NCBI GenBank assembly: GCA_965243135.1
Contig: OZ251539.1
Location: 1,024,001-1,088,000, forward strand
Origin: Alphaproteobacteria bacterium
GTDB taxonomy: Bacteria; Pseudomonadota; Alphaproteobacteria; MPNO01; UBA830
Length of the DNA: 64,000 nt
Direction: 5' to 3'
Shown here: piece after piece, positions 1 through 64,000 of the stretch
Position numbering within the stretch: position 1 is the first letter of the stretch
Layout: every line of letters starts with the position of its first letter
Translations under genes and position numbers: made by a program
The notes under the pieces: generated by a model
The model's database searches: none
What the model was told of the DNA's origin: nothing
What the model saw: the letters and a program-made list of their open reading frames with translations, nothing else

Positions 1-1016
1 GCAATGCGGTTGTTGGACAGCATCGTATGGTAATTGTGGACGACCGCCCGCGGCGCGGCCGAGGTGCCGGAGGTGAAGCACAGGATCGCGGGATCGGCCG
101 CGACCGGCGGGTCGGCGACCGCCGATGCGGATCCGCCGTCGATCAGCGCCTGCAAGGAGACGGCGCCCGGCGGCGGCGCGCCGGTCGCGACGACGACGTG
201 TTCGAGCGTTTCCACGCGCTCGCGAAGCGACGTCATCGTCGCGGGCGCGTCATAGGATTCCGTGGCGCCGCCGCACAGAACCGCGCGCGCGTTCGCGTGG
301 CGCAGGAGCGGTTCCATTTCTCCCGCCCGGTACGGCATGTGCATGGTCGAAACCACGGCGCCGATCATCGTGGCGGCGAAATAGAAAAGCGCGAATTCCG
401 GCGTGTTCGGAAGCTGGACCGCGACGACGTCGCCCTTTCGTATGCCGAGGTCGAGAAGCGCGTTCGCAAGACGGCGGGAGCGGTCGATGACGTCCGACCA
501 GGAGAGGCTTCGGTCCGCGTGACGGAGCGCTTCGGCGTCGGGCGTCTCCTCCGCGCGCGCCTCCAGCCAGGAACTGACGGTGTCGGCCGTCCAGCTTCCG
601 TCGCGCAGGTAACGCGCCGACAGCTTCGGATCGAAAGACAGCGCGTTCCGCAGCGCCATCGCTTCGTCGCTGAAGGCGAAGCGTTCCTCGTGCGGGACGA
701 AGCGCTCGGCGCGGAAACGGCGTCCGCCGCCGAGTTCGTACAAGCGGTGATAATGATGCCGCCGGTACCGGCGGTGTTCGGTCATGACGCGGATGAAGGT
801 GACCTGATCGCGCGTCAGGCCGAGCTTGCGGGCGATTTCCGGATCCGACAGTCCGGTTCCTTCGCGCTGCCGCTCGATCTCGTCCCAGTCCAGTTCCCGA
901 ACCGGATCGCCGCGCCGAACCTGGTAGTTGTGGCTGAGTTCGAAGACGATGTCGCCCCACGCGCGGAGCATCGCTTCCGTCACGCCGGTCTGACGCCGGT
1001 CGAGGCCTCTGGTCAT
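1..1016 (-). CDS. AMP-dependent acyl-CoA synthetase/ligase with ~120-aa N-terminal extension (3' end outside window)
   Basis: Absent from the ORF track because it has no stop in the window. Manual translation from ATG 1016 gives MTRGLDRRQ...LANALLDLGIRKGDVVAVQLPNTPEF...LCFTSGTSAAPRAVVH (AMP-binding loop). ATGA overlap with the upstream gene's stop. Confidence 0.85.
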   Translation of the reverse strand, partial: MTRGLDRRQTGVTEAMLRAWGDIVFELSHNYQVRRGDPVRELDWDEIERQREGTGLSDPEIARKLGLTRDQVTFIRVMTEHRRYRRHHYHRLYELGGGRRFRAERFVPHEERFAFSDEAMALRNALSFDPKLSARYLRDGSWTADTVSSWLEARAEETPDAEALRHADRSLSWSDVIDRSRRLANALLDLGIRKGDVVAVQLPNTPEFALFYFAATMIGAVVSTMHMPYRAGEMEPLLRHANARAVLCGGATESYDAPATMTSLRERVETLEHVVVATGAPPPGAVSLQALIDGGSASAVADPPVAADPAILCFTSGTSAAPRAVVHNYHTMLSNNRI

Positions 1017-1906
1017 TCCTGGGTTCGCGCCTCGCGCCGCCGTATGGGATCGGCCAGCGGCGCCCTGGTCGCGATCGGGCAGACGCGCATGCATTCGAAG
1101 CACTGGGCCAGCAGCCCGCCGGAGCCGACCGACATCTTGTACCAGAGGATCTTGTTGTCGGGGCCGTACATCAGGTCTTCCCGTTCCGCTTCGTCGTCGG
1201 CGCGGAGCATCTCGGAAAAGACGTCCGGCACGGCCTCGTATTGCTGGGTCATGTCGGCGCAGGCGGCCATGTCGTATCGCATTTCGCGTTGCCGGCCCTC
1301 TTCGTCGATGTCGCCGGACAGGCACTGGACCGGGCAGAACTTCATGCACGGGGTCTGGCCGACCTTGCGGAACAGCTCCACGCAGGAAGGCGCGGGGCAG
1401 GGATTCTCCTCCATCGGCCGGTCCGGCGGAAGCTCGAGTTCCGTGAAGACCGAGGCGAAGTACATGTAGCCGAACTCCGGATGCAGGAGGATGTCGCCGG
1501 CCAGCGACCGGGCGCCGATGCCGGCGACCTCGGCGTGCAGCTTGAGGCTCTGGAACGGCGTGCGGGGACCGGCCTCCGGGTCCATGTCGGGCGGACAGTA
1601 GATGGCGCGCTTTCCGTAGGCGTTCTCGATGAAGAACGCGCAGCCATAGGCCACCGTGTAGGCGCGGGTTTCCGTCGACCCGAAATACCCCAGCGCCTTC
1701 GCCGGAACGCTCCACGCGCCCTGGGTCTGCCCGCCGACGCCGAGCGCGATGATCGACCGCGCTCGCGGCCACAGGTCGCTGGGCCGGTGGCCTTCCGGCG
1801 CAATGCGTTCGACGACGTCGATATCCGCGACTCCAGCGGCCAGCGCTCCCTTTCGCAGGCAATAGGCGAGAATTTCTTCCTTAGCCCGTTCCGACACCAC
1901 CGTCAT
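1013..1906 (-). CDS. QueG/reductive-dehalogenase-like 4Fe-4S protein (probably cobalamin-binding)
   Basis: SLKLHAEVAGIG..ILLHPEFG..FASVFTELELPPD segment; Cys motifs CPAPSC..CMKFCP and CFECMRVCP; start placed at MTVVSERAKEE. Confidence 0.7.
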   Translation of the reverse strand: MTVVSERAKEEILAYCLRKGALAAGVADIDVVERIAPEGHRPSDLWPRARSIIALGVGGQTQGAWSVPAKALGYFGSTETRAYTVAYGCAFFIENAYGKRAIYCPPDMDPEAGPRTPFQSLKLHAEVAGIGARSLAGDILLHPEFGYMYFASVFTELELPPDRPMEENPCPAPSCVELFRKVGQTPCMKFCPVQCLSGDIDEEGRQREMRYDMAACADMTQQYEAVPDVFSEMLRADDEAEREDLMYGPDNKILWYKMSVGSGGLLAQCFECMRVCPIATRAPLADPIRRREARTQE

Positions 1907-2109
1907 GGTCCGCCATCCTTTCCATGCGTCCGCCGCTTTCTGTGTAACGCAAGCGCGCCGAACGGGCAATTTTCGGTTGCGGGCGGCGTTCGCCCGAAAG
2001 CCGCGGTCGCGGCAAGTTCGGAAGACCGCTTCGGCGGGGAAGGCCGCATGTTCGCTCCCGGCCGCTTCGGTCGCTCCGAACGACCGGCGCGGCGTCGGCC
2101 TTCGATCTC

Positions 2110-2300
2110 GAACGCGCCGGGCGCCAAGCCGGCGATTACGGTCGCGTCGTCCGCATCGACCTGAAAAAGCGGGACAGGCGAATCTTCGCGCCGACCCCGT
2201 GGGGGCAGTTCCTTATCGTGGCTGCAACCACCGCTCCGCCACGGGACCGCGGTCGCGTCGCTTGCCGCACGGAGAGACGCTACGTTCGCTGCATGAAACG
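2110..2300 (+). pseudogene. Short transposase-like remnant
   Basis: Fragment AGRQAGDYGRVVRIDLKKRDRRIFAPTPWG resembles, from memory, the C-terminal part of IS1182/IS5-type transposases; no intact ORF. Confidence 0.3.
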
Positions 2301-2575
2301 CCTGCGGCTCTGCCTGACCGCGGAGACGGCGCTCGGCCGCTCGCGGCGCGAGGCGGTCGCCTTGGCGAGCTGCGCAACGAGGCGTTTGCGCTGCGCCGTT
2401 TTTCGTCGGCTGCCCGTCCGTCCTGGGGCAGTTGGCAGCGTGAATTTCCGCGCCGCTTGCAGCGCCGAAGCCGGGGGAAAGCCGGGCAACTTCCGCGCTC
2501 CGGAACTCAAGAGCGCAGCGAGCGGCAGCCGCGAGAGGGCTGGCCGGCGAACCCCGGCGCCGAAGCGGGGCGCCG

Positions 2576-3037
2576 CTATTCCACCGTCTCGGCCGTGGTC
2601 TCGGCCGGCGGCTCCTTCCGGTGTTCGACAAAAGTCTCGAGCAGGTCGAACTTGCCCTCGACGCGCGCCACGCGCTCGCTCAACTCCCGGAATTGCTCGT
2701 TCATCTGCCGGAATTGCTCGTTCATCTGATCGGTCAATTGCCGGAACCGTTTGTTGGTCTCTTCGTTCTGTTGCCGGAACCGTTCGTTCATCTGATCGGT
2801 CAGCTGCCGGAACCGTTCGTTGGTCTGATCGGTCAGCTGCCGGTATTGCTCGTTGATCTGCCCGAACAGGTCGTCCGTCCGCCGGTCCCGTTCGTCCATG
2901 CGCAGGGCGAGGCCGTCGATCCGGCGGTCCAGCCGGCGGCCCTGCTGAAGAACCAGCCTGATAACGGCAATGCCGCCGCCAAGCATGGTAGCGCCGACGC
3001 CAAGAATGGCAATGAGTTCGGAAGAGAACTGTTCCAT
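2576..3037 (-). CDS. Small membrane-anchored coiled-coil repeat protein
   Basis: N-terminal hydrophobic helix LIAILGVGATMLGGGIAVIRLV, then Q(M/T)NERFRQLTD repeats, ending ERVARVEGKFDLL. Confidence 0.75.
   Translation of the reverse strand: MEQFSSELIAILGVGATMLGGGIAVIRLVLQQGRRLDRRIDGLALRMDERDRRTDDLFGQINEQYRQLTDQTNERFRQLTDQMNERFRQQNEETNKRFRQLTDQMNEQFRQMNEQFRELSERVARVEGKFDLLETFVEHRKEPPAETTAETVE
2688..2868 (-). repeat. In-frame 33-bp/21-bp imperfect tandem repeats (11/7-aa coiled-coil units)
   Basis: Recurring (+ strand) CCGGAACCGTTCGTTCATCTGATCGGTCAGCTG-like units. Confidence 0.85.
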
Positions 3038-3937
3038 AAGGTACCCCTGCGAATTCGGTAGGACGAACGTATGCGAAACGTTCGCGCCGTGCAACATTCC
3101 TGTCGGCTGCGGTCCGGCCGCCGGCGCGAATTTCCGCGCCGGCCCCGCGCGAGAATCCCGCAGCCCGACAAACCGCTCCGTGGGCTCGGCTGAACTCGCC
3201 TTCGCGCCAAGCGCTTCGCCGCGCTCGACGCCAGCGCATGTTCGGCCAGAGCCGCCCGCGTCGCAGGACACCACGTTCAGGCAACGACCGCAGCGGCAAG
3301 AAGTCCGCTCCGGCGGTTCGCTACTTTCGAGCCGGCGGGCAGGACCCTCGAACGGGCTCGGCGCGGCCCTGCCCAAGTGACCCTCCCTCGAGCTCCCGTC
3401 ACGCTCCGGCCAGAACCTCGCTTTCGCCGCCGCGCCGACAATGTCGGAACGTGCGCGGCGTTTCTCGCCGTCCGGCGCAAAGGTTGCGAGAACGACAGGT
3501 TTCACCGCGCTCGCTCCGTTGCGCCCGTCGACCGTCAGTCGCCCTGCGAACTCCGCCCTGCCGCACGGCCGTCCCCAAAGCCCGCGCCTTTCGGCGCACG
3601 AGTTCGTCCCTTCAAATATGCCTGTTTTTCAAGATGTTACGAACAACGCGAGATTTTCGCGATAGACCGCGGCGATCGTTCGCCCGCCCTTTTCTCCCGC
3701 TGCGGCCGGGCCGTCCGGATCGAGCCGAGGGGCGCCGAGCGGAGGGCAGCAGACAAAGGTTGCGGCAGCGCAAACGCCTCTCTTGAAACTCAAGTTGCAA
3801 CTGTATACGGTCTACGGACTGTCGTTATGGGGTTTTGTTTCGCAGTCTTTTGCGTAGTTTTAACTTCGTTACGGATAATGCGAATCGGGACCTCCATCCA
3901 TTGGGGTGAGTTTTCTGGACCAAACCAAGAGGTTGTC

Positions 3938-6900
3938 ATGATGAGACTTTGTCGCACACAGTTGATCGGTAGTTCTCCCCCCCCCCCCCCCATAATCTGA
4001 AGCGAGGCTTCATCGCGCTGGGCGGGGCCGCGGCTTTTCTGCTGGCTTTTCCGGCCCCGTCCTTTGCGCAGGACTGCGGCAGCGCCGTTCGAGGCAGCTA
4101 CAATAGCGAAACCGGAGTTTTCTCCGCCGGAACGTCCGCTACGGACGTCGACTACAGGGTGCCTTGCACGGAGGACGACGGAGACTCCGTGATCACGCTG
4201 CCGACGGGTCTTTCGCTGCCGAACGCCGTTTCCGACTCGTACGTGGTGATCGAGGTCGCCGGGTCGGGAAGCGTTCGCAATTTTCAGCCCGGCGCCTGGA
4301 AATACGTCGTGAAGACTCCCGACGACTTCCGGACGGAAAACACGAACGACGCCCTCGGGCACGGCCTGTACTTCCGTAGCGGGAGCGGCGACGTGCGCGT
4401 CGAGCTGCGCGGCGCGGCGACCACCCGCGGAGCGGGCGCGACCGGCATGCGGGTGCGGGTCGACGGCAGCGGCAAGGCGACAGCGGTCAACATGGGAACG
4501 ATCGCCACCCATGGCGACACGCACACTTCCAGCGCGGTCGGCACGTTCATCCTGCCGGCCTACGGCGTCTTCGCGCAAGCGGCGCAGGGCGACGCCGAAG
4601 CGGTGAACCGCGGCGAGATCTCGACGGGCGGCGACGGAGCGAGAGGCATCTTCGCAACGGCCCGCGGGTCGGCGGTGGCGACCAATCACGGGAGGATCAC
4701 GGTTTCCGGTTCTCCGCATGTCTCCGGCTCGGAATACCGGTCTCCGCACGGCATTTTCGCTTGGGGCGGGACGGCGGAGGCCGCCAATTTCGGGACGGTC
4801 GAAACGCGGGGCGACCGGGGACGCGGCGTCTACGCGCGCGGGAGCGTCGCGACGGCGACCAATCGCGGCACGATCGTCACCCGCGGCAATCGCGCGGGCG
4901 TGGAAGGAAATTTCCTCTCGGCAATGGGAGTGGCCGCCCAATCGGGCGGCGACGCGACGGCCGTGAATGCCGAGGGCGCCGCGGTGGACACCTACGGCAC
5001 GAATGCCGACGCCCTGTTCGTCCGGTCGGGTACCGGAGACGCGAACGCCGTGAACGCGGGCGCGCTGCGCACGCACAATACGGTATCGGATCCCGCCAAC
5101 AGGCTCGCGCTCGCCGCCGAAGGCATCTACGCGCGTTCGGACAGCGGCAACGTCACGGTCGTGAACGAGGCGACGGGGTCCGTGCGGACGGCGGGCCCGC
5201 GGACATGGGGCATCCACGCGAGAACGTCCGGCGACGGCGCGGACGCTTCCGCAACGGTGACGGTGACGAACCGGGGCAGCGTGGAGACCCGGGGATGGAA
5301 CTCGGACGGCGTCGTGGCGGCAGCGTATCACGGAGGCAGCGAAGCCAACCCCAACGCCGTCAGGACGATCAACGCCGGAGCCGTCAGGACGCAGGGCGAC
5401 ATGGCCAGCGGCATTATCGCCGCCGTGGACGTCCGCGACCGCGGAACTTCTTTCGGCTCCGCGCGGGCGGAGAACGCCGGCACGATCTCGACCTCCGGCG
5501 GGCCCGGCGACGGAACGAACCCGACGGAAACCGCGTCCGGGGTGGTCGCCGCCTTTTTCAGCACGTCGGACGACGCGATCTCCGACGCCGGAGACGCGAC
5601 CGCGGTCAACAGCGGCACGGTGACCGTCGCCGGCGCGGGCGCGGCCGGACTCGTCGCCCGGACCTACGGGACCGGCGCGGCGACGGTGGAAAATTCCGAG
5701 GGCGGCACGGTGGACACTCGCGGCAAGAATGCCGACGCCATGTACGCCCGGTCGGACGCCGGAGCCGTGAACGCCGTGAACGCGGGCGCGCTTCGCACCC
5801 ACAACACGGTATCGGATCCCGCCAACAGGCTCGCGGACGCTTCCGAAGGCATCTACGCGCGTTCCGAACGCGGCAGCGTCACGGTCGTGAACGAGGCGAC
5901 GGGATCCGTGCGGACGGCGGGCCCGAGAACATGGGGCATCCATGCGAGAACGAACGGCGACGGCGCGGACGCTTCCGCAACGGTGACGGTCACGAACCGG
6001 GGCAGCGTGGAGACCCAAGGGTCGAACGCGGACGGCGTCGTGGCGGCAGCGTATCACGGCGGCAGCGAAGCCAACCCCAACGCCGTCACGACGACCAGTG
6101 CCGGACTCGTCAGGACGCAGGGCGACATGGCCAGCGGCATCATCGCCGCGGTGGACGTCCGCGACCGCGGAACCTCCTTCGGCTCCGCGCGGGCGGAGAA
6201 CGCCGGCACGATCTCGACGTCCGGCGGACCCGGCGACGGAACGGATCCGACGCAGACCGCGTCCGGAGTGGTCGCCGCCTTTTTCAGCACGTCGGACGAC
6301 GCGATCTCCGACGCCGGAGACGCGACCGCGGTCAACAGCGGCACGGTGACCGTCGCCGGCGCGGGCGCGGCCGGACTCGTCGCCCGGACCTACGGGTCCG
6401 GCGCGGCGACGGTGGAAATGAACGGCGGCGCCGTCGTCGCCTCTTCCGCGGACGACCCCGCGACGACGGCCGACGAGGGCGGCATCGGCATATGGGCCGC
6501 CACGGGCGCGTCCGGCAGGGCTTCGGTGACGGTCGGAAACGCGGCTGTCGTCCGGGCGCCGGTTGCGGCGCGGCTCGAAGGCGGCTCCACGAGGCTCGAC
6601 CTTTCTTCCGGCTGGCTCGTCGGCGACGTGCGCTTCGGGAGCGGCGACAACACCCTGAACGTCAGGCAATCAGGCGTCATCGTCGGCGACGTGGCGTTCG
6701 GGGACGGAGAGGACGCGTTGATACTCGACATCTCCTCGGCTGAGGGGATCGGCAGCGTTGCAGGATCGGTCACCGGACTTGAGAACATGATCAAGCGTGG
6801 TTCCGGCGTCGCGCGCGTGCGCGACGTGACTTTCTCCGGCTCCCGGCTTGCGGTCGAGGACGGCATGTTGTCGGTTCGCGGCCATCTCGACCTGGGCGGC

Positions 6901-8283
6901 GACGGCGCCGTCACGATCGAAAACGCCGGCAGGCTGCAGGTGGAGGTCGGCGACCTTGCCGGCAATCCCCAAGACCACGGACGGATCACGGCTGGAAACG
7001 GGGTCCACTTCGAGGAGGGCGCCGAACGGACTGTCCGGGTGGCGCATGCTCCGGATCGCTCCGCCGCGCAGAGGACCGCTTCCGAACAAGTCCTCCAGAC
7101 CGCCGGGATCGCAATCCTCGTCGACGGAACCCCTGCCGTCGATGGACGGAATGAACAGTCGATTGGGGATCTGACCTTGACGACAGAAACGCCCGAAGGG
7201 ACGGTGAACACGGTCGGCAACGTCTCTGTAGACGGTGTAGCCCAGATCAACCCGGGCGCGGAGTTGCCGACCGCCCGGAAGGAGGCCTCTCCACCCGGTG
7301 AACAGAAACCGGAAGCGGACGCGCCTGAGGCTGCCGTGCCCGCCGTGAAGCGCAAAGACCGCAGGGATCGCCGTTTCCTGATCGGGGGAGGAGGGCTGTT
7401 CGCCCTGCTGATGTTCGCTTTCGACCCGTTCCACATGGTGGAGGCGGGCGGTTCGAGCGCCGCGGTCCAGCCGGCGGACGGCCGCGAGGGCGTCGAGGCG
7501 CGCGCGTTCACCGCGGACGCACGGGTGGCGGGGGGAACGATGCGCGGCGTGACGCTGGGCGTCGCTTCGCGGCTCGGCGGCGGTCTCCATCTCGGAGTGT
7601 CGGCGACGCCCGCCCTTGCGGCGACGGCCGATTCCGGGGAGGCGCTGGAAGGGGGCCGGTTCGGGCTTCAGGGCCGCTGGCGGTCGGGCATCCTGGATAT
7701 GGGGGCCAGCCTGTCTCACGGAACCTACGACGCCCGGTCGAAGTCCGCCAACCTCGAAGGGCTGGACAACCCGGAAGGCGTGTACGGACTGCGCCACGGC
7801 CATGCGCAGATGCGCCTGGGCGCCCGCGTCGCCGCCGCCGGAATCGACGTCGCCCCCTCGCTGTCGCTGTTCGGCGGCCGCCTGGAGCAGACGGCGCACA
7901 CGGCGCGGTCCGCGGCTCTGCGCGCCGAAGTGCCGGCGCTGACCCGGCGCTACGGCGGCTGGAAGGCGCGGCTCGACCTCGGGCCGCAGGACTGGCTGCA
8001 GGCCGGCCCTGTCCGGTGGCGCCCGCGGCTGGGCCTCGCCGCGGCGCGGATCTCCACCGACGCTCCGGACGGGCTCCGGGTGCGCCAGTCCGACGCCGCC
8101 GGCGCGTTGAGCTTCACGACGCCGGCGCAGGCGGAAGCGCTGCCGCGGAGGATGCACGCGCTCGCCCTGTCGGCGTTCGCCCGCGGCGAAACCTGGAAAC
8201 TGGATGGCGGCTACGTGGCGGCGATGGTGGCGGACGGCGAGCCGGTCCATGCAGTTGCGGCGCGGCTGCGCATCGACTTCTGA
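3938..8283 (+). CDS. Autotransporter-like adhesin, frameshifted at the C15 tract (in-frame part 3991-8283)
   Basis: Signal-like KRGFIALGGAAAFLLAFPAPSFA|QD lies in frame upstream of GTG 4159; G/A/T/N-rich xNxGxIxTxG beta-helix passenger; C-terminal amphipathic beta strands ending RLRIDF. Confidence 0.8.
3977..3991 (+). repeat. C15 homopolymer, putative slipped-strand phase-variation tract
   Basis: 15 consecutive C starting 13 codons after ATG 3938 (AAGAGG RBS at 3927-3932); C13 or C16 would join this ATG in frame to the adhesin ORF. Confidence 0.8.
4984..6417 (+). repeat. Tandem duplication with 726-bp (242-aa) period inside the passenger domain
   Basis: 4984-5691 is repeated at 5710-6417 with a constant 726-bp offset (e.g. 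HNTVSDPANRLA and GVVAAFFSTSDDAISDAGDATAVN occur twice). Confidence 0.95.
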
Positions 8284-8289
8284 CCGTCT

Positions 8290-8325
8290 CCGCCCGCCTC
8301 CTTTCCCCCGCAGGGAGGCGGGCGG
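8290..8325 (+). terminator. GC-rich stem-loop after the adhesin
   Basis: CCGCCCGCCTCC (8290-8301) pairs perfectly with GGAGGCGGGCGG (8314-8325); no U-tract follows. Confidence 0.5.
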
Positions 8326-9283
8326 CGCGCCGAAAAAGCTGAAGGCGGTCGCCCCAAGCCTCCCGGATTCGCCCTCCTGCTCCGGCATGACGATGTCTCA
8401 AGGCGTACGGAATCTTGGGAACCGGAACGATAATATTGCCGCGAACCATGGCCTGGACGATTTGCGCCCCTGCAACGGGTCACGCGTTCTGCGGAGCGAC
8501 GCCTCGGTTTTCGCGTCGCGGATCGACCTGCAGGTTGCTGACGGCGCGAACGGCCCGGCTGGCTGCCGGGTTTTGCGCAAGGTAGGCGCGATCCGGGAGC
8601 CTTTCGTCGGAGGCGGCGCGGACGCAACGCCTTGGGACGGCGGTCGCGCAGCGGCTTCGCGGAAGCCGGTCGTTGCGCCGACGGCATCAAATTTTCCCGT
8701 TCTTCCTCGGTCGTTGCGCTCGTACCACGCTCGTAGCATCATGGCGGACGGGCGAACGGGAGAAAACCGGGGAATGGCTTGGGAGAACGGCGGGACTTGA
8801 CGCGGGCAGGAATTTCGTGCGAAATGCCAAGGTCATTTCAAGTTTAAAGAGAAACATGCCGAAATTGGTAGTGGAATACCTGTTTGCGTCGAGACGTTGC
8901 GAAGCGGTCAGATGGTACGGATGGTAAGGTCATTATGGGGAGTTCACGGTGTCTAGGGGTTCACCGGCTGCGAAGTTTGCCAAGCAGATCCGAAAGGCCG
9001 TGGCCATCCTCTGCCCAATGATGATCGGTCGTGACTGGCTGGCAGCGCTGATCGTACAATCCCAGAAACCCACCAGCTGAAGGTGGCGCCCGTGGCACGA
9101 TTTTGGAAGATGTTCTCCGACCCGAACTGGAAGAAGAGCTGATGTGGAGTGCAGAAGCGAGGGCATCGACGCGAAGCGTGACGTCCGCGTTTCGCGGTTC
9201 GGAACGGGATAACGCGATGCCGCCAGCCAAAAAGCACCAGAAATGAATACTTTCCTTCCGATTTGATTATGGGATGATGATTT

Positions 9284-10765
9284 ATGGGCCAGAATTTTCC
9301 CCCTGATTTATCTTCGCAATTTAATGATCCTTTAATCACGTTTTCCGACGCCAAATCATTGGAACAAAAGACTCTTGCGATTAAAGGGTTAATGAAAGGA
9401 GGAGCGATTCATGCTGCGCATAAGGATTTGCGTTTTTCGAAAGGATTGAACGAAACAATCAATCGTTTAAATTCCACAAAAGACGCTAAGGAAATACTAT
9501 TGTCTCTTGCTATATTGTCTCGTGTTGCGAATCGAATCAAACCCTATAAGGAGGGGTTAAAACCGCAAATCAATGCTATTTTGCGAAATGCACCGCCACC
9601 TTTATCGATCCTAGATGAAGCGGAGGACAGAGCATATGTCGCACAATCTTTAAGATATTGGGCAACAGGCGATTGGATAGTTTCTTATGTAGCGCTCTGT
9701 ATAGTAAATGAGGAGACAGGTGAAAAAGTAAGATCCGAACTTATTCGTACTTTATTTTGCGAATCTCAGGATCTTACGATTGCATTTAAGGAAATTCAAC
9801 GACAGCTCGTATCTTGGGAACCGAAAACTGAATCACCGGGGGACAGCGTTGCGAGACGACTAAAGCGGATTTTCAGTAGTATGCGCCGGGAAATATTAAG
9901 TATTGAAAAGCCTTCTGGTAGTGAAATTGGTACGGCTATTAACAGCATAATTGTTGATTCTTTTCGCAAAACCGATCCTCCTAGGGATCGAAAGGTTGCG
10001 ATTGATTTTGTGGCAGAAACAGCTTTTCTCATTCATGATGTTATTCGAACTAATTTTTCCATAGCATCAATTAGCTCCACATATTTGCCATTAACGACAC
10101 TATCTCGTTGGTTTGCGCCGATCTCGTGGCCTCAAGCTACCCGCTCAGCTCTTCAGAAGTTATCGCAAGATATACAAGAAGCTATTTTGATGAAAGCTAG
10201 GCAAGGTCTTCCGGACGACGAATTGCTAAAATTTTTAACTTTGATTGAAGGATCACGGACGGTGGCTCTGCGGCTCACCTCTCAAATTGCTGATCGCACA
10301 CCCAGTCTCAATAAAGAAATGACGCAGTGGTTACGTCGCGGAAGAGTTACAAAGAATGTTGATAGCACAGAAATAGTGGCGGAAAACAGTTTCCTTGCAT
10401 CCGACACTGCTTTAGCGTTCTTATTGTTGGATAGTTTTCGGTTGGTTGAATTACTTGAGGCCGATAGCCAAGATATACTCACCGAAATGCGTATTTTCAA
10501 TCCTGAGCTAGAAGAGATGGTCAAAAAGATACTTGAGCTTTCTGGTGCGCTTACGAAAGGGGTCGAAGCATTAGCGAAAAGAAGATCCTTATTTTGTCGA
10601 GGAGAAATTGGCAATATAGTAGATTATTCGTCGTTGGAGCAAGAGCCTGTCTCTGGTTCCGTTGTGGGCGCTACCAAGGTGCGTGTTATACGACCGCTTG
10701 TCGAACGTATCCGGAGCGATCAAGTTCCCGAAATTGTGGTCAAAGCAATAGTCAATCGTGCTTGA
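9284..10765 (+). CDS. Hypothetical all-alpha protein with GrpE-like C-terminal domain
   Basis: 493-aa AT-rich ORF; C-terminus GEIGNIVDYSSLEQEPVSGSVVGATKVRVIRPLVER..EIVVKAIV resembles the GrpE beta-domain pattern and follows long helices. Confidence 0.6.
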   Translation: MGQNFPPDLSSQFNDPLITFSDAKSLEQKTLAIKGLMKGGAIHAAHKDLRFSKGLNETINRLNSTKDAKEILLSLAILSRVANRIKPYKEGLKPQINAILRNAPPPLSILDEAEDRAYVAQSLRYWATGDWIVSYVALCIVNEETGEKVRSELIRTLFCESQDLTIAFKEIQRQLVSWEPKTESPGDSVARRLKRIFSSMRREILSIEKPSGSEIGTAINSIIVDSFRKTDPPRDRKVAIDFVAETAFLIHDVIRTNFSIASISSTYLPLTTLSRWFAPISWPQATRSALQKLSQDIQEAILMKARQGLPDDELLKFLTLIEGSRTVALRLTSQIADRTPSLNKEMTQWLRRGRVTKNVDSTEIVAENSFLASDTALAFLLLDSFRLVELLEADSQDILTEMRIFNPELEEMVKKILELSGALTKGVEALAKRRSLFCRGEIGNIVDYSSLEQEPVSGSVVGATKVRVIRPLVERIRSDQVPEIVVKAIVNRA

Positions 10766-10816
10766 CGAGTTGGAATCCCCCTTGAATCAGCAAATTAGCT
10801 TGCAAAGGAAGAGAGC

Positions 10817-12496
10817 ATGAACACAAACAACGCCAAGATAATTCTTGAAAATCTCTTGGAGCGGATTGAAAATAATCCCCAAACAGGGAGAAAGACTCTT
10901 CCTGGGATAATTTCTGATCGTGAGTATGCAGCGATTGATTTTGCCATCAATGTGCTAAGGAAAACTAGTCCTGATGAGAATTATGAAGAACACCCTATAT
11001 CGACAATAAGCGAGACCTCAACCGGTTCAACGGCCCAGCTGGAGCTACGATGCCTCGATTATATTAAGCCGGAAGACCCCAATGTTATACTCTGTATAGA
11101 TTTTGGAACCGCGATGTCAAAGGCTGTCGTGACCAAGGACGCCGATGACGAGATATTGCCTTTGCCGTTGGGGCGAAAATCTGGCGAGCCTGTTTTAGTT
11201 TTTCCTATGTCTTCCACGTTGTTTATTTCACGCACGGGTCGAATATATTTCGGATATTCGGCGATTAGAGAAAGCTTGGCGGAGGAATCAAAAGGAGGTC
11301 TATCACGCAAAGAAAGCCGATCACGCTTTGACTCTTCGAAACAACGTTTAAGTCAGGGGATGTTGGCTGATCCTTCCAGACGAAATGTTGATGAAACAAT
11401 AAATCCCACCGAGTATACCTTTACTGAGGGTGATTTGATTTTGCTAATCTTATCTTTCTTAACCGATCTTGCCTGCACAGAACTCGAAGAGAAGGGCATA
11501 TCACGATATGTTCGGAGGCGTTTTGCCATGCCATTTTGGAGCGGAGATAGAGCGGAGTGGGCGAAGTCTTATATGACAAAGCTGTTAGCAAAGGCGCAGA
11601 TAGTTGCTGATACATTTTCTGGCCAGTGGGCAAATGGTTTAGAAGCGGAAAGAGTACAACGAATATTGAACGATGTCAATAATTGCGAAAAATTTCCTGA
11701 ATACTTAATTGATAATCCGGTTTTTGAGGCAGCAGCTGCAGCAAGTAGTAGTTTTCCATATGGATCGGGAAAACGGGAATTGTATATGATAATGGATGTT
11801 GGTGCTGGAACGGTTGATTACGGATTATATGCCGTTGTCACTCCTAAGAATGACACGAAGAAGCCGAAAATATTTCAAGCTAAAGGAACCATGTTGGCAT
11901 TAAGAAAAGGGGGAGATACTATAGACGGGATTTTGAGGCTATTTATTTTGGAGAGAGAAAGAATTAACGAGAAGGATGCGGATTTTGACTATATCGACCG
12001 TGATCTGAAATTGAGGATTCGGACTCTGAAAGAAAATCTATTTCAACAAGGAGCAGTTACCTATAATCTTTCTAATGATTCCGTTGGGGAGGTTGTTCTA
12101 GAAGATTTTTTGGCGGACCGAAGAATGACTGAATTGGAACGAGTTTTTCGAGAAAGTTTCGAGAAATCTTTGATGAATGCTGAACCTTCATGGATAACAA
12201 AATTATCTCAATCTAGGCTTACGGTTGTTTTGACGGGTGGTGGTGCGCGATTGCCAATACTGACAGGTTTGAGTACCTCATCCTTTAAAGTTCACGGTGT
12301 AAATCTGCAATGTAAAGGCACAGCAGTTGTACCGGAGTGGTTTACTGAAAAATATAGCGAATGGGAGACCGAATTTCCTCAGTTGGCTGTTGCTATAGGA
12401 GGGGCGGAGGAGGATCCGCCTGATATATGCAGAGAATATGGAGAAATCGGAATATCAGATACAAAAATTGTTGGGCTTAAGCCTGAGTATAAATAG
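10817..12496 (+). CDS. Hsp70/actin-fold ATPase without recognisable substrate-binding domain
   Basis: Phosphate-1 LCIDFGTAMS, connect EAAAAA, phosphate-2 IMDVGAGTVD, GGDTID, adenosine motif VVLTGGGARLP; AT-rich. Confidence 0.85.
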   Translation: MNTNNAKIILENLLERIENNPQTGRKTLPGIISDREYAAIDFAINVLRKTSPDENYEEHPISTISETSTGSTAQLELRCLDYIKPEDPNVILCIDFGTAMSKAVVTKDADDEILPLPLGRKSGEPVLVFPMSSTLFISRTGRIYFGYSAIRESLAEESKGGLSRKESRSRFDSSKQRLSQGMLADPSRRNVDETINPTEYTFTEGDLILLILSFLTDLACTELEEKGISRYVRRRFAMPFWSGDRAEWAKSYMTKLLAKAQIVADTFSGQWANGLEAERVQRILNDVNNCEKFPEYLIDNPVFEAAAAASSSFPYGSGKRELYMIMDVGAGTVDYGLYAVVTPKNDTKKPKIFQAKGTMLALRKGGDTIDGILRLFILERERINEKDADFDYIDRDLKLRIRTLKENLFQQGAVTYNLSNDSVGEVVLEDFLADRRMTELERVFRESFEKSLMNAEPSWITKLSQSRLTVVLTGGGARLPILTGLSTSSFKVHGVNLQCKGTAVVPEWFTEKYSEWETEFPQLAVAIGGAEEDPPDICREYGEIGISDTKIVGLKPEYK

Positions 12497-12612
12497 AGCC
12501 GAGTATCATCTATTTCTCTAATTTTCATTGGGTGGGTATCAAGCAGAAGGACGGTAGGCTACAATGCCCCCTGGGGCGACGGATTTGCGGGTGCGGCTTG
12601 GAGAAGGGGCAA

Positions 12613-13605
12613 ATGCAGAACGACATTCATCTCACCATGGCGACATGGGATTACGACCATATCCGCGACATCGCGTCGGGCGCAGTCAAGCCGAAGGGCA
12701 TCAGGATCACCCACCTGGAGATGGAGGTCGAGGAGATCTTCTACCGCTTCGCAAAATCCTTCGAATGGGACGTTTCGGAGCTTTCCTTCGCGAAGTACTG
12801 CTCGATCCTGTCCCAAGACGCCCCGCCGATCACCGGCATACCCGTCTTCGTCAGCCGCGTCTTCCGCCATTCGGCGTTCTACGTCTGGAGGGGGAGCGGC
12901 GTCGAGAAACCCGAAGATCTGCGCGGCGGCCGGGTCGGGATACCGGAGTGGTCGCAGACGGCGACGGTTTACGCGCGCGGCTGGCTGCATCACCAGGCTG
13001 GCGTGAAGCTTGACGAGGTGGAGTGGGTGCAGGCGGGAGTCGACGCTCCCGGGCGGCTCGAGATGGCGACGCTCAAGCTGCCGGAAGGCGTCAAGTATAC
13101 GCAGGTTCCCGACCGGTCGCTGTCCGAAATGCTTGGCGACGGGACGATCGATTGCATGATATCGGCGCATGCGCCGCAGGCGTTCGAGACGGGAGAGATC
13201 GTGCGTCTGATTCCCGATTATCGAGACGCCGAGGAACGGTATTTCGAAGAGACCGGCATCTTTCCGATCATGCACACGATCGCCATCCGGCGAGATGCGT
13301 ACGAGAATCATCCCTGGATTGCGCGCAACCTGATGACGGCGTTCGAAGAGGCGCGCGACCGCAGCGTTGCGCGAATCACCAGCGTCACTGCGTCGCAGAT
13401 CCCCGTGCCCTGGGGCTACGAGAACGCCGGGCGCATCGGGCGGAAGGTGTTCGGCGACGGCGGGTTGTGGCCCTACGGGATCGAAGCCAACCGGACCACG
13501 ATCGAAGCGTTTCTCCAATACTGCCACGAACAGGGCGTTTGCCATCGCAGACTCGCTCCGGAAGATCTCTACGCTCCGGAAGCTCTGACGGAGTACGTGA
13601 TATGA
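12613..13605 (+). CDS. 4,5-dihydroxyphthalate decarboxylase family (solute-binding-protein-like fold)
   Basis: DYDHIRDIASGAVKPKGI, WDVSELSFAKY, PVFVSRVFRHS, GIPEWSQTA, FPIMHTIAIRR, WPYGIEANR motifs. Confidence 0.85.
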   Translation: MQNDIHLTMATWDYDHIRDIASGAVKPKGIRITHLEMEVEEIFYRFAKSFEWDVSELSFAKYCSILSQDAPPITGIPVFVSRVFRHSAFYVWRGSGVEKPEDLRGGRVGIPEWSQTATVYARGWLHHQAGVKLDEVEWVQAGVDAPGRLEMATLKLPEGVKYTQVPDRSLSEMLGDGTIDCMISAHAPQAFETGEIVRLIPDYRDAEERYFEETGIFPIMHTIAIRRDAYENHPWIARNLMTAFEEARDRSVARITSVTASQIPVPWGYENAGRIGRKVFGDGGLWPYGIEANRTTIEAFLQYCHEQGVCHRRLAPEDLYAPEALTEYVI

Positions 13606-13638
13606 AGTTCGTGACGCAGGCGAAACGGAGGTCGAGCA

Positions 13639-14175
13639 ATGCTTGGAAGAATCGGAGCGGCGCTGTTCGCCGCATTGGCGATGGGAGCGGCCCAGGCGGC
13701 CGACAAGAATGACATGCTGTATCTCGAAACGCAGCACGGCAAGGTCGTAATCGAAATGCGCCCGGATCTCGCGCCGCGCCATGTCGAGCGCATCCGGGAA
13801 CTCGTCAGGCAGAAGTTCTACGACGGATTGAAGTTTCACCGGGTGATCGACGGATTCATGGCCCAGACGGGAGATCCGAGGGGAGACGGAACGGGCGGTT
13901 CGGGGCAGAAGCTGCCTCCCGAATTCTCCTCCGAAAAGCATGTGCGCGGCGTCGTGTCGATGGCGCGGGCCGCCGATCCGGCGAGCGCGGACAGCCAGTT
14001 CTTTATCGTGCTTGCGGATGCCCCGTGGCTGGATGGACAGTACACGATCTGGGGCATGGTTACGGAAGGCATGGAGCATGTCGACCGGATCAAGAAAGGA
14101 GACAGGCAGCGCAACGGCGTGGTTCGCGATCCCGACAGCATCGTGACCTTGCGCGTGGCGGCCGATGTCGAATAG
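13639..14175 (+). CDS. Cyclophilin-type peptidyl-prolyl isomerase with signal peptide
   Basis: FYDGLKFHRVIDGFMAQTGDP, SMARA..SADSQFFI, LDGQYT. Confidence 0.95.
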   Translation: MLGRIGAALFAALAMGAAQAADKNDMLYLETQHGKVVIEMRPDLAPRHVERIRELVRQKFYDGLKFHRVIDGFMAQTGDPRGDGTGGSGQKLPPEFSSEKHVRGVVSMARAADPASADSQFFIVLADAPWLDGQYTIWGMVTEGMEHVDRIKKGDRQRNGVVRDPDSIVTLRVAADVE

Positions 14176-14734
14176 AGGGATTATTCGGAACGTTTGAATG
14201 AAGCGCGGGCTCGCTCCGCCCTGTCATCCCCCTATCAACTTCGATCCCGTTGGAACGCCTGAAGCGGCCGTTTGCCGGCTGACGCTCTTTCGTCCCGGCA
14301 TACCCGGCGCGAAAGGCCGTGCTCCGGCCGTTCGGCCGGATGTCATACGCCATCGAGAGGCCGCGGCGGCCATGGCCGGGCACGGCGCATGCACCCGGAG
14401 TGGTGTTGCAAGCCATTGCTCTATCCCGCGCTGCGTTTCCAATACGACCATGTTGGTTCCTTCGGGGAGACGTAAGCGTTCGGTCGTGGGGTGACGTTGT
14501 TGAGGTCCCTCCTCCAGTTCCGCTGCAGGGGCTTCAGCGTCCTTGACCGGGAGAGCGCGTTCTTTCCCCGGGTGCTGCCGCGGCCCTTGAGCAACTCAAG
14601 GGCGGCTTCTACGCTGCGCGACGGCGACGATTCGAACCGCGTCCGCCGACCGGACGGAGCCATGCTGAACTTACCGGCTTGGCTATGCAGTGGCACGGTC
14701 CCAAGAGATAGCTTGCTCGTAGGTAAGCAAACTT

Positions 14735-15343
14735 CTACTTCGGTCGTTCGAACGCTGCGCGCGCGCGTTCGGCGGCGGCGCGGGCGAAACATCCTTCCAA
14801 GTGACCGTTGACCATGCCCATGGCCTGCATGAACGCGTAAGCAATCGTCGGGCCGACGAACGACCAGCCGCGCTTCTTGAGTTCCTTCGACAGCGCCGTC
14901 GATTCGGAGGTTTTCGCGGGCAGGGGGCGCTGCGGCGGATGGGCGTGAGGTTCCCATTTCCAGAAGAAGGCGCCGAGCGAGCCGCATTCTTCGGCGAGAT
15001 CGCAGGCGCAGCGTGCATTGTTGATCGCGGATTCGATCTTTCCGCGATGACGCACGATGCCGGCGTCGGCCATCAGGCGTTCGATGTCGCGCGGGCCGAA
15101 GCCCGCAATCCTCGCGAAGTCGAAATCCGCGAAGGCGGTCCGGAAATTCTCGCGTTTTCGCAGGATCGTCAGCCACAAGAGGCCGGACTGGAAACCCGAG
15201 AGGCAAATTTCTTCGAACAGGCGCGCGTCGTCGGCGACGGGTACGCCCCAATCTTCGTCATGGTAAGCCCGAAGGTCTGCATGACCTTCGGCCCATCGGC
15301 ATCGCAACCTGCCATCGTCTCCACTGATCGGCCCATGAGGCAT
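14735..15343 (-). CDS. tag: DNA-3-methyladenine glycosylase I, divergent downstream copy
   Basis: RCRW..YHDEDWGVP, GIVRHRGKI, FVGPT..AFMQAMGMVNGH..C; has ICLSGFQSGLLW instead of ICLEGFQSGLSW. Confidence 0.85.
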   Translation of the reverse strand: MPHGPISGDDGRLRCRWAEGHADLRAYHDEDWGVPVADDARLFEEICLSGFQSGLLWLTILRKRENFRTAFADFDFARIAGFGPRDIERLMADAGIVRHRGKIESAINNARCACDLAEECGSLGAFFWKWEPHAHPPQRPLPAKTSESTALSKELKKRGWSFVGPTIAYAFMQAMGMVNGHLEGCFARAAAERARAAFERPK

Positions 15344-15394
15344 CGTCGTTCCATCGTCTGGGGCCCTGTGGCCCGGCGGGTCGCGGGCCGAAGA

Positions 15395-16003
15395 CTACCT
15401 CGGTCGTTCGAACGCGGCGCGCGCGCGTTCGACGGCGGCGCGGGCGAAACATCCTTCCAGGTGATCGTTGACCATGCCCATGGCCTGCATGAATGCGTAA
15501 GCGGTCGTCGGGCCGACGAACGACCAGCCGCGCTTCTTGAGTTCCTTCGACAGCGCTGTCGATTCGGGGGTTTTCGCGGGCAGGGGGCGTTGCGGCGGAT
15601 GGGCGGGAGGTTCCCATTTCCAGAAGAAGGCGCCGAGCGAGCCGCATTCTTCGGCGAGGTCGCAGGCGCGGCGTGCGTTGTTGATCGTGGATTCGATCTT
15701 TCCGCGATGACGCACGATGCCGGCGTCGGCCATCAGGCGTTCGATGTCTCGCGAACCGAAGCCCGCAATCCTCGCGAAGTCGAAATCCGCGAAAGCGGCC
15801 CGGAAATTATCGCGTTTCCGCAGGATCGTCAGCCACGAGAGGCCCGACTGAAATCCTTCGAGGCAGATTTTTTCGAACAGGCGGCGGTCATCGGCAACCG
15901 GTACGCCCCACTCTTCGTCATGGTAGGCCCGATAGTCGGCATGACCCTCGGGCCACTGGCATCGCAACTTGCCATCGTCTCCACTGATCACGCCGTGAGA
16001 CAT
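15395..16003 (-). CDS. tag: DNA-3-methyladenine glycosylase I, canonical copy
   Basis: YHDEEWGVP, FEKICLEGFQSGLSWLTIL, NDHLEGC motifs intact. Confidence 0.95.
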   Translation of the reverse strand: MSHGVISGDDGKLRCQWPEGHADYRAYHDEEWGVPVADDRRLFEKICLEGFQSGLSWLTILRKRDNFRAAFADFDFARIAGFGSRDIERLMADAGIVRHRGKIESTINNARRACDLAEECGSLGAFFWKWEPPAHPPQRPLPAKTPESTALSKELKKRGWSFVGPTTAYAFMQAMGMVNDHLEGCFARAAVERARAAFERPR

Positions 16004-16083
16004 CTTCGTTCCTTCGTCCGTGTCTTCGAGAGTTTACACGAGATCGAGTCGCTCGACGGTCTTTCGCCCAGCGCTGGTGCCGC

Positions 16084-16419
16084 TCACCCGACGGCGAGGA
16101 AGCGGGACAGCCCGTCTATCACCGCCTTGCTGTCGCGCTTCGACAGTGCGCCGACCCTGCGGCGGATCAGGTTGTCGTCGAGCGTGAAGAGTTTGAGGCG
16201 AACCTTGCAGGGAACGTTGAGGCCAGCCCGACGCCAGTCCCGAAGCGTCACGTCGCTCGGCCACTCGCTCGTGGCCGAGGTAATCATGGCAAGTATTGAT
16301 TGCTCGTGCGTCTCGTTGAAGTTCGCCGATGAAACGACCAGCGCCGGACGGCGCTTCGTCGACTGCCGATCGGTAAAAGGAAAGGGGACGACGACGATGT
16401 CGAACGGCTTAGAGGTCAC
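16084..16419 (-). CDS. mazF: PemK/MazF family toxin
   Basis: DIVVVPFPFTD..KRRPALVVS..MITS signature. Confidence 0.9.
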   Translation of the reverse strand: MTSKPFDIVVVPFPFTDRQSTKRRPALVVSSANFNETHEQSILAMITSATSEWPSDVTLRDWRRAGLNVPCKVRLKLFTLDDNLIRRRVGALSKRDSKAVIDGLSRFLAVG

Positions 16420-16633
16420 GCCACGCTTCTTCGTCTTCGGACGAGACCCACTCTCCCAGCACCTCAGAGAGACCGTGCAAGTAGTCGTCTCGCCGAGACG
16501 TCACCTTGCGTATCACCACGTGATCGCCCTCTACCTCGAAGGCGAGCGTATCTCCCTCGCGGAGATTGGCCGCCTCGCGGATGCCCTTCGGAATCGTCGT
16601 TTGTCCGCGAGCGGTGATCTTGGCGGTCTCCAT
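16409..16633 (-). CDS. mazE: AbrB/MazE family antitoxin
   Basis: AKITARGQTTIPKGIRE..GDTLAF, ends EDEEAWRDL; overlaps the toxin start. Confidence 0.9.
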   Translation of the reverse strand: METAKITARGQTTIPKGIREAANLREGDTLAFEVEGDHVVIRKVTSRRDDYLHGLSEVLGEWVSSEDEEAWRDL

Positions 16634-16748
16634 CCGTTCGAATTTCCTGATATTCTGAATAAACAGAAAATAAGATAAATTGGATCAGGATGCAATTCCT
16701 TCCCGCGCGATCCATGCTCTTGGCTGATTCGGCGGCCGGCGTTTCCTG

Positions 16749-18074
16749 ATGAACCGCGAAAGCCACCGGCGAGTCTGGCGAATCGCCGGGCCGATAATCG
16801 TTTCCAATATATCCGTACCGCTGTTGGGCGCGGTCGACACCTTCGTCATGGGGCATCTTCCGGAACCGAAATTTCTCGGCGCCGTCGCGGTCGGCGCCAT
16901 GATCTTTTCTTTTCTGTATTGGGGATTCGGTTTCCTGCGCATGGGCACGGGCGGTCTGACGGCCCAGGCGCTCGGCGCGGGCGACGGAGACGAGGTGCGG
17001 GCCTGCCTCGCGCGGGCGGCGGTCGTCGGACTCCCGGCGGCGCTGATCCTGATCCTGCTGCAGTATCCGATCGCCCTCGTCGCTTTCGCGATGGTGGAGG
17101 CCTCCGACGCGGTGGAGGAACTCGCCCGGCGGTACTTCTTCGTGCGCATATGGGGCGCTCCGGCGACGCTGATCAATTTTGCGTTGCTCGGATGGTTCAT
17201 AGGCGTGCAGCGCGCGCGTTCCGCCTTGTGGCATCAGCTCTGGCTCAACGGAGTGAATATCTTCCTCGACATTGTTTTCGTCGTGGGTTTCGGATGGGAC
17301 GTCGAAGGAGTCGCGGCGGCGACCGTCGCCGCCGAGGTCAGCGCCGTGGCGTTCGGCCTCTGGCTCGTAAGGCCGATCTTGCCGCGAGTCGGGGGCGCTT
17401 TCGTTCGGGCCCGGATTCTCGACGCCGCGCGGTTGCGGACGACGATGGCGCTCAACGCGGACATTTTCGTCAGGACGATCTGCCTCGTCTTCGCGTTCGC
17501 ATGGTTCACCGTTCAGGGCGCGAAGTTCGGCGATGCGGTGCTGGCTGCCAACGCGGTATTGCTCAACTTCCAGACGTTCATGGCGCATGCGCTCGACGGT
17601 TTCGCGCATTCGGCCGAGGCGCTGGGCGGACGCGCAGTCGGCGCTCGCGACCGGCGCGCGTTTCGCGACGCGGTATTCGCGTCGGCCTGCTGGGCGGTCG
17701 TCGTCGCCGCCGGGTTCTGCGTGGTCTACGGCGTCGCCGGCGGACTGCTGATCGATTTGTTGACGACGATCGAGGAAGTGCGCGGAACCGCTCGCGCTCA
17801 CCTCGTCTGGTCGGCCGTCATGCCGCTCGTCGCGGTATTCCCCTTTCTGTTCGACGGCGTGTTTCTCGGCGCAACGCACGGCCGCGCCATGCGGAACGCC
17901 ATGATCGTCTCGGTCGGGATCTATCTGGCCGCCTGCCAGGCGTTCGTTCCGCTCTGGGGAAACCACGGTCTGTGGGCGGCGCTTCTCGCGTTCATGGGCG
18001 CACGGGGAATCACGTTGGGCGTACGCTATGGGGCGCTCGAGAGATCCGTCGGACAACCGGCGCATCCATCCTGA
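16749..18074 (+). CDS. dinF: MATE family efflux transporter (DinF-like)
   Basis: PIIVSNISVPLLGAVDT, FLRMGTGGLTAQALGA, ALDGFAHSAE; many transmembrane segments. Confidence 0.9.
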   Translation: MNRESHRRVWRIAGPIIVSNISVPLLGAVDTFVMGHLPEPKFLGAVAVGAMIFSFLYWGFGFLRMGTGGLTAQALGAGDGDEVRACLARAAVVGLPAALILILLQYPIALVAFAMVEASDAVEELARRYFFVRIWGAPATLINFALLGWFIGVQRARSALWHQLWLNGVNIFLDIVFVVGFGWDVEGVAAATVAAEVSAVAFGLWLVRPILPRVGGAFVRARILDAARLRTTMALNADIFVRTICLVFAFAWFTVQGAKFGDAVLAANAVLLNFQTFMAHALDGFAHSAEALGGRAVGARDRRAFRDAVFASACWAVVVAAGFCVVYGVAGGLLIDLLTTIEEVRGTARAHLVWSAVMPLVAVFPFLFDGVFLGATHGRAMRNAMIVSVGIYLAACQAFVPLWGNHGLWAALLAFMGARGITLGVRYGALERSVGQPAHPS

Positions 18075-18162
18075 ACGGCTCCCGGCCGTGGGCCTCGAAG
18101 CGCGGAATTCCAATTCCCGGTGCGATGCTCTACCATTCGCCCGCCTTACGGGAGGGAAGCGC

Positions 18163-18834
18163 ATGATCGACGGTCCACACGATGCGGCAGATGTCGCGGT
18201 CTACGCGAAACAGGGTTTCGGCAACCGAATTGGCTTCGGCAGGTCGCCCGCGCTGTTGATCATCGATTTCATCAACGGCTTCAACGATCCCGATCAGTTC
18301 GGCGGCGGCAGCATCCAGGAAGCCATCGACAGAACCGCCGAACTGCTCGGCGTCGCGCGTCACATGGATCTGCCCGTCGTCTACACGGCCCACGTCTACG
18401 CCGAAGACGGCAGCGAGGACGGTATCTTCAACCTTAAATCGCCCGGGCTGGCGAAACTGAAACGCGGGTCTCGCGAGGTTCAGGTGGTGGACGAACTCGA
18501 ACCGCGCGCCGGCGAGCGCGTTCTCGAAAAACATTATCCGTCCGGTTTTTGCAACACCGACCTTGGAGCCTGGCTTGCACGGCGGGGGGTCGATACCGCG
18601 ATCGTCACCGGCTGCACGACTTCGGGCTGCGTGCGCGCGACAGTGGTCGATGCGATGTCGAACGGTTTCCGGCCGATCGTGCCGCGGGAATGCTCTGGAG
18701 ATCGGGCAACGGGACCGCACGAAGCCAACCTGTTCGACATCGACCAGAAATACGGAGATGTCATGCCGCTCGAAGAGGTCATGAGGGAACTCGAGGAACT
18801 TGCGCCCGGACAGGCGGGGAGGGCGTCGTCATGA
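18163..18834 (+). CDS. Isochorismatase-family cysteine hydrolase (maleamate/N-carbamoylsarcosine amidohydrolase-like)
   Basis: PALLIIDF, EKHYPSGF, TGCTTSGCVRATVVDA, HEANLFDIDQKYGDV. Confidence 0.85.
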   Translation: MIDGPHDAADVAVYAKQGFGNRIGFGRSPALLIIDFINGFNDPDQFGGGSIQEAIDRTAELLGVARHMDLPVVYTAHVYAEDGSEDGIFNLKSPGLAKLKRGSREVQVVDELEPRAGERVLEKHYPSGFCNTDLGAWLARRGVDTAIVTGCTTSGCVRATVVDAMSNGFRPIVPRECSGDRATGPHEANLFDIDQKYGDVMPLEEVMRELEELAPGQAGRASS

Positions 18835-19634
18835 CCGATTCGCTCGGATATCGCGCCAACTGGGGCGTCATCATCCCGTCGACCAATACCTCCGTGCAGC
18901 CCGAGTTCGACGACATGCGGCCGCGCGGCGTGACCAATCATACCGTCCGCATCTGGATCCCCGACGACCCGGTGAATTCCGACGAGGAATTCAACGCCCT
19001 CATGGACAACATCCGCAAGGAGTTCGACAACGCCATCCTGCGCGTAATGACCTGCAACCCGGACTACATCGTCATGGGCATGTCGGCGGAAACGTTCTGG
19101 GACGGCCTCTCCAAGTCCATCGAATTGCGGGAGCGGGTCAAGGAACTGTCGGGACGCGGGGTGGCCATGGGCTCCGACGCCTGCCAGGCCGCGCTGCGTT
19201 GCTACGGCGACATTCGAAGGATCTGCGTCCTGACGCCGTACTGGCCGGTCGGCGACAAGAACGTGCAAAAGTTCTTCGAGGATTGCGGGTTCGAGGTGCT
19301 TGCGATCAAGGGGTTCAAATGCGACAGCCCGGCAAACATTGCGCAGGTGACGGAGGACGAGCTTCGCCGCGGGCTGATCGAGTTGAACGGCCACGACCCC
19401 GAAGCGATCATCCAGGTCGGAACGAATCTCGCCATGGCGCGGCTTGCGGGCGAGGCGGAGAAATGGCTCGAGAAGCCGGTGTTGGCCATCAACACGGCCA
19501 CTTACTGGTATGCGATGCGGGCGAACGGTTACGACGACATCGTCGAGGGGTTCGGTTCGTTGATGACGGATTTCCGGGAGTTGCCGGAGAGCTACCTCGG
19601 TACCGACGCGGGCCGGAACGCTCTGGCGGCCTGA
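18831..19634 (+). CDS. Maleate isomerase/arylmalonate decarboxylase family protein
   Basis: GVIIPSTNTSVQPEF, VLTPY, QVGTNL, PVLAINTA; ATGA-coupled to the upstream gene. Confidence 0.85.
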   Translation: MTDSLGYRANWGVIIPSTNTSVQPEFDDMRPRGVTNHTVRIWIPDDPVNSDEEFNALMDNIRKEFDNAILRVMTCNPDYIVMGMSAETFWDGLSKSIELRERVKELSGRGVAMGSDACQAALRCYGDIRRICVLTPYWPVGDKNVQKFFEDCGFEVLAIKGFKCDSPANIAQVTEDELRRGLIELNGHDPEAIIQVGTNLAMARLAGEAEKWLEKPVLAINTATYWYAMRANGYDDIVEGFGSLMTDFRELPESYLGTDAGRNALAA

Positions 19635-19690
19635 TGCGACGTCCGGCGACCGCGACGGCATGTTGCCGGCTGGCGTAGGGAAGAGAGGCG

Positions 19691-20824
19691 GTGTCCGAGC
19701 GCATATACTTGAGATCGGCAGGAGGAAGCCTCGAACCGCTCGAGGAGAAGCGGTTCTCGACCGAGGACGAGCTTCAGTCGCTGATTGCGGATCATCCTGA
19801 CTTGCTCGACGGAGAACAGATCCGGCCCGGAGCTTCCCGTCGTTGGATCTGCGTATGCCGCGAGAAGGGACTGGCGGAGACCCCGGATGCTGGCGCCCGC
19901 TGGGCCGTCGATTTGCTGCTTATCGACCAGGATGCGGTTCCGACGCTGGTCGAAGTGAAACGCGGCGCGAACCCCGAAATCCGGCGCACGATCGTTGGGC
20001 AATTGCTGGAGTACGCGGCGCACGCCGCCGGGACCTGGACGGCGGACGAGTTGCGCCGGACGTTCGAGAAGACGGCCCGGACTTCAGGCCTCGATCCCGG
20101 CGACGAGCTTGCGGCGCTTCTTCAGATGGACGGAGAACCGGACGCCGACGGTTTCTGGGGCAAGGTTGCCGTCAATCTCGACGCGAAGCGTCTTCGCCTG
20201 CTTTTCGTGGCCGACGATATCCCCGATCCGCTCAAGCGGATTGCGGCGTTCCTCAACGAGCAAATGCCCCGCATCGAGGTACTGGCGGTAGAGGTCAAGC
20301 AATTCCGCGGCGAGGAGGCGCAGATGATCGTGCCGCGGGTTACCGGAACTATCGCGGTCTCTTCCGGCAAGGCGAGGCAAGAGCTCACGCCGGAATTGTT
20401 CCTGCAGAACTTCGTCAGCGCGGAAGCTCGGCAAGTGGCGGAAAAACTTCTTGAAACGGCGCGCAGGCACGACGCCGATCCTAAACCGGGCGAGCGAAGC
20501 GTAAGCGTTCGGGCGACCTGTTCGAGATGGCCCAGACCGATCACGGTGGCGTGGCTGTACCATGAGCCTGACGCGGTCGGCTGGGCGCGAACGAAGGACT
20601 TCTCTTTCGGGGCGGCCATACTCGACGAGGATCCGCCGCCGGAAGACGAACTGAGGATTGCACTGGAACGTTGGGCGGACGAGTTTTCCCGGGACGATTT
20701 CTCCGAGGACGTCTCAAGCAAGGGAGTCGTCGCGTGGTCGGTCGGTCACGACGCCGCGGCTCGCCATGCCGATCTGCTGGTCGCGCGCCTCTCGAGGATT
20801 CTTGCGGAATTGAAGTCCCTGTAG
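19691..20824 (+). CDS. Hypothetical protein with N-terminal PD-(D/E)xK (NucS-like) nuclease domain
   Basis: EDELQSLI..VDLLLIDQDAVPTLVEVKRG..VGQLLEYAA. Confidence 0.65.
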   Translation: MSERIYLRSAGGSLEPLEEKRFSTEDELQSLIADHPDLLDGEQIRPGASRRWICVCREKGLAETPDAGARWAVDLLLIDQDAVPTLVEVKRGANPEIRRTIVGQLLEYAAHAAGTWTADELRRTFEKTARTSGLDPGDELAALLQMDGEPDADGFWGKVAVNLDAKRLRLLFVADDIPDPLKRIAAFLNEQMPRIEVLAVEVKQFRGEEAQMIVPRVTGTIAVSSGKARQELTPELFLQNFVSAEARQVAEKLLETARRHDADPKPGERSVSVRATCSRWPRPITVAWLYHEPDAVGWARTKDFSFGAAILDEDPPPEDELRIALERWADEFSRDDFSEDVSSKGVVAWSVGHDAAARHADLLVARLSRILAELKSL

Positions 20825-20870
20825 CGAGAAATCGTCGGGCCCGTTTACGAAGGCCCGTGCCGTTTCCGCG

Positions 20871-21580
20871 TCAGGCTGCGGCGCTCTTGCGGCTTTTGCG
20901 CCACTGGAGCAGCGGAGCGATCAGGACGAGAATGGTGATCAGCATGATCCCGGCGGTGATCGGACGTTCCCAGAGAAACCCGTAACCGTCGTGGATTTCG
21001 AGGGCGCGGCGCAGATTCTCCTCGATCATGCGGCCGAGGACGAACCCGAGAATCAACGGCGCCATCGGATACCCGAACAGCCGGAGCGCGATCGCGGCGA
21101 CCGCGAAAAACACCATCATTTGGATGTCGAAGGTGTTGAAGGAAACCAGGTAAACGCCGCACAGCGAGAAGAAGAGCACCAGCGGGACCAGAATTTTTCC
21201 GGGCAGGGTCAGCAGGCGGGCGATATAGGGAATCAGCAGATGCACGCAACCCGGGCTCAGTACCGCCATGTCCAGGCGCCCGCGCGCGGTCGATTCCTCG
21301 ACCCGAACGTCCAGAGCCGCCGCGAAGTGCGAGTAGACGAAGGCCGCCCAATAGCCCTCGTAATGCGCAATGTCGTTCTTCCGATACCGATCGCGAGGAA
21401 TGCTTGCGAAAAACGCTTCGAACGGCTTCTTCTCTCCCTCTGGATCGTTCTCCGCCGTCAGCCTGGCCAGCTCCGCCTGCCTCGTCGCCTCTCGTCCCGT
21501 TGTCGGCACCATGGCGCGCAGCAGCCGCCTGTTCAGGCTGAACTTCACCTCGTGGTTGGGGTAGCCGGTACAGGCTCCCG
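20871..21580 (-). pseudogene. Chimeric relic: AAA/PD-(D/E)xK_9 fragment fused to a TctA permease C-terminus
   Basis: YPNHEV..FFASIP..HYEGYWAAFVYSHFAA..EESTARGRLDMAV switches near 21240 to YPMAPLILGFVLGRMIEENLRRAL (TctA). Confidence 0.75.
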
Positions 21581-21591
21581 CTGTCGGCAGG

Positions 21592-22782
21592 TCACACCGC
21601 CTTCTCTTTTCTCAGGGATTCGATGTCGCGCTCGGAAAAGCCGATCTCTTTCAGTATGCGCTCGGTGTGCTCGCCAAGACGCGGCGGGGGAGATCGAGTT
21701 TCGATCTGCGCTCCGTCGAGCTTGACGCCCGTCCGAGCGAACCGGATTTCGCGCCCGGGCCCCGAAGGATGGTCAAAGGAGCCGATCATTCCGCGCTTCG
21801 AGATTTGCGGATGCGCCAAGGCCTCCGGCACGCTCGATATGCCGCCGGCCGGAACGCCCGCGGCGTTCAGCTCCCTCTGCCAGGCCGCGGCCGGTTTCGC
21901 GCGCAGGGCGTCCTCGAGAATTTCCGTCAGTTCGGCGCGATTCTCGAGGCGCGCTTTCCGTTCGGCGAAACGCGGGTCTTCGACAAGATCCGTCCGTCCG
22001 ACGACGCGGCACAGAGCCTCGAACTGTTTCTGCTTGTTGGCGGCGATGTTGATCGGTCCTTCGCCCGTCCGAAACGTTCCCGACGGACTCGCCGTAAAGT
22101 TGTCGTTGCCCATCGGTTCCGGGACTCCGCCGGTCGCGAGGTAGTTGGAAATCACCCATCCCATGGTCGCCATCACGGATTCGAGCATGGAAACGTCGAT
22201 GAAACGGCCCTCGGCGCGGTCGGCAAGCGCCGCCGCTACGGCGAAGGCCGCGGTCAGCCCTCCGATCGTGTCGGCGATCGGAAAGCCGACGCGCAACGGG
22301 GCGGTATCGGGATTTCCGGTTATGCTCATGACGCCGGACATTCCCTGGATGATCTGGTCGTAGGCAGGCAGATTCCTCAAGGGGCCGTCCTGCCCGAATC
22401 CGGATATCGCGCAATAGACCAAAGCGGGATTTTCGTTTCTGAGCGTCTCGTACCCCAGTCCCAAGCGGTTCATGACCCCGGGGCGAAAGTTCTCCACGAG
22501 CGCATCCGAATTGCGCACCAATCGTTTGAGGACGTCCTTGCCTCTTCGCGACTTGAGATTGATCGTGATCGAACGCTTTCCCGTGTTCTGGGCGAGAAAG
22601 GAAACCCCCATAAGGCTTTCGTTCAACTCCGGATCGGCTCCCAGCCTGCGGGCCAGATCTCCCGCTTCGGGTTCTTCCACCTTGATGACGTCGGCGCCCA
22701 TATGCGCCAGTTGATGGCAACAGAACGGTCCGGCCAGAACGTTGGTCAGATCGAGAACGCGGAAGTCGCGGAGCGGTTTCAT
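21592..22782 (-). CDS. CaiB/BaiF family CoA transferase
   Basis: RVLDLTNVLAGPFC, GADVIKVE, ENFRPGVM, ISGFGQDGP..YD, PPRLGEHT. Confidence 0.95.
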   Translation of the reverse strand: MKPLRDFRVLDLTNVLAGPFCCHQLAHMGADVIKVEEPEAGDLARRLGADPELNESLMGVSFLAQNTGKRSITINLKSRRGKDVLKRLVRNSDALVENFRPGVMNRLGLGYETLRNENPALVYCAISGFGQDGPLRNLPAYDQIIQGMSGVMSITGNPDTAPLRVGFPIADTIGGLTAAFAVAAALADRAEGRFIDVSMLESVMATMGWVISNYLATGGVPEPMGNDNFTASPSGTFRTGEGPINIAANKQKQFEALCRVVGRTDLVEDPRFAERKARLENRAELTEILEDALRAKPAAAWQRELNAAGVPAGGISSVPEALAHPQISKRGMIGSFDHPSGPGREIRFARTGVKLDGAQIETRSPPPRLGEHTERILKEIGFSERDIESLRKEKAV

Positions 22783-22930
22783 CGCCGGCTTCCGTCGAAC
22801 GGCTTCCCGGACTCGTCGCGAAGGAACCGGCCGGCTGCCGGCAGCGGCAATTTTAGCGCGCGGCCGGGTCGCGAAGGAGCGTGGCGCGTCCGGAAGCTTC
22901 CGGACCGGCGCAAGCCGCGAACGGACGGCG

Positions 22931-24547
22931 TCACGGCGGCTCGTCGGAAGATTCCGCCATGTGCGCCGCCAGAGCTTCCGGCGTGTCGAGGTCGATGAGC
23001 ACCCCGGAACCGGCGCGCGGCACTTCGACGAGTTGATCCGCATTGGCGCCGATCAGATGCCGCGCTCCGACGTCGCCCGAAACGGCCGCCATCTCCGCGA
23101 AATACCGGCGCGCCCACAGTACGGGGTTTCCCCGTTTGCCGTCATGGGTCGGCACGCAGATCGTGGCGCCCGAATCGGGATCGAAGGCGTCGATCAGGGC
23201 GTCGATGTCTTCCGGCGTCACCGTCGGCATGTCGCCGAGCGCCACGACGGCGGCGTTCGCCTCGGAGGGCAGCGCGTTCAACCCGTTCCTCAGCGACGTG
23301 CTGAGCCCTTCCGCGAAATCCGGGTTGTGGACGAACGACACGTTCATTCCCTCCAGTGCGCTCCTTACCCGATCTGGCTCGTGACCGAGGACGACTACGA
23401 CCGGATCCGCCTTGCTCGCGATCAGAGCGCGGGCCGCATGGACGACCATCGGTTCGCCCTTGACCTCGGCCAGCATCTTGTTGACGCGACCCATGCGCCG
23501 CGACTGGCCGGCGGCCAGCAACAACGCTCCGACATGCGCTCCCGCGAGCGAGGGTTCGCGGGGCATGGGACGGCCAGGGACTTCCTTCAGCAATCCGCCC
23601 ACTCCCATTTCCGCAAGGTCGGACGGCGTCACGCCGATATCCGAGACCAGCCTTTGAAGGATCCAGTCGAAACCGTGCAGGCGGGGAGAGCGCGCCGAAC
23701 CGGGCAGTCCGAGAACGGCGGTTTCGCCGATGCGCGCCAGCAACGTCAGATGGCCGGGATCGACGGGCATGCCGAGATGATCGACGGCGCCGCCGGCCCG
23801 CGCGACCGCCTGCGGCACGACGTCCCGACGGTCCACGATGGCCGAAGCTCCCAGCACGAGCGCGATGTCGCAGCTGTCCAGTTTCCGCAAGGCGTCCGCG
23901 ATGTCGTCGCGGGAGTGCGAACAGCGCCGTTCCTCGTCGAGGCGGCAGCCTAGCGGGCGCAAGCGTTCCGCGGTGGTCCTCGATCCCTTGTCGAGAACGT
24001 CTTTCTTGAGGCCGGGCAGGGTCGTCTGAATCAATCCGATGCGTTTCGTCCGGAAAGGATGCAGGCGTATCGCGGGAGACGCTCCGGCGGCGATATCGAT
24101 GCCTTCCTCCACGGAAGCGGCGGCCACGCCGAAAGTGACGATCTTCGCCGTGGCGACCACCCGGCCCCGGGCGACGGCCTCGTAGGGCGGCACGGTGGCG
24201 ATGGCGATCGCTTCGTTCACGCGGTTGAGGCGGCGGATGCGGTCCGCGTCCACCGTAACCACGCCCGCCGCTTCGGCCCGCAAATTCGCGCGGCCCGTTG
24301 CGGCGTCCGATGCATCCAGACCGGGCGAAGACAGCGCTTCCGCGATCCGCCGCGCGGCTTCGTTTTCTCCGAGATCCTGCGCTTCCAGGCGAGCGACGGT
24401 CACCCGGCGAACGTCGTTGCTTCGAAGTCGGGCGATGTCGGCGCGATCCAGCAGGCGGCCTTTTCTGAAGACGCCGCCGGGAAGCCGGACGGAATGCGCA
24501 ATGATCGCTCCGTCGGCGTCTTCGACAGGAATCTCGCCGAATTTCAT
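22931..24547 (-). CDS. mocA: Molybdopterin-binding domain fused to molybdenum cofactor cytidylyltransferase
   Basis: GMPVDPG..GLPGSARSP N-terminal domain; LLAAGQSRRMG..NK, LGDMP, GNPVLW, GDVGAR, DLDTPE. Confidence 0.85.
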   Translation of the reverse strand: MKFGEIPVEDADGAIIAHSVRLPGGVFRKGRLLDRADIARLRSNDVRRVTVARLEAQDLGENEAARRIAEALSSPGLDASDAATGRANLRAEAAGVVTVDADRIRRLNRVNEAIAIATVPPYEAVARGRVVATAKIVTFGVAAASVEEGIDIAAGASPAIRLHPFRTKRIGLIQTTLPGLKKDVLDKGSRTTAERLRPLGCRLDEERRCSHSRDDIADALRKLDSCDIALVLGASAIVDRRDVVPQAVARAGGAVDHLGMPVDPGHLTLLARIGETAVLGLPGSARSPRLHGFDWILQRLVSDIGVTPSDLAEMGVGGLLKEVPGRPMPREPSLAGAHVGALLLAAGQSRRMGRVNKMLAEVKGEPMVVHAARALIASKADPVVVVLGHEPDRVRSALEGMNVSFVHNPDFAEGLSTSLRNGLNALPSEANAAVVALGDMPTVTPEDIDALIDAFDPDSGATICVPTHDGKRGNPVLWARRYFAEMAAVSGDVGARHLIGANADQLVEVPRAGSGVLIDLDTPEALAAHMAESSDEPP

Positions 24548-24557
24548 CGCCGCCGCG

Positions 24558-25598
24558 TCACGCCCGCGCTTCCGTTCCGCGATGCAGTTTCTGGGTAATC
24601 TGCGCCAGCACCGAGATGGCGATCTCGGCCGGAGAAACGGCGCCGATGTCGAGGCCGACGGGCGCATGGATGCGGGCGATGTCCGTTTCGGAGAAACCGG
24701 AGGCGGTCAGCCGTTCGACCCGTCCGGCGTGGGTCTTCCGGCTTCCCAGAGCGCCGACGTAGAAGGCGTCCGATTTCAACGCCGCTTCGAGGCCCGGATC
24801 GTCGAGCTTGGGATCGTGCGTCAGAGTGACGACTGCGGTGCGGCGATCTGGGTCGAGAGCGCGCAAGGCGTCGTCCGGCCATTCGCCGTTCAGCGTTATG
24901 CCGGGAAACCGCTCGTCGGTGGCGAACGAAGCGCGCGGATCGACGACGGTGACGTCGTAGCCCGCGACGGAAGCCATGCGCGAAAGAGGTTGCGCGATAT
25001 GGACGGCGCCAACGATCAGCAGGCGTTTCGGCGGATTGAACACTTCGACGAAGACGCGGCGCTCTCCGACCGCGTGCGTTCGGCTGCGGTCGTCCCGCAA
25101 GCCGCGGCGCGCGATCGAAAGAATTTCCGGATCCTCCGAGTCCGGTCCGGACGCGGCCTCGGGATAGACCAGGGTGTGTGCGCCCGTCGACAGATCGACG
25201 GCCCGGACGACGGCCCGTTTTTCGGCCCGGTCTTCGAGCAACGGTTCGAGCGCGCTTTCTTCGAGATTCTCGACGTACACCTCGACGGTGCCGCCGCAGG
25301 CGAGGCCGACTTCCCAGGCGAGTTCGTTGGTGACGCCGTATTCGAGCAGTTTGGGCGCGCCGGTGCGCATGACCTCCAGCGCCTCGGTGGCCACGGCGCC
25401 CTCGATGCAGCCGCCGGAAACCGAACCGACCATCTTGCCGTTTTCGTCGACGGCGAGATGGCTGCCGGCGGGGCGGGGCGAAGATCCCCACGTGGCGACC
25501 ACCGTGGCGAGGGCGACCTTGCGGGCCGCTCGCCATCTCGCGGCCTCGTTCAGCACGTCGTCGCCGCGCGCCCGTTCCCCTACATCGCCGTCAGCCAT
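24558..25598 (-). CDS. xdhC: XdhC/CoxI family Moco-insertion chaperone
   Basis: TWGSSPRPAG, GSVSGGCIE, GLACGG, LTHDPKLD, GALGSRKT, PVGLDIGA. Confidence 0.92.
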   Translation of the reverse strand: MADGDVGERARGDDVLNEAARWRAARKVALATVVATWGSSPRPAGSHLAVDENGKMVGSVSGGCIEGAVATEALEVMRTGAPKLLEYGVTNELAWEVGLACGGTVEVYVENLEESALEPLLEDRAEKRAVVRAVDLSTGAHTLVYPEAASGPDSEDPEILSIARRGLRDDRSRTHAVGERRVFVEVFNPPKRLLIVGAVHIAQPLSRMASVAGYDVTVVDPRASFATDERFPGITLNGEWPDDALRALDPDRRTAVVTLTHDPKLDDPGLEAALKSDAFYVGALGSRKTHAGRVERLTASGFSETDIARIHAPVGLDIGAVSPAEIAISVLAQITQKLHRGTEARA

Positions 25599-26839
25599 TC
25601 CTTGACTCCCGTTTTCCGGGGACCGGGCGATCGATTGAGCGCGTCGATCAGTTCCCCGAGGCTCCGAAGATTATGCACCGGTCGAAATTCGTCAACGCAC
25701 GGCAGGATCGCCTGGATCCCCTGGCTCCTGGGCTGGAAACCGTCGAATCTCAGCAGCGGGTTTAGCCAGACCAACCGGCGGCAGGATTTGTGCAGCCGGT
25801 CGATTTCCCCGTGCAGCCCGCGTCCGGCGTCCCTGTCGAGGCCGTCGGAAATGAGAAGGACGATCGCGCCCTGACCGAGCACCCGCCGCGACCATAGCTT
25901 GTTGAACTGGCAAAGGCTTTCCCCGATTCGCGTTCCGCCCGACCAGTCCTCGACGGCCGCGTTCACCTGTTCCAGTGCGAGATCGATGTCCCTGTTGCGG
26001 AGATAGCGCGTGACGTTGGTGAGGCGAGTGCCGAACAGGAACGTATGCACCCGGTCGCGATCGTTGGTGAGGGAGTGCATGAAATGCACGAACATGCGCG
26101 TGTAACGGCTCATGGATCCCGAGATGTCGCACAGGATGACGAGCGGCGGCGGCCGGGTGCGGCGCGTTCGGAAGCGAAGCGGAATGGCGCTCCCCCCCGA
26201 ACGGAGGGCGGTCCGCAGCGTGGCCCTCATGTCGACCCGCGCTTGACGAGGGCTGACGCGGTATCGGCGCGTCGGGATTTCCTGCAGAGGCAGGCGCATG
26301 CGGGAAATCGCCCGCTTCGCGGCCTCGATTTCCTCCGCCGACATCTCCTCGAAGTCCATGTCCTGAAGAACTTCTCTCCGCGACGCCGTCATCGCGGCGT
26401 CGAGTTCGATCTCCTCTTCGCGCTCTTCCTCCTTCTCGTCCTTGCGGTCGTCAGGCGGCGGATTCAGCGCATCCTGCAGCCGGCGCATGGGTTGTTCCTC
26501 GGGCGGCGGCGGTTCGCCGGCGTCGACCTGGGGAAGGAGAATGCCCATCATGCGCTCGAGCAGCTTGGGGTCTTTCCAGAAGATGTGGAAAGCCTGATCG
26601 AACAGCTCGTGCTGGTCGCGGCGGTTGACGAAGACGGCGTGCAACGCCCAGTAGAAATCGGAACGGCCGCCGATTCCCACGGCCACGACCGCCTTGGCGG
26701 CGTCGATGATCTTGCCGGGACCCACGGGCATCCCCGCGGCGCGCAGCACCCGGCCGAAATGCATGATGTTCGGCGCGAGCTTGTTCCCCTCCAGCCGCTC
26801 GAGGAGCTGCATTCCGGGGGTTGCGGCTGTTTCGACCAT
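25580..26839 (-). CDS. coxE: CoxE vWA-domain protein
   Basis: LCDISGSM MIDAS motif, WSGGTRIG, LISDGLD, WLNPL; start codon uncertain. Confidence 0.9.
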   Translation of the reverse strand: MVETAATPGMQLLERLEGNKLAPNIMHFGRVLRAAGMPVGPGKIIDAAKAVVAVGIGGRSDFYWALHAVFVNRRDQHELFDQAFHIFWKDPKLLERMMGILLPQVDAGEPPPPEEQPMRRLQDALNPPPDDRKDEKEEEREEEIELDAAMTASRREVLQDMDFEEMSAEEIEAAKRAISRMRLPLQEIPTRRYRVSPRQARVDMRATLRTALRSGGSAIPLRFRTRRTRPPPLVILCDISGSMSRYTRMFVHFMHSLTNDRDRVHTFLFGTRLTNVTRYLRNRDIDLALEQVNAAVEDWSGGTRIGESLCQFNKLWSRRVLGQGAIVLLISDGLDRDAGRGLHGEIDRLHKSCRRLVWLNPLLRFDGFQPRSQGIQAILPCVDEFRPVHNLRSLGELIDALNRSPGPRKTGVKEWLTAM

Positions 26840-26856
26840 CTCGGCGTGCGGCGCGG

Positions 26857-27771
26857 CTACGGGCCCGCCCCCGCCTTCACTTCGTCCAGAATCCTGGCCG
26901 CTTCGCTGCCCTGCATTTTTTCTATGTCGTCCTGATACTTGAGCAGGATGCCGAGCGAGGCGTTGACCGTTTCGGGGTCGAGATCGATCCGGTCGAGCTG
27001 GATCAACGCGTTGGTCCAGTCGATCGTCTCGGCCACGCCGGGCAGTTTGAAGAGGTCCCGGTCGCGCAGGCGCTGGACGAACGCGACGACCTGGTTGGAA
27101 AGGGCTTCCGCGGCGTCGGGCACCTTGGTCTTGAGGATCTCCAGCTCTCTCGCGGCATTCGGATAATCGACCCAGAAATAGAAGCAGCGGCGCTTGATGG
27201 CGTCGTGAATCTCCCGGGTCCGGTTCGAGGTGATGATGACGATCGGCGGCCTCCGCGCGGCGACCGTTCCGATCTCGGGGATCGTGACCTGGAAATCGGA
27301 GAGAACTTCCAGGAGAAACGCTTCGAAAGGCTCGTCGGTGCGGTCGAGCTCGTCGATGAGCAAAACCGGCGGATTGCCGGACGCGTCCGGCTTGAGGGCC
27401 TGCAGGAGGGGGCGTTCGATCAGGAACCGTTCGGAGAAAACGCCTTCCTCGATCCGGCTGCGGTCCCGTTCGCCCGCGGCTTCCGCGATGCGGATGTCGA
27501 TCATCTGCATCGCGTAGTTCCATTCGTACACCGCGGAAGACACGTCGAGGCCTTCGTAGCACTGAAGGCGAATCAGGCGGCGACCGAGCGATTCCGAAAG
27601 CACCTTGCCGATCTCGGTCTTGCCGACGCCGGCTTCGCCTTCGAGAAACAACGGCCTTCCGAGTTTCAGCGCTAGGAACAGCGCCGTCGCCAAGGATCGG
27701 TCGGCGACGTATTCGGCGTCGCGCAGCATGTCGACGACCGCGTCGACGGAAGCGGGAAGTTGTCCTGTCAT
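26857..27771 (-). CDS. coxD: MoxR-type AAA+ ATPase CoxD
   Basis: LEGEAGVGKT, RLQCYEGLD, LLIDELDR, TSNRTRE. Confidence 0.93.
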   Translation of the reverse strand: MTGQLPASVDAVVDMLRDAEYVADRSLATALFLALKLGRPLFLEGEAGVGKTEIGKVLSESLGRRLIRLQCYEGLDVSSAVYEWNYAMQMIDIRIAEAAGERDRSRIEEGVFSERFLIERPLLQALKPDASGNPPVLLIDELDRTDEPFEAFLLEVLSDFQVTIPEIGTVAARRPPIVIITSNRTREIHDAIKRRCFYFWVDYPNAARELEILKTKVPDAAEALSNQVVAFVQRLRDRDLFKLPGVAETIDWTNALIQLDRIDLDPETVNASLGILLKYQDDIEKMQGSEAARILDEVKAGAGP

Positions 27772-27840
27772 TTCCTCAAGAAACGGGGAGCCGCGTCGAT
27801 GGCTCCCCTGGCTTTCGGTCCGGTTGCGGAGACGCGCCGG

Positions 27841-28638
27841 TCAGCCGTTCGCTTCCGCGACCGCGCGCTTGGCCATGATCGTCACGAGATGCGCGCGGTA
27901 TTCGGGGCTCGCATGGATGTCGCTGTTGAGGCCTTCGTCCGGGATCTTGATGCTCGCGACGGCCTCGGGCGCGAAGCCGTTCTCCAGCGCGGCTTCCATC
28001 TCGGCAACCCGGAACACGCAGGGCCCGGCGCCGGTGATCGCCACCCGGGTTCCCTGCGGTCCGCGGCTGACGAACGCGCCGACCATGGCGTACCGGGAGG
28101 CCGGATTGGGGAACTTCATGTAACCGGCTTTTTCGGGGACCGGGAAGTCGACCCTGGTCACGAGTTCGGCTTCGTCGAGCGCGGTTTCGAACATGTCGGT
28201 GAAGAAATCGTCGCCCGCGATCCGGCGTTTGTCGGTGTGCACGGTGGCGCCCAGGCCGACGACCGCCGCCGGATAATCCGCCGCCGGGTCGTTGTTGGAA
28301 ATCGAACCGCCGATCGTGCCGCGGTTGCGAACCATCGGATCGCCGATAAGCCCCGCGAGCTTGGCGAGCGCGGGGATCGCGCCGCGAACTTCCGCGGACG
28401 CGTTGACCGCGGCATGCGGCGTCATGGCGCCGATGGAGACGACTCCGTCGCCGACCGAGATGCCGACGAGGTCCTTCAGGTCGGCCAGATCGACGAGGTC
28501 CGAAGGCTTGGCCAGCCGCATCTTGAGGGTCGGAAGCAAGGTCATGCCTCCGGCGACGAACTTTCCTTCTTCGGCGGCGGCGACGCCGGCCGTCGCGTCT
28601 TCGACGGACGTCGCCCGCCTGTATGCGAAATCGTACAT
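27841..28638 (-). CDS. coxM: Molybdo-hydroxylase FAD subunit
   Basis: AGGMTL, VRNRGTIGGS, DPAADYP. Confidence 0.93.
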   Translation of the reverse strand: MYDFAYRRATSVEDATAGVAAAEEGKFVAGGMTLLPTLKMRLAKPSDLVDLADLKDLVGISVGDGVVSIGAMTPHAAVNASAEVRGAIPALAKLAGLIGDPMVRNRGTIGGSISNNDPAADYPAAVVGLGATVHTDKRRIAGDDFFTDMFETALDEAELVTRVDFPVPEKAGYMKFPNPASRYAMVGAFVSRGPQGTRVAITGAGPCVFRVAEMEAALENGFAPEAVASIKIPDEGLNSDIHASPEYRAHLVTIMAKRAVAEANG

Positions 28639-28654
28639 GGTTCGACCTCTTTCG

Positions 28655-31024
28655 TTAGCCGTTCGAGCGTTGCAGCGCCTGCCATATCCGGTGCGGAGAG
28701 GCAGGCATGTCTATGTCGTGCACGCCGACCGAGCCCAGGGCGTCGACCACGGCGTTGATGACCGCGGCGCCGGCGCCGATGGTGCCCGCTTCGCCGCAGC
28801 CCTTCACCCCCAGCGGGTTGTGCGTGCACGGCGCGCCTTCGTTGGTGTCGACCTCGAAGGACGGCACGTCGTCGGCCCGCGGCAGGCAGTAATCGTTGAA
28901 GGAGCCGGTGAGGAGCTGTCCCTGGTCGTCGTAGACGCAATTTTCCATCAGCGCCTGGCCGATGCCTTGAACGAGGCCGCCGTGCACCTGGCCCGCCACG
29001 ATCATCGGATTGACGATCTTGCCGAAATCGTCGACCGCGCCGAGGGCGCAAAGCTCGATCTCGCCGGTCTCCCGGTCGATTTCGACTTCGGCGACGTGGC
29101 AGCCGTTCGGGAACGTGAAGTTCTTGGGATCGTAGAAGGCGCTTTCGTCCAGTCCCGGTTCGAGCTCTTCGATGGGGTAGTTGTGCGGCACGTAAGCGGC
29201 GAGAGCCACCTCGCCCACGCTCATTTCCTTGTCGGTTCCGGCGACCTTGAACGTCCCGTCGGCGAATTCGATGTCGTCGACCGCGGCCTCGAGCGCGTGC
29301 GCAGCGATCTTCTTCCCCTTGTCCACCACTTTTTCGATGGCCTTGACGATCGCCGTTCCGCCGACCGCAAGCGACCGCGAGCCGTAGGTCCCCATCCCGA
29401 ACGGTATGCGGTCGGTGTCTCCGTGCACGACTTCGACGTTCTCCATCGGGACGCCGAGATGGTCGGCGACGAGTTGCGCGAAGGTCGTTTCGTGTCCCTG
29501 GCCATGCTGGTGCGAGCCCGTGAACACCGAGACGGAACCCGTCGGGTGAACTCGAACCTCGGCGGCTTCGTAGAGGCCGGCGCGGGCGCCGAGCGCGCCG
29601 GCGACGGCGGAAGGAGCTATTCCGCAAGCTTCGATGTAGGTGGCGAGGCCGATGCCGCGCAGCTTGCCGGACGCTTGCGAAGCGGCCTTGCGGGCGGCGA
29701 ACCCGCCGTAATCCGTCGCTTTCAGCGCGTCTTCCATGTTCCGCACGAAATCTCCGGAATCGTACTGCAGCGCCACCGGCGTCTGATACGGCATTTCCGA
29801 CGCAGCGATGAAATTCCGCCGCCTGATTTCCGCCTTGTCGATTCCGGTTTCCCGCGCCGCCCGTTCGACCAGGCGCTCGAGCAGATAGCAGGCTTCCGGC
29901 CGCCCGGCTCCGCGGTAAGCGTCGACAGGCACGGTGTTCGTAAAGATCGCCCGCACTTCGCAATGGATCAGCGGCGTCTTGTAAAGTCCGGCCAGCAGCG
30001 TCGCGTAGAGATAGGTCGGGATCGCCGGCGCGAAGGTCGAGAGGTAGGCGCCCATGTTGGCGTCCGTGCGGACGCGCAGCGCGAGGAACTTGCCGGAGCC
30101 GTCGAGCGCGAGCTCGCCGGTGGTGGCGTGGTCGCGGCCCTGCGCGTCGGTCATGAAGCTGTCGGATCGTTCCGCCGTCCACTTGATCGGACGGCCGACC
30201 TTCTTCGACGCCCACGTCAGCACGGCTTCTTCGGCGTAATGGTAAATCTTCGAGCCGAAGCCGCCGCCCACGTCGGGCGCCACGACGCGCAGCTTGTGTT
30301 CGGGAATGGAAAGGACGAACGCGCCCATCAACAGCCTTATGACGTGCGGGTTCTGACTGGTCGTGTAGAGCGCGTACGAATCGGCCGCGGCGTCGTACTC
30401 GGCTATGGCGGCCCGCGGTTCGAGCGGGTTCGCGACCAGCCGGTTGTTGACCAGTTCGAGCCTGGCGACGTGAGCCGCCGAAGCGAACGCTTCGTCGACC
30501 GCTTGCTTGTCGCCCAGTTCCCAGTCGTAGCAAACGTTGTCGGCGACGCCGTCATGCAACAGCGGCGCGCCGTCCGCGACCGCATCGGCCATGTCGACCA
30601 CCGCCGGCAGCTCCTCCAGCCGAACGTCGACAAGTTCCGCCGCGCTCCGCGCCTGTTCGCGGGTTTCGGCGACGACGACGGCGATGTTGTCGCCGACGTG
30701 CCGCACCTTGTCCGCAACCAGCGGCGGGTGGGGCGGTTCGTGCATCGGGGTTTCGTTCTTTCCGATCACCTGCCACCCGCAGGGGAGTCCGCCGACGCCG
30801 TCCGCGGCCCAATCGGCGCCGGTGAGAATCTTCACGACGCCGGGCGCGTTTTCCGCCTTCGACGCGTCGACGCCCGCAATCCTGGCGTGCGCGACCGAGG
30901 AACGCAGGAAACAGGCGTAGGTCTGGCCGGGCCGGCTCATGTCGTCGACGTATTTGCCGGCGCCTCTCAGGAAACGTTGGTCTTCGCGCCGTTCGACGGC
31001 GGCGCCGATAGCTCCGTCTGGCAT
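28655..31024 (-). CDS. coxL: Form II CO-dehydrogenase-like molybdopterin large subunit
   Basis: Active-site loop AYRGAGR (form II), [21 protein letters not shown]. Confidence 0.93.
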
Positions 31025-31081
31025 CGCATGTGCCTCCTTGAACGCCGGCCCGACGGCCGGGAACTCAGGGTCTCTTCCGCC

Positions 31082-31558
<477 letters not shown>

Positions 31559-31709
31559 TGGCACCTCCAAATTCGCCGGCGCGCGCCGCGCGGCCGGCAG
31601 TTCTTGCCGTCATCGTCCGAAACGCGGGTCTCGAAAAACGGCGGCGGAAAGTCTTCGCATTCTTCAGTAGACAGCCAATCCGCGAAGAGGTCAAGCATCG
31701 GGCGCGGCG

Positions 31710-32300
31710 TCACAGCTGCAGGATAGCGAGCACGAGCACGACGGCCGCGATCAGTCCCACGACCCACACCTTCGCGTTCAGTCCGGGCGGCCGTTTCGGG
31801 GAATCGGCCGCCGCCGGTTCCGGCGCTGGCGCCGGTTGCGGGGCGTCTTCCGCCCCGGTCTCCCCGCCGACCTCCTCGGCGAATTTTCCGAAGAAGTCGT
31901 TGGCCATCTTCTTCGCGGTGGAATCGATCAGGCGAGAGCCGATCTGGGCCAGCTTGCCGCCGACCTGGGCGGTCGCCACGTAGGTCAACACGGTTTCGGA
32001 GCCGTCTTCGGCGAGCTTGACCTCGGCGCCGCCCTTGGCGAAACCGGCAACGCCGCCCTGACCGTCGCCGGAGAGCTTGCATCCGCGCGGCGGATCCATG
32101 TCGCTCATGGTGACCTTGCCGGTGAAAGTGGCGGACACGGGGCCGACCCGGGACTTCACCTTCGCCGATAGTTCGGTTTCGGACTCTCTCTTGAGTTCCT
32201 GGCAGCCGGGAATGCACTTCGCCAGCACCTCCGGATCGTTCAGCGCCTCCCAGACCTTTTGGCGGGGCGCGGGGATCCTGTATTCACCGGTCATATCCAT
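31710..32300 (-). CDS. coxG: CoxG (SRPBCC domain plus C-terminal membrane anchor)
   Basis: VWEALNDPEVLAKCIPGC, GGKLAQIGSRLI, hydrophobic C-terminus. Confidence 0.92.
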   Translation of the reverse strand: MDMTGEYRIPAPRQKVWEALNDPEVLAKCIPGCQELKRESETELSAKVKSRVGPVSATFTGKVTMSDMDPPRGCKLSGDGQGGVAGFAKGGAEVKLAEDGSETVLTYVATAQVGGKLAQIGSRLIDSTAKKMANDFFGKFAEEVGGETGAEDAPQPAPAPEPAAADSPKRPPGLNAKVWVVGLIAAVVLVLAILQL

Positions 32301-32877
32301 GGACGCTCTCTCCCGAACGGATTTCGCCGAACCTTAGTGCGTCGGGGAAGGTCGGGCAAGAAGCGCCGGCGGACCGAAATCGCTCTCGTCAACTCGGGCG
32401 CCAAGGCGGAAGACATGACCGGAAAGGCGTTTTTCCGGCACGGCGAAGCATCGTTTCCGTCAACCCGAGCGCGCTTGCGCGCGGTTGGCCCGGAAAACAA
32501 GGCCGTTGCCGTCGAACCGCCGACCCGACGGCCGGCGCGCGCTGCCCGGACGATCGCGCGCCGAAGCGGGAAGCGAGAAGTCACTCGCGGCTTGCATGAA
32601 GCGTTTTCGTCGCCCCGTCCCGAGGGCGCGCTTCGCTTCCTCGACCAAGCCTGCAGAAGTCTGACATTGGCCGCGGTTGCGCTGCGACCGCCTGTCGGGG
32701 AAAGCCGGGAGCGGGCCTCCGGCCCGGCGAAGCGAACGCTCGAGTCGCGGCTGAAGCGCTCGGCAGCGTCCGGACGCTGCCGGCGGACGACAGTCTCGAC
32801 TCGGACATGGGCAAGGTCGCAAGTTCGCCGCGCCCAGCGTACAGCGATAGTGGTTATCTTCCCGCGAAGTTCCGGCT

Positions 32878-34059
32878 TCAGGACGAAGAATCGATCTTCG
32901 ATTTACGGTCCGGCGGGGCGATGAAGTCGAGATAATTTTCCGGATTCACGATCTGAAAGGAACTCCCGGGGTAGGTCCGGCGCCATCCACCGGGCTCGCG
33001 GACCCGGGATTTGGGAGACCACTTCATTTCAACGGCGTCGAGGCGTCCGCCCCATTCCTCGACCAGATCGATTTCCTGCCGGTCGTAGGTGCGCCAGAAA
33101 TAACTTTCGGCCAAGCTGCCCGTGTACAGGTTGCGTTTCAGCCGCTCGGCCATAACGTAGTTTTCCCATAAGGCGCCTGCGTCGTCGCGCAAGGATAGGC
33201 TGTTGAAGTTATTGATCAATCCGTTTCTGATGCCATTGTCGTAGAAATAATACCGGCGGCTCTTGGCGATTTCCTTGCGCAGATTGCGGCTAAATCCGCG
33301 CCGACCGTATATCACATAGGTTTTTTCCAGAAGATCGAGATAACGATTCACCGTGTTCTTGGTCATGCCGAGTTGGGTTCCGATCTCCGTCACCGACACT
33401 TCGCGGCCGATCTGGAACGCGATCAACTGGAGCAACCGAAGCAGCTTGTCGGAATGGCGAATGCCTTCCAGCTGAAGGATGTCCTTGAACAGGTAGGAGG
33501 AAACCAGTTCCTTGATGTAGATCTCGCGATCCTCGTTCGATCCCATGAGGACGACTTCGGGGTAGGATCCGTAGATCAGGCGCGTTTCGAGATTGGCCCT
33601 GGTTTCATGCGCGTCCTCCACTTCCCGAATCTCCAGCTGCGCGAGAGGCAGGAGGAGCAGCGTATACTTGCGGCCCGTCAGGGGTTCTCCGGTTTGCCGA
33701 GAGAGATCGAAGGAAGACGACCCCGTTGCGACGATGCTGAGTCCTTCGACGTGATCGGCCAGCAGCTTCAGGTTCAAGCCGATTTGCCGCACATGCTGGG
33801 CTTCATCCACGATGAGCGTCCGCCGTCCGCCGACGAAGGCTCTCAGCTTGGCCAAGGACTGGCTTTCCAGATACTCGCGCACCGCGATATCCTCGCCGGT
33901 CACCGCAAGGGCGTCATGGTCGTATCTTTCGACGTAGCGACGGATCAACGTGGTCTTCCCCGCCCGCCGCGGGCCGTACACCACAACGACCTTGCCGGGC
34001 GCGACCAAACGCCTGAGACGGGCGAGCTGCGCCTGAGGAATATAGATATTGGATAACAT
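32878..34059 (-). CDS. AAA_14 ATPase with DUF4143 domain
   Basis: GPRRAGKTT, IVDEAQ, TGSSS..LTGR, GALWEN, WRTYDRQEIDLV..VEMK. Confidence 0.9.
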   Translation of the reverse strand: MLSNIYIPQAQLARLRRLVAPGKVVVVYGPRRAGKTTLIRRYVERYDHDALAVTGEDIAVREYLESQSLAKLRAFVGGRRTLIVDEAQHVRQIGLNLKLLADHVEGLSIVATGSSSFDLSRQTGEPLTGRKYTLLLLPLAQLEIREVEDAHETRANLETRLIYGSYPEVVLMGSNEDREIYIKELVSSYLFKDILQLEGIRHSDKLLRLLQLIAFQIGREVSVTEIGTQLGMTKNTVNRYLDLLEKTYVIYGRRGFSRNLRKEIAKSRRYYFYDNGIRNGLINNFNSLSLRDDAGALWENYVMAERLKRNLYTGSLAESYFWRTYDRQEIDLVEEWGGRLDAVEMKWSPKSRVREPGGWRRTYPGSSFQIVNPENYLDFIAPPDRKSKIDSSS

Positions 34060-35221
34060 AATAGCGTAATTTACGCAAATTCCGTCATTTTGCAAGCCTT
34101 TATTCGCCATGTCTCCGCACGAAGGCTCGACATGAGCGACGGTGCGCAGGTCCGAATTCGTCCAGGCGAAAACGGCAATTTCTCCGGCACCGTCTCAGTC
34201 GGCGCATCCGCTTGTTGGGGCAGCCGGGTCGAAGAATCCTCATTCCATCGCCTCCCCGGGCGGTCTCGCGCCTGCATCGCCCGATTTTCGAGCGAATGGC
34301 GCACGAGCGCGAGGGAGTCTCTCTGAACGGTTGGCTCTGCGAGGACTTCGCGCCTCCGACAACTCTCCTCCGAAAGCCGGATCGCCGGACCGCGGAATTC
34401 GGTACGCTTGCGCTCAACGCTCCAAGGCGTCGGAGCCGTCCACAGCCGCGAACGTTCGCTTGCCGTTCAAAGAAAATCGCCCGGTTCGCCCGCCGAGTCG
34501 GAGTTCCGGCCCCGCTCCAAAAAACCACGCCCGCAACCCGAATTCGGCCTCCAGATTCGATCCGCGATGGCTAAGCGTTGCTTCGTCGTGAGGGAAGCAG
34601 CCGCGCACGAGCTCTACCACCGGAGATCAGCGTGCGTCGGGAGCGATGTTCAGCGACGGGTTGGGCGCCGTCGGCAACGCCAAGAAGGTCGCCAGGCCGT
34701 GCGGCGCGTAGACAGCACGGGTCGTGGCGTCGTCTTTCGTTCAGGACAAATCGTTTGGTTCGCCCGAGGATCCGGGATTCCGGTCCCACTTCCAAAATCC
34801 ATGCCTGCAACTCGAATTCAAACCTCCAGACATCGCGTAACTTAAATTTGTCGGCCAAGGTCGCTCGAACGCCAGTCTCAGCCCGGTGCCGAGGTAGGCG
34901 CTGACCGCGTTTTCGAGCAGGACGGGGAGGCGAGACCGGAAGATGCGCTTCTCCAGAAAGCGGTGCGTTCCAATCTACGGCATCTTGAGAAAAACCATGC
35001 AAAATCTTCCAGTTACGGATACCATGTCAAGAGATCCGAAGTTATATCGCTCACGAGATTGCTGTCGTGGGCCTTGTTGGCATCCGCGACCCGTTCTCAC
35101 GTCGGGAGCGGTCAGTGCTTTCGCGGGACTACGGCGACTGGATCGTCGCATACGCGAGGCATTTTCTGCGGGAGACGGCCGCGCGCAGCGGCAAAAGGAA
35201 CCGCGGACCGGCGCCTGGACT

Positions 35222-36055
35222 TCATTCCGTCAGTGCAATCAAGCCCATGCCGGTGGTCATCGGCGCATAGTAATTGCGGTGGACGCGTTTGACTTTCTCC
35301 GAAAGCGCCCCCCGCATGACCAACCACATTATCAGCTCGACAGCTTCGGCTCCCGCAGCTTCCATGATGTCCTGGTGAGTTAGTTCGGCAAGCGTTCGCG
35401 GGTCGGCTTCGATCCGGTCGAGGAAGTCGCGGTCGAACTCGGAGTTGAGGTGCCCGAAGCGCGCGCCGTTCAATTGATGCGACATGCCGCCGGTCCCGAG
35501 AATGACCACCTTGACGTCGTCGGGATAACGCTCCACCGCTTGGCGGATCGAACGGCCCAGTTTCCAGCAGCGCCGCGCGGTCGGAAGCGGATGCTGGATC
35601 ACGTTGATCGCGATCGGCACGGTTTTGACGGGCCATCTCCGATCATGATCGAAACACAGATGCATCGGGACCATGAAGCCGTGCTCGACCGCCAGTTCCT
35701 GGCACACGGTGATGTCGAATTCGTCGTAGACGAGCTCGTTGCACAGGTGCCACGAAAAATCGGCGTCGCCGGGAAAGTCGGGCAACGGTCGCCGGCCCCA
35801 TCCTTCGTCGCCCACCGGGTAGAGGTCGGCGGCGCCAACCGCGAACGTCGGGTACTTGTCGAAGAAAAAGTCGCCGCCATGATCGTTGTAGACGACGATG
35901 GCGATGTCCGGGGCGAGGTTTCTGAGCCATTGCTTGACCGGTTCGTATGCGTCGAAAAGCGGTTTCCAGTCGGGTTCCTGCGTGCGTCTCTGGTCGTATG
36001 CGACCCCGATCGAGGGGACATGGGAGGTTCCGATTCCGGCGACGATGCGAGCCAT
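35222..36055 (-). CDS. ligB: Extradiol (class III) dioxygenase beta subunit, protocatechuate 4,5-dioxygenase-like
   Basis: GIGTSHVPSIG, YNDH, PLPTARRC, GTGGMSHQL, AGAEAVELIMWLVMRGAL. Confidence 0.9.
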   Translation of the reverse strand: MARIVAGIGTSHVPSIGVAYDQRRTQEPDWKPLFDAYEPVKQWLRNLAPDIAIVVYNDHGGDFFFDKYPTFAVGAADLYPVGDEGWGRRPLPDFPGDADFSWHLCNELVYDEFDITVCQELAVEHGFMVPMHLCFDHDRRWPVKTVPIAINVIQHPLPTARRCWKLGRSIRQAVERYPDDVKVVILGTGGMSHQLNGARFGHLNSEFDRDFLDRIEADPRTLAELTHQDIMEAAGAEAVELIMWLVMRGALSEKVKRVHRNYYAPMTTGMGLIALTE

Positions 36056-36060
36056 TTCGT

Positions 36061-36432
36061 CTACCGCGCTCCCGACGCATTGCGCGTTGCCAGAAACTCT
36101 TCGTATGTCTCGCCCCGTTGATGCGCGCCGATCTGGTACAGTCCTTGGCCAAGCACCGCGCCGATTTTCATGATCATGTAGATGTTGCCTCCGTGTTCCG
36201 CCATGATGGCCCGCCAGTCGCGGTCGCGAATGAGCTGCTTTTCCTCGTCGGTCAGATCGCAGGTCGCCATGTAGGCTTCTTCGTCTGACAGGAATGCCTC
36301 GCGATTGTCCGGTTTCGTCATAGACATGGCGAACTTGTTGAGGCGGTATCCGCGGCGCGTTTCCATGTGATCGAAAATCTTGGTGTTCTCTATCGTCCGG
36401 TTCCTGTCGATCTGCATCTTTCGCTCCTGCAT
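36061..36432 (-). CDS. ligA: Protocatechuate 4,5-dioxygenase alpha subunit-like
   Basis: RRGYRLNKFAMSM..NREAF..DEEAY, RDW..GGNIY..KIG; directly upstream of ligB. Confidence 0.88.
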   Translation of the reverse strand: MQERKMQIDRNRTIENTKIFDHMETRRGYRLNKFAMSMTKPDNREAFLSDEEAYMATCDLTDEEKQLIRDRDWRAIMAEHGGNIYMIMKIGAVLGQGLYQIGAHQRGETYEEFLATRNASGAR

Positions 36433-36623
36433 GTACAGACGGATTGGAGATCTAATCCGCGCTTCGAGTCAACCCCTCTTCTCCGCATTAGGGGCCGCCC
36501 GCCAAGTCCGTCGCCGTCAGCGCAGGTGCAGCGACTCTACGACCGTTCTCTCAAACCTACGATAATCTCTCTTATCTGCCATAACCTACATGCAGGCGTC
36601 GCGCCAGCCCGATCATCGCGGAG

Positions 36624-38181
36624 GGGTGCAGGTCTGATATTGCCAAACGAGAAACAACCTGTTGATTTTCAACAATTATTCGAGCACTAGCCGCGACGCT
36701 TCAAGGACGAAATCAGCGATTTCGTGACAAAACGCCGTTCCGGGCGCGGATTTTGTCACGATCAGGGGGCCGGAGGACGAAAAAAGGAATGCTCCTGACC
36801 GCGCGGCAGAATGTTGGCTTGACCCCACAACCCATGCCAGTTTCGCAATCTTCGAACGGTTTGTCCCTTTCCGAGCTCTCCCCGGTGGCCGCCGGGGCGG
36901 TGCGATCCTTCGCGTCCATCGTCGAGAAAGGGGCCGCGACCGCCAAGGCGTTCGGGGACAGCCTTTCTCAAGGAAGGGTCCGAGGGGGAGGGTCCCGAGG
37001 CGTTCGCCGATTTCGAGCTTGGGTAAGCGGGTCGCTGCGCTGTGCCGGACGGTGATTTGCAAGTACATCGAGGACCGGGACGAGAGGGGAAGCTCGCAAG
37101 GACGACAAGGTCTTCTACCGGGCTGCGCGGACGCAGAAGACCGTCCACACGCTGTCCGGTCCGGTATTTTCGGACGCGCTCGGAAAACGGATCGTTCTCG
37201 CCGGTCGACAACGACCTGGGCTGACGGCTGAACCCGGCCGCTTGCTCTCCTGCTTCTGGAGCACTGCACGCCGCAGGAAACGGCCCAACTCTTCGAGGAG
37301 TTGGGGGGCATGAACCCGTCGTCGAGCCACGCGTCTGTTGGAGACGACGGGCAGCCTCTGGAAGGAAAAGGAGCAGGAAGCCATGGAAAGCATCCGCGAG
37401 GCGGAAACGGTGCGAGGCGGTTTCCTGCGCCGTTTCGCTTGACGGGGTTTCGCTTCGCCCGGACGGGGACGAGGAAGCGTGCTGGCGCGAGGCGTCCTGC
37501 GGGACGGTCAGTTTCCACGACGCGGAAGGCAATCGCTTGAAAACGCTCAGTTTCGGGCCGGAGGCCGGCAAGGCGACGCTGAAGGCGCAACTCGCCGAAG
37601 AGGTCGCCCACCAAGGTACGGCCCGACCTGAAGGTGGTCGCCGTTGCCGACGCCGCGCCCGACAACTGGACGTTTCTCGAAGATCTCCGGCCCGACGAGC
37701 GGGCGGTCGATTTTTGCGTGCGAACATCTCAACGAGGTCTCCGACCGTCGCAAGCAACTGGTACGAAAAGTACCGCGCTGTCCTGCGCGACGACGCCGAC
37801 GGCGTCGACAAGGTTATCCGGGCGACCTCCGCGACAAGGCGACGACGGAAACGGCGCTCAAGGTTCTTGAGCGCGAGCTTTTCCGCAAGCACAGGCGTGC
37901 GCTACGCGAGCCTCAAGGCTGGCGGCTATGGGTCAGGCGTCGTGGAGGCCGCCAACAAGGTACTGGTCAACCAGTGCATGAAGCGGGCGCGCTGGAGCGT
38001 CGAAGGCGGTCAGAACGTCCTCACCTTCAGAGCGTTGGTCGGGTCGCTTCGAGTCGGCATGGCGGGCAATGACTGGGGCTGCGAACGACAATCAGGCGTT
38101 GAACGCCATCGCAGCCTGACGGCGGAAATCCCTGATTCCATAAATAAAAACAAGGAGTTTGGCAAAAATAGATCTGCACCC
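36624..38181 (+). mobile_element. Decayed ISKra4/IS256-superfamily element with 25-bp terminal inverted repeats
   Basis: IRL GGGTGCAGGTCTGATATTGCCAAAC vs reverse complement of IRR GGGTGCAGATCTATTTTTGCCAAAC (21/25); frameshifted transposase pieces VVAVADAAPDNWTFL and GSGVVEAANKVLV..MKRARWS..GGQNVLTFR. Confidence 0.85.
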
Positions 38182-38222
38182 GGTCTGATTGATAGAAAGG
38201 CCGAACAGTTCCAAAATTCTGC

Positions 38223-39338
38223 TCACAGAAGGGATCCCCACCGCTGCCGTGCCAACTCGTGATATTCGGGGGAAATATCAATCCCCACAGATTTCCGACC
38301 GAAGTTGCTAGCGGCGCAAAGAGTCGTGCCAGTGCCGGAAAACGGATCTAGAACTATTCCATCATTGGGGCATGTGGCCAATATTGGTATACGACAAAGA
38401 TCGACCGGAAAAGGTGCAAAATGCAGTTGCCTGTTTTGCGTATCTTCCGGAATAATTTCCCAAACGTCTGATGGTTTGCTTCCCTTTGGATGGTTTCGGA
38501 GAAAATAGAATCCCTTTTCCCGAAGTTCTTTAGCGCGACCGGAAAGGGCCTCATTGTCCGAGTGCGTCGTTCGCTGTTGGCCGCGAATTATCATTCGGAA
38601 ATCCGCTAATCGGCCCATGGCGATATCTTCAAGGATTCTGTCCAAAGCCTTATTCGCTTGTGCTTTCTCCGTTTCAGTTAAAGAAGTTGATCGGTTGATC
38701 TGATGACGGTATCGAACGCCCGAAACGCCGGTCGAAGAAATAACTGCGCCGTTAACGATTTTGGATTCCCCTAGTTTGGCACGGATTGCGTCGACATCGT
38801 AGAAATAGTTTTTTTGTTTGACAAAGTGGAACACATTTTCGTGAATATTCCCCAGCCTATCCTTTGTCGTGTCCATGCCGCTCTTCATTTTGTTCCATAT
38901 GACGCTATTTCGTAATATCCAACCTTGATTGTCCGTCAACTTAAAAGCTATTCTCCACGGTATTCCGGCAAGTTTCTTGGCATGATAGGAATCACCAATA
39001 TTTAACCAGAAGGATCCTTCAGGTTTGAGTACTCGCTTGAGATCAAAAAAGATAATTGCGAGATTATGAATATAATCATGAAAATTTTCTTCTAGTCCAA
39101 GTTTGCCGCTATCGTATTTTCTCTTGCGCCAATAGGGTGGAGAAGTAAATACGCAATCAATGCTTTCGTCCGGGAAGTCTTTTAGAACGATGCTAGCATC
39201 TCCAAGTAAAAGCAATGGTATCGAAGTGCGCTCTTCTGCATACCGCTCAAATACGGCTTTATGACTGGAACTCGTTCTCAAAGGCGGCTGATAACGTTTT
39301 CTATAGCACTGATTATCGTCATCGGTAAAATTTGGCAT
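38223..39338 (-). CDS. Orphan beta-class DNA methyltransferase (probably N4-cytosine)
   Basis: Motif IV TSPPY precedes HFAPFP and motif I VLDPFSGTGTT; AT-rich; no adjacent restriction endonuclease. Confidence 0.9.
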   Translation of the reverse strand: MPNFTDDDNQCYRKRYQPPLRTSSSHKAVFERYAEERTSIPLLLLGDASIVLKDFPDESIDCVFTSPPYWRKRKYDSGKLGLEENFHDYIHNLAIIFFDLKRVLKPEGSFWLNIGDSYHAKKLAGIPWRIAFKLTDNQGWILRNSVIWNKMKSGMDTTKDRLGNIHENVFHFVKQKNYFYDVDAIRAKLGESKIVNGAVISSTGVSGVRYRHQINRSTSLTETEKAQANKALDRILEDIAMGRLADFRMIIRGQQRTTHSDNEALSGRAKELREKGFYFLRNHPKGSKPSDVWEIIPEDTQNRQLHFAPFPVDLCRIPILATCPNDGIVLDPFSGTGTTLCAASNFGRKSVGIDISPEYHELARQRWGSLL

Positions 39339-39874
39339 GACCGTTCCCTTATCGGGAATTTATCTTCTCCCGAAGCGCAGTACGGGTTGTGGGCGACCTC
39401 TGTCGCGAGGGCATTATCGGGGCGGGCCGGTTGACGAGTCAAGGCGCCGCGGCAAAACCTTTCTTTTCCGTGGTATCCATCGGGTCCAATGCTCGGCCTC
39501 GACGCGCGTGACGTTCTGCCTGTTCGCGCGTCCCTTAGGGGCGACCGGCGCTTTCTCCGCTTCGGTGGTCGCGCTTCGAGTAACCAGCCGGGCGAGCGCC
39601 GCGAGTTCGCCCGCGCCCGGTTGTGGCGCTTGGGGAAGGGGAGCCCGGTGCGGAGATCCGACAGGGCTCCGACATGCTCTTGAGGGCGACGTGGGCCGCT
39701 GGTCGGGAGATCTTCGAGGAGACGGCCATCGCCCCCGGGGACCGCATTCCGTGCCGTTCGTTCGCATCCGACCGACCACTTCGGCGATCCGCGCCGCCGT
39801 TTGATGCGCTGCGGACAATCTGGGCATATTCGTCGTCGAAGAAATTTTCCGCGTCGGCGGGAGCGCAGCTGATC

Positions 39875-40339
39875 ATGAAGATCGAAGAAGCCTTTCTTGT
39901 CGGAGCCCCGATCGAGCGCGTCTGGGAGTTCGCGATGAATCCGGCGGAAATGGCGCCCTGCGTTCCCGGTTGCGGCGATGTCGAAGTCCTCGGCGGCGGC
40001 AAGTATCGCGCGAGCGTCAAGGTCGCCATGGGGCCCGTCCGGACGTCCTTCAACGTTTCGGTGGAACTTGTGAAGACGGAGGCTCCTGCATATGCTGCGA
40101 TGGTGACGCGCGGCGAGGAAGGCGGAAAAGCCAGCATGCTGACGGCCGACAGCGAACTGCATCTCAAGAGGGTCGGCCCGAACGAAACCGAAGTGCGCTA
40201 CAAGTCGGAGGTGTCCATCGTAGGGCGCTTCGGCAGGTTCGGTTTCGGCATGATGAAGAAGAAAGCCAGGGATCTCGGGGAACAGTTCGCCGGGAACATG
40301 CGGGAACGGCTGGAGACGGCGGGGGCTCGGATTCGTTGA
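39875..40339 (+). CDS. CoxG/SRPBCC family protein
   Basis: APIERVWEF..P..MAPCVPGC; first gene of the molybdo-hydroxylase operon. Confidence 0.85.
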   Translation: MKIEEAFLVGAPIERVWEFAMNPAEMAPCVPGCGDVEVLGGGKYRASVKVAMGPVRTSFNVSVELVKTEAPAYAAMVTRGEEGGKASMLTADSELHLKRVGPNETEVRYKSEVSIVGRFGRFGFGMMKKKARDLGEQFAGNMRERLETAGARIR

Positions 40340-41187
40340 AGTTTTTCCTGCCGAAGACGGTCGAGGAGGCGGTAACGCTGCTTGCGGAGGAGCCGGAAGC
40401 GCGTTGCCTTGCCGGCGGGGCCACGCTGGTCGCGATGATGAACGCCGATCTTCTCGAACCGTCCGCCCTGATCAGCCTTCGCGATGTGGAGTCGCTCGGA
40501 CGCGTTTGGCGCGATGCCGAAGGCGGCGTCGCGTTCGGCGCCATGGCCAACCATGCCGGCGTTGCCGCGATGAACGGATGCGATGGGGGGCAGCGCGTCG
40601 TCCGCGACGCCGCGCGCGTGATCGGCCATCCTGCCGTCCGCAACATGGGAACGATCGGCGGTTCCATCGCTCACGCGGATCCTGCTGCGGATTATCCTGC
40701 CGCGCTCGTGGCGGCCGACGCTTCGATCGAGGTTGCGGGCGCGCAGGAGCGGCGTGAGGTCGCAGCGGCGGACTTTTTCGTCGATTACCTTGAAACCGCC
40801 CTCCGGCCGGGCGAGATGGTGACCGCCGTGCGCTTGCCTCCGGCGCCGTCCGGCGCCGTTTCCGCCTACGAAAAATTCGCCCGCGTCGACGGCGATTTCG
40901 CCACCGTTTCGGTAGCTGTCGTACTGTCCGAAGAGGACGGGCGATGCAGTCGCGCGCGGGTCGCCCTCGGCGGCTGCGGACCGACGCCGGTGCGGTCGGC
41001 CGAAGCGGAAGCCGTCCTTGTGGAGAAGGGAATTTCGAAGGATTCGATCTCCGCGGCTTGCGAGGCGCTTGCCGCCGCCGCCGATCCGATGGACGATTTC
41101 CGCGGCAGCGCCGAGTATCGGCTCCTCCTGATACCGGTGCTCGTCGAACGGGCCGTTGCGCGCGCCCGGAGAGGAGAGCCAACGTGA
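40336..41187 (+). CDS. Xanthine-dehydrogenase-family FAD subunit
   Basis: LAGGATL, VRNMGTIGGS, DPAADYP; TTG start overlaps the upstream stop. Confidence 0.9.
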   Translation: MKFFLPKTVEEAVTLLAEEPEARCLAGGATLVAMMNADLLEPSALISLRDVESLGRVWRDAEGGVAFGAMANHAGVAAMNGCDGGQRVVRDAARVIGHPAVRNMGTIGGSIAHADPAADYPAALVAADASIEVAGAQERREVAAADFFVDYLETALRPGEMVTAVRLPPAPSGAVSAYEKFARVDGDFATVSVAVVLSEEDGRCSRARVALGGCGPTPVRSAEAEAVLVEKGISKDSISAACEALAAAADPMDDFRGSAEYRLLLIPVLVERAVARARRGEPT

Positions 41188-41660
41188 GCGAGAAGATTCC
41201 CGTGTCCTTTTCCGTCAATGGGGAGGCGCGCCAGGCGTTCGTCCGTGCGCGCGATACGTTGCTGCAGGTGTTGCGCGAGGAGTTCAGGCTGACCGGTGCC
41301 AAGCGGGGCTGCAATCAGGGGGTCTGCGGAGCTTGCACGGTGATGGTCGACGGCAGGATCGTTCGCGGCTGCCTTTCGCTTGCCGCGAACTGCGCTGGCC
41401 GCGAGATCACGACGATCGAGGGACTCGAGGTCGACGGACGGTTGTCGCCCATTCAGCAGGCGTTTCTGGACGCCGGTGCCGTGCAGTGCGGGTTTTGCAT
41501 GCCGGGCATGATCATGGCCGCGACCGCGCTGGCGGCGGCGAACGAACCGTTGTCCGACGACAGGATCCGCGAAGGCTTGTCGGGAAATCTGTGCCGTTGT
41601 TCCGGCTACGTCAAGGCGGTCGATGCGGTGCGCGCCGTATGCGGAGAAACAGCGGAATGA
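41184..41660 (+). CDS. Xanthine-dehydrogenase-family 2Fe-2S subunit
   Basis: GCNQGVCGAC, QCGFC, CRCSGY. Confidence 0.93.
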   Translation: MSEKIPVSFSVNGEARQAFVRARDTLLQVLREEFRLTGAKRGCNQGVCGACTVMVDGRIVRGCLSLAANCAGREITTIEGLEVDGRLSPIQQAFLDAGAVQCGFCMPGMIMAATALAAANEPLSDDRIREGLSGNLCRCSGYVKAVDAVRAVCGETAE

Positions 41661-43969
41661 ACCCGGTCGGCAGCAACCTTCCGCGGCTGGAAGCGCGCGA
41701 AAAGATAAACGGCCGCGCCGTGTATTCGGACGACCTGTTTCTTCCCCATATGCTTCACGCGGCGGTTCTGCAGAGCCCGCATGCCCATGCGCGCATACTC
41801 TCCTGCGACGTCTCCGCGGCTCTTGCCGTGCCCGGAGTGATCGCGGCCTTGACCGGCGACGACATCGGATACCATCGGATCGGTCCCTTCGTGAAGGACG
41901 AAACCGCCATCGCCAAGGGCAAGGTCCGGTACGTCGGAGAACCCGTCGCCGCTGTCGCGGCCGTCGATCAGGAAACCGCGCGAACGGCAGTCGCGCTGAT
42001 CGATGTGGAATACGAGGAATTGCCGGCCGCGCTTTCGATCGACGAGGCGATGGCCGAGGGCGCGCCCCTTCTCCACGAGAATTTCGGGGAGCTTGTCCGG
42101 ACTTTCGAGGCGGATCACGACGGAAACGTGATGTGCGCGATCCGGATAGAGGAGGGCGACGTCGATGCTGCATGGGAATCCTGCGACGTCGTCGTGGAAG
42201 GCGAGTACGAAACGCAGGCCCAGTGCCACGCCTACATGGAGCCGTGTTCCGCCGTCGCGGACATCGACGCGAACGGCAAGATAACCGTCTGGTCCGGCAA
42301 TCAATCGGTATTTCGCCTTCAGGCGAACGTCGCGGAGTCGCTCGACATGCCGATGTCGAAGATCCGCTGCGTCACGCCGCGGGTCGGCGGCGCCTTCGGC
42401 GGCAAGATGGAACAGACCGTTCAGCCGATCGTCGCGGCGCTGTGCCGCAAGGCCGGGCGGCCGGTGAAGCTGACGCTGTCGCGGGAACAGGACTTCGAAA
42501 TGATCCGGTCGCGGCATCCCGCGAAGGTGTGGATGAAGACGGGAGCCTCCCGAGACGGCCGGCTGGTCGCCCGCGCGGCGCGGATCCGCCTGGACGCGGG
42601 AGCGTACGCGGACGACAGCCCGGGCGTCGCCGGAATATGCGCCTTGTTTTGCCGAGGGCCGTATCACGTCGAGAACGTCTCCGTGAGTTCCGCCGCGGTC
42701 TATACCAACAAGCTCAGGGCGGGGGCGTTCCGCGGTTTCGGCGGACCGCAGGTCGCGATCGCCGGGGAGACCCAGATCGACGAGATAGCCGGTAAGCTCG
42801 GCATCGATCCGATCGACTTCCGGCTCGCGAACGCCGTTCGTCCGGACGAGGAATGGCTTGGCGGACTCAAGCTGTCGACGCCGGCTCTGCGCGAATGCCT
42901 GCAGGAGGTGCGCGACGCCTGCGACTGGAAACGGCGCCGCGCAGCGGCGGCTTCCGGCGCGAACGGTCGCAAGCGCGGCATCGGCGTCGCCTGTCTGCCG
43001 CATATTTCGGGGATTCTTTCGTCCGGCGCGATCGTCAGGATTCTCGAGGACGGAACCGCGGTGCTGAACACCGGCGCGGTCGACAACGGCCAGGGTTCGG
43101 ACACGGTGCTTGCGCAGATATGCGCGGCCGCCCTCGGCCTCGAAGTCGACCAGATCAGCCTCGCCGTCGCGGATACCGACTCGTCTCCCTACAATTGGGG
43201 CACGACCGCGAGCCGCGTCACCTACATGACCGGGCGGGCGGTCGTCTCGGCGGCGAACGCCGCCGTCGAACAGCTGAAGCGGCGCGCCGCCGCGATGATG
43301 GAATGCGCGGTCGAAGATCTCGAAATGCGCGCCGGCGGCTATATCGGCCTGAAAGGCGTTCCCGATGCGCGGGTCAGCTACAGGGACATATCGGGTTACG
43401 CTCACTGGGTGGCGCAGGGCCCCGTCATCGGAAGCGACAGCTTCGCCTACGACGGCGAGGAATTCGACCCCAAGCGCGGTTTCGTCAGGGGGTTTCCGTT
43501 CGGCAGGATCGGCGCCTGGATTTTCGCCGCCCAAGCCGTCGAGGTGGAAATCGACGAGGCGACCGGACGCATAACGCCGATCGAGGTCTGGTCGGCCCAC
43601 GATATCGGCCGCGCCATCAATCCGTCGTCGGTCGCCGGACAGGTCGAAGGCGGCGTGGTGCAGGGAATCGGCTACGCGTTGCATGAGGAAATGGTCTGGG
43701 ATTCCGGACGTCTCGCGAACCCCTCGCTCATGGACTACAAGATTCCGGGCGCGCTCGATTCTCCGCCGAAGATCAACACGATCCTTGTCGAGGTGCCCGA
43801 CGAAACCGGTCCGTTCGGCGCCAAGGGAGTCGGCGAGCCGCCCATCGTGGGGATCGCCCCCGCGATCGCGAACGCGGTGGCTCATGCGACAGGCGCGCGC
43901 CTGCGACGCCTTCCCATGACGCCGGAACGAGTCCTTCGCGCCTTCAGGGAGGAGGGCGCCGGAACCTGA
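41657..43969 (+). CDS. Xanthine-dehydrogenase-family molybdopterin subunit
   Basis: VGGAFGGK, AFRGFGGPQ, GQGSDT, GAKGVGEP. Confidence 0.93.
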   Translation: MNPVGSNLPRLEAREKINGRAVYSDDLFLPHMLHAAVLQSPHAHARILSCDVSAALAVPGVIAALTGDDIGYHRIGPFVKDETAIAKGKVRYVGEPVAAVAAVDQETARTAVALIDVEYEELPAALSIDEAMAEGAPLLHENFGELVRTFEADHDGNVMCAIRIEEGDVDAAWESCDVVVEGEYETQAQCHAYMEPCSAVADIDANGKITVWSGNQSVFRLQANVAESLDMPMSKIRCVTPRVGGAFGGKMEQTVQPIVAALCRKAGRPVKLTLSREQDFEMIRSRHPAKVWMKTGASRDGRLVARAARIRLDAGAYADDSPGVAGICALFCRGPYHVENVSVSSAAVYTNKLRAGAFRGFGGPQVAIAGETQIDEIAGKLGIDPIDFRLANAVRPDEEWLGGLKLSTPALRECLQEVRDACDWKRRRAAAASGANGRKRGIGVACLPHISGILSSGAIVRILEDGTAVLNTGAVDNGQGSDTVLAQICAAALGLEVDQISLAVADTDSSPYNWGTTASRVTYMTGRAVVSAANAAVEQLKRRAAAMMECAVEDLEMRAGGYIGLKGVPDARVSYRDISGYAHWVAQGPVIGSDSFAYDGEEFDPKRGFVRGFPFGRIGAWIFAAQAVEVEIDEATGRITPIEVWSAHDIGRAINPSSVAGQVEGGVVQGIGYALHEEMVWDSGRLANPSLMDYKIPGALDSPPKINTILVEVPDETGPFGAKGVGEPPIVGIAPAIANAVAHATGARLRRLPMTPERVLRAFREEGAGT

Positions 43970-43980
43970 GGAGACCCACG

Positions 43981-45156
43981 ATGAAATATTTTTCCGCGCT
44001 TGCAGCGTTCGTCGCCGCCGCCGGGCTTGCGGCCCCGGCGGACGCGGCGGACCCGGTTCGAATCGGTTATTCCCTGCCGAAGACGGGAATATTCGCGCCC
44101 GCCGCGGCGTCGCAGGACAACGCCTACGAGCTGTGGCGCGAGCAGGTCAATGCGAAAGGCGGGCTCGACGTCGCGGGCGAACGCCGCATGGTGGAATTCG
44201 TCAAGTACGACGACCAGTCGAATCCCGGAAAAGTCGTCCAGATCTACGAAAAGCTGGTAGCCGGCGACAAGGTCGATCTGGTCTTCGCTCCATGGGGCAC
44301 GGCCCACCATTTCGCTCTCGCCGGATTTCTCGAGCGCCGCAAGTTGCCGATGATGGGCAACACCGCGGCGTCCGTGAAAATCCGCGACCTCGAAGCGAAA
44401 TACATCTGGTTTCCGGCTTCCGGCATGCCGGACCAGCTCGCGGAAGCGGTGGCGAAGCTCATGAAGGAGCAGAACGTCGGCAGCGCCGCCGTTCTCACCC
44501 TGCAGTTGCCCTTTTCCCTGGAGGTTCGCGAGTTCCTGCTCCCGGCGCTGAAGAAGGAAGGCATCGACGTCGTTCTCGCCAAGGAATATCCGCCGACCGT
44601 CAAGGACATGACGGCGCAGCTCGCCCAGGTGAAAGCGGCCGCTCCGGACGCGGTGCTTTCGCTTTCCTATCCTTCGGATTCGGTCATGTACGTGAAGCAG
44701 GCGAAGGCGCTCGGCCTCAAGGCGCAGTTCCAGCTCGTGCTCATCGGCCCTTCGATGCCTTTCTTCGGCAAGGTGCTCGGCGGCGCGACCGACGGCATCG
44801 TCACGCTCGGTCAGTGGTCGCCCCATCAGAAGAGCTGGCCTCGCGCGATGCCGTTCCTGAACGCTTACAAGTCCAGGTTCGACGACGTTCCGGACTATCT
44901 CGATTCGGCGTTGGTCTACATGTCCTGCGAGATCGTCGAACAGGCCGTGGCCAAAGCCGGCCTCGACCGCGAGAAGCTTCGCGCCGCGTATGCCTCCGGC
45001 ACTTTCGAGACGATCGGGGGCGAGATTTCCTTCGACGGCGTTCAGGCGACCGCTCCGACCCTGGTTTCCCAGGTCCAGGACGGGGAGATCCACATCGTCT
45101 ACCCGCCCGAAGTGGCGACCAGCCCCTACCGGCCGAAGACCGGCTGGGGCGAATAA
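43981..45156 (+). CDS. Liv-type ABC transporter substrate-binding protein
   Basis: Signal peptide; RIGYSLPKTG, VNAKGGL, YDDQSNP, DKVDLVFAPWG. Confidence 0.9.
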   Translation: MKYFSALAAFVAAAGLAAPADAADPVRIGYSLPKTGIFAPAAASQDNAYELWREQVNAKGGLDVAGERRMVEFVKYDDQSNPGKVVQIYEKLVAGDKVDLVFAPWGTAHHFALAGFLERRKLPMMGNTAASVKIRDLEAKYIWFPASGMPDQLAEAVAKLMKEQNVGSAAVLTLQLPFSLEVREFLLPALKKEGIDVVLAKEYPPTVKDMTAQLAQVKAAAPDAVLSLSYPSDSVMYVKQAKALGLKAQFQLVLIGPSMPFFGKVLGGATDGIVTLGQWSPHQKSWPRAMPFLNAYKSRFDDVPDYLDSALVYMSCEIVEQAVAKAGLDREKLRAAYASGTFETIGGEISFDGVQATAPTLVSQVQDGEIHIVYPPEVATSPYRPKTGWGE

Positions 45157-45201
45157 AGGCGCCGCGGCCGCCGCGCCGCCGCCTTTTCCCGGAACGCCGC
45201 G

Positions 45202-46092
45202 TTGGACGCGCTGCTGTCGATCCAGCTTCTTCTCGCGGCGCTGGTCACCGGTTTTACGTACGCCCTGGTGGCGTTGGGCCTCAATCTGATCTACGGCACC
45301 ATGCGGCTGCTCAACGTCGCGCACGGCGAGCTCGTCATGCTGGGAGCCTACCTTGCGTTCTGGCTGTTCACGCTCGCCGGCGTGTCGCCGATCGTTTCGC
45401 TGGCCCTCGTTCTGTTGCCGGGGGCGGCGTTCGGCTGGCTGGCCTATGCGGGAATATTCCGCAGCGCCATTCTGTCGACCGCCGTCGTCGAGCGGCTGGA
45501 GGCGAATTCCCTCCTGCTGTTCTTCGGACTGTCGATCGTGTTGCAGAACGTCGTGTCGCTCGCCTTCGGCGCCGACCAGCGCGGTTATCGTTATCTGGAC
45601 GCCGTCGTCGAGTTCGCGGGTCTCGCCATCACCGCCAACCGGCTGCTGGCGTTCGGAGTTTCGCTGACCGTTTGCCTCGCGCTGATCCTCTTTCTGAACC
45701 GGTCGATTTTCGGACTGGCGATCCGCGCTCTGATTCAAAGCCGCGAGGCGACCGCCCTGGTCGGGATCGACGTGGACCGCGTGCAGATGACGAGCTTCGC
45801 TCTCGGCTTCGCCCTGGCGGCGCTCGCCGGCGCGCTCGTCAGCACGATGCAGCAGATCTCGCCGTTCATGGGATTTCCGTTCACCATCGCCGCCTTCGTC
45901 GTGATCATTCTGGGCGGCCTCGGAAACATGACGGGAAGCGTCGTGGGCGGGTTGATCCTCGGTTTTCTGGAGACGTACGGCGTGGCGCTGACCGCGCCGA
46001 CCTACCAGTCCATCCTGATCTACGGCGTCTTCATCGCCGCGCTGCTGTGGCGACCGCAGGGCATAATGGGCGCGAGGCGAGCCGCCCGATGA
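45202..46092 (+). CDS. Liv-type ABC permease (LivH-like)
   Basis: YALVALGLNLIYG..NVAHGE, VVIILGGLG. Confidence 0.9.
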   Translation: MDALLSIQLLLAALVTGFTYALVALGLNLIYGTMRLLNVAHGELVMLGAYLAFWLFTLAGVSPIVSLALVLLPGAAFGWLAYAGIFRSAILSTAVVERLEANSLLLFFGLSIVLQNVVSLAFGADQRGYRYLDAVVEFAGLAITANRLLAFGVSLTVCLALILFLNRSIFGLAIRALIQSREATALVGIDVDRVQMTSFALGFALAALAGALVSTMQQISPFMGFPFTIAAFVVIILGGLGNMTGSVVGGLILGFLETYGVALTAPTYQSILIYGVFIAALLWRPQGIMGARRAAR

Positions 46093-46994
46093 CGCGCGCC
46101 GCCGCGGTCGGAGCGATTTTCGCGGCGTTCGGTTCGCTGGCGTTCGCCCCGAGGTTTTTCGACGATTACCTCGTCGGATTCATGTTCACCTTGATGATGT
46201 GGCTTGCGCTGACCCAGAGCTGGGCGCTGTTTTCCGGCCTGACGGGCTACGTTTCGCTGGGCCACGCGGTGTTTTTCGGAATCGGCGCCTACGCGATGGT
46301 TCTGTGCTGGGGCGCGGTTTCCCTCTGGGCGGCGCTGGCGATCGCCGGCGCGGCGGCCGGACTTCTCGCGTTGATCGCGGGCTATCCGTGCCTCCGCGTT
46401 CGCGGCCCTTACTTCGTCATTCTGACGTTCGGGTTGGCCGAACTGGTCAAATACGTCGTGGTCAACGTCGAGGCGGCGCTGGGCCAGTTCAGCCGCGTCG
46501 TTTTCGCCGCTCCCGACCTCGACCTGCTCTATTACGCGATGGTCGTTCTCGCGGCCGTCTCGACCGCGGTCACCTACGCCGCCCGCAGGTCGCGAGTCGG
46601 CGTCGGGCTTCGCGCGATTCGCGAGGACGAGCAGGCGGCGGAAACGCTCGGCGTCGACGTGACCGCATACAAGACGTTCGCGTTCTGCGCGTCGGCCGTC
46701 GTTCCCGGAATGGTCGGAGCCGTCGCCGTTCTGCGGACGACCTATTTCGAGCCTCTTCAGGCTTTCAGCCCGGTCACGTCCTTCATGATCGTCGCCATCG
46801 CGATCTTCGGAGGGGGAGACGACGCGCCCGGTCCGGTCTACGGCGCGGTGTTCCTGGTCGTTCTCCAGGAACTGTTGTGGGCCAACTGGCCGGAAGTCTA
46901 CATGATAATTCTCGGGACGCTGCTCATCGTTTTCGTGCTGTGGTCGCCGGACGGCGTTCACGGCTGGGTCCGCAGGTTTCGGCGGCGGCGCTGA
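46089..46994 (+). CDS. Liv-type ABC permease (LivM-like)
   Basis: GYVSLGHAVFFGIGAY, LRVRGPYF, LRAIREDE. Confidence 0.9.
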   Translation: MTRAAAVGAIFAAFGSLAFAPRFFDDYLVGFMFTLMMWLALTQSWALFSGLTGYVSLGHAVFFGIGAYAMVLCWGAVSLWAALAIAGAAAGLLALIAGYPCLRVRGPYFVILTFGLAELVKYVVVNVEAALGQFSRVVFAAPDLDLLYYAMVVLAAVSTAVTYAARRSRVGVGLRAIREDEQAAETLGVDVTAYKTFAFCASAVVPGMVGAVAVLRTTYFEPLQAFSPVTSFMIVAIAIFGGGDDAPGPVYGAVFLVVLQELLWANWPEVYMIILGTLLIVFVLWSPDGVHGWVRRFRRRR

Positions 46995-47719
46995 TGCTTC
47001 TGGAAGTTCGGGACGTCACCAAGAACTTCGGCGGGCTCGCGGCCGTCGACGGCGTGACGTTCTCCGTCGAAGAGGGCGAAATACTGGGACTCATGGGGGC
47101 CAACGGCGCGGGCAAGACGACGTTGTTCAGCATGATCGCCGGAAATCGGCGACCGACCAGGGGAGCAATCAGCTTCGACGGACGCCGCATCGACCGTCTC
47201 CGGCCGGACCGCATCTGCCGTCTCGGGATCGCGCGCGTCTTTCAGATCGTTCGGCCGTTCTCCGACATGACCGTTCTGGAGAACGCGATGGTCGGCGACC
47301 TGTTCGGAACGCGCCGGGAGCGATCGCTGGAATCCGCGGAAGCGCGATGCCGCGGCGTTCTCGCGGAGGTCGGGCTGTCCGGCCGCGCCGACGACCCGGC
47401 CCGCTCGCTCAACCTGGCGGGCCAAAAGAAGCTGGAAATCGCGCGGGCGCTCGCGACCGAGCCGAGATTGCTGATGCTCGACGAGGTCATGGCGGGGCTG
47501 ACGCCGACGGAGGTGCTGGAAACGGTCGCCATGATCCGGCGGCTTCACGCCGCCCGGCGGCTGACGCTGATCGTCATCGAGCACGTGATGGGCGTCTTGA
47601 TGGATCTGTGCCGGCGGATCGTCGTTCTCCACAACGGCGCTCTGATCGCGGAAGGGCCTCCGGCCCGGATAGCGAACGATCCCCGGGTGGTCGACTCCTA
47701 TCTGGGAACCGGAAGGTGA
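46994..47719 (+). CDS. ABC ATP-binding protein (LivG-like)
   Basis: FGGLAAVD, GANGAGKTT, LMLDE, IEH. Confidence 0.92.
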   Translation: MLLEVRDVTKNFGGLAAVDGVTFSVEEGEILGLMGANGAGKTTLFSMIAGNRRPTRGAISFDGRRIDRLRPDRICRLGIARVFQIVRPFSDMTVLENAMVGDLFGTRRERSLESAEARCRGVLAEVGLSGRADDPARSLNLAGQKKLEIARALATEPRLLMLDEVMAGLTPTEVLETVAMIRRLHAARRLTLIVIEHVMGVLMDLCRRIVVLHNGALIAEGPPARIANDPRVVDSYLGTGR

Positions 47720-48423
47720 AGGCCTTGCTGGAAACCCGCGAACTCTCGGCCGGCTACGGCCAGATCCGGGCGCTGCGCGAGGTGTCGCTCGAAGCGGTCG
47801 AAGGTTCCGTCACCGCGCTGGTCGGCAGCCAGGGGGCCGGAAAGACGACGCTGATGCGGGCGCTGTCCGGGTTGTTGCGCCATGACCGCGGCCGGATCCT
47901 TTTCGACGGTCGCGACGTCGGCGGCCTGCCTCCCGACCGGCGGGTGGCGCTGGGAATTTCTCTCGTTCCCGAGGGCCGCCTGATATTTCCGGACTTCACG
48001 GTGGAGCAGAACCTGCGCATCGGCGGCTTCTCGGCCCGCGACAGGACCGACGCCAATCTCGAAAGCATGTTCGCGCTGTTTCCCAGGTTGCGCGAACGCT
48101 GCGCCCAGCGGGGCGAAACCTTGTCCGGCGGAGAGCAGCAGATGCTGGCGCTGGCGCGCGGCCTGATGAGCGAACCCCGCCTGCTGCTCCTCGACGAACC
48201 GAGTCTCGGCCTCGCTCCGGCCGTCGCGCGCCTGCTGTTCGACACCGTGGCGCTGATCCGCGAGCGCGGGATCACCGTGCTCATCGTCGAGCAGGATATC
48301 CGTTCGACTCTCGAGATCGCCGACCGCGCCTACGTCATGGAGAACGGGCGAATCGTCATGAGCGGCGAGGCTTCGGACCTGCTTGCCGACGATTCGGTCA
48401 GGCGAGCCTATCTGGGCATGTAA
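47716..48423 (+). CDS. ABC ATP-binding protein (LivF-like)
   Basis: GSQGAGKTT, LSGGEQQML, LLLDEPSLGLAP. Confidence 0.92.
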   Translation: MKALLETRELSAGYGQIRALREVSLEAVEGSVTALVGSQGAGKTTLMRALSGLLRHDRGRILFDGRDVGGLPPDRRVALGISLVPEGRLIFPDFTVEQNLRIGGFSARDRTDANLESMFALFPRLRERCAQRGETLSGGEQQMLALARGLMSEPRLLLLDEPSLGLAPAVARLLFDTVALIRERGITVLIVEQDIRSTLEIADRAYVMENGRIVMSGEASDLLADDSVRRAYLGM

Positions 48424-48501
48424 CGAGCCCGCGACCCCCGGCCGCGGCGAACGCTCTCGCGGCCGGCGCGGCGGAAAGCGCCGGGGCCGCCGCCTCCCGG
48501 T

Positions 48502-50193
48502 TCAGACGTAGGCGATCAACAGCAGCGCTCCCAGCAGCACGGCGACCCAGAGCGCCATCGATCCGGTCGGCCACGTCCGCGCCAGGACTCCCTCGGGCCC
48601 ATGGTGCTGGAACATGTAATCGACCACGCGGGCCACGCCGCGGCCGAGATCCTCGAGAATGCTTCTCCAGCCCTCCCCGGTGTGCGCGAGGAACCGGCGG
48701 TACAGGTTCGGCAGCCAGCGCCGGTAGGCGATGTCGAAATCGAGGTTCACCGACCGGAGTTCGGGCGGGTAGATGCGGTAGCGCATGAGCACCGCGAAGG
48801 CGAGGGCCGAGAACAGCAGAAGCTGGTACTGGCCGACGACGTGCCCCGCGGTGTACGGCTGGTAATCGACCGGGTAGGGAAGGAGGCCGTACAGCAGGGG
48901 CGAGTGGACGCCGAGCGCGATGCAAAGCGCCGCCGTTACGCCCATCGCGACCAGCATGTTCCACGGCGCCTCCTTGCAGCGCTTGCCGGAATCGTGCGCG
49001 AAGAACGCGAAGTAGGGGATCTTGATCCCGGAATGGTGGAACACGCCCGCCGAGGCGAACAGCAAAACCAGCCAGACGACGAAATGGCCTTCGTACGCGA
49101 CCGCCGACAAGGTCAGCGATTTCGCGACGAATCCCGAGAACAGCGGAAACGCGGAGATCGACGCGGCGCCGACGATGCAGAACGCGGTCGTCAGCGGCAT
49201 CGACTTGTACAGCCCCCCGAGCTCCGATCCCTTCGCCGTGCCGACGCGATGGAGCACTGCGCCCATCGACATGAACAGGAGCGCCTTGTAGAGGATGTGG
49301 GCGAAGGCGTGAGCGGCCGCGCCGTTGAGCGCGAGGGCCGAGCCGATGCCGACGCCGCAGACCATGAAGCCGAGCTGGTTGTTGAGGGAGTAGGCAAGGA
49401 CTCGCCGAAGATCGTTCTCGATGACGGCGTAGAAGATCGGGAACGCGGTCATCGCCGCGCCGACGTAGATCAGCAGTTCGGTTCCGGGAAAGCCCCGCGC
49501 CAGCGCGTAGACGGCGCACTTCGTGGTGAAAGCCGACAGGAAGACCGTGCCCGTGACCGTCGCCTCCGGATAGGCGTCCTGCAGCCAGTTGTGGAGGAAC
49601 GGGAACGCGCACTTGATGCCGAACGCGAGCAGGATCAGCCATGCGGCCGCGCTGTCGAGAGTCATCTTCTCGAAAGCGATGGATCCCGTCTGGTGCGTCA
49701 TCAGGAGGGCGCCCGACAGAAGGAGCACCCCCGAGCCGATCTGGATGACGAGGTAGCGCATTCCGGCGCGGTAGGCGGCCTCGGTGCGCCGCGCCCAGAT
49801 CAGGAACACCGACGTCACCGCCATCGCCTCCCAGTAGACGAACAGGGTAAGGAGGTCTCCCGCGAAGACCGCGCCGATTCCGGAGCCCGCATAGGCCATG
49901 GCCGCGGTCTGCTCCACCGCGTCGTCGTTGTGCCAGGCGTATACGACGCTCAGCGCGGCGGCGATGTGGAAGATGTATCCGAATATCAGGCTGAGCCCGT
50001 CGATTCGGACCGGCGCGATTTCGAACTCGAAAAACGTAAAGCCGTAGAAGACGCCGGACTCGGCGTTGGCGAGCGCCCACAGCCCGGCGAGCGGCAGCGC
50101 CGTAAGCCACGCCTGCCGCCAGCGTCCGGGCAGGAACGGCGCCGGCAACGCGCCGAGAATCAGAAGCAGGCCGGGCGGAATCCCGAAAAGCAT
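48502..50193 (-). CDS. Na+/H+ antiporter MrpD-like subunit
   Basis: WE..SVFL, GIKCAFPFLHNWLQDAY, HAFAHILYKALLF. Confidence 0.88.
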   Translation of the reverse strand: MLFGIPPGLLLILGALPAPFLPGRWRQAWLTALPLAGLWALANAESGVFYGFTFFEFEIAPVRIDGLSLIFGYIFHIAAALSVVYAWHNDDAVEQTAAMAYAGSGIGAVFAGDLLTLFVYWEAMAVTSVFLIWARRTEAAYRAGMRYLVIQIGSGVLLLSGALLMTHQTGSIAFEKMTLDSAAAWLILLAFGIKCAFPFLHNWLQDAYPEATVTGTVFLSAFTTKCAVYALARGFPGTELLIYVGAAMTAFPIFYAVIENDLRRVLAYSLNNQLGFMVCGVGIGSALALNGAAAHAFAHILYKALLFMSMGAVLHRVGTAKGSELGGLYKSMPLTTAFCIVGAASISAFPLFSGFVAKSLTLSAVAYEGHFVVWLVLLFASAGVFHHSGIKIPYFAFFAHDSGKRCKEAPWNMLVAMGVTAALCIALGVHSPLLYGLLPYPVDYQPYTAGHVVGQYQLLLFSALAFAVLMRYRIYPPELRSVNLDFDIAYRRWLPNLYRRFLAHTGEGWRSILEDLGRGVARVVDYMFQHHGPEGVLARTWPTGSMALWVAVLLGALLLIAYV

Positions 50194-50474
50194 CAGCGGT
50201 CGTCCTTCCCGGAATCGTAGTAGTCCTCTTTCCGCTTGAGCAGCTTTCTCAGTTCCTTCGCGGCCAGCACCAGGCCGACGCAGGCGACGAACCCGTAAAG
50301 GCCGTAGAAACCGAAGACTTTCTCGACGTCGAATTCCGGATGCTTGACGTAGAAGGCGTCCGCCAGGAACAGCAGCGCGCACACTCCGACGATCGCCCAA
50401 TAGATCTTGTCCACGTTGAGCGGATCGTCGAGCCAGTATTTGCGTTCGTCGGGCGAGGGGGCGGGATTCGTCAT
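50193..50474 (-). CDS. Small 2-TM protein of the Mrp operon
   Basis: WLDDP..FGFYGLYGFVACVGLVLAAK..KRKEDYY; translationally coupled to its neighbour. Confidence 0.8.
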   Translation of the reverse strand: MTNPAPSPDERKYWLDDPLNVDKIYWAIVGVCALLFLADAFYVKHPEFDVEKVFGFYGLYGFVACVGLVLAAKELRKLLKRKEDYYDSGKDDR

Positions 50475-50484
50475 CGGACGCTCC

Positions 50485-52005
50485 TCAGTTCGCGATCGGG
50501 GCGAGCATGGCGTAGAGGCGATCGGCGAACAGGAACAGGACGATGCAACCGATCGCGGTGATCCATAGCGGAACGACGCAGAAGATCGGCGCCTCCCGCA
50601 GCCCCTCCGCGCTTTCCCGCTCGTTCCGCGGTCCGAAGAAGCCGCGCGCGAACACCGGAATCAGGTAGGCCACGTTCAGAAGCGACGAGATCATCAACAC
50701 CGCGACGAACGCCAGTTGGTCCGCTTCCACGGCTCCGAGCGCGATGTACCATTTGCTCCAGGAGCCGCCGAGCGGCGGCAGCCCGATGACGCTGAGAGCG
50801 CCGACGAGGAAGGCGGCGAAGGTGAAAGGCATGCGCCGTCCGAGGCCTCGCATCTGGCTGATCTCGGTCTTGTGCGAAGCGACCATGACCGCGCCGGCGC
50901 AGAAAAACAGCGTGATCTTCCCGAAGGCGTGCATCGCGATGTGCATCGCTCCGCCGACCAGGCTGAAGGAGGTCGCCAGCGCTCCCGCGAGGACGACGTA
51001 GGACAGCTGGCTGACCGTCGAATAGGCCAGCCGCGCCTTGAGGTTGTCCTTGGTCAGGGCCACCAGGGACGCCAGCAGGATGGTGGCTCCCGCGGCGTAC
51101 ATCAGCCAGACGCTGGCGCCGGTCTCGCGCAGGTAGTCCGCGCCGAAGATGTAGACGATGACCTTGAGCACGGTGAAGACGCCCGCCTTCACCACGGCGA
51201 CGGCGTGCAGCAGGGCGCTGACCGGGGTCGGCGCGACCATGGCCGCGGGAAGCCACCGGTGAATGGGCATCAGCGCCGCCTTGCCGATGCCGTACATGTA
51301 AAGAAACAGCAGCAGGACGACGAGGCCGTCGTCGATCTTGCCCCTGAGAATTCCGCCTTCGGCGAACTCCAGCGTGCCGGTCGCCTGCCACGTCCACAGC
51401 AGCGCGATCAGCATCAGGCCGATCGAGGTCGACATCAGAATGCCCAGATAGGTGCGCCCGGCGCGCTTCGCCTCTTCGGACTGGTTGTGGGTGACGAGCG
51501 GATAGGTCGACAGGGTCAAGGCCTCGTACGCGATGAACAGGGTGAGCATGTCGGCGGCGAAGGCGACCGCGAGCGCGCTCGAAATGGCGATCGCGAAGCA
51601 CATGAAGAACCGCGTCAGGTTCGCTTCGCCGTGTCCATGGTGTCCGTTCTCCCGCCCGTCCTCGGTGCCGTCGGACGGCTTCGCGAGCGGATCCCGCATG
51701 TAGCCCATGGAGTAGAACGACGTGACGATCCAGAGGAAGGAGGCGATAAGCCCGAACATCATGCCGAGCGGCTCGACCTTGAAGGCGAGGGGCAGGCCCG
51801 GGACGATTTCGAGGACGGCGAGCGCCGGCCGGCCGCCGTCGAGCACTTCCGGCAATATCTGCAAGACGCAGGCGAAGGTGACGATCGACGCGGCCACGGT
51901 CACGAATTCGCGCTGGTTGGGCCGGGAGCCCGACATCCAGATCAGGACGGTCCCCGCCAGAGGGGTCGCCATCGAAAGCGCGATCCAGCCGGCGGCCGTC
52001 ATCAT
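50485..52005 (-). CDS. Na+/H+ antiporter MrpD-like subunit
   Basis: GIGKAALMPIHRWLP..APTPVSALLH, RLAYSTVSQ, HAFGKITLFF. Confidence 0.9.
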   Translation of the reverse strand: MMTAAGWIALSMATPLAGTVLIWMSGSRPNQREFVTVAASIVTFACVLQILPEVLDGGRPALAVLEIVPGLPLAFKVEPLGMMFGLIASFLWIVTSFYSMGYMRDPLAKPSDGTEDGRENGHHGHGEANLTRFFMCFAIAISSALAVAFAADMLTLFIAYEALTLSTYPLVTHNQSEEAKRAGRTYLGILMSTSIGLMLIALLWTWQATGTLEFAEGGILRGKIDDGLVVLLLFLYMYGIGKAALMPIHRWLPAAMVAPTPVSALLHAVAVVKAGVFTVLKVIVYIFGADYLRETGASVWLMYAAGATILLASLVALTKDNLKARLAYSTVSQLSYVVLAGALATSFSLVGGAMHIAMHAFGKITLFFCAGAVMVASHKTEISQMRGLGRRMPFTFAAFLVGALSVIGLPPLGGSWSKWYIALGAVEADQLAFVAVLMISSLLNVAYLIPVFARGFFGPRNERESAEGLREAPIFCVVPLWITAIGCIVLFLFADRLYAMLAPIAN

Positions 52006-53483
52006 CGCATCCCCATCAGGGTCGCCGCCGCCCGTCCGGCCATCCCGACCGGCAGCGAGGTCTCGATGCCGAACCAGTAATTCGCGGCGACCAGAACCCA
52101 TGCCGGCACGAGCAGGCCGAGCGGCGCCTCGCCCGTCTCCGGAGCGCCGGCCGGCGCCGGCCGGAAATACGCGGCCTCGACGATTCGCCAGACGTATATC
52201 ACGGCGATGAGCGAACTCGCGACGATCAGGGCCGCGACCGGCCACCACCCCTTTTCGACGGCGGCGAGGACGAGATGCCACTTGCTGACGAAGCCGGCCG
52301 TCAACGGCACGCCGATCAGGCTGAGTCCGCCCGCGGCGAGGGCCGCCGCCGTCCACGGCATGCGCGCGCCGAGGCCGGCGATGGAATCGAAGCTGCAGGC
52401 GTCCGTCCGGCGGATCACGGCGCCGAGAACGAGGAACAGGGCGCCCTTCATCAGCGCATGGTTGAAAAGATGCAGAAGGCCGGCCTGCACGCCGAGCGCC
52501 GTTACGAAGCTGACCCCGAGGACGATGTATCCGACCTGGGCGACCGACGAATAGGCCAGCATCCGCTTAACGTCCGTCTGGAAGCAGGCGACGATGGAGG
52601 CGACGAACATGGCCGCGACCGAAAGCGCGGTGAGCGCGAGGGCCGCCGGAACGACCTCGAAGGAGAACTCGACGCCGAAGATCGTGAACAGGAAACGGAC
52701 GAGGACGTAGATCGAAACCTTGGTCGCCGTCGCCGCGAGGAACGCGGAAACGGCGTCCGGCGCGTAGGCGTAGGCGTTGGGCAGCCACTGGTGAAGCGGA
52801 AAGAGGGCGATCTTGAGCGCCGCGCCGACCACGAGAAACCCGAATGCCGCCATGATCGTCCGGTTGTGGCCGGCGCCCGGCAGCCGTTCCGCGATGTCCG
52901 CCATGTTCAGCGATCCCGTGGCCTGGTAGAGAAGCCCGATGGCGATGACGATGAACGTCGCGCCGATGGTTCCCATGATGAGATACTGATAGGAGGCCGT
53001 GAGCGCCCTCCGGTCGGAGCCGAGCGCGATAAGGACGTAGGAGGACAGCGAGGAGATCTCGAGAAACACGAAAAGGTTGAACGCGTCGCCGGTGATCACC
53101 ACCCCCATCAGTCCCGTGAGGCACAGCAGGTAGGTCGTGTAGAACAGGTCTTCGCGGATTTGCCGCGTCGAAATCGAGCGGCGCGCGTACGGCGCGACGA
53201 CGGCGCCGATCCCGGAGACGACGAGCAGCACCAAGGCGTTCAGCGCGTCGACCCGGTACTCGATGCCGATCGGCGGCGGCCAGCCGCCGAGCTCGTAGGA
53301 AATCACCCCCTCCGACATCGCGCGCGAAGCGAGCATGCAGGCGCAGGCGAACGAAAACCAGCTGGCGGCGAGGGCGATCGCGAAGGCGGTCTCCCGGCCG
53401 CGCAGCACCACGCAGAGCGGCGCGCAGATCAAGGGCGCGACGATGACGAGGGCGGGAAGGTGCTCGAAAAGGAAATCCATCAA
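52002..53483 (-). CDS. mrpD: Na+/H+ antiporter subunit D
   Basis: GDAFNLFVFLEI, LKIALFPLHQWLPNAY, KRMLAYSS. Confidence 0.92.
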   Translation of the reverse strand: MMDFLFEHLPALVIVAPLICAPLCVVLRGRETAFAIALAASWFSFACACMLASRAMSEGVISYELGGWPPPIGIEYRVDALNALVLLVVSGIGAVVAPYARRSISTRQIREDLFYTTYLLCLTGLMGVVITGDAFNLFVFLEISSLSSYVLIALGSDRRALTASYQYLIMGTIGATFIVIAIGLLYQATGSLNMADIAERLPGAGHNRTIMAAFGFLVVGAALKIALFPLHQWLPNAYAYAPDAVSAFLAATATKVSIYVLVRFLFTIFGVEFSFEVVPAALALTALSVAAMFVASIVACFQTDVKRMLAYSSVAQVGYIVLGVSFVTALGVQAGLLHLFNHALMKGALFLVLGAVIRRTDACSFDSIAGLGARMPWTAAALAAGGLSLIGVPLTAGFVSKWHLVLAAVEKGWWPVAALIVASSLIAVIYVWRIVEAAYFRPAPAGAPETGEAPLGLLVPAWVLVAANYWFGIETSLPVGMAGRAAATLMGMR

Positions 53484-53836
53484 AGGCTCTCGTCCTGTTG
53501 ATGGATGTCCTCCTCCTCGATCGTGCCGTATTCCTTGCGTATGCGAACGACCAGCGCGAGTCCGAGCGCCGTGGTCGCGACGCCCACGACGATCGCGGTG
53601 AGTATCAGAACGTGGGGAAGGGGGTTGGAGTAGACGGAAAAGCCCTCGTCGAGGATCGGGGCGGTGCCGCCGAAAACCTTTCCGAACGAGATGTACAGCA
53701 CGAACACCGACGCCTGAAAGACGTTCAGCCCGACGAGCTTCTTGATGAGGTTGCCCCGCGCGATGACGATGTACAGGCCCGCCATCGCGAGGAAGATCAC
53801 GATCCAGTAGTTGTAGAGGCCGCCCAGTTCCGTCAT
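53480..53836 (-). CDS. mrpC: Na+/H+ antiporter subunit C
   Basis: NPLPHVLILTAIVVG, YGTIEE. Confidence 0.93.
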   Translation of the reverse strand: MTELGGLYNYWIVIFLAMAGLYIVIARGNLIKKLVGLNVFQASVFVLYISFGKVFGGTAPILDEGFSVYSNPLPHVLILTAIVVGVATTALGLALVVRIRKEYGTIEEEDIHQQDESL

Positions 53837-53837
53837 G

Positions 53838-54257
53838 TCAGTCTTGGCGCCAGCGGGCGAAGGTGAAGAAGACGGTCGTCATCACCGACGCGACCGTGAT
53901 GCCGACGCCGAGTTCGATGAGGAGGATGCCGAGGTGCTGGCCTTCCTTCGCGTCGTCGGCGAGCGGGCTGTAGTCCAGGTAGTTCTCCCCGAGCGCAAGC
54001 CCCGCGACGCCCACGCCCGCGTAGAGAAGGACGCCGCCGGCGATCCCGGCGCGCAGAATGCCGACCGGCAGGATGCGCTCGGCCGCCCTGATTCCGTAAA
54101 CCAGCGCGTAGAGGACGAAGCTCGCGGCGAATATGACGCCCGCCTGGAACCCGCCTCCCGGACCGAAGTCGCCGTGGAACTGCACGTAGAGCGCGAACAG
54201 CAGAATGAACGGGAGCAGCAGCTTGGTGACGACGCGGACAACCAGATATTCTCTCAT
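53838..54257 (-). CDS. mrpB: Na+/H+ antiporter subunit B
   Basis: HGDFGPGGGFQAG. Confidence 0.92.
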   Translation of the reverse strand: MREYLVVRVVTKLLLPFILLFALYVQFHGDFGPGGGFQAGVIFAASFVLYALVYGIRAAERILPVGILRAGIAGGVLLYAGVGVAGLALGENYLDYSPLADDAKEGQHLGILLIELGVGITVASVMTTVFFTFARWRQD

Positions 54258-54811
54258 TCGTCCTTCCTGCGCCGTTGCAGAGGGGCGCGGCGCCAGCTGC
54301 CCAGAAGCAGGATCACGCCGATGCCCGCGGTGAATATGACGGTCACTTCGCCGAGCGTGTCGTAGCCGCGGTAGCTCGCCAGCACGGCGGTCACCACGTT
54401 CGGGACGCCGGTCTCCTTTTCGCCCTTTTCGAGATAGTGCGGCGCCACGTGCACGTGCGCCGGGGCCGAGCCGTCGCCGAATCTCTCCATGTCGAGCGTG
54501 CCGTATATCAGGACGGCGCCGGTCACCACCACGACGAACAGCGGCAGGAACGGCTTGTGCGTCGGCGCCTTCTCGGTGCGGGTCGTGAGGGCGAGCGTGC
54601 CGATGAACAGCACCGTCGAAATCCCGGCGCCCACCGCCGCCTCGGTGAAGGCGACGTCGACCGCGTCCAGAACGACGAACACCGCCGCCGCGAGCAGGCT
54701 GTAGATGCCGCTCAGCATGACCACCGCGAGCAGGTTCCGGAGCGCGACGATCCCGGCGACGGTGGCCGCCATGAACGCCAGGATGATGAAGTCGGCGGCC
54801 TGGTCCGTCAC
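54254..54811 (-). CDS. MrpB N-terminal/DUF4040 subunit
   Basis: AVDVAFTEAAVGAG, NVVTAVLASYRGYDTLGE. Confidence 0.9.
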   Translation of the reverse strand: MTDQAADFIILAFMAATVAGIVALRNLLAVVMLSGIYSLLAAAVFVVLDAVDVAFTEAAVGAGISTVLFIGTLALTTRTEKAPTHKPFLPLFVVVVTGAVLIYGTLDMERFGDGSAPAHVHVAPHYLEKGEKETGVPNVVTAVLASYRGYDTLGEVTVIFTAGIGVILLLGSWRRAPLQRRRKDE

Positions 54812-55155
54812 GACTCGCCTCCGTCGCCTTCCGGCTGTTCGACCGGAGGGTCGCCGTCCAGGAGGGGCTTCAGGCCGCACGCCCAGGCGGTGTGGTTGAG
54901 CGCGTAGGAGGACGTCGGGCTGGTGAAGAGGAGGAACAGCAGGATCAGCAGCAGCTTGACCGATATCAGGTTCGGACCCGCCTGGAACATCAGCCCGACG
55001 AGGATCAGCATGGCGCCGAGCGTGTCCGTGATGCCGGCCGCGTGGCTTCTCGTGTAGACGTCCGGCATGCGGAGAACGCCGATCCCGCCGACCAGGACGA
55101 AGAACGACCCGCCGAGCAGAAAGGCCCAGGAGAGCGCCTCCACGGCGGCGCTCAT
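54808..55155 (-). CDS. mrpG: Na+/H+ antiporter subunit G
   Basis: GVLRMPDVYTRSHAAG..DTLG. Confidence 0.92.
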   Translation of the reverse strand: MSAAVEALSWAFLLGGSFFVLVGGIGVLRMPDVYTRSHAAGITDTLGAMLILVGLMFQAGPNLISVKLLLILLFLLFTSPTSSYALNHTAWACGLKPLLDGDPPVEQPEGDGGES

Positions 55156-55451
55156 CGGTCGCCCGCCTTTTCCGTTTCGCGTTCTTCGCCCGGCCCGATC
55201 GCGAGGTCGCCGTACTTGAAGTACTTGAGCAGCGCGATGACGCCGACGAAGTTGATCAGCGCGTAGACCAGCGCGATGTCCAGGAAATCCGGGCGTCCCA
55301 TCAGAAAGCCCAGAACCGCGATGATCAGCACCGTCTTGGTGCCGAACATGTTGACGGCGAGAATGCGGTCGAAAAGCGTCGGCCCGGCGAAGGCGCGCGC
55401 GAGCGCCATCGCCATGGTGACCATTATGGCGAGAGCCGCGACGGTGAACAT
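55152..55451 (-). CDS. mrpF: Na+/H+ antiporter subunit F
   Basis: GPTLFDRILAVN, DIALVYALINF. Confidence 0.92.
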   Translation of the reverse strand: MFTVAALAIMVTMAMALARAFAGPTLFDRILAVNMFGTKTVLIIAVLGFLMGRPDFLDIALVYALINFVGVIALLKYFKYGDLAIGPGEERETEKAGDR

Positions 55452-55936
55452 CAGCGCTGCGGTCCGCCTTCCATTGCCGATACGCGGCGGTCCATCTCGC
55501 CGTCCTCGAGGCTTGCCGCGCCTTCGCGGGAGATCGAATGCACGAGGATGTGGCCGTCGTCCGCGACGTCCACGGAGATCGTGCCCGGGGTCAGCGTGAT
55601 CGAATTCGCGAATACGACCCGGCCGAGTTCGGACTTCTGGGTGGCCCTGACGCGCGTCATCGTCGGGCTGATGCCCGCCGACGGAAGCAGGACGCGGCGC
55701 GTCACGTCGAGATTGGCCTTGACGATCTCCCACAGCAGCCACGGCCAGTAGAGAAGGATGCCCAGGGTCAGGTGCAGGGGAACCGCTTCGCGATCGACGA
55801 CGTCCATGCGCATGACGATCGCCACGACGAATACGCACGACGCGATCCCGAGGACCAGGACGAGCGGAATCATTATCCCGGACATGAGCAGCCAGGTGAC
55901 GAAGAGGATCAGACCCAGCGATACCGCGTGAACCAC
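55451..55936 (-). CDS. mrpE: Na+/H+ antiporter subunit E
   Basis: EIVKANLDV, ANSITLTPGT. Confidence 0.93.
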   Translation of the reverse strand: MVHAVSLGLILFVTWLLMSGIMIPLVLVLGIASCVFVVAIVMRMDVVDREAVPLHLTLGILLYWPWLLWEIVKANLDVTRRVLLPSAGISPTMTRVRATQKSELGRVVFANSITLTPGTISVDVADDGHILVHSISREGAASLEDGEMDRRVSAMEGGPQR

Positions 55937-56212
55937 GATGCGATCATCCGTTCGTTGAGGGGCGGAAGGTCCGCCCGCGGAAAGAGCGCGCCAAGCCTAT
56001 TCGCCTCCGGCGGTTTTTTCAAACGGCTGCCGCGGGCGTCGAAGCGCGGCGGTTCGCGCCGCTTTCCCGCCGTTCGCGCGGGCGGATCCGGGGCGCATGA
56101 AATTTTTTCCACCGGCCGTCGTTCGTGCTAATATGCATCCGTTGGATAACTGTTGGGTGAGGAAAAGTTGACCGATTCATTTTCGAGGCCCCAGCCGGGC
56201 GGAACGTCGTAC

Positions 56213-56689
56213 ATGCGGGGCACGGTCAAGTGGTTCAACGCCGTTCGCGGTTACGGCTTCGTGGCGCCCGACGACGGTTCCGCCGACGTCTTTCTGCACA
56301 TGACCGTATTGCGGAACGCGGGTTACGAGCAGCTTCCGCCGGGCGCGACGGTCGAGTGCACGATCGCCAGAGGCGACAAGGGCATGCAGTGCATGTCGAT
56401 CGAAAGCGTCGACACGTCGACGGCCACCGAGAGGCAGCCGGGCCCGCCGGCGCCGCGGGCCGGCGATCCGGGCGAATTCGTCAGGGCGACGGTCAAGTGG
56501 TTCAATCCGAACAAGGGTTACGGTTTCGTCTGCCCGGAGCACATGACCGACGACGTGTTCATTCACATGGTCACCTTGCGCCGCGCGGGGCTCAACAGCC
56601 TGGTCGAAGGGCAAGTCGTCGAGGTCGCCCTGGCCGACGGACCGCGGGGATTGCAGGCCGCCGCCGTGAAGGCGACCGAACCGATTTGA
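56213..56689 (+). CDS. Cold-shock protein with two CSD domains
   Basis: VKWFN..GYGFV..DVF.H occurs twice. Confidence 0.93.
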
Positions 56690-56719
56690 CCGGGGACGCG
56701 GCCCGTCCGCGGCCCGGGA

Positions 56720-57655
56720 CTACGGGAGTTCGACGGCGTACCGCGCGAGCGGCGGGGGTTCGCCGATCAGCCCCTGCGACTCCAGAAAGCGGCCGAAGGC
56801 GGCGTAGCGGGCCCTGTCGAGAGCGCTTGGACGAAGCGCGAAGCGCGGCAGCGTATCCCGCCAGGCGCGCTTGTTGAGCTCGTCGTCGAGATCGCCGCGG
56901 CCCTTGATGAAGAGCTCCCAACTCTCCCGCGGGCGGTTGACCAGATACTGGACGCCCTTTTCCATCGCCGACACCAGGCCCTTCAGCGCGGGCCGCGAAA
57001 GGTCCTTGCGGTTGGCGACGACGATCAGCTCGTCGTAGGGGGGCACGCCCTCCTCCTCGACGTAGAACGCCCGCCCGGGCCGTCCGAGGATGTCGAGCTG
57101 GTTCAACTCGAAATTGCGGTAGGCGCCGATCACCGCGTCGACCTTCTTCGACACCAGCGCCGGAGAAAGCGAAAAGTTGACGTTCACGAGCCTTATGTCG
57201 GCGAGCGACATGCCGTGCCTTCCGAGCATCGCCCGCAGGAGCGCGTCCTCGAAGCCGCCGACGGAGAAGCCGACGGTCTTGCCCTTGAGGTCCGCGATGG
57301 ACCGGATCGGCCCCTCCGCCAGGACGACGAGGGAATTGAGCGGCGTGGCGACGAGGGTGGCGATCCGCGCGAGGGGGAGGCCGGCGTCCACCTGGATGTG
57401 CAGCTGCGGCTGGTAGGAGATCGCGGCGTCGGCCTTTCCGGCGGCGACGAGTTTCGGCGGGTCGTTCGGGTCGGCGGGCGCCTTGAAATCGACCTCGATC
57501 CCCGCGTCGCGGAAATATCCGCGCTCCAGGGCGACGTAGAGCGGTCCATGATCCGGATTGACGAACCAGTCCAGCAGCACGGTCAGTTTTTCGCCCGAAG
57601 CGGGCGTCGCCAGAGCCAGGAACAGCGGCAGGGCGAGCAAAGCGCGGAATGTCAT
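56720..57655 (-). CDS. thiY: ThiY/NMT1-type substrate-binding protein
   Basis: LLDWFVNPDH, ISYQP, GAYRNFE, VPPYDEL; downstream of a TPP riboswitch. Confidence 0.88.
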   Translation of the reverse strand: MTFRALLALPLFLALATPASGEKLTVLLDWFVNPDHGPLYVALERGYFRDAGIEVDFKAPADPNDPPKLVAAGKADAAISYQPQLHIQVDAGLPLARIATLVATPLNSLVVLAEGPIRSIADLKGKTVGFSVGGFEDALLRAMLGRHGMSLADIRLVNVNFSLSPALVSKKVDAVIGAYRNFELNQLDILGRPGRAFYVEEEGVPPYDELIVVANRKDLSRPALKGLVSAMEKGVQYLVNRPRESWELFIKGRGDLDDELNKRAWRDTLPRFALRPSALDRARYAAFGRFLESQGLIGEPPPLARYAVELP

Positions 57656-58410
57656 TGGATTTCCTCCTCCATGTGGCGCAGCCAGGGCGTCATGCGCCTG
57701 GCGATCGAGTCGACGGCGAAATAAAACGCGCAGGCGATGACGGCGAGAACGAAAAGCGCCGCGAACATGACGTCGACCTGCACGCGCGCGTTCGCGTGCA
57801 GCATCAGGTAGCCGAGCCCCGCGCTCGAGCCGACCCATTCTCCGACCACCGCGCCGATCGGCGCGGCGGCGGCGGCGACCCGCAGCCCGGAAGCCAGCGC
57901 CGGCAAGGCGGCCGGCGCCCGGACGTGACGCAACTCCGCCCAACGCGAGCCGTTCATGACCCGCGCCAGATCGATCCAGCCGGTTTCGACTCGCCGCAGT
58001 CCGTCGTAGAACGCGGCGGTCACCGGGAAGTAGATGATCAGGACCGCCATCGCGACTTTGGATTCGATCCCGTATCCCAGCCAAAGCGTCAATATGGGCG
58101 CGAGCGCGAACACCGGAACCGCCTGGCTGACCACCAGGACCGGCAGCAGCCATCGGCGCGCGGGACGGAAGTAGCTCATCGTCAGCGCGCTGGACGCCCC
58201 GAAGGCGGCGCCTATGGCGAACCCGCAAAGGATTTCCGTAATCGTGGTGACGGCGTTGGCCGCGATCGTCCCGGCTCTGGCGTTCAGCGCCGCCAGGACT
58301 TCCATCGGACCCGGCAAGATATAGGGGGGCGTTTCGCCGATCCAGACGACCGCCTGCCACAACGCCAGCAGGCCGGCGAACACCGCGACCGGGCGCAGGA
58401 CGCGCGTCAC
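57652..58410 (-). CDS. thiX: ABC permease (ThiX-like)
   Basis: SQAVPVFALAP, PAALP..SGLRV, GAVVGEWVG. Confidence 0.85.
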   Translation of the reverse strand: MTRVLRPVAVFAGLLALWQAVVWIGETPPYILPGPMEVLAALNARAGTIAANAVTTITEILCGFAIGAAFGASSALTMSYFRPARRWLLPVLVVSQAVPVFALAPILTLWLGYGIESKVAMAVLIIYFPVTAAFYDGLRRVETGWIDLARVMNGSRWAELRHVRAPAALPALASGLRVAAAAAPIGAVVGEWVGSSAGLGYLMLHANARVQVDVMFAALFVLAVIACAFYFAVDSIARRMTPWLRHMEEEIQ

Positions 58411-59156
58411 GGCGCGCCGGTCCCGGACAGAAGGTTCAGGAGTTCCGCGTGCCGCGCCACGATCTCCGGATCGCCGACCGGTCTCGGGGTGTCGCCCGCC
58501 GGCAGAATGGGCGCTTCGATCCTCGCCGGGCGATCCGTCATCACGTGAATCCGGTGTCCGAGCCGCAGCGCTTCGAGCGGATCGTGGGTGACCAGCAGAA
58601 CGGTGCGCCGTTCCAGCAATTCCGCGGCGATTTCCTGCAGTTCCAGCCGCGTGATGGCGTCGAGCGCGGAAAAGGGCTCGTCCATCAGGACCACGGGCCG
58701 ATCCTCGACGAGAGTGCGCACCACGGCGGCGCGCTGGCGCATGCCGCCCGAGCAGGCGTCCGGACGCCGTTCCGCATAGCTTCCCAGCCCAACGCGTTCG
58801 AGCAGCGACCGCGCGCGGCGGACGTCCTCGTCGGTGCGCCGGCCGCGCAATCGCTTTCCCAGCGTCGCGTTTCCTGTCAGGGAAAGCCAAGGCAGCAGCA
58901 GGTCCTGCTGCGCCATGTAAGCGATGCGGCCGTCGGCGGGCAGTCCGTCGCTGCAGCTGACGGATCCGGAAGCGCCGCTTTCGAGTCCGGCGATCAGGCG
59001 GAGAAGCGTGGTCTTGCCGACGCCGCTCGGTCCGAGGAGGCAGGTCCAGCCTCCCGCCGGCAGATGGAGCGACAGCCCTTCGAACAGCGGCGCGCCGCCG
59101 TAGTCGAGGCGCGCGCCTGAAACGTCTATCGCGGGTGCGAGGGTTGCCGTCATCAC
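58407..59156 (-). CDS. thiZ: ABC ATP-binding protein (ThiZ-like)
   Basis: GPSGVGKTT, SGGMRQR, LMDEPFSALD. Confidence 0.85.
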   Translation of the reverse strand: MMTATLAPAIDVSGARLDYGGAPLFEGLSLHLPAGGWTCLLGPSGVGKTTLLRLIAGLESGASGSVSCSDGLPADGRIAYMAQQDLLLPWLSLTGNATLGKRLRGRRTDEDVRRARSLLERVGLGSYAERRPDACSGGMRQRAAVVRTLVEDRPVVLMDEPFSALDAITRLELQEIAAELLERRTVLLVTHDPLEALRLGHRIHVMTDRPARIEAPILPAGDTPRPVGDPEIVARHAELLNLLSGTGAP

Positions 59157-59244
59157 TGATCCCTTCGCCGGAATTATCCGGATCAGGTTCCAGGGGTCGT
59201 CCTTGCGGAACCTCTCAGCCGAACGAATCGGCTCCCCCCAGTGC
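59155..59244 (-). promoter_or_regulatory. TPP riboswitch
   Basis: Minus strand GGGGAGCC..GGCTGAGAG..ACCCCTGGAACCTGATCCGGATAATTCCGGCGAAGGGA directly upstream of the thiZ start. Confidence 0.95.
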
Positions 59245-60134
59245 TCGATCTAATGATAAGGAAGATTCGAAGACGGCGCAAACGCCGGCCGAGCCGGTGT
59301 CAGCAACGGATGATATGTCCGGTCCATGCACCCTCTTGGAACGCTTCCGAACCGAAGGAGGCGGCGGCGGACGGAACAACGACAAGGACTGAGGAAGGAG
59401 GCGTCGCACCGGGGGTGCTGAGCCAGGGCGAGGCGGCGGAGGGCGTTTCGGAGCGCACCTTCCGGCGCTGGCGCGACGAGGCGAAGGGCGCGGGAGGGTT
59501 GCACGACCGTCGCCTGGGCCGGGTCTCGGCGCGCCGGGCCGGCGCGGACGAGGTGGCGCAGGTTCCAGAGTTGTTCGACACCCGGTACCGGGATTTCAAC
59601 GCCAGGCACTTTCGCGAGAAGCTGGTCGCATGCCATGGCGTCCAGCGCAGCTACGTCCGGCTGACCTTGCAGGCCCATGGCCGCACGCGAGCCGCGCCGC
59701 CCGCGGCGCGCGCTGCACCAGGACGGCTTGCGCCACGAGTGGGCGCCCGGTCGGCAGTGGGCGTCACCATGGACGACGCCACTAGCGAGCCGGCCTTCTT
59801 CGTCGCCGAGGAAGGCACCCTTTCCAGGCGCTTCGCGAGGTGGTCGGCGAACGCGGGCTGTTCCGCTCGCTCTATAGCCACTACTTCCACACGCCCGAGG
59901 CCGGCGGCAAGGTCGACAAGGACAACCTGACCCAGGTCGGGCGCGCCCTTCGCCAGCTCGGCATCGAGCACGTCGCCGCCTACTCGCCCGAGGCCGGGGG
60001 CGCTCGGAGGTTCGGCGCCCTGCAGAAGCGCTTGCTCCAGGAACTCAGGCTCGCCTCCGACATGGCCGAAGCCAACCGCTTCCTCAAGGAGGTCTACGAC
60101 GATTGAGAGCCGACCTGTGCGTGCTTTCGCGCCG

Positions 60135-60350
60135 TCACGCGGCTTCCACCTCCACATGCGCTATGTCGCATTGCGGTGGCGGCACCGGCAATCCTTCTGC
60201 CCGCAGCCCTTCGACGTGAAATACAACCGCTTCCTCCAGCAGGCGCAACGTCTGCTCCCGATCTTCGCCAACCGCGATGCAGCCGGGCAAGTCGGGAACA
60301 AACGCCCCGTAGCTTGACTCGCCCTTTTCCACAATCACCGTATATTTCAT
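60135..60350 (-). CDS. hicB: HicB antitoxin
   Basis: MKYTVIVEKGESSYGAFVPDLPGCIAVG..LEEAV..H..GLPVP. Confidence 0.9.
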   Translation of the reverse strand: MKYTVIVEKGESSYGAFVPDLPGCIAVGEDREQTLRLLEEAVVFHVEGLRAEGLPVPPPQCDIAHVEVEAA

Positions 60351-60539
60351 GGGGTTCTCTCCGGCTGTTTCAGACCCGCCTGCTTGAGCACACTGTTCAA
60401 AGTGCCCAGCGGCACTGCCTGCCTTGCCCGACACTGTGACCGTTCCCGGCTTGACGGGATGCGTGAACTGCCGGTGGCTGCCTCGCGTTCTCACTTGCAT
60501 CCAGCCATCATGTTCGATCATTAACTCGCGAACCTTCAT
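60347..60539 (-). pseudogene. hicA: HicA toxin, frameshifted
   Basis: GW..VRTRGSHRQFTHPVKPGTVTV; the normal end PLGTLNSVLKQAGL lies in another frame and ends at an ATGA overlap with hicB. Confidence 0.8.
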
Positions 60540-60887
60540 CACCCATGCGCACAAACGCCGCCAGCCACCACTACGTCAAGGCCAGGGTCCGGGTCCACGA
60601 GTACCCCGACCACGCCCTTGCTGTCTTCCGCGGCCCCGGACGTCTCGCTCTCTACCGGGCCAACGGGTCTCCGACCGCAACCCGGAAGGCCGCGTGACCC
60701 GCTTCGACGCGCCGGAGGCGTGGACAGCCGCTTCGCGCCTGACCACTTCCCCACAGGCTCAACCACCACAACGGAAGCGGTCAATTAATTTGGTGCGTAC
60801 CAATTCAAAATGTTCTTGACAACGCCGACTGCGCTGGCCGCTCGCCGCGGTTGTTCGCGCCGCCGGGCGCCGGTTATATTCCGGGGC

Positions 60888-61334
60888 ATGAGACGGTATG
60901 TGGCCGTTCTTGCGGTTCTCGCGGGCCTTGGCGGCGGCGAGCCGGCGGCGGCGTTCGAATCGAGCGAGGCGAGCGTCCTGTCGGGCGGCAGGACGCACGA
61001 ATTCCGCGTCGAGGTCGCGCGGACCCGGCGCGAGCAGATCCAGGGCCTGATGTTCCGGCGCCGTCTGGACGCCGACGCGGGAATGCTGTTCGTTTATCGC
61101 CGCGCCGCGCGGGTTCTGATGTGGATGAAGAACACTTACGTCCCGCTGGATATGCTGTTCATCGATCGGACCGGCGCGATCGTGGAGATCGCGCAGCGGA
61201 CGGTGCCGCTGTCGACGGCGACCATATCGTCGAAAAAGCCGGTCACGGCCGTTCTGGAGGTCAACGCCGGCACGGTCGCGCGGCTCGGCATCGAAATCGG
61301 GGACCGCGTCGTCTCGCCTGCGCTGCCTCCCTAA
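60888..61334 (+). CDS. DUF192 family exported protein
   Basis: VEVART..QGLMFR..GMLF..MWMKNTYVPLDMLFI..VLEVNAG. Confidence 0.93.
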   Translation: MRRYVAVLAVLAGLGGGEPAAAFESSEASVLSGGRTHEFRVEVARTRREQIQGLMFRRRLDADAGMLFVYRRAARVLMWMKNTYVPLDMLFIDRTGAIVEIAQRTVPLSTATISSKKPVTAVLEVNAGTVARLGIEIGDRVVSPALPP

Positions 61335-62110
61335 CGGGCCCAGGCGGGCCTGCGCTTTTCCAGAAACGCCGAAATCCCTTCCTGGGCCTCGTCCGACAGG
61401 CGCGCCTGCGCGTTCCAGGCGAGCCCGGCATCGAGCATCGACCGATCCGGGCCGCCAAGGGCGCGAATCAGCTCGCCGGTCTTGGCGATCGCGTCCGGCG
61501 AGGATTGCAGGCCGAGTTCGACATGCGCCTTCGTCCGCGCGTCGAGCTCGGCGTCGCCGTCCGTGATCTCGTGCGCAAGCCCCGCCGCGAGGGCGGCCTC
61601 GCCGTCGAAGGCGACCGCGGACGCGGCCAGATACCGGAACCGGTGCGTTCCGATTCGCGGGACCATGAACGCGGCGACGATTCCGGGGACGAGGCCGATC
61701 CTGATCTCCGAAAGGCAGAAACTCGCGTCGCGGCGCGCGATCACGACGTCGCAGCAGGCGAGAATGCCCATCGCGCCGGCGTAGGCCGCGCCGCGCACCT
61801 GCGCGACGACCAGCTTGGGGCAGGCGTCGATCGCCCGGTACATGTCGAGGAGGTTGCGCGAGTCCGCCTTCACCTCCGCCTCGGTCTGGCCGAGCACGTC
61901 GCGCATCCAGTTCAGGTCGCCGCCCGCGCAAAACGCGGCGCCCGCGCCGCGAAGAACGACGACGCGAACGGAAGGGTCGGCGGACAGTTCCTCGAAACCG
62001 GCGCGGACGTCGGCGATCATTTCCGGATTCAGCGCGTTGCGGACCTGAGGACGGTCGAGGGTCAGCGTCGCGACTGCGCCGTCGCGCGCGATCGAGATGG
62101 TGCCGGTCAT
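61331..62110 (-). CDS. Enoyl-CoA hydratase family (methylglutaconyl-CoA hydratase-like)
   Basis: LDRPQVRNAL, FCAGGDL, FCLSEIRIGLVP, EGISAFLEKR. Confidence 0.9.
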   Translation of the reverse strand: MTGTISIARDGAVATLTLDRPQVRNALNPEMIADVRAGFEELSADPSVRVVVLRGAGAAFCAGGDLNWMRDVLGQTEAEVKADSRNLLDMYRAIDACPKLVVAQVRGAAYAGAMGILACCDVVIARRDASFCLSEIRIGLVPGIVAAFMVPRIGTHRFRYLAASAVAFDGEAALAAGLAHEITDGDAELDARTKAHVELGLQSSPDAIAKTGELIRALGGPDRSMLDAGLAWNAQARLSDEAQEGISAFLEKRRPAWAR

Positions 62111-64000
62111 GATTTCTCCTTGGCTGCGCGTATCGCCCGGTAGAGTCGCCGGGGGGTCAGCGGCGTTTCGCGGATTTCGGCGTCGATGCCGGCCGCGAGA
62201 AGGGCGTCGCGGACCGCGTTGGCGATGGCGGCCGGAGGCGCGATCGCGCCGCCTTCGCCCATGCCCTTCATTCCGTATTCCGTGCCGAGGGCGGGCGTGA
62301 CCGCGTGGTCGATGCGGAAACGGGTCAGCGCGGTCGGTCCCGGCCAGTGATAGTCGGCGAAGGTGGACGCCATCGGCTGCCCGGATTCGTCGTACGGGAT
62401 CTCCTCGAACAACGCGGTTCCCACGCCCTGCGCCGCGCCGCCGGCGATCTGGCCGTCGACGATCATCGGATTGACGACCGTGCCGCAGTCCTCGGCGACC
62501 GCGTAATCGAGAATCCGGACTTCGCCGGTTTCGGGATCGACCAGAACCACGGCGGCGTGGGTCGCGTAGGAGAACACGCCCGACGTCACCTCCGGCTCGT
62601 AGACCGAGGTTTCCTCGAGGGCCGGCGTCTCCCCTTCCGGAAGGAGGTCCTGGCGGAGGTGGGCGATCCCGGCGATTTCCGCGACCGTCATCGACGCCTC
62701 GCCGGCGCGGACGGCGCCGCCGCGCAGTTCGACTTCCGACTCCCCGCACTGAAGCAGATGAGCGGCGACGCGCCTGATCTTGCCGGCGAGAGCGCGGCAG
62801 GCCTTCGCGGACGCGCCGCCCGCCATGACCATGGAGCGGGAGGCGAAAGTGCCGTTGCCGTATGGCGATACGGCGGTGTCGCCGTATCTCACGATCACGT
62901 CTTCGATGTCGAGGCCGAGTTCCTCGCAAGCGACCTGGGCGAGGGTCGTCTCCATGCCCTGGCCGTGGCTGTGAACGGCGACGAGGAGTTCGAGGGTGCC
63001 GTCCGCGTGCATCCGGGCGGTCGCGGTTTCGAACGCGGGGATGACCGGGGTCCCCCGGATCTTCCATTCCTGGGCGCCGTGCGCGGTTTGCTCCGAATAG
63101 CTGGCGAAGCCGATTCCGACGAGGCGTCCGTCGGCGCGCCCGGCGGCGCGTTCCCTCGCCACCCGGGGCATGTTCACGGCCGCCGCCGCCTTCTCCGCGC
63201 TCACGGGGTAATCGCCGGTGTCGAAACGCAGGCCGGCGACGCTGGTGCAGGGCAGCTTTTTCACCATGTTTTCGCGGCGCACGTCGTACGGCGACCGGCC
63301 CGCCGCCCGGGCCACCTCGTCCAGGGTGCGTTCGATCGCGAAACAGGCGCCGGGGCGGGCGACTCCGCGATAGGGGCCGAGCGGCGGCTTGTTGGTGGCG
63401 ACCGTCCATGTTTCCGCGCGCAGCGCCTCGATGCGGTAAGGGCCGGGCAGGTTGCGCGCCGCCATCCCGGTTTCGAGGAAGGGGCCGCCCGGCCAGATCG
63501 AATACGCGCCGGCGTCCACGATCACGGCGGCGTCGATGCCGAGGATGCGTCCGCGGGAATCGGCGTAGGCCGCGATCCGGTACCAGTGCTCCCGGGCCTG
63601 GTTGTTCGAGGTGATGTTTTCACGCCGGTCTTCGATCCAGCGCACCGGCCGGCCGGTTTTCAGGGCGGCGGCGCAAACCATGATCTCCTCCGGCATCATG
63701 CGGTTCTTCGAGCCGAAGCCGCCGCCGACGTCCGGCGAAACCACCCGCAGTCGGCGTTCCGGAAGCCCGAGGCACGCGGCGATCCCGACCCGCATCACGT
63801 GCGGCCCCTGGGTTCCGAGATACAGGACCAGCTCGTCGCGGCGGTCGTCCGGCACGGCGAACGCCGCGCGGCACTCGAGGGGCATCGCGCCGTGCCGGTT
63901 GAGCCGGTATTCGTTGGCGACGACGATCTCGGCCGCGCGGCGGGCGGCGTCGATGTCGCCGCCTTCGACGACGCGCTCGATATAAACGTTGGCGGGCCAC
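62107..64000 (-). CDS. CoxL-like molybdopterin large subunit (5' end outside window)
   Basis: [33 protein letters not shown]; frame remains open to the window end. Confidence 0.9.
   Translation of the reverse strand, partial: WPANVYIERVVEGGDIDAARRAAEIVVANEYRLNRHGAMPLECRAAFAVPDDRRDELVLYLGTQGPHVMRVGIAACLGLPERRLRVVSPDVGGGFGSKNRMMPEEIMVCAAALKTGRPVRWIEDRRENITSNNQAREHWYRIAAYADSRGRILGIDAAVIVDAGAYSIWPGGPFLETGMAARNLPGPYRIEALRAETWTVATNKPPLGPYRGVARPGACFAIERTLDEVARAAGRSPYDVRRENMVKKLPCTSVAGLRFDTGDYPVSAEKAAAAVNMPRVARERAAGRADGRLVGIGFASYSEQTAHGAQEWKIRGTPVIPAFETATARMHADGTLELLVAVHSHGQGMETTLAQVACEELGLDIEDVIVRYGDTAVSPYGNGTFASRSMVMAGGASAKACRALAGKIRRVAAHLLQCGESEVELRGGAVRAGEASMTVAEIAGIAHLRQDLLPEGETPALEETSVYEPEVTSGVFSYATHAAVVLVDPETGEVRILDYAVAEDCGTVVNPMIVDGQIAGGAAQGVGTALFEEIPYDESGQPMASTFADYHWPGPTALTRFRIDHAVTPALGTEYGMKGMGEGGAIAPPAAIANAVRDALLAAGIDAEIRETPLTPRRLYRAIRAAKEKS

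Follow-up and report, generated by a model that had tools for sequence, protein, structure and literature searches.

An AT-rich two-gene islet

The window analysed here, a 64,000-nt stretch of an alphaproteobacterial contig, carries two co-oriented genes at 9284..12496 (ORF1 and ORF2, encoding proteins A and B; Table 1). A sequence-only reading had picked them out as an AT-rich two-gene island with 51-bp spacing, a description that held throughout: G+C is 22/60 in 9301-9360 and 42.5% over 9284-12496, compared with 63.9% for the whole window, 70.9% for the left flank (4159-8283) and 62.7% for the right flank (12532-16000). Measured over 100 bp at a time, it drops from 0.56-0.62 (8900-9199) to 0.38-0.45 (9200-9499), recovering from position 12500 onwards. 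A AGGAAGAG-type ribosome-binding stretch, read from the sequence, lies ~7 nt 5' of the ORF2 ATG, and in related loci the spacing between the two genes ranges from -35 to +74 nt.

Table 1 Features of the locus, with positions in the window
Feature	Position	Strand	Basis
Strain-specific insert, ~10.7 kb, containing the AT-rich islet	1890..12600	n/a	Same-genus comparison
AT-rich islet with the A+B pair	9230..12530	n/a	G+C in 100-bp windows
ORF1: PDC-M61A, 493 aa, alpha-solenoid + GrpE-like stalk + beta domain	9284..10765	+	PADLOC, AF2
A residues 1-352, HEAT/ARM-like alpha-solenoid, presumed sensor/scaffold	9284..10339	+	
A residues 355-433, two long helices (361-405, 407-433), GrpE-like stalk	10346..10582	+	AF2
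A residues 434-493, small GrpE-beta-domain-like beta domain	10583..10762	+	AF2, hhalign
Intergenic spacer, 51 bp	10766..10816	+	Shine-Dalgarno-like AGGAAGAG ahead of ORF2
ORF2: PDC-M61B, 559 aa, NBD-only Hsp70-like ATPase	10817..12496	+	PADLOC, family profile, Foldseek
B residues 1-50, conserved helix/beta-hairpin/helix N-terminal extension	10817..10966	+	AF2
B residues 87-530, Hsp70-type nucleotide-binding domain	11075..12406	+	Motifs, profile, AF2

The boundaries of the insert come from three same-genus genomes (L054, L055 and L056), in which homologues of window 797-1885 and 12600-14171 lie close together, separated by 411, 819 and 1038 bp, respectively. None of 20 relatives matched the island, and the cassette was absent from the 400 other genomes sampled in the phylum, this genome itself being the 1 of 401. 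Given this distribution and the G+C content of 42.5% against 63.9%, the pair is foreign to this lineage and was probably acquired horizontally, as had been proposed from its composition.

We found no tRNA genes in the window, no convincing direct or inverted repeats flanking the AT-rich islet and no integrase or transposase match among the window ORFs scanned; promoter and terminator scans gave counts not above shuffled expectation. The five upstream ORFs scanned (window 1905-8280) had no PADLOC match at E<=1e-5, the flanking ORFs scanned included no McrBC-like genes, and the right flank encodes NMT1-like, cyclophilin and Tag proteins. The window copy is solo, not inside an Hma, BREX or restriction-modification (RM) operon. 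A second, divergent A+B pair is present elsewhere in the same genome; both copies are surrounded by metabolic genes, and a defence gene adjoins neither.

The pair matches a catalogued defence candidate

ORF1 matches the PADLOC model PDC-M61A (PDLC04728) at E 5e-84, its residues 12-492 covering positions 8-488 of the 489-position model, and ORF2 matches PDC-M61B (PDLC04731) at E 7.9e-135, its residues 68-532 covering positions 102-558 of a 588-position model. The two genes also have the PDC-M61 layout, A and B being adjacent and both on the + strand. As these matches span nearly the full length of both proteins, the pair is almost certainly a member of the phage-defence candidate PDC-M61, from which it shows no difference in kind, except that the window copy is solo rather than embedded. 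The PADLOC E-values, together with 171 ORF2 relatives from a word-index search and 487 ORF1 representatives at E<=1e-3 in a 1.84-billion-protein library, establish that both are real genes, not chance ORFs.

PDC-M61 belongs to a set of 145 'guilt-by-embedding' candidates, described as untested, that was put forward in a preprint (Payne, Hughes, Fineran and Jackson 2024, bioRxiv 10.1101/2024.01.29.577857) whose main text makes no mention of PDC-M61, Hsp70 or chaperones. In the literature searched, a single paper names PDC-M61 and finds that it correlates negatively, in statistical terms, with the number of prophages. The earlier view of the system as undescribed thus gives way to that of a catalogued candidate for which the literature searched, including the main text of Payne et al., yielded no paper describing the domains of the pair or testing it.

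Protein B is an Hsp70-type domain without a substrate-binding domain

Family profile, AF2 and Foldseek agree with the initial reading of ORF2 as an Hsp70-type nucleotide-binding domain (NBD) lacking a substrate-binding domain (SBD). Its motifs are where that reading had placed them (DFGT at residue 95, DVGAGT at 327 and LTGGG at 472), with a short tail of 83 residues after the last. Across 57 sequences, the phosphate-1 motif D95-F-G-T-A-x-S-K102, K175, E304, D327-x-G-A-G-T-x-D334 and G474-G475 are invariant. The family profile found Hsp70 NBDs among PDB sequences at E 1.3e-10, aligning to Hsc70 residues 176-362 such that catalytic E304, the phosphate-2 motif at D327 and the adenosine motif at G474 of B fall on NEPTAAA, DLGGGTFD and LVGGSTRIP. 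Among Foldseek matches, the best 49 are all Hsp70-family chains (Hsp70, BiP, DnaK, Ssb and RAC; E 7e-16 to 2e-14), with TM (target) values of 0.7-0.79 against Hsp70, BiP and DnaK NBDs. An actin/MreB/ParM-like filament was considered and rejected, as these best 49 matches all belong to the Hsp70 family and the NCBIfam matches to FtsA and MamK are weak (E 0.09-0.15). B matched no Pfam family at E<=1, the Hsp70 (PF00012) threshold included; its NCBIfam match to HscA had E 7.8e-4 and 18 bits against a cut-off of 708, and an HMM search of PDB sequences with B as a single sequence returned no match.

In the AF2 model the last NBD helix spans residues 514-529, leaving ~30 residues to the chain end, of which 549-555 have pLDDT <50; a substrate-binding domain and lid are therefore absent from B, whose final helix ends at 529 of 559 before a low-confidence tail. 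The N-terminal extension (helix 3-15, strands ~17-27 and helix 34-50; pLDDT 79-90) is conserved like the NBD (0.55 versus 0.57). B is likely to be an active Hsp70-type ATPase.

Protein A joins a solenoid to a probable GrpE-like tail

Initially, ORF1 had been described as a large helical domain followed by a stalk and a GrpE-resembling beta domain, and AF2, structural alignment, hhalign and the ESM Atlas all point the same way. The AF2 model (pLDDT 95) is helical to residue 352 and continues into the two long helices of the stalk and seven short strands at 436-492. Conservation within A is lowest in the stalk (mean top-residue frequency 0.34) and highest in the beta domain (0.52).

When the A family was aligned with 19 GrpE sequences, hhalign gave one match, which had P 0.0092 and followed the register of the GrpE signature. 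Restricting A to residues 355-493 gave a match with P 0.0069 and a score of 21.9 over 65 columns, compared with 12.0 for the reversed control and 7.8-17.6 for 29 of 30 column-shuffled controls. The A-family segments G-x-VEYSPxEHE and VRIVRPxVE align with GrpE G-xPFDPxLHQA and RLLRPAMV, and the conserved residues of the A family are those aligned with the conserved G, F, P, H and R-P of GrpE. ORF1 of the window reads DYSSLEQE, with S450 and Q453 where the A-family consensus and GrpE have P and H. Of the ESM Atlas clusters retrieved with residues 355-493, the second (score 0.84) and the sixth (0.81) are GrpE clusters, a result that serves as a lead only. The resemblance did not extend to sequence databases: A matched no Pfam family above threshold, with GrpE (PF01025) not matched at E<=1, and HMM searches of PDB sequences with A profiles gave chance-level matches and no GrpE. 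HEAT/ARM solenoids made up the matches listed in whole-A structure searches (Foldseek and VIA), so no GrpE entry could appear there.

Taken as a model-based prediction, a true GrpE-like fold for the A tail is likely. The competing view is that the C-terminal domain merely resembles GrpE, as a generic long helix and small beta sheet would, and acts as a scaffold without nucleotide exchange, B being regulated in some other way that may involve its conserved N-terminal extension. Besides the lack of a Pfam or PDB-sequence match to GrpE, this view can draw on the hhalign probability of 4-6% and on the high rmsd of the VIA structural alignments to GrpEL1 and E. coli GrpE, in which the stalk is included. 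We consider it unlikely, as structure, controlled profile-profile alignment and language-model features agree on both family and register, the residues conserved in A coincide with those of GrpE, and the partner protein is an Hsp70-type NBD.

A and B form a conserved two-gene unit

Homologues of the two genes co-occur. A immediately precedes B, in the same orientation, in 49 of 52 informative loci (8/9 from genomes, 3/3 from strong viral contigs and 38/40 from metagenomes with room upstream); a B-like gene without A was found in L009, L076 and L097. Pairwise identities of A and B are strongly correlated (r 0.954, 37 pairs; 0/999 Mantel permutations reach this r). In 647 of 666 comparisons A is the faster-diverging of the two, a behaviour often seen in sensors of conflict systems.

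Neighbours differ between the loci surveyed, and a conserved third gene was rejected as part of the cassette. No J-domain or recognisable effector was found among the flanking ORFs scanned beside the window pair, as had been observed from the letters. The accompanying suggestion of a 'minimal or truncated' module is better replaced by that of a two-gene form conserved as a unit.

Relatives are repeatedly embedded in defence operons

Several relatives occupy defence operons: the pair lies between HmaB and HmaC in L001, L002 and L069, after HmaB in L062 and L067, between PglX and PglZ of a type 1 BREX system in L070 and directly after HsdR-M-S in L072. In L006 and L101, a DUF4391 gene from an HKD-Snf2/type III RM cluster either is fused to A or lies directly before it. 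Type I/III RM, DrmD or HKD-Snf2 genes adjoin the pair in L004, L006, L007, L008, L061, L072 and L101. A defence neighbourhood was recovered for many relatives in Hma, BREX or RM operons, but not for the solo window copy or for 12 of 21 long metagenome loci, which have no PADLOC neighbour at E<=1e-40. Three relatives are on contigs classed as viral. This genomic company makes an anti-phage or anti-mobile-element role probable for the cassette; defence against phage specifically is a candidate role to which we assign slightly less than an even chance.

The same neighbourhoods could mean that A and B are not autonomous and instead serve as an accessory or guard of methylation-based restriction (Hma, BREX, type I/III RM or DISARM-like), which they would assemble, regulate or monitor, in the way that PrrC watches over its type I RM host. 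On that view, the two cassettes of this genome would be orphans with a minor function at most. The Hma and BREX embeddings, the position after HsdR-M-S and the DUF4391 fusion or adjacency are what such a role would leave behind. Yet at least five different kinds of system act as hosts, 12 of the 21 long metagenome loci and both copies here have no such neighbour, and both ORFs of the window are intact with the invariant catalytic residues kept, making an accessory role improbable. Several different host systems are what is usually seen for independent embedded systems (Payne et al. 2024, 10.1101/2024.01.29.577857).

A non-defence role, for example in folding or assembling a particular protein of a mobile element, or as a selfish cargo pair, would fit the absence of an effector domain, the position of the solo copies among metabolic genes, the three relatives on viral-classed contigs and the great rarity of the cassette (1 of 401 sampled phylum genomes). 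It is likewise improbable, as relatives are repeatedly embedded inside defence operons and, suggestively only, A outpaces B in divergence.

A proposed nucleotide switch

We favour, at a probability of roughly 0.6, a solo, horizontally acquired PDC-M61 cassette in which an intact, SBD-less Hsp70-type NBD and a solenoid/GrpE-like partner form a switch or remodeller, probably directed against phages or mobile elements. GrpE is the nucleotide-exchange factor of DnaK (Hsp70), and Hsp70-type NBDs are the one client that GrpE is known to have. That A binds and regulates B is a reasonably likely prediction. The GrpE-like tail of A would bind the B NBD, probably as a stalk-mediated dimer, and set its ADP/ATP state, while the solenoid would replace the missing substrate-binding domain in trans, recognising a trigger or client, which might be a protein of a phage; together these activities would therefore make the pair a private ATP-driven switch or remodeller. 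No nuclease, pore or NADase domain was recognisable in the cassette, and any immunity would come from sequestering or remodelling of the target or from host factors.

A bolder version, which we hold to be doubtful, sees PDC-M61 as a self-contained immune switch built from the Hsp70 cycle, in which a fast-evolving solenoid sensor and a private exchange factor of the GrpE type are fused in one protein. As long as the solenoid is free of phage protein, A would restrain the SBD-less ATPase; once a phage protein is bound, B would remodel or trap it. If true, this would be the first defence system whose signalling runs on the DnaK/GrpE nucleotide cycle itself and which has no classical effector.

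Relation to known systems

With DnaK-GrpE (PDB 1DKG, 9BLS), B shares the Hsp70 NBD fold and catalytic motifs, and the last ~140 residues of A appear to share the helix-plus-beta-domain build and a weak in-register GrpE signature. B differs in having no substrate-binding domain and an extra N-terminal 50-residue element, and A in its 350-residue solenoid, which is not found in GrpE. Neither A nor B reaches the Pfam GrpE or Hsp70 threshold, no J-protein is nearby, and the genome has its own GrpE elsewhere (a single PF01025 locus at 4.73 Mb, outside the window). HspBP1, Fes1 and Sil1 are armadillo-repeat Hsp70 exchange factors, alpha-solenoids that act on the Hsp70 NBD. Their likeness to A is generic, and they were absent from the best 50 matches of each ORF1 structure search.

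CnuD of the type III CoCoNuT McrBC systems combines an Hsp70-like NBD/SBD with HEAT-like repeats (eLife 2024, PMC11090510), and so resembles the pair in joining an Hsp70-like ATPase to HEAT-like repeats in a defence context. As described in that report, however, CnuD has an SBD, degenerate ATPase motifs and McrB/McrC-like linkage, with no GrpE-like part reported there; this description sets it apart from A and B, in which the motifs are intact, the SBD is missing and the repeats are on the partner.

Significance

The present copy alone adds little, as the family is already catalogued. What is new is the controlled evidence for the GrpE likeness of A, the A-B linkage count (49/52 loci) with its strong co-divergence, the list of host systems embedding relatives, including a DUF4391-A gene fusion, and a single genome with two divergent solo copies. 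Collectively, these make PDC-M61 a well-defined target for phage-challenge and nucleotide-exchange work. If PDC-M61 does defend against phage, it would show the Hsp70/GrpE nucleotide cycle put to use beyond protein folding, as a switch made of two proteins, in a defence module without a recognisable killing domain.

An Hsp70-type ATPase domain in a catalogued candidate pair

The sequence-only reading had described two co-oriented ORFs 51 bp apart in an AT-rich patch, and both features were recovered. ORF1 and ORF2 (proteins A and B) show that spacing and orientation, with a AGGAAGAG-type ribosome-binding stretch ahead of ORF2, and the G+C content of the pair is 42.5% (22 of 60 nucleotides within 9301–9360), compared with 70.9% for the 1374-aa ORF upstream, 62.7% downstream and 63.9% for the whole window. 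Neither protein matched a Pfam family above threshold, and NCBIfam searches with ORF2 gave only HscA, FtsA and MamK matches, all far below threshold. In PADLOC-DB, ORF1 matched PDC-M61A (E 5e-84; residues 12–492 on model positions 8–488 of 489) and ORF2 matched PDC-M61B (E 7.9e-135), in both cases over almost the full length, so the suggestion of an undescribed system was not upheld: the locus is a further member of PDC-M61, a known, catalogued candidate kind. The terms Hsp70, chaperone, DnaK, actin and 'PDC-M' do not occur in the main text of the source preprint (Payne et al. 2024, bioRxiv 10.1101/2024.01.29.577857). The only paper we found to name PDC-M61 reports that it correlates negatively with the number of prophages in isolates of Pseudomonas aeruginosa. 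The pair is catalogued yet uncharacterised.

Protein B is an intact Hsp70-type nucleotide-binding domain (NBD). The motifs DFGT, DVGAGT and LTGGG picked out earlier lie at residues 95, 327 and 472. A family profile built from 57 sequences matched Hsp70, Hsc70 and BiP NBD chains among PDB sequences (E 1.3e-10 and below), aligning E304 with the NEPTAAA glutamate, D327-VGAGT-x-D with DLGGGTFD and LTGGG-x-x-LP with LVGGSTRIP. Foldseek searches with an AF2 model (pLDDT 86.5) returned Hsp70-family chains in 49 of the 49 rows listed (E 7e-16 to 2e-14), comprising Hsp70, BiP, DnaK, Ssb and RAC, mostly NBDs, with target-normalised TM-scores of 0.43–0.79 overall and 0.64–0.79 for NBD-only chains. Invariant in all 57 sequences are, in the C-terminal half, E304, D327/G329/A330/G331/T332/D334 and G474/G475, which by alignment are the Hsp70 catalytic Glu, phosphate-2 and adenosine positions, and, in the N-terminal half, D95-F-G-T-A-x-S-K102 and K175, which from motif likeness we take to be the phosphate-1 motif and catalytic Lys. 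The model places the final NBD helix at residues 514–529, with the last 30 residues at low confidence, and B has no substrate-binding domain. Residues 1–50 are modelled as a helix, a hairpin and a second helix, an element whose conservation equals that of the NBD (mean top-residue frequency 0.55, versus 0.57 for the NBD).

A probable GrpE-like tail on the partner protein

Protein A consists of a solenoid and a tail that is probably GrpE-like. We compared the A family by hhalign with 19 GrpE sequences drawn from 30 genomes of the phylum, leaving out 11 loci (eight wrong-strand frames, two frames of at least 300 aa and one 126-aa fragment). A single match was obtained (P 0.0092; ORF1 416–481 on GrpE 131–209), in a register that places G-x-VEYSPxEHE on G-xPFDPxLHQA and VRIVRPxVE on RLLRPAMV; the window's ORF1 has DYSSLEQE at the EYSPxEHE site. 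Cutting A to residues 355–493 gave P 0.0069 and a score of 21.9 over 65 columns, compared with 12.0 for the reversed control and 7.8–17.6 for 29 of 30 column-shuffled controls; for the remaining shuffle we regard the score of 131, obtained over 8 columns, as a gap artefact. ESM Atlas features of residues 355–493 ranked GrpE clusters second (0.84) and sixth (0.81; PF01025 on 89% of members), with scores below 0.9 serving only as a lead. Within A, conservation is highest in the beta domain (0.52) and lowest in the stalk (0.34).

Several results speak against the likeness to GrpE: the hhalign probability was 4–6%, Pfam gave no GrpE match to ORF1, HMM searches of PDB sequences with ORF1 profiles did not find GrpE, and the DYSSLEQE of the window's ORF1 departs from the family motif. 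We consider a true GrpE-like fold quite probable (about three chances in four), although A falls outside the Pfam GrpE family. The earlier structural reading was a good one. The housekeeping GrpE of this genome is encoded elsewhere.

Linkage and co-divergence of A and B

In 8 of 9 genome loci, A immediately precedes B in the same orientation (the exception, L009, has a 455-aa B-like gene without A). This arrangement recurs in all three viral-contig loci with strong B matches and in 38 of 40 metagenome loci (exceptions L076 and L097); these 40, out of 55 returned, are the ones in which B reached E<1e-30 and no less than 1,500 nt lay upstream. The other 7 of 10 viral-contig loci have weak Hsp70-like matches without A. 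Gaps between A and B range from −35 to +74 nt. Across 37 full-length pairs, the A and B identity matrices correlated at r 0.954, a value reached in 0 of 999 permutations, and A was the more divergent in 647 of 666 comparisons. Homologues therefore do co-occur, and the strict linkage and correlated identities indicate a pair inherited as a unit, whose proteins presumably bind each other. The B-like genes of L009, L076 and L097, with no A detected upstream, sit among genes of housekeeping or regulation (thioesterase, histidine kinase, GyrB) and could represent a distinct branch of solo, NBD-only proteins.

Relatives within restriction-type operons

No third gene is conserved beside A–B in related loci, and relatives frequently reside inside restriction-type defence operons. 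In the five Hma loci, a BrxU-like HEC-05 gene separates HmaB from the pair in three (L002, L067, L069); in L062, HmaB is preceded by a HEC-08 gene. DUF4391 follows an HKD-Snf2 helicase both where it is fused to A (L006) and where it is a separate gene (L101), the latter then followed by type III restriction-modification (RM) genes; A may in this way be physically tied to an HKD-Snf2/type III RM system. L007 has a DrmD-type SNF2 helicase with a B-like gene on either side, and then a PLD/ZacB-like gene. Of the two B-like genes, the first (443 aa) comes after a fragment of A located at the edge of the contig, whereas the second resembles B only remotely (PADLOC E 1.8e-7).

Such company would suit a rival explanation in which the cassette is an accessory or guard of methylation-based systems; on the other side stand 12 of 21 long metagenome loci with no neighbour at PADLOC E<=1e-40, and the window's own copy, which is solo (0 of 5 upstream ORFs with a PADLOC match at E<=1e-5).

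Coordinates and settings of the pair and related features (L-numbers, related loci; L052, locus of the second pair; G000:C1, this genome's contig)
Feature	Location	Strand	Remark
ORF1 (A)	window 9284-10765	+	493 aa
ORF2 (B)	window 10817-12496	+	559 aa
Insert	window about 1890-12600		~10.7 kb
Insert ORFs	window 1905-4000		no PADLOC match at E<=1e-5
1374-aa ORF	window 4159-8283		repeat-rich; no Pfam or PADLOC match; last 1.3 kb 99% identical to G000:C1:4043558-4044887
Tag genes	window 14735-15343, 15395-16003	-	tandem, 202 aa
Second pair (A', B')	G000:C1 about 4674698-4678671 (L052:7699-9189, 9963-11672)	+	divergent
Schlafen AlbA_2 + HATPase_c_4 protein	L052:14994-16286		about 3.3 kb from second pair
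B-like, no detectable A upstream	L009:6147-7514, L076:6749-8569, L097:3921-5321		
B-like genes	L007:349-1680, 4841-6484		
DUF4391-PDC-M61A fusion	L006:5836-7998		one 720-aa frame
DUF4391 gene	L101:4846-5538		directly upstream of A
Hma	L001, L002, L069		pair between HmaB methylase and HmaC ATPase
Hma	L062, L067		pair after HmaB
Type 1 BREX	L070		pair between PglX and PglZ
Type I RM	L072		pair after HsdR-M-S
Type I RM	L061, L008		pair beside type I RM genes
Type III RM	L004, L101		pair beside it
DrmD	L007		pair with DrmD helicase
HKD-Snf2	L101		pair behind HKD-Snf2 helicase and DUF4391 gene

A strain-specific insert and a second pair

In three same-genus genomes, homologues of window 797–1885 and 12600–14171 lie only 411, 819 and 1,038 bp apart; the window therefore carries a strain-specific insert, of which the AT-rich pair forms the final third. 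None of 20 relatives matched 9284–12500, and among 401 sampled genomes of the phylum a B relative at E<=1e-25 occurs in this genome only, in two copies. Together with the base composition, these results bear out horizontal acquisition: the pair is of foreign origin here. Searches for a tRNA, integrase or flanking repeats found none that accounts for the insertion. Downstream lie an NMT1-like gene (weak, E 8.6e-4, under the family cut-off), a cyclophilin gene and genes for DNA-3-methyladenine glycosylase I (Tag). One segment matches both Tag copies in each of five relatives compared, so these seem single-copy for Tag.

The second pair encodes A' (496 aa, 26% identical to A) and B' (569 aa, 30% identical to B) and is likewise AT-rich (G+C 0.43–0.55 versus 0.65–0.69). 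The roughly 770 bp between A' and B' contain two small ORFs on the minus strand, neither of which has a Pfam or PADLOC match. The Schlafen-type protein at this locus has weak PADLOC pAgo-associated matches. As for the window's copy, the neighbours are metabolic genes, a setting that a non-defence role would also fit; the frequent residence of relatives in defence operons speaks against that role.

Possible mode of action

The pair contains no recognisable nuclease, pore or NAD-consuming domain. Were A's tail only a GrpE-shaped scaffold, the missing Pfam and PDB-sequence matches would be expected; the in-register alignment favours a GrpE-like partner, whose tail would dock onto B's NBD as GrpE does onto DnaK, setting B's nucleotide state. 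The solenoid would then provide in trans the target-binding surface missing from B. Parallels are CnuD of CoCoNuT (Hsp70-like NBD/SBD plus HEAT repeats) and DnaK-like domains fused to protease-effector modules; both differ from the A–B pair in domain make-up and context. By analogy, the pair would work like Hsp70/GrpE, yet outside both sequence families, and the A–B complex may be an ATP-driven switch or remodeller aimed at an invader's protein.
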